Shown here in pieces: positions 1 to 21,045 of a stretch of DNA of 21,045 bases (positions within the stretch are counted from its first letter, which is position 1; the number at the start of each line of letters is the position of its first letter). The notes below the pieces were generated by a model. The model did no database searches and was not told where the DNA came from. It saw nothing but the letters and a program-made list of their open reading frames with translations. Made by a program: the position numbers and the translations under genes. Origin of the DNA: an uncultured bacterium (GTDB taxonomy: Bacteria; Calditrichota; Calditrichia; RBG-13-44-9; J075); the NCBI GenBank assembly GCA_964015645.1, contig CAXHHS010000015.1, forward strand, positions 1 to 21,045. Reading direction: 5' to 3'.

Positions 1-1166
1 ACGAAGCGGCAGCACAAACCTGGGCGTTGCCGCTGCACTTAAAATATTCCGATGGTAATTCGACGCAAACCAAAACGCTGCTTCTAAAAGAAGAATCGAA
101 AAGCATATCCCTGGGAGAAAATGTTAAATGGGTTATGCCGGACGCCGGTACCTACGGCTACTATCGCTGGAATATCCCAGCTGAAATGCTGCTTTTGTTA
201 GCGGAACAGCCGCAAGGCGCCCTTAGCGAGCGCGAGCAGGTAGCGTTCCTGGGAAATGCCACCGCGCTGCTGGACGCTGGTGTTATCAGCGGCGATACTT
301 ACCTCTCTATCCTCAGCGGGTTTGCCCGCTCTCCGGAGCCGGACATTGTTGCGAGTGTGGCTTCCAAACTTCTTAAAATTCGCGACGCCTTTATCCCGGA
401 TGATCTTCGTGATGCCTTTGCCTTCTATATTCGAACAACATTTCGACCGGCGCTAAACCGGGTTGGGCTGGAGAAAAAGGACGGAGAGCCGGCGGTTGTT
501 TCTGCGCTCCGGCCACAGCTAATCGGCTGGCTTGGCGATGAGGGCAATGATCGGGAGATACGTGAATTTGCGAAAACCAAAGCCCGGGAAATTCTGGCTA
601 ATCCCGCTGCGACAGATCCTTCGATGGCCGGTGTAATTTTGCGAATCGCCGCATTGGAAGGCGATGAAACGCTTTTCCAAACCTATAAATCCAATTTCGA
701 AACGGCAAAATCCCCGGTGCTGCGGGGTTTATTCCTGGGAGCGCTCGGTGCATTTTCCGATTCCAAATTACAAGATGCCGCCTTGGCCTATATTTTAGAA
801 GGCCCCTTACATCCGAACGAACTGTTTACGATTCCCCGCCGTATTGCCGATACAGCAGAAGGCCGCGACCGCAATTTTAACTGGTTACTTAAAAATTATG
901 ATGCAATTACTTCTCGCCTGCCTGCGGAGTACGCCGCTTTTATGCCATTCAGCGCCCGTGGTTGCTCTGCAGAACGACTGGAAAAAGCCCGTGAGTTTTT
1001 CTCCAATCCCGCCCACCAGGTACCGGGAACCATGAATACGTTGCAAAAAGTATCTGAATCCGTAATGGATTGTGTAAACCTGCGCCAGCGGGAAGGTACT
1101 GCTGTCGCTGCTTATTTGATAAAGCTAGCTGACAAACAAGAAAATGACACCCAGGGTAGTGAATAA
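1..1166 (+). CDS. M1-family zinc aminopeptidase (aminopeptidase N-like), C-terminal ERAP1-like helical domain only. The 5' part of the gene lies upstream of the window.
   Basis: The reading frame is open from nt 3 with no upstream stop, so the gene is truncated by the window edge. The translated segment (NVKWVMPDAGTYGYYRWNIPAEML...) resembles the all-helical C-terminal domain of PepN/ERAP1-type M1 peptidases. The HEXXH catalytic motif would lie upstream, outside the window. Confidence 0.55.
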   Translation, partial: EAAAQTWALPLHLKYSDGNSTQTKTLLLKEESKSISLGENVKWVMPDAGTYGYYRWNIPAEMLLLLAEQPQGALSEREQVAFLGNATALLDAGVISGDTYLSILSGFARSPEPDIVASVASKLLKIRDAFIPDDLRDAFAFYIRTTFRPALNRVGLEKKDGEPAVVSALRPQLIGWLGDEGNDREIREFAKTKAREILANPAATDPSMAGVILRIAALEGDETLFQTYKSNFETAKSPVLRGLFLGALGAFSDSKLQDAALAYILEGPLHPNELFTIPRRIADTAEGRDRNFNWLLKNYDAITSRLPAEYAAFMPFSARGCSAERLEKAREFFSNPAHQVPGTMNTLQKVSESVMDCVNLRQREGTAVAAYLIKLADKQENDTQGSE

Positions 1167-1379
1167 AAGCTCGGTTGTTCATTTCGGATTATCGATGGCT
1201 TCTCATCATAATAAAATAACCGCTTTTATTCTTATTCCTTGACACAGCTAAAGGATTAGCTTAGCTTGATTAACCTTTTTAGGAATTCCAGCCTGCTCAA
1301 GATTAATCTCTCACCAGTCTAGAATAACTCAAAAGTCAATTAATTTATATTTATATTTTTATTTAAAGGAGTAACAGTA

Positions 1380-1592
1380 ATGTCAGACCGAGTAAACGGA
1401 GTTGTAAAGTGGTTTAACGCCAGTAAAGGTTATGGTTTTATTTCAAACAGTGAAGGTGAAGATCTATTTGTTCATTTTAGCGCTATTCGTGAGGATGGTG
1501 GTTTTCGTTCCCTGGAAGAAGGGCAGAAAGTGGAATTTACGATTGGAGAAGGTGAGAAAGGTCCTCACGCTCAAGATGTAATCACACTGTAG
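1380..1592 (+). CDS. csp: Cold-shock protein, CspA family (single cold-shock domain, 70 aa)
   Basis: [21 protein letters not shown]...DLFVHFSAI: canonical RNP1 (KGYGFI) and RNP2 (VFVHF-like) motifs of the cold-shock domain. Strong RBS AAGGAG 7 nt upstream. A long AT-rich 5' leader (1167-1379) is typical of csp genes. Confidence 0.95.
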
Positions 1593-1703
1593 TTTATAAA
1601 AATATCGGGTAGATCAAAAAGAGAGTAGGTCATGTATGATACCTCTTTTCATTAAAGTTCAAAAACCCAAAAGTTGAGTAAACCAATACCGGTTTAAACA
1701 GAA

Positions 1704-1736
1704 AAGGCGACACTCACTGGTGTCGCCTTTTTTATT
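1704..1736 (+). terminator. Rho-independent terminator downstream of csp
   Basis: GGCGACAC-tcactg-GTGTCGCC: perfect 8-bp GC-rich stem (1706-1713 / 1720-1727) followed by TTTTTTATT. Confidence 0.8.
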
Positions 1737-1766
1737 GGACTCTAAATAATTTGAAAGGGCAACAGA

Positions 1767-2057
1767 ATGAATATTTATATTGGAAATTTATCGCAAGAAG
1801 TTAAAGAGGAAGATTTACGTGAAGCCTTTTCGGCATTCGGAAGAGTGGAATCTGTTAATATAATTAAAGATAAGTTTACTGCCGTATCAAAGGGATTTGG
1901 TTTTGTAGAAATGGAGGCTAAATCGGAAGCTCAAGCAGCAATGAAGGAGTTAGATGGCAGCGAATTAAAAGGAAATAATATTGTTGTAAATGAAGCCCGC
2001 CCACGTTCTGATAAACGGAGAGGTGGAGGAAACAGAGGAGGGGGTGGGCGTTGGTAA
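1767..2057 (+). CDS. RRM-type (RNP-1/RNP-2) RNA-binding protein with a Gly/Arg-rich C-terminal tail
   Basis: MNIYIGNL (RNP-2-like) and KGFGFVEM (RNP-1) motifs. C-terminus RRGGGNRGGGGRW. Typical bacterial Rbp-type glycine-rich RNA-binding protein. Confidence 0.9.
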   Translation: MNIYIGNLSQEVKEEDLREAFSAFGRVESVNIIKDKFTAVSKGFGFVEMEAKSEAQAAMKELDGSELKGNNIVVNEARPRSDKRRGGGNRGGGGRW

Positions 2058-2092
2058 TGATTTTTCCTTATTACCTGTAAAGAGAAAACGCC

Positions 2093-2425
2093 ATGAAAAT
2101 TAAAATTAACGGCATTTGGGCAACTAAGGAGGTATTCCTTGATGGTAAGCTGCTAACCCCCGGGGAAAGCCTTAAAATACATCATCATAGTCAGAGGTTT
2201 TCCTGGGGGAATAAAGGGCCCGCGTCAGAGCAATTGGCATTAGCGATACTTCTTGAGTGCACTCCGAAAGAAATAGCAATTTCTATGTACCAGGATTTTC
2301 AATCGCATATTATAGCGCAGCTTCCGAAGGCGGATTTTAACATCAATTTGAATGTAAATAAGACAGATAACATAGCTGAATTAATGAACGGAAAACTGCC
2401 CAATAATATGGATATCGGGTGGTAA
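2093..2425 (+). CDS. Hypothetical protein (110 aa)
   Basis: Clean ORF with no recognisable motif. Codon usage is consistent with its neighbours. Confidence 0.4.
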   Translation: MKIKINGIWATKEVFLDGKLLTPGESLKIHHHSQRFSWGNKGPASEQLALAILLECTPKEIAISMYQDFQSHIIAQLPKADFNINLNVNKTDNIAELMNGKLPNNMDIGW

Positions 2426-2509
2426 AATTTTATCCATGCCATAATTTACAGCTTTGAAAGTATCTGGATTATCCAAAAAAGTTATATAATGTGAGCCTAA
2501 GTATAAACA

Positions 2510-2776
2510 ATGAATTGGATCAACCGGGTAAAACTATTAAAAAATCGGCTCTTTGATCCAGCTGTAAAAAGATCGGTTGTGATTGAGGCGCTGATTGCTG
2601 AAGAGACAGTAAAAACCATACTGGTAAATTATAAAGATCAAACCGTATGGCTGCAAAAATCGTTAGTAATGTTTAACCAGCATGAAAAAAATAAGGCTAC
2701 TATCACAATTCCTTTCTGGTTATTTGCTCGCAAATTCCCTAAGCTAACCAATAAATCTGTAAAAAATAGTAAGTAA
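2510..2776 (+). CDS. Hypothetical protein (88 aa)
   Basis: ORF only. A TATAAT hexamer sits at 2485-2490 upstream. No recognisable domain. Confidence 0.3.
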   Translation: MNWINRVKLLKNRLFDPAVKRSVVIEALIAEETVKTILVNYKDQTVWLQKSLVMFNQHEKNKATITIPFWLFARKFPKLTNKSVKNSK

Positions 2777-2814
2777 TATATTTCATAGAATATTCTTCTT
2801 TAGAATGAGGAGAA

Positions 2815-3051
2815 GTGATGAAAGAATTCATAGAGCATATTGTTAAACAATTAGTAGATAAACCGGGTGATGTTCAAATAGCGGAAGTAAAAGGCGAACG
2901 TGTAACAGTGTATGAATTACGTGTGGGAACAGGTGATATCGGAAAAGTGATCGGTAAAAGAGGTCAAACGGCAGCCGCTATTCGTTTTCTTTTAAACGCA
3001 GCATCCGCAGCAAAAAATGGAAGGCGCAGCATCCTCGAAATTCTTGAGTAA
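2815..3051 (+). CDS. KH-domain RNA-binding protein (UPF0109 / YlqC-like), paralog 1
   Basis: 78 aa with VIGKRGQTAAAIRFLL: the GXXG loop (GKRG) of a type-II KH domain. Same architecture as the second copy at 9030-9389. RBS GAGGAG upstream. Confidence 0.85.
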   Translation: MMKEFIEHIVKQLVDKPGDVQIAEVKGERVTVYELRVGTGDIGKVIGKRGQTAAAIRFLLNAASAAKNGRRSILEILE

Positions 3052-3082
3052 ACAGGAAAAAATCTTAATGAGGTAAACAAGA

Positions 3083-4564
3083 ATGCCAAAATTAGGACAA
3101 GTCCTAGTTCAAACCCAATCACAAATTTTAAAACCGCAGCAAATTCTTGTTTCCAGCCTGTTGCAGCTCCCAATGTTATTGCTGGAGCAAAAAATACAAA
3201 TGGAGTTACAGCTAAACCCGGTTTTAGAAGAAACAGAAGAATGGGAAGACACACAAGAGGATGAAGAGGAAATAGACGAAGAGGAGACGGAGAAGGAACA
3301 GATTCAGGATGAATTCGAAACGCTGGAAGAAAACAATAAAAGTGAAGAAGACAAATTAAATGATGAGAGCCAGGAAGAAGTGAATCTTGAGGAGCTTTTG
3401 CCTAATGATGATGAAGACTTGCCGGAACCTCGTCTGCCGGTAGATCGTAGTGAAGAAAAACCCGACTTGCCGGAACCCAATCTAGTTACTATGTCAGAAC
3501 ACTTGCTTGATCAATTGCAACTGCTAAATTTACAAGATATAGAATTTCGCATTGGCAAATATATTATTTACAGCTTGCGGGATGATGGTTACCTGGATTT
3601 TGAAATAACCGCAGAATCAATCGCGCAGGTTTTTGAAACCTCTCCGGAAAAAGTAGAGCGAGTTTTAAAGTTCATTCAAAAACTTAACCCTCCCGGCATT
3701 GCCGCCCGAAATTTGCAAGAATGTTTGATTATTCAATTAGAATCCAAACACGAAGATGAGAAACATATTATTCCATTACTTATTCTGAAAGAATGTTACC
3801 AGGATTTTGTTAACCACCATTTTGAAAAAGTCGGCAAACGGCTTGAAATCCCTCTTGATCATGTTAAAGATGCCCTGGCAGTCATTAGTAAGTTAAATCC
3901 AAAGCCCGGTGAAGGTTACTCCGACGCCAAACGAAACTACATTATCCCCGATTTTTATGTGGAAAAAATAGATGATGAACTGGTTATATCTCTCAATGCT
4001 TATAAAACTCCTGGCCTGAGAATCAGCCATTACTACAAAAAGATGATCCGGCAGCCCAAAAAACTGGATTATGAGACCCGAAAATTTTTAAGAGACAAAG
4101 TGAATTCAGCGAAATGGTTTATAACAGCCATTCAACAGCGCCAGGTAACGATGCAGAGAACCATGGAAGCGATCGTCGACAAACAACGAGGTTTTTTTGA
4201 AAATGGCCCGGAGCACATCAAACCGATGATTATGAAAGATATTGCCGAAGAGATCGAAATGGATATTTCCACCATTAGCCGGGTTTGCAAGGGTAAATAT
4301 GTCGATATGGATTATGGTGTATTTGAATTAAAGCATTTTTTTAACGAAGGTATGGAAACCGACAACGGTGAGACATTAAGCACCTTGAGAATTAAAGAAC
4401 ACCTCAAAGAAATTATCGCCACGGAAAATCCTTGCAAACCCTACAGCGATGAAAGGCTCGCTCAAATGTTAAATAAAGAAAGTATACCAATTGCGAGACG
4501 TACCGTCGCAAAATATCGAGAGTTCTTAGATATACCGATTGCTCGATTAAGACGGAATATTTAA
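3083..4564 (+). CDS. rpoN: RNA polymerase sigma-54 factor
   Basis: C-terminal RpoN box [10 protein letters not shown]. Gln/Leu-rich N-terminal region I ([31 protein letters not shown]). A long acidic region II. HTH region [12 protein letters not shown]. Confidence 0.95.
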
Positions 4565-4586
4565 CAATATTTGGAGGTTCAAAATA

Positions 4587-5435
4587 GTGATCAGAAGTTT
4601 TGACAACCGCGCAAACCAATCTTTAGAAAAATACCTTCAAGAAATTGGAGAAGTTCCCCTATTAACCCCGGAAGAAGAAATTAAACTGGCACAGCGAATC
4701 AAACAGGGCGATCAGCAGGCATTGCATAAATTAATCGAGTCGAATCTTCTTTTTGTGGTAAGTGTGGCGAAAGTGTATCAAAACAAAGGACTTTCTTTCG
4801 GAGATTTAATTAATGAAGGCAACCTGGGATTGATGAAGGCTGCAAAGCGGTTCGACGAAACCCGGGGATTCAAATTTATTTCTTATGCCGTTTGGTGGAT
4901 TCGCCAGGGAATTTTGCAGGCGTTGGCGGACCATCCGCGAGTCGTACGCCTCCCACTGAATCGCGTGGGCGCACTTTATAAGATTGGAAAAGCCTACTCT
5001 TCGCTGGAACAAGAGATTGAACGAGAGCCAACCGCCAGCGAAATTGCGGAGCAACTGGATATGAAAGATACTGAAGTAACGGATACCTTGCGAGTTTCCG
5101 GGCGGCATGTATCTGTGGATGCTCCTTTTAGTAGCCGCGAAGATAGCCGTTTGCTTGATGTTATTGAAAATAATCATCAACCACCGCCGGATTCGGAATT
5201 AGTCAATGATTCCTTAAGAGTTGAAATAGAACGTGCGCTCATAACGTTAACAAAGCGCGAAGCAGAGATAGTACGGATGTATTATGGCCTGGGATATGAG
5301 AGTTCCCAGACGTTAGAGGAAATCGGTGATCGCTTTAATTTAACCCGGGAACGGATACGGCAAATTAAAGAGAAAGCGCTTCGGCGATTGCGCCATGCGT
5401 CCCGCAGCAGAGCTTTACGCGCATTTTTAGATTGA
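4587..5435 (+). CDS. Sigma-70 family sigma factor, RpoD/RpoS-like (regions 1.2 to 4.2, 282 aa). GTG start.
   Basis: Region 2 [59 protein letters not shown] closely matches RpoD/RpoS region 2.1-2.4. Region 4.2 [36 protein letters not shown] precedes the GTG. The gene starts 23 nt after the rpoN stop. Confidence 0.85.
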
Positions 5436-5477
5436 TTTGCAAAAATGCGGAGCCGCTTTGTTCCGAGGTAACCTTAT

Positions 5478-6134
5478 ATGAAACAGCCTATTCACGTATT
5501 TATTGTTGACGACAATCGTTTGCTCCGTGAGGGTCTGGTTTCCATGCTGGCAGAGCAAGAAGATCTCATGGTCGTCGGCGCGGCGGCAAGTGGACGCAAG
5601 GCTTTGGAGCAAATCCGGGAGTTACGCCCGGAGGTGGCGCTTATAGACATTGGCATGCCGGAGAAGGGTGGGATTGAAGTAACCCAGGCCTTGCACCAGG
5701 ATATGCCGGAGGTCAAAGTGATTATCCTCGGTATGCCTGACTTGACAGATGAGATCATGGCCTGTATTGAGGCCGGGGCTGCCGGATACGTGCTAAAAGA
5801 AGCCTCATTCGATTATCTCGTTGAAACGATTCGATCGGCGAATCGCGGTGAATCATTCTGCTCTCCCCGCATGGCAGCTTCGTTGTTTTCCCGTGTCGCA
5901 GAGTTAGCAGGAGATCGAATACCACAAAGTTCCGTCAAACTGACACCGCGCGAGGTGGAAATTATTAACAAGATTGCCGAAGGGTTGTCTAACAAGGAAA
6001 TTGCCCAACGGCTCTCCATCGAAGTGCAAACGGTAAAAAATCACATCCATAATATTCTTGACAAGCTGCAATTGCATAACCGCCTGGAAGCGGTACAATA
6101 TGCCCGTGAAAGAAACCTGCTGAGAAAGAAATAA
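5478..6134 (+). CDS. Two-component response regulator, NarL/FixJ (LuxR-type HTH) family
   Basis: Receiver domain with acidic pocket VFIVDDN, phospho-acceptor LIDIGMP and a conserved Lys (YVLKE). C-terminal LuxR HTH (LTPREVEIINKIAEGLSNKEIAQRLSIEVQTVKNHIHNILDKL). Confidence 0.9.
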   Translation: MKQPIHVFIVDDNRLLREGLVSMLAEQEDLMVVGAAASGRKALEQIRELRPEVALIDIGMPEKGGIEVTQALHQDMPEVKVIILGMPDLTDEIMACIEAGAAGYVLKEASFDYLVETIRSANRGESFCSPRMAASLFSRVAELAGDRIPQSSVKLTPREVEIINKIAEGLSNKEIAQRLSIEVQTVKNHIHNILDKLQLHNRLEAVQYARERNLLRKK

Positions 6135-6184
6135 TAGCAGTACTAGTACTTCACCCTCCTAAAACCTCATGAATGACCATCTCC

Positions 6185-6271
6185 GGAGTAGTCCTTCCCG
6201 TAGACCATAATTGAACCTTCCGGTCTATTGTGTCGCCGTTCTAATTTGCTCATATTAAAATGGTTCACTCC
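6185..6271 (+). repeat. Direct repeat, copy A (~87 bp). About 90% identical to copy B at 6665-6751.
   Basis: ggagtagtccttcccgTAGACCataattgaaccttccGGTCTAttgtgtcgccgttctaatttgctcatattaaaatggttcactcc. Contains an internal 6-bp inverted repeat TAGACC...GGTCTA. Confidence 0.8.
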
Positions 6272-6434
6272 AGAAATGGACGCACGGTTAAGTGCGAGGT
6301 TCCAAAAGCTTATTTCAAGGGAAGGACTTATGATGATGGGGATGGGCCTCACATTTTAGAATTTGCTTTATCAGTTTTTGCCCTAATTAAATAAGCTAAT
6401 TGTAAAATTAATATGAGGCTTCAAGGAGGAGCCA

Positions 6435-6671
6435 TTGATGTGCAAGAAACCACTATCGAAGAAGTTGTTAGAGAGTAATCCGTCGTTGATTCGAAACTAC
6501 CAGGGAGTGCATCCCAACCGATTAACATTTGTTGAATTCACAGACACTTTGTCTCACTTGAGACGATTATTGGAAATTGCTCAAACTTCTCCCAAAATTC
6601 ATGGGGACCATATCCAGCCGTTAGAATCAACAATACGAAAATTTCAAAAGTTTACACCCCAAAAGGAGTAG
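6435..6671 (+). CDS. Hypothetical small protein (78 aa) located between the two direct repeats
   Basis: Good RBS (AAGGAGGAG, 6 nt spacer) before the ATG. No recognisable motif. The stop codon TAG lies inside repeat copy B. Confidence 0.35.
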   Translation: MMCKKPLSKKLLESNPSLIRNYQGVHPNRLTFVEFTDTLSHLRRLLEIAQTSPKIHGDHIQPLESTIRKFQKFTPQKE

Positions 6672-6751
6672 TCCTTTCCATAGACCATAATTGAACCTTC
6701 AGGTCTATTGTGTCGCTGTTCTAAATTGCTCATGATAAAAGGGTTCACTTG
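6665..6751 (+). repeat. Direct repeat, copy B (~87 bp)
   Basis: ggagtagtcctttccaTAGACCataattgaaccttcaGGTCTAttgtgtcgctgttctaaattgctcatgataaaagggttcact. About 8 mismatches versus copy A. The copies are 480 bp apart. Confidence 0.8.
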
Positions 6752-6877
6752 AATAGCAATTGAACTCACCATGGGAACGATTTTGCCCGGTTATTATCAT
6801 CGCTCCGAAACCGGTAATGGCGGAATTTAGGGAACATGGCGTGCAGACGCTTGTTCAGGAGAAAAGGCGACAAGTTT

Positions 6878-7234
6878 ATGAAAAAAATCAAAATATTGTT
6901 ATCGAGCCGGCCAAAGTTGTTGTCAGAAGTGATTAGAAATTTGATTGAGCATCAGCCGGATATGGAGGTGGTGGGTGAAGTGATTGACCCTATCCAACTT
7001 CTGGGAGCCGCCAGGGCGATGGCCGTGGATGTGGCCATTGTCACCCCACTGGAATCGAACGGGGAACCCAAAATATGCCGTCATTTGCTCGCAGAGTATC
7101 CATCTCTAAAAATCATAACGCTCTCGAAAAAAGGCGAAGCCGCTTACTTGTACCAATCGGGGGTTCCCAGGCTGCCTATCGATGAACCCTCCTCACAATC
7201 AGTACTTGGTACTATCCGGGAGGCCCTGGGATAA
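6878..7234 (+). CDS. Receiver-like (pseudo-receiver) domain protein, stand-alone, lacking the phospho-acceptor residues
   Basis: MKKIKILLSSRPKLL...MEVVGEVIDPIQLL...VDVAIVTPLE aligns to the CheY-like fold of the neighbouring regulator. The acidic pocket DD is replaced by SS. The phospho-acceptor Asp position (LIDIGMP in the neighbour) reads AIVTPLE. The ORF track starts at 6836, but the ATG at 6878 directly preceding MKKIKIL is the more likely start. Confidence 0.55.
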   Translation: MKKIKILLSSRPKLLSEVIRNLIEHQPDMEVVGEVIDPIQLLGAARAMAVDVAIVTPLESNGEPKICRHLLAEYPSLKIITLSKKGEAAYLYQSGVPRLPIDEPSSQSVLGTIREALG

Positions 7235-7413
7235 GTCGCTGAATATCTTGGAAGTAAATGATGGTATTAAAAAGACTAATAAGTAGGTGGACATATCTAT
7301 TTCTTAATGAAAGTTTATTGTTTTTTAAGAGCTTAGAGAAAATTAAATATCAAAATATTTTAGAACACTTACTTAAGATAAATTTTCGCTTACTAAACGA
7401 AAGGGATTATAAA

Positions 7414-7539
7414 ATGGGCGACAAAGGCAAGAAAGACCGGGAAAAGAGCCGCAAGCAAAAATCAAAAAAGAAGAATGACAAAGCGAATAAAGCTAAAAAG
7501 AAACAGGAAAAAAATCCTAAAGATACCCTGGGAGGATAA
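7414..7539 (+). CDS. Small, highly basic Lys-rich protein (41 aa)
   Basis: MGDKGKKDREKSRKQKSKKKNDKANKAKKKQEKNPKDTLGG. RBS AAGGGA upstream. The 5' part of the annotated 93-aa ORF (7258-7413) is AT-rich, low-complexity and probably non-coding. Could be a nucleic-acid-binding micro-protein. Confidence 0.3.
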   Translation: MGDKGKKDREKSRKQKSKKKNDKANKAKKKQEKNPKDTLGG

Positions 7540-7722
7540 AAAAAGACCTCAACCGGTATAAAATTTTAGTCATCGCCGCTTCCCGGAAGGCCGCTCAATT
7601 TACCGATCAAATAAATACGGTAGTGACAATGAAATACACTAGTTTTGGGTGTGAGTTTAGGTTATGGACCTAATCACAAGCATTAAGTTGAATCGCTAAA
7701 TCCTGAAGAATAGGAAAAAACA

Positions 7723-7851
7723 ATGAGTATAATAATTATCTTTACCATATCAGCCATCCTGGCCACTATTTACATTTTTTCGTTAGTTCGTGGTGAAACG
7801 CAACGTCAGAAATCGCAGCAAAAAACCAGATTACGCAACAGAAAACATTAA
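7723..7851 (+). CDS. Candidate micro-ORF (42 aa): one hydrophobic helix plus a basic tail, ending 9 bp before the desaturase start
   Basis: MSIIIIFTISAILATIYIFSLVRGETQRQKSQQKTRLRNRKH. RBS AGGA upstream. Absent from the ORF track because it is under 60 aa. Confidence 0.25.
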   Translation: MSIIIIFTISAILATIYIFSLVRGETQRQKSQQKTRLRNRKH

Positions 7852-7859
7852 GGAAGGAT

Positions 7860-8963
7860 ATGAAGAAAGCAACTTTTCCACAACGCATCGGCTTCTATAC
7901 AGAAGTCAAGAAACGCGTGAATTACTATTTTGAGGCAAACGGTATTTCCAAAAACGCCGACTGGCGTATGGTCTTAAAAACCACAGTTATTTTAGTGTGG
8001 CTGGCGACCGCTTACGCTTTGCTTTTATTTTCTGCATCCTCTTTGATATTGGCTACTATCTCCGCGATTGCAGTAGCGCAGGGGTTCGTGCTGGTGGGGT
8101 TCAACATTATGCACGATGGCGCTCACGGCAGTTATTCAAAAAACAAACGCTTGAATTGGATCATGGGGTTTACCCTCGATCTCATTGGCGGCAGCAACAT
8201 GTTTTGGCGGCACAAACACAATATCCTGCACCACACCTATACCAACATTAACGAACTTGATAATGATATTCAGGTTTTCGGTATCCTGCGGTTTAGCCCC
8301 GAACAAGCGCGGCGGCCCTGGCACCGGTTTCAGCACTGGTTTGCCTTCCCGCTATACGGCTTGATGACCTTGCTGTGGGTCACGACCGGTGATTTTATAA
8401 AGTTTTTCACACGCCGGATTGGCGATTACAATTTGCCGAAACCTCCTGTCGCCGAATCATTCCTTTTTTTTCTCACCAAGATTTTCTATTTCGGTTATAT
8501 GCTGGTGCTGCCGATGTTTTTTCTTCCGGCACTGCATGTTCTGGCCTTTTTCCTGCTCGTGCATGTGGTCCTCGGTTTTACGATGGCCACCGTTTTTCAA
8601 TTGGCTCATATCGTGGAAGACAATGCTTTCCCGCACCCGGATCAGGATACCGGGGAAATCGATAACGAATGGGCCATTCATCAGGTGGAGACCACGGCAA
8701 ATTTTGCCCCGAAAAGCAGGCTGGCAGCATGGTATTGCGGCGGGTTGAACTTTCAGATTGAACATCACCTCTTTCCGAAAATTTGCCACATCCACTACCC
8801 TGCTATTAGCGAAATCGTCGAGCGTACCTGCCGGGAATTCCGGGTCGCTTATATTTCATACCCGACCCTGCGTCAGGCAGTCGCAGCACATTATCGCTTT
8901 CTGAGGAAGCTGGGTAGGAAAACTGGAGGCGGGATGATCGGGGCGTCGCAGGCTGTTGGATAA
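7860..8963 (+). CDS. Membrane fatty-acid desaturase (di-iron, three histidine boxes)
   Basis: His boxes HDGAHGS, WRHKHNILHH and QIEHHLFP (third box QxxHH). Several predicted TM helices. No cytochrome b5 domain. RBS AAGGAAGGA. Confidence 0.85.
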   Translation: MKKATFPQRIGFYTEVKKRVNYYFEANGISKNADWRMVLKTTVILVWLATAYALLLFSASSLILATISAIAVAQGFVLVGFNIMHDGAHGSYSKNKRLNWIMGFTLDLIGGSNMFWRHKHNILHHTYTNINELDNDIQVFGILRFSPEQARRPWHRFQHWFAFPLYGLMTLLWVTTGDFIKFFTRRIGDYNLPKPPVAESFLFFLTKIFYFGYMLVLPMFFLPALHVLAFFLLVHVVLGFTMATVFQLAHIVEDNAFPHPDQDTGEIDNEWAIHQVETTANFAPKSRLAAWYCGGLNFQIEHHLFPKICHIHYPAISEIVERTCREFRVAYISYPTLRQAVAAHYRFLRKLGRKTGGGMIGASQAVG

Positions 8964-9029
8964 CCAAATACATTGAGCTTTAATTCAGTCTACTTCGGGA
9001 AAACTCCGGAAGTTAAAAGGAGGCAGTCA

Positions 9030-9389
9030 ATGAAAGCGTTTATTGAATATTTAGTTAAACACCTGGTCGATAAACCTGACGAAGTTCAGGTTAACGAAAT
9101 CACCAGTGAACGAACTGTCGTCTTCGAATTACGCGTGGGCGACGGGGACATGGGAAAAGTGATTGGACGAAAGGGACAAACTGCCAATTCTCTCCGAACC
9201 CTTCTGGCAGTTGTCGCGGCAAAACAAGGTAAGCGGTCTTTTTTGGAGATATTGGAGCAGAATGAGACAGTACAAAAAACCCACCGATATAAACATCCGG
9301 TGAGGGAAATAACGGCCCGGAAACCTGTTTCCGAACTTCAAGCAAGCAATGAAAGACGTTGGCAGGATGATGGCGGAAATAATCTGTAA
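9030..9389 (+). CDS. KH-domain RNA-binding protein (UPF0109 / YlqC-like), paralog 2, with a ~42-aa C-terminal extension
   Basis: MKAFIEYLVKHLVDKPDEVQVNEI...VIGRKGQTANSLRTLL...FLEILE is collinear with paralog 1 (2815-3051). Strong RBS AAAGGAGG before the ATG at 9030. The ORF track's 8973 start lacks an RBS. Confidence 0.75.
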   Translation: MKAFIEYLVKHLVDKPDEVQVNEITSERTVVFELRVGDGDMGKVIGRKGQTANSLRTLLAVVAAKQGKRSFLEILEQNETVQKTHRYKHPVREITARKPVSELQASNERRWQDDGGNNL

Positions 9390-9475
9390 AAATTTTTTTT
9401 AAGCAAGACAACTGGCGCGATGTTCGAAGGAGTTTTCGCAAAGACAGTTGAGGAATTGAAAAAAGGAGATAAGCA

Positions 9476-9613
9476 ATGATTCGACAAAATATACCCCTCG
9501 GCAGGATCATGGGAATTCCCATTGGTCTGGATTGTTCCTGGTTTCTGATCTTTAGGACTGCTCTCCAACAGATGGACCGTCACGCGGAATGGCCCACGTC
9601 ATTGGCATGTTGA
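9476..9613 (+). pseudogene. N-terminal remnant of an M50 (site-2 protease family) metalloprotease
   Basis: MIRQNIPLGRIMGIPIGLDCSWFLIF matches the conserved N-terminus and first TM helix of M50 peptidases. The frame then drifts (RTALQQMDRHAEWPTSLAC*) and stops. No HEXXH-bearing continuation exists downstream. RBS GGAG present. Confidence 0.45.
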
Positions 9614-9703
9614 GCCGGGAAGATGACATCATCTTCCTGCGAACACTGCATGAACTGGGAGCCCAATCGGCAACGCAGCGGAAAATAAGAAAGGAAAAAA
9701 TCA

Positions 9704-10135
9704 ATGAAAAAAGAAACAGGTTTATGGATTGACCACAGGAAAGCTGTTATCGTGGTTGTTACGGATCAAGGAGAAAAAACAAAACTGATAATATCAAAAG
9801 CTGAAAAACAACTCCGCCGCACCGGCGATTCACCTCTTAAGGGTTCCTATGAATCACAGCAAGTACCGGCAAGTGATAGCCGTCAGAAAAAATTTACGGG
9901 ACATCTCAACCTTTACTACGATGCAGTCATTGCCTGTATTCGTGATGCAGAATCTATTCTGATATTTGGCCCTGGAGAGGCTAAGGGCGAACTGAAGAAA
10001 CGTCTTGAAAGAGACAACCTCGGTGGGCGTATCGTTGGTATTGAAACAGTTGACAAGATGACGGATCCTCAGATTGCGGCAAAAGTTCGACAGCGCTTTC
10101 TAAAAGAGAATAATCGTGTGAACGCAGCAGCATAA
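9704..10135 (+). CDS. Hypothetical protein (143 aa)
   Basis: Clean ORF with an A-rich RBS region. No motif I can assign with confidence. A GPGEAKGEL segment is faintly reminiscent of eRF1/Pelota-type folds, but that is speculative. Confidence 0.45.
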   Translation: MKKETGLWIDHRKAVIVVVTDQGEKTKLIISKAEKQLRRTGDSPLKGSYESQQVPASDSRQKKFTGHLNLYYDAVIACIRDAESILIFGPGEAKGELKKRLERDNLGGRIVGIETVDKMTDPQIAAKVRQRFLKENNRVNAAA

Positions 10136-10157
10136 ATAGATAAAAGGAGAAACAAAC

Positions 10158-10638
10158 ATGAAAGGAATTGACAAGTTACTCACAGTGCTCAATCAGCTCC
10201 TGGACGATAAACTCACTGCTATCAACCAGTATATAGCACACTCTGGGATGTGCAACAGTTGGGGGTACACCAACACTACATCAGGCGATCGAGAAGCATG
10301 CGAGGGACGAGACGCATTACGCCCAGCGGCTTATCCGGCGCATCATTTTCCTGGAAGGCATGCCGGTCGTCTCGAGACTTAACCATACAAAGATCGGCCA
10401 ATCGGTGCCAGAAATTGTGAGCAGCGACCAGAGCTCTGAAATTGCGGCGGTACGCGCCTACAACTGCGCTATCGGTCTGGCGCACGAAGTTGCTGACCAG
10501 ACCACGGTAAACCTGTTGACCGAGATTCTCAAAATGGAAGAGGGGCACGCCGATTGGGCAAAAATACAGCGTACACAGATCGAACAGATGGGTCTGGAGA
10601 ATTACTTGACCAGCCAGACTGAAAGTGCAGCAGGTTAA
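10158..10638 (+). pseudogene. bfr: Bacterioferritin, disrupted by a frameshift and a short deletion near codon 37
   Basis: The frame starting at 10158 gives MKGIDKLLTVLNQLLDDKLTAINQYIAHSGMCNSWGY, a bacterioferritin N-terminus. The +1 frame from about 10270 gives LHQAIEKHARDETHYAQRLIRRIIFLEG...EILKMEEGHADWAKIQ...MGLENYL, the middle and C-terminus of bacterioferritin including the EEGH ferroxidase ligands. The two parts lie in different frames, and the junction appears about 5 residues short. Confidence 0.7.
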
Positions 10639-10749
10639 CCCGCTCTTGGCCTCGATTCCCATAATGCCGATAAGCAAATCAAGTTGTGATCATTTTATCA
10701 ACCAGGAGAACGTCGTGGTTGTAGTTGATATAAAGGGAGAATTTCGCTG

Positions 10750-11931
10750 ATGCACATGGATCCGGTCATGGTGATGCTCACCTCCGCTGTATTGGCCATT
10801 CTAATTGTTGGGTTTCTTATACACCGGTTAAAACAGCCATATATTGTTGCTTATATGATTGTTGGTGTCATTATTGGGCCTCATGGCCTTGCTCTCATCA
10901 GTGATCAATTAGATTTGCATCAAATAGGATCTATTGGTGTTTTGCTGCTATTGTTTTTTATCGGAATGGAAATGTCATTGCCCCGCCTCGTTGCCAATTG
11001 GCGTGTGGCAGTTATCGGAACACTATTACAGATATTAATCAGTGTGGGCATTCTTTGCGGATTGGGATATTGGCTTGATTGGCCCCTGGCGCAAAGCGTG
11101 CTCCTGGGATTTGTGATCAGCTTAAGTAGTACTGCCGTGATTATTAAAATTCTTCAGGAATGGAAGGAAATAGATACCGATGTGGGCAGGGATGTTATCG
11201 GGATTTTATTAATTCAAGACCTCGCTATCGTTCCGATGATGATTTCAATTAATTTTCTCGGTGGGGCTGCTCTCAATATTGCGGGCCTTATTCTACAGAT
11301 TATTGGGGGGCTTGGCATTATTGCATTGCTCGTCTGGGTCATTATTAAAGGAGAGTTCAAAATGCCTTTCGGGCAGTTGCTTCGGAAAGATAACGAACTT
11401 CAGGTATTTTCCGCTTTCATGCTCTGTTTTGGTTTGGCATTCATTACCGGGATATTTAATCTATCAGCAGCGTTAGGGGCATTTGTGGCTGGTATTTTGA
11501 TTTCCGTTGCAAAAGAAACTCACTGGGTGTATGAACGTTTGGAACCTTTTCATGTGGTTTTTGTGGCGTTCTTTTTTGTCAGCATCGGAATGCTAGTTGA
11601 TTTGAATTTCCTACAGGATAATTTGATGCTTGCTTTAAGTTTGGTTGTCATTTCTGTGTTGATCAATACTGCTGTTAATGCAGTTATCATGCGTTTTTTA
11701 GGGGAGAATTGGCGAGATAGTTTATACGGGGGTGCCTTACTTTCCCAGATTGGTGAATTTAGTTTTGTGTTGGCCGGGGTTGGAATTTCCGCGGCAATTA
11801 TTACGGAATTTAGCTATCAAATGACGATTGTCGTTATTTCACTAACACTCTTGCTAAGCCCGCTGTGGATATTATTTATTAAGCGCGTTACCCTAAAGAA
11901 AACAAATCAGGAAGTTTGGATAAATACATAA
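10750..11931 (+). CDS. Monovalent cation:proton antiporter, CPA2 family (Kef/NapA-like membrane domain, no KTN/TrkA domain)
   Basis: 393 aa, about 12 TM helices. The N-terminus LKQPYIVAYMIVGVIIGPHGLALI is typical of the Na_H_Exchanger (CPA2) fold. RBS AAGGGAG. Confidence 0.8.
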   Translation: MHMDPVMVMLTSAVLAILIVGFLIHRLKQPYIVAYMIVGVIIGPHGLALISDQLDLHQIGSIGVLLLLFFIGMEMSLPRLVANWRVAVIGTLLQILISVGILCGLGYWLDWPLAQSVLLGFVISLSSTAVIIKILQEWKEIDTDVGRDVIGILLIQDLAIVPMMISINFLGGAALNIAGLILQIIGGLGIIALLVWVIIKGEFKMPFGQLLRKDNELQVFSAFMLCFGLAFITGIFNLSAALGAFVAGILISVAKETHWVYERLEPFHVVFVAFFFVSIGMLVDLNFLQDNLMLALSLVVISVLINTAVNAVIMRFLGENWRDSLYGGALLSQIGEFSFVLAGVGISAAIITEFSYQMTIVVISLTLLLSPLWILFIKRVTLKKTNQEVWINT

Positions 11932-11955
11932 CATAAAATAAAACAGGATTTCATC

Positions 11956-12846
11956 ATGATCTTCATATTAGCAGTACTCATTAGCATAGCGGCCTTTTTT
12001 GTGTGGCGAAGCGCCGCGGGGAAGGTAAAACAAAACAACGCTGCATTCCAGCCCGTTGGCGTCGGAAGTCTTCTCGCCATGGGCGCGTTCGGAATTCTTG
12101 CGCTGATCCAGTGTTTCACTCAAGTTCCCGCGGGACACGTTGGCGTGGTAGATTTTTTCGGCATCGTGTCTGAGAGGACGCTTCCATCCGGAATCAATTT
12201 GGTGAATCCGCTGGCGCGGGTCATCAAATTCTCCATCCAGACCAAAGAACATAAGGAAACAATGGAAGTGCTCTCACGTGAAGGACTCACCATCGGATTG
12301 GAGATAAGCGCGCTCTACCGGCTCAATCCGGACTCTGCAGCTCGCGTTTACAAAACCGTGGCCGGCGGCGATTACGAAACGATTATTCTCATCCCGCAAT
12401 TCCGCTCTATCAGCCGCGCAGTCACGGCAAGTTTCCAGGCCAGTGCGCTTTATTCAACCGAACGCGACCAGCTTGGCATGGCAATTCAGGAAGAGCTTGC
12501 CAGAATCGTTGCCCCACGCGGCGTAACGATTGAAACGACGCCGCTGCGCAATGTCGCGCTGCCGGTTCAGCTTACCGAAGCGATTGAACAAAAACAGAAA
12601 GCGGATCAGGAAAGCCAGCGGATGGAATTCATCCTGACGAAAGAAAAACAGGAAGCGGACCGGAAACGGATTGAAGCAAAAGGTATCGCTGATTTCCAGA
12701 CGATTGTAGCCGCCGGCATCAGCGAACAATTACTCCGCTGGAAAGGAATCGAAGCCACCGAGAAACTTGCCAGCTCAACAAACACCAAAGTGATCATCGT
12801 CGGCGCGGGAAAAGACGGGCTGCCGATCATTATGGATACGAAATAG
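11956..12846 (+). CDS. SPFH / band-7 (prohibitin/HflC-like) membrane protein
   Basis: N-terminal TM helix, then VPAGHVGVVDFFG...TLPSGINLVNPLARV, a typical SPFH domain. Coiled-coil-rich C-terminus (EAIEQKQKADQESQRMEF...). Confidence 0.85.
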   Translation: MIFILAVLISIAAFFVWRSAAGKVKQNNAAFQPVGVGSLLAMGAFGILALIQCFTQVPAGHVGVVDFFGIVSERTLPSGINLVNPLARVIKFSIQTKEHKETMEVLSREGLTIGLEISALYRLNPDSAARVYKTVAGGDYETIILIPQFRSISRAVTASFQASALYSTERDQLGMAIQEELARIVAPRGVTIETTPLRNVALPVQLTEAIEQKQKADQESQRMEFILTKEKQEADRKRIEAKGIADFQTIVAAGISEQLLRWKGIEATEKLASSTNTKVIIVGAGKDGLPIIMDTK

Positions 12847-12949
12847 GCAGTCAACTCGGCTTGAAAGGAGTTTGGAGCACAACATCTTTTATTAGTATCA
12901 AACTTTAAGTCTCGTGATTTTAACAACTTCCCTCATCATCCCACCGATA

Positions 12950-12987
12950 GGTGCTGAAGTATTTGTTTTACTTCAGCACCGTTATTT
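12950..12987 (+). terminator. Hairpin downstream of the SPFH gene (candidate intrinsic terminator)
   Basis: GGTGCTGAAGT-atttgtttt-ACTTCAGCACC: perfect 11-bp stem followed by gttattt. Confidence 0.5.
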
Positions 12988-13126
12988 AAGTGTGTATCGC
13001 TACCTCATTGAAACCGATTCGGACCTGACAGCACAGAAAGTATAATCTTGGAACATACTTTTCGAGGGATTGGGCAAAAAACCCCATAATGGATACTAAA
13101 TAATCAATCAATTAAAGAGGTAACTC

Positions 13127-14221
13127 ATGAAAGCAAAAGCATTCGTATATAGTGAAAATGAATTTGGAAAGATAGATGGTAAGGTTGCAAACGGGCTTGC
13201 CAGGCACTCCGAAAAGTATGATGTCCTTGGTATTATTGATAGCTCAAAGAAAGGTCTTGACGCAGGAGAATATCTTGATGGAATAAAAAATGGAATCCCG
13301 GTATTCGAAAGTATTGATGATGCCATCGAGAACCTGGGTTTTGTTCCGGAATATTTCATTTACGGCATTGCGCCACTCGCTTCATTTCTTGACAAGAAAC
13401 AGAGAGAGATAATCTTCCATGCTATGAAAAAGGGGATGAATATTGTAAACGGGCTACCGGAATTTTTCACCGAGGATAAAGAATTTATGAAAAAGGCGCG
13501 TGAGTATGGCGTCCAAATCTATGATATAAGAAAAGCTCCCCAGAGAAAGGACCTGCATAATTTCTCAGGACGTATCCTTGAAGTCAAAACTCCGGTAATC
13601 ACTGTACTTGGTACAGATTGCGCTGTTGGCAAACGAACAACCGCGGTAAATCTCGTTGACGCCTTGAAACTGGAGGGACTGAACACAGCATTTATAGCAA
13701 CGGGGCAAACTGGAATTCTCCAGGGTTCAAAATATGGTATCGCAGTAGATGTTTTAACTTCTGGTTTTGCAACCGGGGAGGTTGAAAATGCAATTCTACA
13801 AGCCTATGAAAGGGAGCACCCGGACATTATCATCGTCGAAGGACAGGGTGCCCTGAGCCATCCTGCGTTTACCTCCTCAAGTGCAATAATAAGAGGAGCA
13901 ATGCCCAATGCAATTATCCTCCAGCACCCGCCAAATAGAAAAAACCATTGCGATTATCCCAATATACCCATGCCCACACTTGAAAGTGAAATAGAACTAA
14001 TAGAGGTATTCTCTAAATCGAGGGTAATTGCCATCACACTCAACCACGAAGATATGACCGATGATGAACTTGAAGACACAATTGTGGCGTATGAATACAA
14101 ATATGAACTACCGACTACAGACGTCTTAAAAAAAGGATGTGATAAACTAGTTAAAGAGTTATTCACGGTATTTCCGAAACTGCAAAAAACAGTTGCCTTG
14201 CGATGCCAACCCCAAGAATAG
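13127..14221 (+). CDS. DUF1611-family P-loop protein (Rossmann-like N-domain plus Walker-A NTPase-like C-domain)
   Basis: 364 aa. Walker-A-like VLGTDCAVGKRTTAVNL followed by ATGQTG. Overall layout matches DUF1611_N + DUF1611. RBS AAAGAGG. AT-rich coding sequence. Its stop overlaps the next gene's start by 19 nt. Confidence 0.65.
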   Translation: MKAKAFVYSENEFGKIDGKVANGLARHSEKYDVLGIIDSSKKGLDAGEYLDGIKNGIPVFESIDDAIENLGFVPEYFIYGIAPLASFLDKKQREIIFHAMKKGMNIVNGLPEFFTEDKEFMKKAREYGVQIYDIRKAPQRKDLHNFSGRILEVKTPVITVLGTDCAVGKRTTAVNLVDALKLEGLNTAFIATGQTGILQGSKYGIAVDVLTSGFATGEVENAILQAYEREHPDIIIVEGQGALSHPAFTSSSAIIRGAMPNAIILQHPPNRKNHCDYPNIPMPTLESEIELIEVFSKSRVIAITLNHEDMTDDELEDTIVAYEYKYELPTTDVLKKGCDKLVKELFTVFPKLQKTVALRCQPQE

Positions 14222-15939
14222 AGATCGATCTTGAGAAAATTGCGCATAATGCCAAAACGCTAAAGGAACTATATGGCTCAAAGGGCATTGATGTTATCGG
14301 TGTTACAAAAGTGGTTTGCGGAAATCCTGATATCGCTGATGTTTTAGTAAAAAACGGAATAAGCATACTTGCTGATTCAAAGATTGCCAATATCAGAAGG
14401 ATGCGTAACGCAGGTATACAAGCAGAGTTCCTCCTACTGAGAACACCTTTCCTAAGCCAGGCCGAAGCTGTGGTGAAATATGCAGATATTAGTCTGAATT
14501 CAGAAATTTCAGTCGTTAAAAGACTCTCAAAATTTGCCCTAGAGTATAATGCCACACATAAAATAATATTAATGGTGGAGCTGGGGGACTTAAGAGAAGG
14601 GCTAATGCCCTCGGATATAGATAACGCCGTTGAACAGGTAGTAGGGTTGGAAGGAATTAAGCTTGTAGGTTTAGGAACAAATCTAGCCTGTTTTGGAGGG
14701 ATCAAACCTGATGAAGAGAAAATGGGATACTTTTCTTCAATTGCTCGAGCTATTGAAGAAAAGCACGGGCTGACATTAGAATTTGTTTCCGGTGGAAACT
14801 CTGCTAATTATAACTGGTTCATGTCCACTAAGGATGTCGGAAAAATCAATAACCTACGACTTGGTGAATCGATCTATTTGGGATGTGAAACCCTCTATAG
14901 AAAACCCATCCCAGGTCTATTCACAGATGCGTTTACAATGGTGGCAGAAGTTATTGAATCAAAAATAAAGCCATCTTTACCTTGTGGAGATGTTTGTCAA
15001 GATGCATTTGGAAATGTTCCAGAGTTTCAGGACCTTGGCTATGCAAAAAGAGCTATATTGGGAGTTGGATTGCAGGATGTTATGGTTTCCGGCCTGACTC
15101 CCAGGTCGGATATTTACATCCTTGGGGCCAGCAGTGACCATATCATTGTTAACACAAAGAAAATAGAATTAAAAGTAGGAAACGAATTAGAGTTTGATCT
15201 AAATTATGGGGCCTTGCTCTCTGTAATGACATCACCCTATGTAATAAAAAACTCATGTACTTATATGAATGCTCAAGAATATTGCGAAATGGTTGAACAA
15301 AAATACCGCCGTCATAAATTACTTCTTCCAACCGTGGCAATTAAAGAAAACAATTCTCGATTAATTAGTTTAAAAGAATCTGATTTTAATTTAGTATACG
15401 AACCATCAATTAATAAAAACTACAAATATATGGTTAGAGAAGCAGTCTATGAAAAAATAGGACGAATAAGCAAACTTTTAGACATACAAGATAAAAAATT
15501 AATCATTCGATCTGTATGGAGATCTTTTGAACATCAACTGCTTTTATGGGAAAATAGAGTTGATTTTTTACGCAAAGAATTTCCAAATAAACAATTAGAA
15601 GAAATTCAAGAACTCGTTTCATATTTCATTGCCCCGGAAAAAAAATCCATGCACACCACGGGAGGGGCTGTAGATGCTTTAATATATGATTTGAAAAATG
15701 ATTGTGTTATGGATTTTGGAACCAATGACGGGTTAAAAATAGATCTTAATGACAAATGCTACCCATACCATCCTTTTATTTCGCCGCAAGCAAAGAAGAA
15801 CAGAAAATTGCTAATAAATCTATTTGAAAAAGAAGATTTTGTGGTTGATATAAAAGAATACTGGCACTTTGATTACGGTAATGCTTGTTGGGCATTAGAA
15901 AAAGGAAAAGAATACTCAATATATGGCATCACTATGTAA
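14203..15939 (+). CDS. Fusion protein: fold-type-III PLP amino-acid racemase-like domain (alanine/ornithine racemase family, N-terminal ~350 aa) plus VanX/DdpX-like D-Ala-D-Ala dipeptidase domain (M15D, C-terminal ~200 aa)
   Basis: N-terminus IEIDLEKIAHNAKTLKEL...GVTKVVCGNPDIADVL (candidate PLP-Lys in GVTK) and ...VELGDLREG...GLGTNLACFGG resemble the alanine-racemase N-terminal TIM barrel. C-terminus RSVWRSFEHQ, SMHTTGGAVD (SxHxxGxAxD zinc site) and EYWHFDY (ExxH) match the VanX signature motifs. Single uninterrupted ORF. Confidence 0.75.
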   Translation: MPTPRIEIDLEKIAHNAKTLKELYGSKGIDVIGVTKVVCGNPDIADVLVKNGISILADSKIANIRRMRNAGIQAEFLLLRTPFLSQAEAVVKYADISLNSEISVVKRLSKFALEYNATHKIILMVELGDLREGLMPSDIDNAVEQVVGLEGIKLVGLGTNLACFGGIKPDEEKMGYFSSIARAIEEKHGLTLEFVSGGNSANYNWFMSTKDVGKINNLRLGESIYLGCETLYRKPIPGLFTDAFTMVAEVIESKIKPSLPCGDVCQDAFGNVPEFQDLGYAKRAILGVGLQDVMVSGLTPRSDIYILGASSDHIIVNTKKIELKVGNELEFDLNYGALLSVMTSPYVIKNSCTYMNAQEYCEMVEQKYRRHKLLLPTVAIKENNSRLISLKESDFNLVYEPSINKNYKYMVREAVYEKIGRISKLLDIQDKKLIIRSVWRSFEHQLLLWENRVDFLRKEFPNKQLEEIQELVSYFIAPEKKSMHTTGGAVDALIYDLKNDCVMDFGTNDGLKIDLNDKCYPYHPFISPQAKKNRKLLINLFEKEDFVVDIKEYWHFDYGNACWALEKGKEYSIYGITM

Positions 15940-16170
15940 TTATCACGATTTAATCTGACAATTTTGTGGTTAATAGGCTATTTAGTTTAGGAACAGGAAG
16001 AATAATTTTGCTGGAGCCAAAATCACTTTCTTGTTTTACAAGCGACGCAGCGCTATTCTGATATGTAATCGCAATTTTTCGGCAGATAAACCAACAATAT
16101 TCAGTATTTTATACAGGTTCGGATTGCAGCGATATTAATATATCAAACTTAATGAAATAAGGAGCTTTCG

Positions 16171-17151
16171 ATGAAATACGTCAACTTTGGCAACACCGGT
16201 TTAAAAGTCTCCCAACTCTGCCTGGGCATGATGACCTTTGGTGATAAAAAATGGCGCGAATGGGTTTTGGAAGAGAAAGAATCGCGGGATGTTATCAAAG
16301 CAGCGTTGGAGATGGGTTTCAATTTTTTTGACACAGCTAACATGTATTCCATCGGCGTTAGCGAAGAGATTACCGGGCGCGCGTTAAAGGATTTCGCCAA
16401 ACGCGATGAAGTGGTAATCGCTACCAAAGTCTATTTCCCGATGGGCGACAAGCCCAACCAGGGCGGCCTTTCCCGCAAACATATTTTTTCTGCCGTAGAT
16501 GATTCGCTAAAACGGTTGGGAACGGATTATATCGACCTTTATCAAATTCATCGCCTGGACCACGAAACACCAATGGAAGAAACGCTGGAAGCCTTGCACG
16601 ATTTGGTGAAGGCAGGAAAAGTTCGTTATTTGGGCGCCTCTAGCATGTACGCCTGGCAGTTTGCCAAAGCGCTTTATATGGCAAAACTAAACGGTTGGCG
16701 GCGATTTGTTAGCATGCAAAACCATTACAACCTGATTTACCGGGAAGAGGAACGCGAAATGATCCCGCTGTGCCGCTCGGAAGGGGTTGCCCTGATTCCC
16801 TGGAGTCCCCTCGCCCGGGGGTTTTTAGCCGGAAACCGCACTCGAAAGGAATATGGCACAACTTCCCGCGCGAAAACCGATACTATCGCCCAAAAATTTT
16901 ACTACGTAGACCAGGATTTTGACATCCAGGATCGGGTAATCGAATTAGCGGAAAAGAAAAATGTTAAACCGGCACAAATCGCACTTGCCTGGGTGCTGCA
17001 CAAACCGGGTATTACCAGCCCCATTATCGGTGCCAGAACCATAACGCAGTTAAAAGAATTGGTCGCTGCCGGCAAAATCGAACTCGACAGTGAAGAAATA
17101 TCATCATTGGAAGCCCCTTATCAACCCCGTCCTGTTTTGGGACATAGTTAA
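16171..17151 (+). CDS. Aldo/keto reductase family oxidoreductase
   Basis: GNTGLKVSQLCLGMMTFG, FFDTANMY and GASSMYAWQ: AKR signatures with the catalytic D/Y/K/H context. RBS AAGGAG. Confidence 0.9.
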   Translation: MKYVNFGNTGLKVSQLCLGMMTFGDKKWREWVLEEKESRDVIKAALEMGFNFFDTANMYSIGVSEEITGRALKDFAKRDEVVIATKVYFPMGDKPNQGGLSRKHIFSAVDDSLKRLGTDYIDLYQIHRLDHETPMEETLEALHDLVKAGKVRYLGASSMYAWQFAKALYMAKLNGWRRFVSMQNHYNLIYREEEREMIPLCRSEGVALIPWSPLARGFLAGNRTRKEYGTTSRAKTDTIAQKFYYVDQDFDIQDRVIELAEKKNVKPAQIALAWVLHKPGITSPIIGARTITQLKELVAAGKIELDSEEISSLEAPYQPRPVLGHS

Positions 17152-17215
17152 AATTTTATTAAATTCCCCCACCTGATTATAAACTTTTGTAAATAAAATG
17201 AGCCCGAGAAGTTGT

Positions 17216-17252
17216 GAAGCGGAGAAACGGTGTTTCTTCGCTTCATTTTTCC
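17216..17252 (+). terminator. Rho-independent terminator downstream of the AKR gene
   Basis: GAAGCGGAGAAAC-ggt-GTTTCTTCGCTTC: 13-bp stem with one G-U pair, followed by ATTTTTCC. Confidence 0.6.
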
Positions 17253-17302
17253 TAACTTCTAATCGACACTAATACCCGTAAAAACCTGAAAGGAGTATAC
17301 CA

Positions 17303-18355
17303 ATGGATCGACAAGACACAACCCGTAAAGTTCGTGTTGCCGGGGTGCTGCTGAACGCTGCTGCGCTTGTCATCGTTGTTGCCGGCATTCGGGAAGCCAG
17401 CGGAATGTTGGTTCAGTTTTTTCTGGCATTGTTTATCTCCGTTTTATTGGCTCCCCCGTTTTTCTGGTTAAAAGAAAGAGGATTTCCCACCGCTATTGCC
17501 CTTATCGCCGTGCTGCTGATCGGATTTGGATTGACAATGGCGCTGGTTATTCTAATTGGCACATCTTTAGACAGCCTGGTTAAAGCGCTACCGGCTTATG
17601 AACAGAGCTTAAATACGCAAGTCGGATTTTTATTAAGCTGGCTGCGAGGGCTGGGAGCAGATATTCCGGAGAACCCCTTTCTAAAACTATTCGATTTGAA
17701 CCAGGTTATGAATTTAGCGCGCGGAACGGTTAGCGGGTTAGCAGCCACGTTGAACAATACATTGTTTATCACGTTAATGGTTGTTTTTATTTTAATTGAA
17801 GCGTCCGGTTTTCCGGATAAGCTGCGGGCAATTTCCAAAAATCCTGATAAATCGATCCCCAATTTATTTCGCGCCATCGAAAATGTAAAGCGATATATGG
17901 CAATAAAATCGTTAATTAGCCTGGGAACCGGTATCAGTATTTCAATTCTGTTGAGTTTTGTTGGAATAGATTTCCCGATATTATGGGGGCTGCTGGCGTT
18001 CCTGTTGAATTATGTACCAAATATCGGCTCTTTAATAGCCGCAGTGCCGGCAGTATTGCTTGCCCTGGTGCAGTTTGGATGGGGAGGTGCAATGATAACG
18101 GCCGGTATTTACTTCGGCGTTAATTTTGTATTTGCAAATATTTTGGAGCCGCGGATGATGGGCCAGGGACTTGGCCTTTCAACATTAATCGTATTCCTCT
18201 CCTTGCTATTTTGGGGATGGGTTTTAGGACCGGTCGGGATGTTGTTGTCTGTGCCGCTAACAATGACAGCAAAAATAATTCTTGACAGCAATGAAAATAC
18301 ACGCAAAATTGCTATATTGCTGGGTTCAGACGCCAAATCTGCCGTAACTGCTTAG
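17303..18355 (+). CDS. AI-2E family transporter (PerM/TqsA/YhhT-like, UPF0118)
   Basis: 350 aa, about 8 TM helices. Conserved LNYVPNIGSLIAAVP and SLLFWGWVLGPVGMLLSVPLT segments typical of the AI-2E family. RBS AGGAG. Confidence 0.8.
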   Translation: MDRQDTTRKVRVAGVLLNAAALVIVVAGIREASGMLVQFFLALFISVLLAPPFFWLKERGFPTAIALIAVLLIGFGLTMALVILIGTSLDSLVKALPAYEQSLNTQVGFLLSWLRGLGADIPENPFLKLFDLNQVMNLARGTVSGLAATLNNTLFITLMVVFILIEASGFPDKLRAISKNPDKSIPNLFRAIENVKRYMAIKSLISLGTGISISILLSFVGIDFPILWGLLAFLLNYVPNIGSLIAAVPAVLLALVQFGWGGAMITAGIYFGVNFVFANILEPRMMGQGLGLSTLIVFLSLLFWGWVLGPVGMLLSVPLTMTAKIILDSNENTRKIAILLGSDAKSAVTA

Positions 18356-18395
18356 AGGGAAATGCAAAATAAATGCGCTAAATAAAGGGGAAGCT

Positions 18396-18851
18396 ATGAT
18401 CGAGTTTTTTAAACGGTTATTTGATCCAAAGTACGACACTGAAAACGATGGCGGCTCCGGCCATTCGGAGCATGATTTACAGGTTGCCGTTTGCGCGTTG
18501 TTTTTAGAAATTGCGAATTCTGACCGGGAATTTGACAAAAACGAATGGGACAACATCATTGCAAATTTGAAAAGACAGTTTGGCATTTCCGATGAAGTCG
18601 CCATACAGCTAACGGAAGAAGCCGCCAAAGCCGTTGGGGAAAGCATCGACATCTGGAAATTTACCAACCGGATTAATGAGACCTATTCTGTAGAGGAGAA
18701 AATTCGGGTGGTAGAAATGCTCTGGCGAATTGTATATGCAGATGGAAAAGTAGATATGAACGAAGATTACCTGGTTCGAAAATGCGCAAACTTGCTCAAC
18801 TTAAAAGACAGTCAGCTGATTGAAGCCAAACTTGCCGCGAAGGGAAAATGA
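18396..18851 (+). CDS. TerB-family (tellurite-resistance TerB-like) protein
   Basis: 151 aa, all-helical, with paired LxxxAxADGxxDxxE-type motifs (LWRIVYADGKVDMNEDYLVRKCANLL) as in TerB-like domains. Confidence 0.6.
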   Translation: MIEFFKRLFDPKYDTENDGGSGHSEHDLQVAVCALFLEIANSDREFDKNEWDNIIANLKRQFGISDEVAIQLTEEAAKAVGESIDIWKFTNRINETYSVEEKIRVVEMLWRIVYADGKVDMNEDYLVRKCANLLNLKDSQLIEAKLAAKGK

Positions 18852-18907
18852 AACTGGCAGCGTATTTCGAATTTGTTTGTAGGTTAAGTCATCTCACCAG
18901 GTCAGGC

Positions 18908-18950
18908 TGAGCGGAGTCGAAGCCGCGCGGTCATGGTTCGACTCCGCTCA
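18908..18950. terminator. Long perfect hairpin in the convergent intergenic region between the TerB gene and argH (candidate bidirectional terminator)
   Basis: TGAGCGGAGTCGAA-gccgcgcggtcatgg-TTCGACTCCGCTCA: 14-bp perfect stem with a 15-nt loop that itself contains the palindrome CCGCGCGG. Followed by ...TATTTTAT. Confidence 0.45.
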
Positions 18951-19042
18951 CCATGACTATTTTATAAACCCTACAACTAATTTTGAAACGCTCTACTCAG
19001 CCTTAGCCTTTGTAAATGCGATGGCTATTTTTACACGACTAC

Positions 19043-20374
19043 TTATTTCAACAGTTCATCTATCGATTTTTTGATCCTATCGAATTCAAACCCTTTAATT
19101 ATTTCACCCATCTCCGCTTGAATTTGCTCGTTACACAAATTTCCAATGCTGCCTTCATGCGTATGATTCACATCTTTTGGCGGCTGAAATTCCCCGGCCT
19201 CGATTTGGTGAGCAACGGTTTTATAGGCGTCGCGAAATGGAACGCCGTTTTTGACTAACTCATTAACGGCATCAACACTGAACAGGTAGCTGTATTTATC
19301 ATCATCCAGGATGTCTTCTTTCACAATAACCTGCGGCAGCATAAACGCCATCATTTTCAGGACTGCATTGATTTCCGCAAAAGCCGGGAGGAATTGTTCT
19401 TTGATGATTTGCATATCGCGATGATACCCGGAGGGCAGGTTGGCAGTGATCAGCGAGATCTCGTTCGGCAGCGCTTGTAGCTTGTTACACTTTGCCCGGA
19501 TTAGTTCGAAAACATCGGGATTCTTTTTGTGAGGCATAATGCTGGAACCGGTCGTCAATTCCGCCGGAAATGTAATAAATCCGAAATTCTGGTTCATGTA
19601 AAGACAAACATCCATCGCAAATTTGCCGAGGGTTGCAGCGAGCGTCGATAGCGCCATGCTGACGATGCGTTCGGTTTTTCCCCGCCCCATTTGGGTATAA
19701 ACGACGTTGTAATTCAGCGAATCGAATCCTAACAAATCAGTCGTCATTTGGCGGTTTAGCGGAAAGGAGGAGCCGTAACCGGCAGCAGAGCCTAATGGAT
19801 TTTTGTTTACAATACGAAATGCAGCCTGTAAAAATGATAGATCGTCAACCAGGCTCTCGGCGTAGGCGGAAAACCACAATCCGAAGGAAGAGGGCATTGC
19901 GATTTGCAAATGAGTGTAGCCGGGAAGCAGTGCATTTTTGTGCGCTTCGCTGAGAGATATTAGTATATCAAACAACGTTTTCGTATCGAAAACAACCTTT
20001 TGAATTTCACCTCGAATAAAAAGCCGTAAATCCAATAAAATCTGATCATTACGGGAGCGGCCGGCGTGGATTTTTTTACCGGCGTCGCCTGCTCGCTGCG
20101 TCAGTAGTAATTCGATTTGAGAATGGATATCTTCCACGCCGCCTGCGATATTAAATTTTCCGGATTGGATTTCCCGGTAGATATTTTTCAATTCGCGTTG
20201 CAGCGCCTCCAACTCGTCTGTTTCCAACAGCCCGGCGCTTTCCAGCATTTTGGCGTGAGCGATGTTGCCTAACACATCGAATTCCGCAAGGAGTAAATCC
20301 AGATCGGCATCTTTCCCGATGGTAAACTCCTCGATAATTTTTTGCGTTGGAATGCCTTTTTCCCAAAGCTTCAT
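19043..20374 (-). CDS. argH: Argininosuccinate lyase
   Basis: 443 aa. Fumarate-lyase signature GSSIMPHKKNPDVFE. HAGRSRNDQ motif. N-terminus MKLWEKG typical of ArgH. RBS GGAGGAA upstream on the minus strand. Confidence 0.95.
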   Translation of the reverse strand: MKLWEKGIPTQKIIEEFTIGKDADLDLLLAEFDVLGNIAHAKMLESAGLLETDELEALQRELKNIYREIQSGKFNIAGGVEDIHSQIELLLTQRAGDAGKKIHAGRSRNDQILLDLRLFIRGEIQKVVFDTKTLFDILISLSEAHKNALLPGYTHLQIAMPSSFGLWFSAYAESLVDDLSFLQAAFRIVNKNPLGSAAGYGSSFPLNRQMTTDLLGFDSLNYNVVYTQMGRGKTERIVSMALSTLAATLGKFAMDVCLYMNQNFGFITFPAELTTGSSIMPHKKNPDVFELIRAKCNKLQALPNEISLITANLPSGYHRDMQIIKEQFLPAFAEINAVLKMMAFMLPQVIVKEDILDDDKYSYLFSVDAVNELVKNGVPFRDAYKTVAHQIEAGEFQPPKDVNHTHEGSIGNLCNEQIQAEMGEIIKGFEFDRIKKSIDELLK

Positions 20375-20400
20375 GATCGTTCCTCCGAAACGAAAGGATA

Positions 20401-20451
20401 AAGGTTGAAGGAAACAGGATAAAAATATCTTATCCTGTTTCCTTCAACCTT
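20401..20451 (-). other. Perfect 22-bp stem hairpin between the M20 deacylase stop and the argH RBS. Intercistronic structure: terminator/attenuator or RNA-processing or stability element.
   Basis: AAGGTTGAAGGAAACAGGATAA-aaatatc-TTATCCTGTTTCCTTCAACCTT. The right arm (20430-20451) covers the last 7 codons and the stop of the upstream minus-strand gene. Confidence 0.5.
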
Positions 20452-21045
20452 AAATTTCCTAAAAGATTTATATAAATTTCGATTCCCTCTTCAATTTCCG
20501 CAAGATAAATAAACTCATCCGCAGTGTGCGAGCGTTCGGATTTTCCGGGGCCGATTTTTACCGATGGATAGGGAATAACCGCCTGATCCGAAATGGTTGG
20601 CGAACCAACTGTTTTTAATCCCAGGCTGCGAGCGGCGATAACCAGCGGATGCTGCGTCTCAAGACGAGAAGAATTGAGGCGTAGTGAGCGCGGCGTTACC
20701 TGGCAGGAAACGTTTTTTTTGATAATCTCTAACGCCTCTTGATTGCTGTAAACATCCGTGGTACGAACATCGACGACAAATTTGCAAATGCCGGGGATAA
20801 TATTGTGCTGCAAACCGGATTCAATCATCGTCACGGTCATTTTTACGGGGCCGAGAAAATCGGATTCTTGTGGGAATTTGAAAGTATGAAACCAGTGAAT
20901 ATCCTTGATGGCATTTTCGATAGCATTTTCGCCAACATCGCGGGCGGCGTGGCCGGATTTGCCTTTTGCGACGCAATCCAATACCATCAGCCCTTTTTCC
21001 GCAACTGCCAGGTTCATTTCCATCGGTTCGCCGACAATTGCCAGA
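20430..21045 (-). CDS. M20-family metallo-deacylase, C-terminal part (ArgE/DapE family; acetylornithine deacetylase likely given the argH neighbour). N-terminus lies beyond the window.
   Basis: The open frame runs to the window edge. Conserved M20 C-terminal catalytic-domain motifs (…GHAARDVGENAI…; SDQAV; final G.GxxxxSHTxDE in GPGKSERSHTADEFI). Directly upstream of argH on the same strand. Confidence 0.65.
   Translation of the reverse strand, partial: LAIVGEPMEMNLAVAEKGLMVLDCVAKGKSGHAARDVGENAIENAIKDIHWFHTFKFPQESDFLGPVKMTVTMIESGLQHNIIPGICKFVVDVRTTDVYSNQEALEIIKKNVSCQVTPRSLRLNSSRLETQHPLVIAARSLGLKTVGSPTISDQAVIPYPSVKIGPGKSERSHTADEFIYLAEIEEGIEIYINLLGNLRLKETG

Follow-up and report, generated by a model that had tools for sequence, protein, structure and literature searches.

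The window analysed here is a stretch of 21,045 nucleotides in which two short direct repeats lie between a response-regulator gene and the gene of a receiver-like protein (Table 1). The near genes are all on the plus strand and encode, in this order, an ERAP1_C-domain protein, a cold-shock protein, an RRM protein, a DUF6166 protein, a KH protein, sigma-54, a group-2 sigma factor and a NarL/GerE regulator; after them come copy A of the repeat, a small ORF, copy B, the receiver-like protein of 118 amino acids, a lysine-rich ORF, a fatty-acid desaturase and a second KH protein. The segment 1380-9389, which holds on one strand the cold-shock (1380-1592), RRM (1767-2057), KH (2815-3051 and 8973-9389) and sigma-54 (3083-4564) genes together with those of the group-2 sigma factor (4587-5435) and the desaturase (7860-8963), looks like a stress/cold-adaptation island, and none of these genes has the repeated element ahead of it. 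The group-2 sigma factor beside the repeats is an RpoD/RpoS-like protein of 282 amino acids and not an ECF factor. As regards the small ORFs of the neighbourhood, the lysine-rich one (7258-7539) directly follows the receiver-like gene and is kept in the related locus L002 (65-75%, tblastn), a hydrophobic one of 42 amino acids (7723-7851) is called just 5′ of the desaturase gene, and ORFs of 39-48 amino acids are called after the receiver-like gene in several relatives.

Table 1. Features of the regulator-to-pseudo-receiver region, in coordinates of the window.
Feature	Position	Strand	Evidence or remark
NarL/FixJ-type response regulator gene (receiver + GerE HTH)	5478..6134	+	Pfam Response_reg 1.4e-24, GerE 2e-19
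AGTACTAGTACT palindrome / tandem AGTACN motif, just 3′ of the regulator stop	6139..6150	.	Alignments; 1 in window vs 0.08 expected
Copy A of the 85-nt module	6185..6269	+	Left side continuous with conserved ancestral flank
Copy A, TAGTCC	6189-6194		
Copy A, TAGACC	6201-6206		
Copy A, TTGAACCTT, invariant	6211-6219		
Copy A, GGTCTA	6222-6227		
Copy A, -35-like TTGTGT	6228-6233		
Copy A, -10-like CATATT	6251-6256		
Lineage-specific DNA between the copies, 395 bp	6270..6664	+	Missing from all orthologous loci
Orphan ORF, 77 aa from ATG 6438 (78 aa from TTG 6435), AAGGAGGAG ahead	6438..6671	+	Stop inside copy B
Copy B of the module, sub-motifs of copy A at +480, -10-like CATGAT 6731-6736	6665..6749	+	Right side continuous with conserved ancestral leader
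Leader from module to pseudo-receiver gene, conserved, contains TGAATAGCAATTGAACTCACC	6750..6877	+	Alignments
Pseudo-receiver gene, 118 aa	6878..7234	+	>360 homologues, 60-92% identity

A repeat search of the window aligned both copies, of 85 nt each, as collinear and ungapped; they differ by 8 substitutions (91% identity), and their starts are 480 nt apart. The initial annotation had described a pair of about 87 bp and about 90% identity with some 8 substitutions and small indels; the collinearity and the substitutions hold, no indel was found, and the ends that it placed at 6271 and 6751 have to be moved inwards, since homology stops at 6269/6749. A core of 36 nt occurs exactly twice in the window and not once in 100 shuffles of it, and a profile HMM of the element, built from 23 related sequences, matched copies A and B only, even at E<=10, which bears out the earlier statement that the window holds no other copy. 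Further details of that description could be read directly in the sequence, namely the TAGACC-N15-GGTCTA arrangement of each copy, the TTGTGT-17-CATATT of copy A and the TTGTGT-17-CATGAT of copy B, and the stop codon of the small ORF within copy B (TAG at 6669-6671), and the distances to the downstream ORFs were also correct (165-168 nt from the end of copy A to the small ORF and 128 nt from the end of copy B to the ATG of the receiver-like gene). The repeat arrangement is not an assembly artefact, because the segment 6100-6900 recurs in three other deposited assemblies, with 100% identity in two of them and with a single base difference, at 6853 and outside the repeats, in the third, which comes from a different sample. 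Moreover, copies A and B are closer to each other (91%) than either of them is to any orthologue (maximum 84%), and the duplication is therefore recent.

The flanking genes had been named as a NarL-type regulator and a pseudo-receiver, in agreement with their Pfam domains and with the replacement of receiver residues. The upstream regulator finds its best NCBIfam match in NarL, under the cutoff of that model, and its orthologues upstream of the element are 74-93% identical; in the orthologous loci it is this gene family that the element always follows. Among the homologues of the 118-aa protein one is labelled Calditrichaceae bacterium, and a profile made from 20 of them gave a weak match to the receiver domains of CheB, Spo0A and VraR (E = 4e-4). 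In the alignment an invariant Ser-Arg stands where the acidic pair would be, and Thr takes the place of the phospho-acceptor Asp, and on account of these replacements 'pseudo-receiver' is a fair name for the predicted protein.

Related loci were reached in two ways, through homologues of the pseudo-receiver (L002, L004, L005, L006, L007, L008 and L051) and through the DNA pattern of the element core (L012, L017 and L022 from reference genomes, L034-L048 from metagenomes); the core matches in reference genomes belong to Calditrichia/Calditrichaeota MAGs. Nearly all of these related Calditrichia loci, about 20 in number, carry the element once, between the regulator and the next gene, and such single-copy loci comprise L002, L004, L005, L006 and L008, found via the protein, as well as L012, L017 and L034-L048, found via the pattern. 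In the relatives the regulator stop lies about 98 nt before the TTGAACC core, compared with 80 nt in the window, measured to the core of copy A, and in their main group the pseudo-receiver ATG lies at +184 to +187 after the core, compared with +187 from the core of copy B. Both the sequence left of copy A (AGTACTAGTACT...) and that right of copy B (...TGAATAGCAATTGAACTCACC...) are conserved in the relatives, the 395 bp between the copies have no counterpart in any orthologous locus, and the closest relative, L002, whose pseudo-receiver is 92% identical, has the uninterrupted form. Since flanks and spacings are kept at the left of copy A and at the right of copy B, and the 395 bp lack a counterpart, the window is read as the ancestral regulator-to-pseudo-receiver intergenic region split by 480 bp, which comprise an 85-nt copy and 395 bp of new DNA. 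The original proposal of a duplicated promoter/operator module gains from this comparison, the repeat unit being the very block conserved between the same genes in some 20 loci. The interval between module and pseudo-receiver has gained other genes elsewhere, encoding an sll1863-family stress protein (L004 5559-5873, L006 5568-5879 and L008 5601-5915) or two Band_7 proteins (L005 1167-3214), with no second module copy in those loci, and this interval may tolerate insertions or be prone to them.

Identity of the element to its orthologues ranges from 53 to 84%, compared with 35-64% at the fourfold sites of the adjacent regulator gene (with the exception of a single comparison, of 36 sites, that reaches 72%), and it is the higher of the two wherever both values could be obtained. 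Such conservation in excess of that at synonymous sites indicates purifying selection. The invariant columns are TAGT (6189-6192), TTGAACC (6211-6217), G-T-C (6223-6225), A-T (6227-6228), G (6230) and T (6233), and the pattern GTC.AT.G..T is invariant in the aligned loci; this invariance is partly one of ascertainment, as the pattern-found loci were preselected for TTGAACCTT...GTCYAT.GYRT and those from metagenomes also for TAGT. Identical columns are invariant in the protein-found loci L002, L004, L005, L006 and L008, and L051, which was also found via the protein and is unbiased, has TTGTACT in place of TTGAACC. Further downstream, the -10-like A at 6252 is kept in 22 of the 23 sequences, and the T at the sixth position of the -10-like hexamer in essentially all aligned hexamers, including the CATGAT of copy B; these correspond to the -11 A and the -7 T, the positions of greatest weight in a -10 hexamer. 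The -35/-10 spacing is 17 across the loci, and 16 in a distant group, in which the -35 position reads TAGCAT. The most conserved bases, those of TTGAACC and GTCYAT, lie upstream of the -35 or overlap it, and they match the site of no known factor.

Some conserved sequence is also found beyond both ends of the unit. The leader of the pseudo-receiver gene (about 130 nt) is conserved at the nucleotide level and carries, at about +3 to +16, a GTTCA-NN-TGAAC palindrome that repeats the core TTGAAC, and after it AACTCACC, which stands between short complementary arms; the breakpoint of the duplication (6269/6749) falls inside this palindrome. On the other side, the AGTACTAGTACT / AGTACCAGTACT motif stands right after the regulator stop, often twice, occupies the same position in L002, L004, L005, L006, L008 and L034-L048, and travels with the detached copies of the module described below; it may represent a further, putative binding site. 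Because only copy A retains these upstream AGTACT motifs, which are not found upstream of copy B, the two copies are regarded as not equivalent.

The best-supported reading of the 85-nt unit, and one that we hold to be reasonably probable, is that of a conserved cis-regulatory module, a promoter/operator that would have been duplicated locally. The module would consist of a sigma-70-type promoter with a weak -35 (TTGTRT-N17-CATATT), starting transcription about 7 nt downstream, and of upstream protein-binding motifs, namely TAGTCC, the inverted pair TAGACC-N15-GGTCTA and the invariant TTGAACC between its arms. For copy A the predicted transcription start falls near 6262-6264, and the duplicated unit ends about 6 nt past the predicted start site, that is, it is promoter-sized. 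TTGTGT-17-CATATT matches the consensus at 3/6 and 4/6 positions, which is below the 9/12 threshold of the consensus promoter scan and was left unreported by it. A weak -35 overlapped by a conserved site, with upstream half-sites at helical-turn distances, is the usual layout of activator-dependent promoters. Here GGTCTAT overlaps the weak -35 and related half-sites are found one and two turns upstream, from which we infer, by analogy, that the module has the layout of an activator-dependent promoter. The obvious candidate for the binding protein would be the adjacent NarL-type regulator, an assignment that we make tentatively.

Under the promoter/operator reading, an ancestral single module 3′ of the NarL-type regulator gene would drive the pseudo-receiver operon. 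In this lineage, the insertion of 395 bp, foreign or novel in origin, close to +6 of the predicted transcript was accompanied by the gain of a second module; copy A, with the ancestral upstream flank and its AGTACT motifs, now faces the orphan ORF, and copy B, with the ancestral leader, faces the pseudo-receiver. No intrinsic terminator was detected on the plus strand between 5400 and 8000, and with none between the copies, two predicted promoters in tandem probably serve the pseudo-receiver. The initial annotation had placed both downstream genes under the same control; the copies do precede both ORFs, but the small one, which has no homologue, may not be a gene.

Other kinds of promoter and operator were considered and rejected. 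A sigma-70-like match that the promoter scan flagged on the minus strand (TTGCTA-16-TATCAT, 6732-6759) is created by substitutions specific to copy B and is not conserved in the relatives. As to a sigma-54 promoter (GG-N10-GC; TGGCAC-N5-TTGC), the GG at 6222-6223 is followed after N10 by CG, and most relatives have CC. Inspected by eye, the ECF/EcfG arrangement (GAAC-N16-17-CGTT) has a spacing of N20 here, and sigma-32-type spacing does not fit. CIRCE, the operator of HrcA (TTAGCACTC-N9-GAGTGCTAA), gave no match at up to 4 mismatches in the Calditrichia loci or in the window.

The inserted DNA itself differs from its surroundings, with a GC content of 39% compared with 49-50% in the flanking genes, and comparison of its 395 bp with the fetched loci, with the rest of the window and with plasmid and phage collections gave no match. 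The small ORF within it is preceded at 5-8 nt by a good Shine-Dalgarno sequence (AAGGAGGAG), and a single-sequence AF2 model of its product is helical, with a moderate pLDDT of 73. A word-indexed search of 5.8 billion proteins returned only matches to itself, a HMMER scan of 1.84 billion representatives gave one other match (P0122), which is a junk tandem-repeat translation, and no Pfam or NCBIfam family was matched. Either the ORF is a gene of very recent or foreign origin, or it is no gene at all. It is unrelated to the ORF of about 104 amino acids found in the same interval in L004, L006 and L008, which encodes the sll1863-family stress protein.

How the duplication and the insert arose bears on a different explanation, in which the repeats are the footprint of an integration: a small DNA with its own element would have recombined in a Campbell-type event, or inserted at staggered breaks, the duplication would be a neutral by-product, only one copy would be functional and the ORF would not be a gene. 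The direct repeats do bracket unmatched DNA of lower GC content, the ancestral left and right flanks are each joined to one copy, the ORF is an orphan, the interval between module and pseudo-receiver took other genes in L004, L006, L008 and L005, and, in the manner of recombination sites, the element has inverted arms of 6-7 bp on either side of a conserved spacer. However, neither the window nor the fetched loci contain an integrase, a transposase or a donor copy, and the other lineages with inserted genes have no second copy. Besides, each copy carries about 4 derived changes without clear decay, and both retain the A and the T of the -10. We consider this explanation unlikely; it bears on how the pair arose rather than on what it does, and the promoter/operator reading could hold alongside it. 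Candidate routes to the duplication with its insert would be a Campbell-type crossover with a small DNA bearing a paralogous module, or the repair of a staggered break, both of which are possible; the 8 differences between the copies are derived in A in 4 cases and in B in the other 4, too few for a crossover signature.

A further alternative holds that the conserved unit acts as RNA, be it a small RNA, an element in the 3′-UTR of the regulator mRNA or a 5′ leader, with a functional TAGACC/GGUCUA hairpin. Formally, either copy can form the hairpin, the fold of copy A is better than those of its shuffled versions (z = -2.6), the stem of L002 is retained through G-U pairs, and the element is probably part of a longer transcript, there being no terminator between it and the regulator gene. 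Against this, the fold of copy B does not surpass those of shuffled sequences (z = 0.04), no terminator follows either copy, and RNAalifold gave 0 consensus pairs over 23 sequences. The hairpin positions are paired in 86.7% of cases, compared with 86.4% after shuffling of partners (258 of 500 shuffles were as high), and the arm variants TAGTCC, TAGTTA, TAGGCA and CAGACC are uncompensated. Rfam had no match at the gathering threshold in the whole window, and at a permissive E-value only chance-level ones in 6100-6900. Single-sequence folds of both strands did not support an RNA structure, and the leader after copy B (6750-6877) showed no consensus fold in RNAalifold. The inverted repeat is kept as a sequence and without covariation, which points to a DNA site. 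The hairpin of the initial annotation is better read as a DNA inverted repeat, and the suggestion of a pair of small-RNA genes is met neither by an Rfam match nor by a consensus fold; on balance an RNA function is improbable.

Returning to the promoter/operator reading, copies of the module outside the window add to the picture. In a complete Calditrichia chromosome, OZ245730.1 (6.28 Mb), the core occurs exactly at three places. The first (L017) comes after a NarL-type regulator and before an unannotated ORF of 134 amino acids, which is followed by an OmpA/Gly-zipper gene; the second (L022a) precedes a pseudo-receiver gene, then Transgly_assoc, OMP, OmpA and KH genes; and the third (L022b) comes after a HEAT-repeat gene. 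A search for further copies, which had been proposed from the outset, yielded in this complete relative genome these three exact cores and not dozens. That the element belongs to a dispersed miniature repeat family (MITE/REP-like) without local regulatory meaning, as had been offered as an alternative, is largely refuted and very improbable on grounds of low copy number and constant orientation: more than one copy per genome is found in at least two genomes, but there are 2 copies in 21 kb and 3 exact cores in 6.28 Mb, the other matches among 185,579 species genomes all fall in unrelated phyla and are fewer than the roughly estimated ~35 chance matches, the copies always have one orientation with respect to the downstream gene and a fixed position with respect to regulator or pseudo-receiver genes, and neither terminal inverted repeats nor target-site duplications are present.

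The genes downstream of the module in the relatives include groES-groEL (L039), two Band_7 genes (L005), sll1863-family genes (L004, L006 and L008) and Transgly_assoc and OMP genes (L038), a set which suggests a stress regulon as judged from gene content. Two detached copies, L039 (270-321) and L022a (L022 260-390), carry, outside any ORF, some 40-50 nt similar to the 3′ end of the regulator coding sequence; the first lies upstream of groES-groEL and the second upstream of a pseudo-receiver paralogue. As these copies retain a relic of the regulator 3′ end, they arose by copying of the regulator-downstream region. Such copying of the module to other stress genes in related genomes would amount to promoter propagation in a stress regulon. 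A bolder and rather doubtful extension is an undescribed Calditrichia general-stress regulon of NarL-type regulator, pseudo-receiver and group-2 sigma factor, which would grow by copying of the module and of which the window would present a very recent recruitment of an orphan gene. If this were true, the module would have been copied, at times together with a fragment of the regulator gene, before groESL, SPFH/Band_7, sll1863-like and membrane-stress genes. A literature search for stress promoters or regulators described in Calditrichia found nothing relevant. The conserved motif as such thus appears to be undescribed, whereas propagated promoters or operators are a known kind.

A duplicated module is not surprising in itself. 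Putative mobile promoters have been defined as intragenomic upstream segments of 50-100 nt and at least 80% identity that stand before non-homologous genes (Matus-Garcia, Nijveen & van Passel 2012, PMC3488235). The copies in the window, of 85 nt and 91% identity and placed before the orphan ORF and the pseudo-receiver, come within these bounds of length and identity, and in the relatives the module precedes non-homologous genes (groES, Band_7, sll1863-family and Transgly_assoc). Insertion sequences, MITEs and riboswitches do not count as such promoters, and the module has no Rfam match, a low copy number and no transposase in the window. The differences are that here the copies lie in tandem, 480 bp apart, in one intergenic region, that the source position can be named, namely 3′ of the regulator gene, of which relics accompany some of the copies, and that promoter activity is a prediction in the present case.

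The operators of NarL/FixJ regulators offer a second comparison. NarL binds heptamers (TACYYMT) in 7-2-7 and other arrangements, and DesR acts at the des promoter of B. subtilis. As in these systems, a NarL-family gene is adjacent, the half-sites TAGTCC, TAGACC, GGTCTA and AGTACT occur as direct or inverted repeats upstream of a weak -35 or overlapping it, and fatty-acid desaturase and cold-shock genes are found near the module. However, the half-site is not TACYYMT (the best, TAGTCCT, has 6/7 positions), the inverted pair is 15 bp apart, compared with the 2 bp typical of inverted NarL heptamers, a kinase gene is missing from the immediate neighbourhood, the element is not ahead of the desaturase, and binding here is putative. 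Regulon-wide sites for stress responses are also well established, such as CIRCE-HrcA at groESL and GGAAC-N16-17-CGTT, the EcfG site of the alphaproteobacterial general stress response. The module is similar in that one motif precedes chaperone, membrane-stress and RNA-binding protein genes, beside sigma-factor and receiver-domain genes, but CIRCE is missing from the module loci, GAAC and CGTT are 20 nt apart here, and the neighbouring sigma factor is group-2 RpoD/RpoS-like rather than ECF.

The element ties the regulator/pseudo-receiver pair to genes of chaperones, membrane stress and RNA-binding proteins, and with TTGAACC, the TAGWCC half-sites and the -10 box it is a well-delimited cis-element, open to testing, in a phylum whose experimental genetics has hardly begun. 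The locus is moreover a clean natural case in which the duplication of a predicted promoter goes with the arrival of new DNA, and new genes can come under regulation in this way. A different kind of doubling is found in L007, where the TTTGAACC core is repeated in tandem (TTTGAACCCCTTTTGAACCCTCCGGTCTATAG, 2970-3015); the regulator gene upstream of it is broken into two ORFs, possibly by a frameshift.

Follow-up and report, generated by a model that had tools for sequence, protein, structure and literature searches.

A widespread DUF1611–racemase gene cassette with an ornithine-racemase-type enzyme as a candidate D-amino-acid processing unit

The stretch of DNA analysed here (the window, 21,045 nt) carries a pair of overlapping genes that most likely make and process a D-amino acid, probably not D-alanine. 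The conserved core of this cassette is a DUF1611-family gene followed by a racemase gene of the ornithine-racemase (OrnR) type, while the fusion of the racemase to an M15 peptidase, as seen in the window, is one of several exchangeable forms of a three-gene unit. The cassette is a variation on the DgcN/DgcA theme and is widespread in bacteria and archaea. Taken as a whole, it is best explained as a horizontally mobile, self-contained D-amino-acid cassette that would racemise, N-acylate and hydrolyse its substrate, a reading of the sequence to which we assign a probability of about 0.5.

Organization of the gene pair

The pair consists of ORF1 (gene 1) and ORF2 (gene 2; 14203..15939, plus strand, 578 aa), the latter encoding a PLP racemase joined to an M15 peptidase, with the following features:

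12950..12980, plus strand: terminator-like hairpin with a 12-bp stem, a 7-nt loop and a T-rich tail; delimits the cassette on its 5' side
13127..14221, plus strand: ORF1, 364 aa, DUF1611/DgcN-family protein with an N-terminal Rossmann-like domain and a C-terminal P-loop domain
13610..13642, plus strand: Walker A/P-loop GTDCAVGKRTT, ORF1 residues 162–172, common to 2g0t, 2obn and 7xrj in the alignments
14203..14221, plus strand: ORF1/ORF2 overlap of 19 nt, with the ATG at 14203 and the TAG at 14219–14221
14203..15252, plus strand: racemase domain, ORF2 residues 1–350, OrnR-type fold-III PLP enzyme
15246..15264, plus strand: junction, an A6 run (15246–15251) followed by a four-residue linker (S351–Y354)
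15265..15939, plus strand: M15 (VanX-like) zinc peptidase domain, ORF2 residues 355–578

The gene coordinates and the 19-nt overlap given in an earlier note on this DNA were recovered unchanged, the overlap implying, as proposed there, that the two genes are translationally coupled; overlaps of -19, -4 or -7 nt were seen again in most related loci. A Shine-Dalgarno-like AAAGAGG lies 6 nt upstream of the ORF1 ATG. Of the hairpins said to bracket the pair, the upstream one is real and probably terminates the preceding SPFH gene (11956–12846), but the 231-bp gap downstream of ORF2 had no terminator-like site.

The GC content is 41.9% in ORF1 and 36.5% in ORF2 (GC3 30.4%), with the lowest values of the window in the M15 part (GC 31.0%, GC3 24.3%), against a window mean of 43.4% and 48–53% in the flanking genes. 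The module is AT-richer than its flanks, as had been noticed earlier, but not unique in this respect: the first 4.8 kb of the window (1–4.8 kb) are similarly AT-rich (~38% GC), and the tetranucleotide distance of the module (0.228) does not stand out from that of other 2.8-kb segments (0.156–0.256).

The DUF1611 protein

ORF1 matched the Pfam families DUF1611 (E 1.5e-67) and DUF1611_N (E 6e-21) and the PDB entries 2g0t (E 9e-50), 2obn and 7xrj (E 1e-25), the last of which we take to be the DgcN structure; these matches and alignments agree with the DUF1611 layout, the Walker A motif and the link to DgcN recognised previously. The DUF1611_N plus DUF1611 architecture with the P-loop and the GQTG and EGQG motifs is present, and 7xrj also has the P-loop, ATGQTGIL and EGQGxLxHP motifs, while the score with the NCBIfam DgcN model NF041892 (162.5 bits) stays below the equivalog cut-off of 480. 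DgcN is the one characterised member of DUF1611. It reportedly N-acetylates D-glutamate with acetyl-CoA, the acetylation coming first and the racemisation of the N-acetyl amino acid second. This D-glutamate catabolic module, DgcN/DgcA, was described by Yu et al. 2023, ISME J 17:537 (as cited in PMC12363236).

The cassette resembles DgcN/DgcA in that a DUF1611-family gene immediately precedes an amino-acid racemase gene and is coupled to it, as well as in its marine or saline habitat bias. However, DgcA is an enolase-superfamily racemase acting on an N-acetyl amino acid, whereas the partner coupled to ORF1 is a PLP fold-III enzyme of the OrnR type that requires a free alpha-amine, so that the order of steps in the cassette cannot be the acetylate-then-racemise order of DgcN/DgcA. 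The cassette also differs in its substrate, which is probably not D-Glu, and in its additional M15 hydrolase. Enolase-type (MR_MLE) racemases coupled to DUF1611 were found only in other DUF1611 loci, those of Methanocaldococcus and Halorussus. Since DUF1611 is thus coupled to either PLP or enolase-type racemases, its partners appear to have amino-acid racemisation in common, albeit not without exception, because in the case of TM0796, whose structure is the closest solved one for DUF1611, the coupled gene encodes a ComB-like phosphatase and not a racemase.

The racemase domain

Pfam Ala_racemase_N matched residues 8–226 of ORF2 (E 5e-26). With the NCBIfam model Orr (NF040742, racem_Orr) the racemase domain scored 401 bits over model positions 2–350 of 351, against only 38 bits with the alr model. 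The Orr cut-off of 480 was missed, as it also was by two homologues, the Ord-fused P0133 (420) and the arginase-fused P0144 (439), which indicates a cut-off stricter than the function. The residues defining OrnR are Lys36, Arg129, Asn161, Cys164, Arg220 and Tyr349, with Cys164 in place of the acid/base Tyr265 of AlaR and Asn161 in place of its pi-stacking His (PMC13397332). All six are matched in ORF2, by K36 (nt 14308–14310), R131, N160, the catalytic C163 (nt 14689–14691), R219 and Y346. The PLP-binding positions K36, R131 and R219 are invariant, and ORF2 shares the conserved segment GTN160-L-A-C163-F with every cassette racemase and with the OrnRs fused to arginase or Ord. In the AF2 model the barrel spans residues 10–240 with a pLDDT mostly of 70–95. 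The fold-type-III PLP barrel with its GVTK lysine, proposed in the earlier note, therefore stands, but not the alanine-racemase role: judged by its residues, the enzyme is predicted to be an ornithine-racemase-type (Cys/Lys) and not an alanine racemase.

The identity of the domain to the arginase- and Ord-fused OrnRs is 41–50%. Among the best 150 representatives at 50% identity, approximately 23 are fused to arginase-family domains (P0144 passing the arginase equivalog cut-off), P0133 carries a fused 2,4-diaminopentanoate dehydrogenase and passes the Ord cut-off, and P0251 is a racemase fused to a Ddl-like ligase. In comparison with the named OrnRs, Orr of Acetoanaerobium sticklandii and OrnR STM2358 of Salmonella (PMC13397332), the classical motif is GGNSS(S/A)LP, while the cassette racemases form a separate clade with GGNSANY (GGNSANYN in ORF2). 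The genomic context is different as well, being ornithine fermentation or a D-ornithine/D-lysine decarboxylase operon in case of OrnR and DUF1611, Ddl-like and M15 genes in case of the cassette; none of the 84 related loci surveyed contained the fermentation genes ord, oraSE or ortAB or genes of the D-Orn/D-Lys decarboxylase operon. Both the sub-cut-off Orr score and the divergent clade motif suggest that the substrate may not be ornithine itself.

The M15 domain and the fusion

The C-terminal part of ORF2 matched Pfam Peptidase_M15 (PF01427) at residues 410–562 with 34.4 bits (cut-off 27). From the list of Pfam families expected previously, DUF1611_N/DUF1611 and Ala_racemase_N were matched, but Peptidase_M15_4 was absent, with PF01427, the VanX family, found instead. 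The key residues R436/R440, H484, D491, E552 and H555 are invariant in homologues, H484 and D491 being supplied by SMHTTGGAVD and E552 and H555 by EYWH; these two motifs, the Walker A GTDCAVGKRTT and GVTK (K36) are invariant in 19 homologues. In a profile search against VanX (1r44), which was the best PDB match, KSMH..D paired with KSSH..D and EYWH with EWWH. The four residues H484, D491, E552 and H555, presumably equivalent to H116, D123, E181 and H184 in VanX numbering, bear out the earlier claim of a complete VanX-type zinc site. Like VanX/DdpX (MEROPS M15), the domain belongs to PF01427 and has H-D-H zinc ligands, a catalytic Glu and the conserved Arg, but it is very distant from both, scoring 26.3 bits with the VanX equivalog model (cut-off 320) and 35.6 bits with DdpX (cut-off 176), and its context is a fused or coupled racemase, with no van or ddp genes.

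The full VanX catalytic set and the best PDB match would suit a salvage of D-Ala-D-Ala, in which the M15 domain cleaves the peptidoglycan-derived dipeptide, the racemase converts D-Ala to L-Ala and the DUF1611 protein N-acetylates the surplus. The order of the fusion fits a hydrolase-to-racemase sequence, the other partner of the racemase is Ddl-like (Ddl being classically a D-Ala enzyme), and GGNSANY resembles the ANSAA motif carried by alanine racemases. With a catalytic Cys, no reliance on the AlaR Tyr and an Asn for the stacking His, however, D-Ala release followed by racemisation is not the default reading of this enzyme. The Orr and alr scores, the large distance of the M15 domain from VanX and DdpX, the lack of a conserved peptide transporter nearby and the archaeal loci that have the core pair without M15 all count against it. 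The proposal of the earlier note that D-Ala is freed from D-Ala-D-Ala and then racemised or modified is at odds with the OrnR-type racemase and with these M15-less loci, and we consider such salvage unlikely.

The M15 domain begins at M355, the equivalent of the initiator Met where M15 is a gene of its own, and a 1-nt indel in the A-run of the junction separates the fused from the split (ATGA-overlap) loci. The window has the fused form through loss of the stop codon at the A-run. A single-base homopolymer indel could likewise be an assembly error joining two genes, and the closest genome relative (L035, 85% identity) has the split form. Nevertheless, an artefact is very unlikely, since more than 120 independent protein clusters (at least 70% identity) share the ~579-aa fused architecture, including those of cultured Aquimarina and Psychroserpens, and the suspicion that ORF2 is really two genes has thus not been borne out. 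The function would be the same either way, the split genes being coupled via the ATGA overlap. A racemase::M15 fusion usually unites consecutive steps, which would favor a catabolic order from hydrolase to racemase and sits uneasily with the function proposed below.

Distribution of the cassette

The gene neighbourhood survey covered 84 related genome loci and a further 76 metagenome loci with a Ddl-like ligase. DUF1611 was located directly 5' of the racemase in 79 of the 84 genome loci, while the M15 gene was fused in 31, separate and abutting in 25, divergent in two and absent in 23. The fusion is widespread, not an uncommon arrangement. The DUF1611-racemase pair was present in Bacteroidota, Ignavibacteria, Marinimicrobia, Calditrichia, Acidobacteriota, Bacillaceae, Methanomicrobia, Bathyarchaeia and Thermoplasmatota, with a racemase identity between Bacteria and Archaea of up to 79–81%; cultured carriers belonged to Aquimarina, Tenacibaculum, Psychroserpens, Virgibacillus and Gracilibacillus. 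The core without any M15 gene was found in archaea, which to our knowledge lack murein, and in halophilic Bacillaceae, which excludes D-Ala-D-Ala processing as the function of the core.

No transporter or other metabolic gene recurred in the flanks of the related loci, and the lack of a recurrent transporter fits an intracellular substrate. An AraC-type regulator recurred upstream in 31 loci. Various hydrolases occurred next to the pair, such as Amidohydro_3 in the downstream M15 position (L066) and, immediately upstream, M23 (L037) and DUF5700 (L045) peptidases. A locus without DUF1611 (L056) had Amidohydro_3 and a DcuC-type (DcuC/AbgT-like) carrier upstream of the racemase; this combination of hydrolase, transporter and racemase looks catabolic and does not match the proposed function.

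These neighbours, together with the racemase::M15 fusion, the upstream regulator of a type typical for catabolic operons and the catabolic precedent of DgcN/DgcA, would be expected if M15 or Amidohydro_3 freed a D-amino acid, the racemase turned it into the L-form and the DUF1611 protein N-acetylated the excess. The yeast D-amino-acid N-acetyltransferase is a comparable case of detoxification. On the other hand, DUF1611 and the racemase make the most conserved and the tightest pair, 23 loci have no hydrolase, a conserved transporter is absent, and the replacement by a Ddl-like enzyme (see below) implies a racemase working from L to D and feeding a ligase that consumes the D-amino acid. A purely catabolic or detoxifying role is hence doubtful, although a serious possibility.

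Databases name the fused protein only 'alanine racemase' or 'predicted amino acid racemase/D-alanyl-D-alanine dipeptidase', and literature searches found no published characterisation of the cassette. The earlier view that the combination is not a described pathway holds; it is widespread, but not as a known pathway.

The Ddl-like sister cassette

A Ddl-like ATP-grasp ligase occupied the slot of DUF1611 in 3 of the 84 genome loci, and in 64 of the 76 metagenome loci with such a ligase a racemase of the same GGNSANY subclade begins 13 nt later. Four of the Ddl-linked racemases nest within the DUF1611-linked clade. The ligase scored ~138 bits, below the Ddl cut-off of 243. The sister cassette resembles alr-ddl in the succession of a Ddl-like ATP-grasp gene and a racemase gene, but its racemase is OrnR-type, its ligase is under the Ddl cut-offs, and archaeal and sediment metagenomes, in which one would not expect murein to be made, commonly contain it. 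The replacement of DUF1611 by a ligase points to a D-amino acid that would be consumed after the racemase, rather than simply catabolised. Both the M15 and the Ddl-like families are classically D-Ala enzymes, which is a point against the function proposed here.

Racemase, M15 and ligase resemble VanT (fold-III racemase), VanX/XY (M15) and VanC (Ddl-like), respectively, and might be taken for a vanC-like system of cell-wall remodelling or glycopeptide resistance. Yet the three never occur together (no M15 gene in 80 Ddl-type cassettes, and the ligase likewise missing from the DUF1611-type), neither VanRS nor VanH genes were present and no two-component system was conserved in the loci, every van-family model remained far under its cut-off, and the cassette is found in archaea, which makes this reading extremely improbable.

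Proposed function

In the preferred reading, a D-amino-acid cassette, the racemase would first turn an intracellular L-amino acid into its D-form. Since the racemase falls into a distinct 'GGNSANY' subclade within the ornithine racemases, its substrate is most probably L-ornithine or a basic amino acid closely resembling it. By analogy with DgcN acting on D-glutamate and acetyl-CoA, the DUF1611 protein would then trap the D-enantiomer by N-acylation, rendering the conversion irreversible; in the parallel cassette the Ddl-like ATP-grasp enzyme would ligate the D-amino acid as an equivalent of this step. Finally, the M15 domain would hydrolyse the amide bond N-terminal to the D-residue, either releasing the free D-amino acid from its N-acyl form for return to the L-pool by the fused racemase, or supplying the D-amino acid from a D-dipeptide. 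The substrate, the acyl donor and the direction of the reactions are all as we infer them. An objection to this scheme is that, without regulation, DUF1611 and M15 from one operon would make and break the same amide in a futile cycle.

A more specific and quite speculative version would see the core and its Ddl-like sister as a biosynthetic module of Bacteria and Archaea, converting L-ornithine or a related diamino acid to a D-configured N-acylated molecule or a D-dipeptide. The product might be, for example, an N-acetyl-D-ornithine-type compatible solute or nitrogen store, with the M15 domain as a dedicated hydrolase mobilising it. A parallel is AblA/AblB, a lysine 2,3-aminomutase and a beta-lysine acetyltransferase producing the osmolyte N-epsilon-acetyl-beta-lysine. 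The likeness is an analogy only and lies in the two-gene logic of a basic-amino-acid isomerase plus an N-acyltransferase, in the occurrence in methanogens and salt-adapted bacteria and in the autonomy without a transporter; the protein families are unrelated, and an osmolyte as the cassette product is by analogy only. We know of no biosynthetic genes for the N-acetylated diamino-acid osmolytes of aerobic halophilic Firmicutes. Such osmolytes have been reported in this group (PMC2329653), and their genetic basis would be provided by the cassette if the biosynthetic version were true.

Significance

The cassette is a second widespread context of DUF1611, in which the chemistry of the racemase (PLP, free amine) is mechanistically incompatible with the enolase-type N-acyl route. 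Where metagenomic surveys take 'dgcN' of Bacteroidia and Marinisomatia for D-glutamate catabolism (PMC12363236), some of the matches may be the DUF1611-racemase cassette instead. With a DUF1611 slot that is exchangeable with a Ddl-like ligase, the cassette represents an uncharacterised D-amino-acid pathway spanning Bacteria and Archaea, and its presence in the cultured genera listed above makes this pathway directly testable.

The two-gene module

The module consists of a DUF1611 gene (ORF1) and, overlapping it by 19 nt on the same strand, a gene for a racemase fused to a VanX-like M15 domain (ORF2), whose ATG at 14203 precedes the TAG of ORF1 at 14219-14221.

13127-14221, + strand: ORF1, 364 aa, DUF1611_N and DUF1611 (Pfam, E 6e-21 and 1.5e-67)
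14203-15939, + strand: ORF2, 578 aa, racemase::M15 fusion (Pfam)

In ORF2, Ala_racemase_N covered aa 8-226 (Pfam, E 5e-26) and Peptidase_M15 aa 410-562 (34.4 bits vs a gathering score of 27). The earlier note had proposed just such an overlapping pair, and the coordinates, the overlap and the Pfam assignments agreed with it; the motifs it pointed to (here Walker A GTDCAVGKRTT, GVTK, SMHTTGGAVD and EYWH) were all found and were invariant in 19 homologues of 70-82% identity. AlphaFold2 modelling of the fusion from a shallow 19-sequence alignment gave a mean pLDDT of 60, with the TIM barrel alone confident and the beta-domain and M15 part below 50, and a PDB sequence search with the whole fusion returned weak matches to alanine and serine racemases only; the domain reading of the fusion rests on profile and sequence evidence.

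The module had also been described as AT-rich and bracketed by hairpins. A terminator-like structure was present at 12950-12980, 3' of the upstream SPFH gene, but a search downstream of ORF2 found no such site. Similarly, the module was AT-richer than its adjoining flanks (ORF2 with 36.5% GC and 30.4% GC3, its M15 part with the window minimum of 24.3% GC3), but the 1-4.8 kb part of the window was about as AT-rich, and the tetranucleotide distance of the module was unremarkable. With about 38% GC and tetranucleotide distances reaching 0.256, the stretch at 1000-4800, which contains an ORF at 3083-4564, deviated in composition as much as the cassette.

Affiliation of the racemase

The racemase part of ORF2 matched the NCBIfam ornithine racemase model (Orr) over positions 2-350 of 351 with 401 bits, under the cut-off of 480, and the NCBIfam alanine racemase model with 38 bits. 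Ornithine racemases are without the catalytic Tyr of alanine racemase and use Cys164 in its role; all 945 members of the family have this Cys, and the C164A mutant is inactive. Asn161 replaces the PLP-stacking His, and Lys36, Arg129, Arg220 and Tyr349 have also been named (Phillips et al., PMC13397332). The window racemase, like all the cassette racemases, has K36, R131, N160, C163, R219 and Y346, matching the Cys, the Asn and the other named residues.

Fusion partners among the best 150 racemase representatives (50% identity clusters, P-numbers) tie the family to ornithine by the Rosetta-stone principle: about 23 were fused to arginase-family domains (P0137, P0140, P0141, P0144 and P0151 among them), the one in P0144 exceeding its equivalog cut-off (233 vs 227.6); P0133 was fused to 2,4-diaminopentanoate dehydrogenase (Ord, 510 vs a cut-off of 400); and one representative was fused to a Ddl-like domain. 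The arginase-family fusions would imply a direct channel from L-Arg through L-Orn to D-Orn. Since P0133 and P0144 also scored below the Orr cut-off (420 and 439, respectively), missing it is no argument against an ornithine racemase function. The ornithine racemases linked to Ord or arginase carry GGNSS(S/A)LP, whereas the cassette racemases form their own clade with GGNSANY, so that their substrate could be a relative of ornithine; we lean towards ornithine or a basic amino acid as the substrate. RacX of the Flavobacteriales, considered as well, is PLP-independent and irrelevant to the cassette racemase.

The DUF1611 partner

ORF1 shares the P-loop GTDCxVGK, ATGQTGIL and EGQGxLxHP with the structures 2g0t, 2obn and 7xrj, the last of which we take to be DgcN, and scored 162 on the DgcN equivalog, far under the cut-off of 480. 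Yu et al. (2023), a study cited in PMC12363236, reportedly found that DgcN N-acetylates D-glutamate and that the enolase-superfamily racemase DgcA then inverts N-acetyl-D-Glu. In contrast to DgcA, with its N-acetyl substrate, the cassette racemase is a PLP enzyme that needs a free alpha-amine, which excludes the DgcN/DgcA order of acylation followed by racemization unless a side-chain amine is acylated. Coupling of DUF1611 to enolase-superfamily (MR_MLE) racemases was seen in Methanocaldococcus and in Halorussus, the latter with an NlpC/P60 peptidase upstream; DUF1611 thus partners with racemases of two unrelated superfamilies, PLP and MR_MLE.

The nearest solved DUF1611 protein, TM0796 (2g0t) of Thermotoga maritima (locus L165, 5001-6694), was ruled out as a member of the same cassette, being translationally coupled not to a racemase but to a 2-phosphosulfolactate-phosphatase-like gene of the ComB family. 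This coupling is a third genomic context of the DUF1611 family.

Distribution and neighbourhood of the core pair

Scanning of one genome per species gave 562 relatives, the best 80 of which were analysed together with 4 metagenome loci (L-numbers). DUF1611 stood immediately 5' of the racemase in 79 of these 84 loci, as a rule with an overlap of 4-19 nt. The core pair was present without M15 in halophilic or halotolerant Bacillaceae (such as Virgibacillus, Gracilibacillus, Thalassobacillus, Aquibacillus, Alkalihalobacillus) and also occurred in Archaea (Methanomicrobia, Bathyarchaeia, Thermoplasmatota), whose cassette racemases reached 79% identity to that of the window. This identity across domains, with flanks unrelated from locus to locus, indicates a horizontally mobile, self-contained cassette. 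The single Aquimarina locus without DUF1611 (L033, Aquimarina rubra) had an AbiEii-type toxin-antitoxin pair at 3749-4871, 5' of the fused racemase::M15 gene, which suggests loss of DUF1611 through insertion or replacement.

Pfam analysis of 105 upstream and 106 downstream proteins, taken from either side of some 66 dereplicated loci, gave only two recurrent neighbours, a short AraC-family regulator (17/105 upstream) and a small cupin, found by BLAST clustering in 31 and 25 loci, respectively; neither is in the window. No conserved transporter or further metabolic enzyme was found in either flank of these loci, which fits an intracellular substrate. Upstream neighbours included two proteins with the archaeal tRNA-Thr_ED domain, presumably DTD2-like (D-aminoacyl-tRNA deacylase), two with amino-acid permease domains and one class-III aminotransferase; in particular lineages, these may connect the cassette with the handling of D-amino acids. 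In the window, genes for a Na+/H+ exchanger and an SPFH/Band-7 protein (10750-12846) are found just 5' of the cassette, a cation/proton antiporter adjoins it upstream in Virgibacillus (L077 and L081, about 2720-4590), and SPFH genes are close to it in 12 Flavobacteriaceae loci (cluster 5). These neighbours hint at an osmotic-stress link without statistical support: Band_7 was found in 3/106 downstream neighbours, and no antiporter family was among the 25 commonest families on either side.

Fused and split forms of the M15 component

State of M15 in the 84 loci (best 80 of 562 relatives plus 4 metagenome loci)
Fused: 31/84; cultured Aquimarina, Psychroserpens
Separate gene, abutting or overlapping (about 352 + 225 aa): 25/84; cultured Tenacibaculum, Croceitalea, Ascidiimonas; L035
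Separate gene, divergently transcribed: 2/84; Acidobacteriota (L053, L055)
Absent: 23/84; Archaea, Bacillaceae
Undeterminable (contig end): 3/84

The racemase::M15 architecture of about 579 aa was found in more than 120 protein clusters (70% identity or higher) from Bacteroidota, Marinimicrobia, Desulfobacterales and other metagenome-assembled genomes, with the database names 'alanine racemase' or 'predicted amino acid racemase/D-alanyl-D-alanine dipeptidase'. The closest relative (L035, 85% identity) was split. In the window fusion, the first residue of the M15 part (M355), preceded by a four-residue linker (SCTY), matched the start Met of the separate M15 genes, and DNA alignment showed that a single-nucleotide indel, in a run of A immediately 5' of the M15 ATG, separates the fused from the split forms, the latter with an ATGA stop/start overlap or, in Tenacibaculum, an in-frame TAA and then ATG. 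The indel junctions were located at 15246-15264 in the window and in L035, L044 and L038.

Such an indel may reflect evolutionary toggling, slippage or an assembly error in long-read metagenome-assembled genomes. The architecture is therefore no rare invention: the fusion is real and represents one state of a labile junction in a three-gene operon that toggles recurrently. The one-indel difference and the split state of L035 would suit a sequencing or assembly artefact, but this reading was rejected as very improbable because the fused ORF recurs in so many independent clusters, those of cultured Aquimarina and Psychroserpens among them; the function would in any case stay the same, the split genes being coupled by the ATGA overlap. 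In a Cyclobacteriaceae locus (L071, 5779-6903), a second DUF1611 paralogue of 60% identity lay directly 3' of the M15 gene.

The M15 domain and alternative hydrolases

Profile comparison of the M15 domain with VanX (1r44, E 0.003) aligned KSMH..D with KSSH..D and EYWH with EWWH, and its RSxWRS..HQ motif resembled the VanY-type SGFRSYxxQ; however, it scored far under both the VanX and the DdpX equivalogs. D-Ala-D-Ala salvage, proposed in the earlier note, would suit the VanX-like zinc motifs, but beside these scores and the ornithine racemase residues of the partner domain it is unlikely. A van-like remodelling or resistance module was rejected as extremely unlikely: no cassette combined the Ddl-like ligase with M15, VanRS and VanH genes were absent, archaea carry the cassette too, and the scores on all van-family models fell far under the cut-offs.

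Other hydrolases also adjoined the pair: an Amidohydro_3 enzyme coupled downstream in L066 (best NCBIfam match PRK09061, which we take to be D-glutamate deacylase), and another together with a DcuC/AbgT-like carrier in L056; L037 carried an M23 peptidase and L045 a DUF5700 zinc peptidase. The third slot is therefore one for an amidase or peptidase, plausibly a D-specific one.

Replacement of DUF1611 by a Ddl-like ligase

In three loci without DUF1611 (two Heimdallarchaeota, one Pseudomonadota), the gene coupled 5' of the racemase encoded a Ddl-like ATP-grasp protein (Pfam Dala_Dala_lig_C, E about 1e-27; Ddl subfamily model, about 138 bits vs a cut-off of 243). This protein as a metagenome query gave at least 218 relatives. 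Seventy-six of the metagenome loci extended far enough downstream, and in 64 of them the Ddl-like gene was followed after 13 nt by a racemase of the GGNSANY type; neither DUF1611 nor M15 was found in the metagenome loci of this type. Ordered by neighbour joining, the majority of the Ddl-linked racemases are placed in a clade that is sister to the DUF1611-linked ones, while four, with 64-81% identity to the window, nest within the latter, implying partner swaps. The Ddl-like gene and the OrnR-type racemase constitute an abundant separate two-gene cassette (L085-L164 from metagenomes; L040, L047, L068), found in sediment metagenomes and Heimdallarchaeota genomes. Its archaeal hosts are not expected to synthesize murein.

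Ddl-family enzymes consume D-amino acids, and of the arguments at hand this one speaks most strongly for a racemase that works from L to D and for a DUF1611 protein that likewise consumes the D-product. A purely catabolic or detoxifying module, set beside this argument, has a minor chance of being correct.

Proposed function

The best supported model, with a probability of about 0.5, is racemization, acylation by DUF1611 and hydrolysis by M15. The racemase would convert L-X, where X is probably ornithine, to D-X; DUF1611 would N-acylate D-X and pull the equilibrium forward; M15 would cleave a D-specific amide, whereby the product is recycled or a D-dipeptide serves as a source of D-X; and the fused racemase would return D-X to the L-pool. 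The analysis shows to which families the components belong, that their catalytic residues are intact, that the genes are coupled, how often they occur together and that one partner can replace another, whereas the substrate, the acyl donor, the direction and the role of M15 are inferred.

By analogy with AblAB, the route might lead to an N-acyl-D-diamino-acid solute, which we regard as quite improbable. N-delta-acetylornithine and N-epsilon-acetyl-alpha-lysine are known solely from aerobic Firmicutes (Oren review, PMC2329653), a group that includes the halophilic Bacillaceae with the core pair.

The family of every component and the theme of DUF1611 plus a racemase were already known; the cassette is set apart by a PLP racemase as the partner, by the added M15 component, by the exchange of DUF1611 for a Ddl-like ligase and by its spread across domains. 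The searchable literature yielded neither a characterization of the DUF1611-OrnR cassette nor a work joining ornithine racemase with D-alanyl-D-alanine dipeptidase. In a Mariana Trench survey, the major 'dgcN' carriers were Bacteroidia, Rhodothermia and Marinisomatia (PMC12363236). These taxa overlap with the carriers of the cassette, and part of the reported 'dgcN' counts may therefore be mis-assigned DUF1611-OrnR cassettes.

Follow-up and report, generated by a model that had tools for sequence, protein, structure and literature searches.

The open reading frame at 14203..15939 on the + strand of the window (the whole 21,045-nucleotide stretch analyzed here) encodes 578 amino acids in two domains, a racemase followed by a VanX-like dipeptidase. 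It is an ordinary Rosetta-stone gene fusion through loss of a stop codon, a textbook case that is notable only for its visible GC step. Our overall explanation, to which we assign a probability of roughly 0.78, is that two coupled genes became fused, that the GC difference between their halves was inherited, and that the module containing them moved between genomes as a unit.

The GC step and the fusion seam

The first-pass annotation had proposed a compositional break within this single ORF near the racemase/VanX boundary, and the break is real. The racemase part (14203-15249) had a GC content of 40.1% and a GC3 of 34.6%, while the VanX-like part (15250-15939) had about 31% and about 24%, respectively, the latter being the lowest GC3 among the gene-sized segments of the window. 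This contrast was significant by chi-square over all positions (p-value = 1.9e-4) and over third positions (p-value = 0.01), so that GC and codon usage are not uniform across the ORF when computed. A step of at least 9 points at an equal relative split was observed in only one of 90 control ORFs (unrelated long ORFs drawn from the window and 83 related contigs; standard deviation 2.8 points), which places the ORF at about the 99th percentile. The racemase part had been described as 43-50% GC, and our measurement reduces the contrast to about 9 points rather than 13-20. Positions 15301-15480 are low in GC as described, with a value of 27.8% in place of roughly 30%; the AT-rich string quoted in the annotation begins at 15361.

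The break had also been said to coincide with the domain boundary, and we found it close to the boundary but not exactly at it. The maximum-likelihood GC change point was located at 15139 (unstranded; 41.3% to 31.0%), with a likelihood gain of 9.9 lnL units that was matched by none of 500 codon shuffles and a 2-lnL support interval of 15109-15244. This is 110-125 nt upstream of the seam, and using the seam itself as the breakpoint carried a deficit of 2.8 likelihood units relative to 15139. The offset counts against a model of two old genes and nothing more, under which the break would be expected at the seam. A two-boundary likelihood scan of 13127-17151 identified 15136-16186 (unstranded; 31.5% vs 43.8%) as the best-fitting low-GC segment, which takes in the final ~38 codons of the racemase, the linker and the whole dipeptidase half and continues through the 231-nt spacer 3' of the ORF. 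The neighboring genes had GC contents of 41.9% (upstream) and 48.1% (downstream), and the whole window is heterogeneous, with gene GC ranging from 30% to 54%.

The seam itself consists of a five-residue linker, N350-S-C-T-Y354 (15250..15264, +), and the kept ancestral dipeptidase start codon, M355 (15265..15267, +), which lies in frame within the fused ORF. A junction comparison of 30 loci traced the linker to the 3' end of the racemase gene plus the intergenic spacer, and standalone relatives of the dipeptidase start at M355 (hit residue 1 aligns to query residue 5). Among 80 related genome loci, the best 80 of 193 genome hits, 48 were fused, 26 carried two adjacent genes and 6 carried the racemase only. 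The genes in the 26 split loci were separate, adjacent, on the same strand and in the same order as the domains, and the break fell exactly at the seam, with a stop 2-7 codons past K349 and a restart at the residue equivalent to M355. At the DNA level, the split junctions within the 30 loci compared read as a lysine codon and stop followed by 0-7 nt and then ATG, or as an overlapping ATGA, and the junctions of the window and of the fused locus L082 differ from that of the split locus L060 by one nucleotide of length. In three of the 26 split loci (L033, L053, L070), the split appears to stem from a frameshift or an assembly error. L060 carries an A8 run before the seam, and this run could be a homopolymer error in an assembly that we assume may be long-read. 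We considered this A-run as a site of programmed frameshifting and ruled that out, as the split loci had no consistent slippery site or frame relation.

The fused form was observed as a single cluster at 50% clustering, amid standalone relatives of ~225 aa. With 26 of the 80 loci split at the seam and only this one fused cluster, the domain boundary is the fusion junction and the ORF is not an ancient multidomain architecture, both as first proposed. The further suggestion that the fusion is recent was not borne out, since the fusion is found in over 120 protein clusters at 70-90% identity and the fused loci (n = 48) reach down to 55-62% identity, in cultured Aquimarina. Fused and split states alternated on a neighbor-joining tree built from identity distances without support values. 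The ORF shares with Rosetta-stone fusions of adjacent operon genes the order and adjacency of the split orthologues, the seam at the old stop and start and the retained internal start, and we found no essential difference from such cases. The ancestors would have been adjacent, translationally coupled genes for an Orr-like PLP racemase and a ~225-aa VanX-like M15 zinc dipeptidase. Within the clade of the window, the gain or loss of one nucleotide shortly before an overlapping ATGA would then have put the TGA out of frame, leaving the five-residue linker and the old start codon inside the ORF. The natural fused and split variants provide a ready-made test of the benefit of fusion in a two-step pathway.

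Composition and shared history of the two halves

Across the relatives, the GC content of the racemase part exceeded that of the dipeptidase part in 46 of 52 fused loci (mean offset +3.0 points) and in 21 of 23 split loci (+3.1 points), and the GC offset is independent of fusion. The step of 9.0 points in the window was the largest among the loci examined, against a family mean of 3 points, and a clade-specific factor therefore adds to the general offset. Racemase/dipeptidase GC contents were 39.0/32.9 in L081 (90% identical, flanking GC 47-50%), 39.6/30.9 in L082 (82% identical, flanking GC 31%) and 38.7/32.3 in the split L060. Change points in 12 relatives fell at codons 313-392; that of L081 was at the same codon as in the window (313), and L082, L001, L060, L016 and L009 had comparable steps that lay no more than 45 codons from the seam. 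The step had been read as the mark of a recent foreign graft, an anomaly that only the acquired domain would show and that relatives would lack. Many relatives, fused or split, share it, including the six just named, and GC3 is lower than that of the host in the remainder of the module as well.

One alternative is that the step arises from protein composition only, a Lys/Asn/Ile/Tyr/Phe-rich dipeptidase domain lowering GC without any evolutionary signal. The amino-acid sequence alone gives an expected GC of 44.5% for the racemase part and 39.2% for the dipeptidase part, so that amino-acid content predicts 5.0-5.3 of the 9 points. FYMINK residues rise from 30.9% to 37.7% between the two parts, while GARP residues fall from 22.9% to 14.9%. 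The offset is also family-wide in fused and split forms alike, and it disappears in Aquimarina, whose genomes, at ~32% GC, are close to the floor throughout. With the amino acid held fixed, however, a preference for AT-ending codons in the dipeptidase half remained (Mantel-Haenszel test stratified by amino acid; odds ratio 1.74, z = 2.77, p-value = 0.006), with similar values in L082, L060, L001 and L081. The difference in GC3 (24% vs 35%) and the position of the step at about the 99th percentile of control ORFs likewise go beyond what composition of the protein explains, and we consider this alternative improbable as a full account. About 5 of the 9 GC points come from amino-acid composition and about 4 are synonymous.

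The two halves share a common history. Both have the same nearest neighbors in the same order (racemase/dipeptidase identity 90/90% for L081, 86/81% for L060 and 84/80% for L082), and their pairwise distances correlate with r = 0.87. The mean divergence was 0.311 in the racemase half and 0.326 in the dipeptidase half, and synonymous divergence was equal between them. The fraction of identical codons at conserved residues in the racemase and dipeptidase halves was 0.81/0.81 for L081 and 0.74/0.77 for L082, where chance values would be 0.40 and 0.53. Faster evolution or relaxed constraint of the dipeptidase half was ruled out as a cause of its low GC, as the divergence of the halves is equal.

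These comparisons bear on a mosaic allele, in which homologous recombination replaced ~15139-16186 with a piece from the module of a lower-GC host. Such a tract would fit a change point ~120 nt inside the racemase half and off the seam, as well as a low-GC segment that continues through the downstream spacer to the next gene. The change point of L081 is at codon 313 as well, however, and the other relatives listed above have similar steps, so any such recombination would have happened before the clade arose. Both halves rank the relatives in the same order and show the same codon-level identity, and downstream spacers are AT-rich in most genomes anyway. We regard a mosaic origin as unlikely, somewhat more so than an effect of protein composition only.

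The scenario of the first-pass annotation, in which a resident racemase gene recently gained a dipeptidase cassette from a low-GC donor by fusion, appears very improbable. It would account for a real 9-point step near a true fusion seam and for a dipeptidase half that ranks lowest in GC3 among the gene-sized segments of the window. However, relatives at 82-90% identity, whose host flanks have 31% and 47-50% GC, carry this fused gene with its 40/31 composition as well, and the offset is found in split relatives too. The different nearest neighbors expected of the two domains were not observed; shared nearest neighbors, an outcome that the annotation itself had named as refuting, were found instead. 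A separate donor for the dipeptidase is at odds with the equal amino-acid and synonymous divergence of the halves. The racemase and DUF1611 genes are themselves foreign here by composition and context.

The least probable alternative is that the AT-rich 3' part is kept low in GC by an element embedded in it (an RNA, an internal promoter, or a target for silencing or a nucleoid protein): the dipeptidase half does follow host GC less than the racemase half (slope 0.35 vs 0.51) and the internal ATG at 15265 is kept, but a scan of 12800-16300 was at chance level overall (13 promoter-like matches vs 10.3 expected, 3 terminator-like vs 2.8), an Rfam scan of the whole window gave no match, and the synonymous divergence of the dipeptidase half, which is not below that of the racemase half, argues against overlapping constraint.

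Under the fusion of coupled genes that we favor, the GC step would be a long-standing compositional difference between the two genes that was passed on with the gene, and the AT-ending synonymous bias would be common to the nearest relatives of the window. The step may be large here because the three-part module moved between hosts too recently to adjust to a ~44% GC genome. Two once-separate genes can leave behind an abrupt change in GC at a domain boundary inside one gene. Such a step need not be the scar of a recent graft, and composition alone is therefore weak for dating fusions.

Transfer of the three-gene module

The first gene of the module (13127..14221, +; 364 aa, 41.9% GC) is DUF1611/DgcN-like, with Pfam matches to DUF1611 (227 bits) and DUF1611_N (75 bits) and a match to the NCBIfam DgcN model of 162 bits, below the 480 cut-off. 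Its 3' end overlaps the start of the fused ORF by 19 nt, and 69 of 77 related loci have a DUF1611 gene immediately 5' of the racemase gene in the same orientation. A terminator-like hairpin at 12950..12980 (+), with a 12-bp stem and a T-rich tail, follows the upstream Band7 gene and was the only long stem in a scan at chance level as a whole; it probably closes the transcription unit that precedes the module. The module sits between this Band7 gene and an aldo-keto reductase gene. None of the other neighboring genes of the window recurred in related loci, save for hits to a generic RRM protein (1767-2057).

The GC3 of the DUF1611, racemase and dipeptidase parts was 38/35/24 in the window, compared with 48 in the flanking ORFs. 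Module GC3 was 34-54 in L003, L015, L019 and L061 against host values of 67-71, and 35/35/23 in L082 against a host value of 24. The flanking ArgH is 69-70% identical to that of Cytophagales/Sphingobacteriales-like Bacteroidota, while the module is 78-86% identical to copies labeled Ignavibacteriales, Bacteroidales, Zixibacteria and others, although such labels of MAG contigs can be wrong. The racemase, which had been called resident, thus moves with DUF1611 and the dipeptidase, is below host GC3 and lies among neighbors that do not recur in related loci. From these sequence patterns, the whole DUF1611, racemase and dipeptidase module looks to have been horizontally transferred, not the dipeptidase alone: its composition is decoupled from that of the host, its context is variable, and its identity is high across distant taxa, as far as the MAG labels, which can be wrong, are correct. 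Repeats around the module (12600-16400) were short two-copy chance matches only, none of them flanking it, and there is therefore no sign of a mobile element; mobility genes were not found at the module either.

Domain identities and predicted function

The racemase half (aa 1-349; 14203..15249, +; 40.1% GC) is of the fold-type III PLP class and Orr-like. Pfam Ala_racemase_N (PF01168) matched aa 8-226 with 92.1 bits, above the cut-off of 24.1, and the NCBIfam ornithine racemase model racem_Orr (NF040742) matched aa 4-350 with 401.1 bits, below its cut-off of 480. The PLP lysine, K36 (14308-14310, in the motif G-V-T-K), was invariant in 36 family members; it is offset by 3 residues from Lys39 of Alr in the HMMER alignment, so that the assignment rests on the motif. 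A PDB sequence search returned only distant matches for this half (alanine racemase, 1e-7), and the top Foldseek matches of the AlphaFold model were alanine racemases, with E-values down to 4e-16. The model was built with 36 homologues and had a mean pLDDT of 69.8, with values that dropped below 50 at the linker and near both zinc motifs. It served solely to confirm the racemase fold, and not for domain packing or the peptidase site. The full-length model match and the kept PLP lysine are shared with the ornithine racemase Orr, but the score is below the Orr cut-off and no ornithine-fermentation genes are near the ORF, the partners here being DUF1611 and an M15 peptidase. Alr, VanT/VanTg, lysine racemase and YhfX have the same fold as this half.

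The dipeptidase half (aa 355-578 plus stop; 15265..15939, +; 31% GC, GC3 24%) is a VanX-like M15 zinc dipeptidase. Pfam Peptidase_M15 (PF01427) matched aa 410-562 with 34.4 bits, above the cut-off of 27, and the PF01427 annotation was present on nearly all homologues. The motifs S482xH484xxGxxD491 (15646-15675) and E552xxH555 (15856-15867) align to the same motifs of VanX (1r44), a distant match in the PDB sequence search (E = 0.03), and S482, H484, D491, E552 and H555 were invariant in the family. Judging from these motifs and K36, both active sites appear intact. The half shares with VanX/DdpX (MEROPS M15D, PF01427, 1r44) a length of about 200-225 aa and the SxHxxGxAxD and ExxH motifs. The relationship is distant: neither the VanX model (NF033115; 26.3 bits vs a cut-off of 320) nor the DdpX model (NF007557; 35.6 vs 176) reached its threshold, and the half carries ~55 additional N-terminal residues, among which Y360, C361, V364 and E365 are invariant. 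A racemase is joined to it or encoded beside it as a coupled gene, and van-type ligases and regulators are absent.

The motifs and gene context suggest that the module likely functions in the salvage of D-amino-acid dipeptides. The M15 half would hydrolyze a D-amino-acid dipeptide such as D-Ala-D-Ala, the racemase half would turn the released D-amino acid into the L-form for assimilation, and the DUF1611 partner may have a putative accessory role. VanC-type sets (the vanC ligase, the vanXY D,D-peptidase and the vanT serine racemase) also place an enzyme of the alanine racemase fold beside an M15 D,D-peptidase, acting on a pool of D-amino-acid dipeptides. In contrast to these sets, the module has no ligase, two-component regulator or membrane domain, and the host is read as a Gram-negative member of the Bacteroidota, so by this comparison a catabolic or salvage role seems more likely than cell-wall reprogramming. 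The MurF-alanine racemase fusion (NF008897; a weak hit here) is a precedent for joining a domain of the alanine racemase fold to a D-Ala-D-Ala enzyme, but it pairs that domain with a ligase in the opposite order and serves biosynthesis, while the partner here is a peptidase.

DgcN of the DgcN/DgcA pathway is another member of the DUF1611 superfamily, but the score of the upstream gene (162 vs 480 bits) indicates that this gene is not DgcN. Its partner here is a PLP racemase, an enzyme that requires a free amino group, in place of the DgcA of that pathway. DgcN has been described as the key gene of an irreversible racemization route for acidic D-amino acids (PMC12363236). A full-text literature search found no paper on DUF1611 with a racemase or on ornithine racemase with a dipeptidase, and the conserved, widespread three-gene module is apparently uncharacterized.

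In sediments and the deep sea, D-amino-acid dipeptides belong to the recalcitrant pool of organic nitrogen (PMC12363236). We tentatively consider a broader possibility, of which we are doubtful as a whole, that this is an undescribed, horizontally spread catabolic module for D-amino-acid dipeptides from peptidoglycan debris in sediment and marine bacteria. Its fused and split states would have switched several times by single-nucleotide changes at the ATGA overlap, the AT bias of the dipeptidase would reflect a nucleotide-level constraint, and the racemase and Ddl-like ligase of Heimdallarchaeota would form a biosynthetic mirror image. Four Heimdallarchaeota MAG loci carry a ~80%-identical standalone racemase directly behind a D-Ala-D-Ala-ligase-like ATP-grasp gene, a gene context that appears to link the racemase to D,D-dipeptides.

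Domain make-up and the fusion seam

The ORF at 14203..15939 (+) encodes 578 aa. The ornithine-racemase (Orr) model covers residues 4-350 end to end at 401 bits (cut-off 480) and Pfam Ala_racemase_N is also matched (92 bits), while Pfam Peptidase_M15 (D-Ala-D-Ala dipeptidase) was observed at residues 410-562 (34.4 bits, cut-off 27). The PLP lysine of the racemase half (K36) is invariant among 36 homologues, as are the M15 motifs S482-x-H484-x-x-G-x-x-D491 and E552-x-x-H555, which align with the same motifs in VanX (1r44); both active sites are intact. A fold search with a predicted model confirmed an alanine-racemase-type fold for the racemase half; the model was too poor in the dipeptidase half for fold use. 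An N-terminal extension of the dipeptidase half, about 55 residues long (aa 355-410, 15265-15432) and helical by low-confidence prediction, precedes the M15 match, with Y360, C361, V364 and E365 invariant within it. An almost perfect palindrome of 17+17 nt without spacer (CTTTTCTTCAATTGCTC/GAGCTATTGAAGAAAAG) lies within the racemase coding region at 14730-14763.

A scan with one genome per species yielded 193 loci, and the best 80 of these were sorted by mapping the two halves separately: 48 carry a fused single ORF, 26 two adjacent genes and 6 the racemase only, the last two classes being the unfused orthologs that the first-pass annotation had suggested looking for. Split loci read ...S-P-Y-I-I-K-K-Y-K-stop followed by ATG after 0-7 nt, or have an ATGA stop/start overlap. 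The junction of the window and of a fused relative (L082) differs in length by one nucleotide from that of a split relative (L060), which may appear split through a homopolymer error, should its assembly be long-read. The window junction reads through in one frame to M355 (...K349-N-S-C-T-Y-M355-N-A-Q-E), so the old dipeptidase start codon (15265) is retained after a linker of five residues (15250-15264). When the dipeptidase half was searched exhaustively against 1.84 billion representatives at 50% identity, one fused cluster (P0121) came out, followed by standalone proteins of about 225 aa, the first residue of which aligned to M355. Because these relatives start at M355, position 15250, previously placed at the domain boundary, coincides exactly with the first codon of the linker at a genuine fusion seam. 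An A-rich run directly precedes the seam, A6 in the window (15230-15262) and A8 in L060 (about 7040-7063).

Size and source of the GC step

GC falls from 40.1% (GC3 34.6%) in the racemase part (14203-15249) to 31.0-31.1% (GC3 about 24%) in the dipeptidase part (15250-15939), with a drop at all three codon positions and a value of 27.8% in the example stretch first pointed out (15301-15480). The step was significant over all positions (chi-square, p=1.9e-4), and its change-point likelihood gain of 9.9 units was matched by 0 of 500 codon shuffles. With 90 unrelated long ORFs from the window and 83 related contigs divided at the corresponding relative point, the difference had an sd of 2.8 points and a single ORF reached 9 points. 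The drop reported within the ORF is thus real, although the racemase part measures 40% and not the 43-50% originally given. The break was also said to coincide with the domain junction; it lies near the seam, but the likelihood peaks for a change point at 15139 (support 15109-15244), 110-125 nt upstream. The low-GC tract extends through the downstream spacer (best-fitting segment 15136-16186, 31.5% GC). The window is compositionally patchy elsewhere, with low-GC patches (30-37%) at 1200-3000, holding small ORFs for an RRM RNA-binding protein (1767-2057) and a DUF6166 protein (2093-2425) and an ORF without family match (2510-2776), and at 7258-7539, an ORF of 30% GC also without family match.

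Protein composition accounts for about five of the nine GC points, since GC predicted from amino acids with window-wide codon usage falls from 44.5% in the racemase half to 39.2% in the dipeptidase half. Under the racemase half's own codon usage the dipeptidase half is predicted at 35.1%; FYMINK residues rise from 30.9% to 37.7% and GARP residues fall from 22.9% to 14.9%. The other four points or so are synonymous (Mantel-Haenszel by amino acid, odds ratio 1.74, z=2.77, p=0.006). A bias of similar size was observed in L082, L060 and two further relatives (L001, L081), and family-wide 11 loci were significantly positive and one significantly negative. Faster evolution of the dipeptidase half was ruled out as its source (mean divergence 0.311 for the racemase half, 0.326 for the dipeptidase half). 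No embedded element is obvious, as a promoter/terminator scan (12800-16300) stayed at chance level, an Rfam scan of the whole window gave 0 matches and synonymous divergence in the dipeptidase half was not reduced.

Shared history of the two halves and probable transfer of the module

The racemase half exceeds the dipeptidase half in GC in 46 of 52 fused loci (mean +3.0 points) and 21 of 23 split loci (mean +3.1), an offset that is independent of fusion. Values in L082 (39.6/30.9%, flank 31%) are almost those of the window (40.1/31.1%); L081 has 39.0/32.9% (flank 47-50% depending on flank delimitation) and split L060 38.7/32.3%. Change points in 12 tested relatives fell at codons 313-392, all within 45 codons of the seam, the weakest (L035, likelihood gain 1.1) being barely supported. 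The step is inherited together with the gene and, given its presence in L081, L082 and split L060, does not mark a recent low-GC graft.

Nor does the dipeptidase come from a separate donor, as had been proposed. Both halves have the same nearest neighbours in the same order (L081 90/90%, L060 86/81%, L082 84/80% identity), their pairwise distances correlate (r=0.87, 74 loci), and identical-codon fractions at conserved residues are equal or close (0.81/0.81 in L081, 0.74/0.77 in L082, 0.74/0.71 in L060); the two halves share one history. The fusion is not recent either, with full-length versions in more than 120 clusters (90% level, 70-90% identity) and in cultured Aquimarina species (55-67% identity per half). 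The boundary noted in the first-pass annotation therefore stands as a fusion seam, but not as a recent graft from a low-GC donor. Fused linkers vary by clade (KNIITPIGAKE in Aquimarina, KNTINFNECKA in L055, KKTSDHMNAQE in the main clade), and in an NJ tree, where L054 and L056 were compared with L055 and with the Aquimarina clade, split Tenacibaculum loci nest next to fused Psychroserpens. These linkers and the nesting of split Tenacibaculum suggest at least three independent fusions.

A DUF1611 gene (13127-14221) overlaps the ORF start by 19 nt, and such a gene lies directly upstream of the racemase in 69 of 77 loci. GC3 of this three-part module is decoupled from that of its host: DUF1611, racemase and dipeptidase have 38/35/24 in the window (flanking ORFs 48), 35/35/23 in L082 (flanking 24) and 34-54 in L003, L015, L019 and L061 (flanking 67-71). 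Codon identity with relatives (0.64-0.81) is well above chance (0.38-0.54), and module synonymous sites are therefore far from saturated. Copies of the module sharing 78-86% identity with it lie on contigs labelled Ignavibacteriales, Bacteroidales, Zixibacteria and others, with the caveat that these are MAG labels. For the argininosuccinate lyase in the flank, the top matches with a name come from Cytophagales and Sphingobacteriales (69-70%). In 83 related loci not one of the genes next to the module in the window turned up again; the only other matches there are to the generic RRM protein. The simplest reading is a recent transfer of the whole module in one piece, because of which its composition would not have adjusted in this host; the foreign unit would be all three genes, and not a dipeptidase joined to a resident racemase. 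No mobility genes were found, nor, in a repeat search (12600-16400), any repeats flanking the module. Downstream genes vary even among the closest relatives: an aldo-keto reductase in the window, a GCS2 glutamate-cysteine-ligase-like gene in L081 (2881-3996) and a fusion of a PLP-dependent (PALP) enzyme with a GNAT acetyltransferase in L082 (12079-13443).

Known systems and proposed function

The dipeptidase half has motifs in common with VanX/DdpX but scores far below their equivalog cut-offs, and the racemase half, a full-length match to Orr, is likewise below cut-off. DgcN, of which the DUF1611 partner is a paralogue (162 bits vs 480), is described as the key gene in the irreversible conversion of acidic D-amino acids to their L-forms (PMC12363236). 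We count VanC-type gene sets (racemase plus D,D-peptidase), the MurF-Alr fusion and Rosetta-stone fusions in general among the closest analogues. Databases already hold the architecture under automatic names, e.g. 'predicted amino acid racemase/D-alanyl-D-alanine dipeptidase'; full-text literature searches found no paper describing it.

On five Heimdallarchaeota-binned contigs (L062, L063, L065, L066, L071) the racemase stands alone, at 79-81% identity to the racemase half of the window, with neither DUF1611 nor dipeptidase. A D-Ala-D-Ala-ligase-like ATP-grasp gene (about 4983-5990) lies directly upstream of the racemase (6001-7047) in all except L062, which has no upstream sequence; in these four the racemase is 79-80% identical, and the neighbour ties this racemase clade to D,D-dipeptide chemistry. 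The contigs suggest that the racemase passed between bacteria and archaea (or that they were mis-binned) and that the module has a biosynthetic counterpart. Because of this tie and the intact active sites, we tentatively propose, at somewhat less than even odds, that the M15 half would cleave a dipeptide containing a D-amino acid, the racemase half would turn the product into the L-form, and the fusion would hold the two steps together. L069 (6001-7065, labelled Proteobacteria) has DUF1611 and racemase only and looks like an intermediate architecture; the end of its racemase and the sequence after it (KKYVNYL-stop, then IHSFKH...) are similar to those of the Heimdallarchaeota loci.
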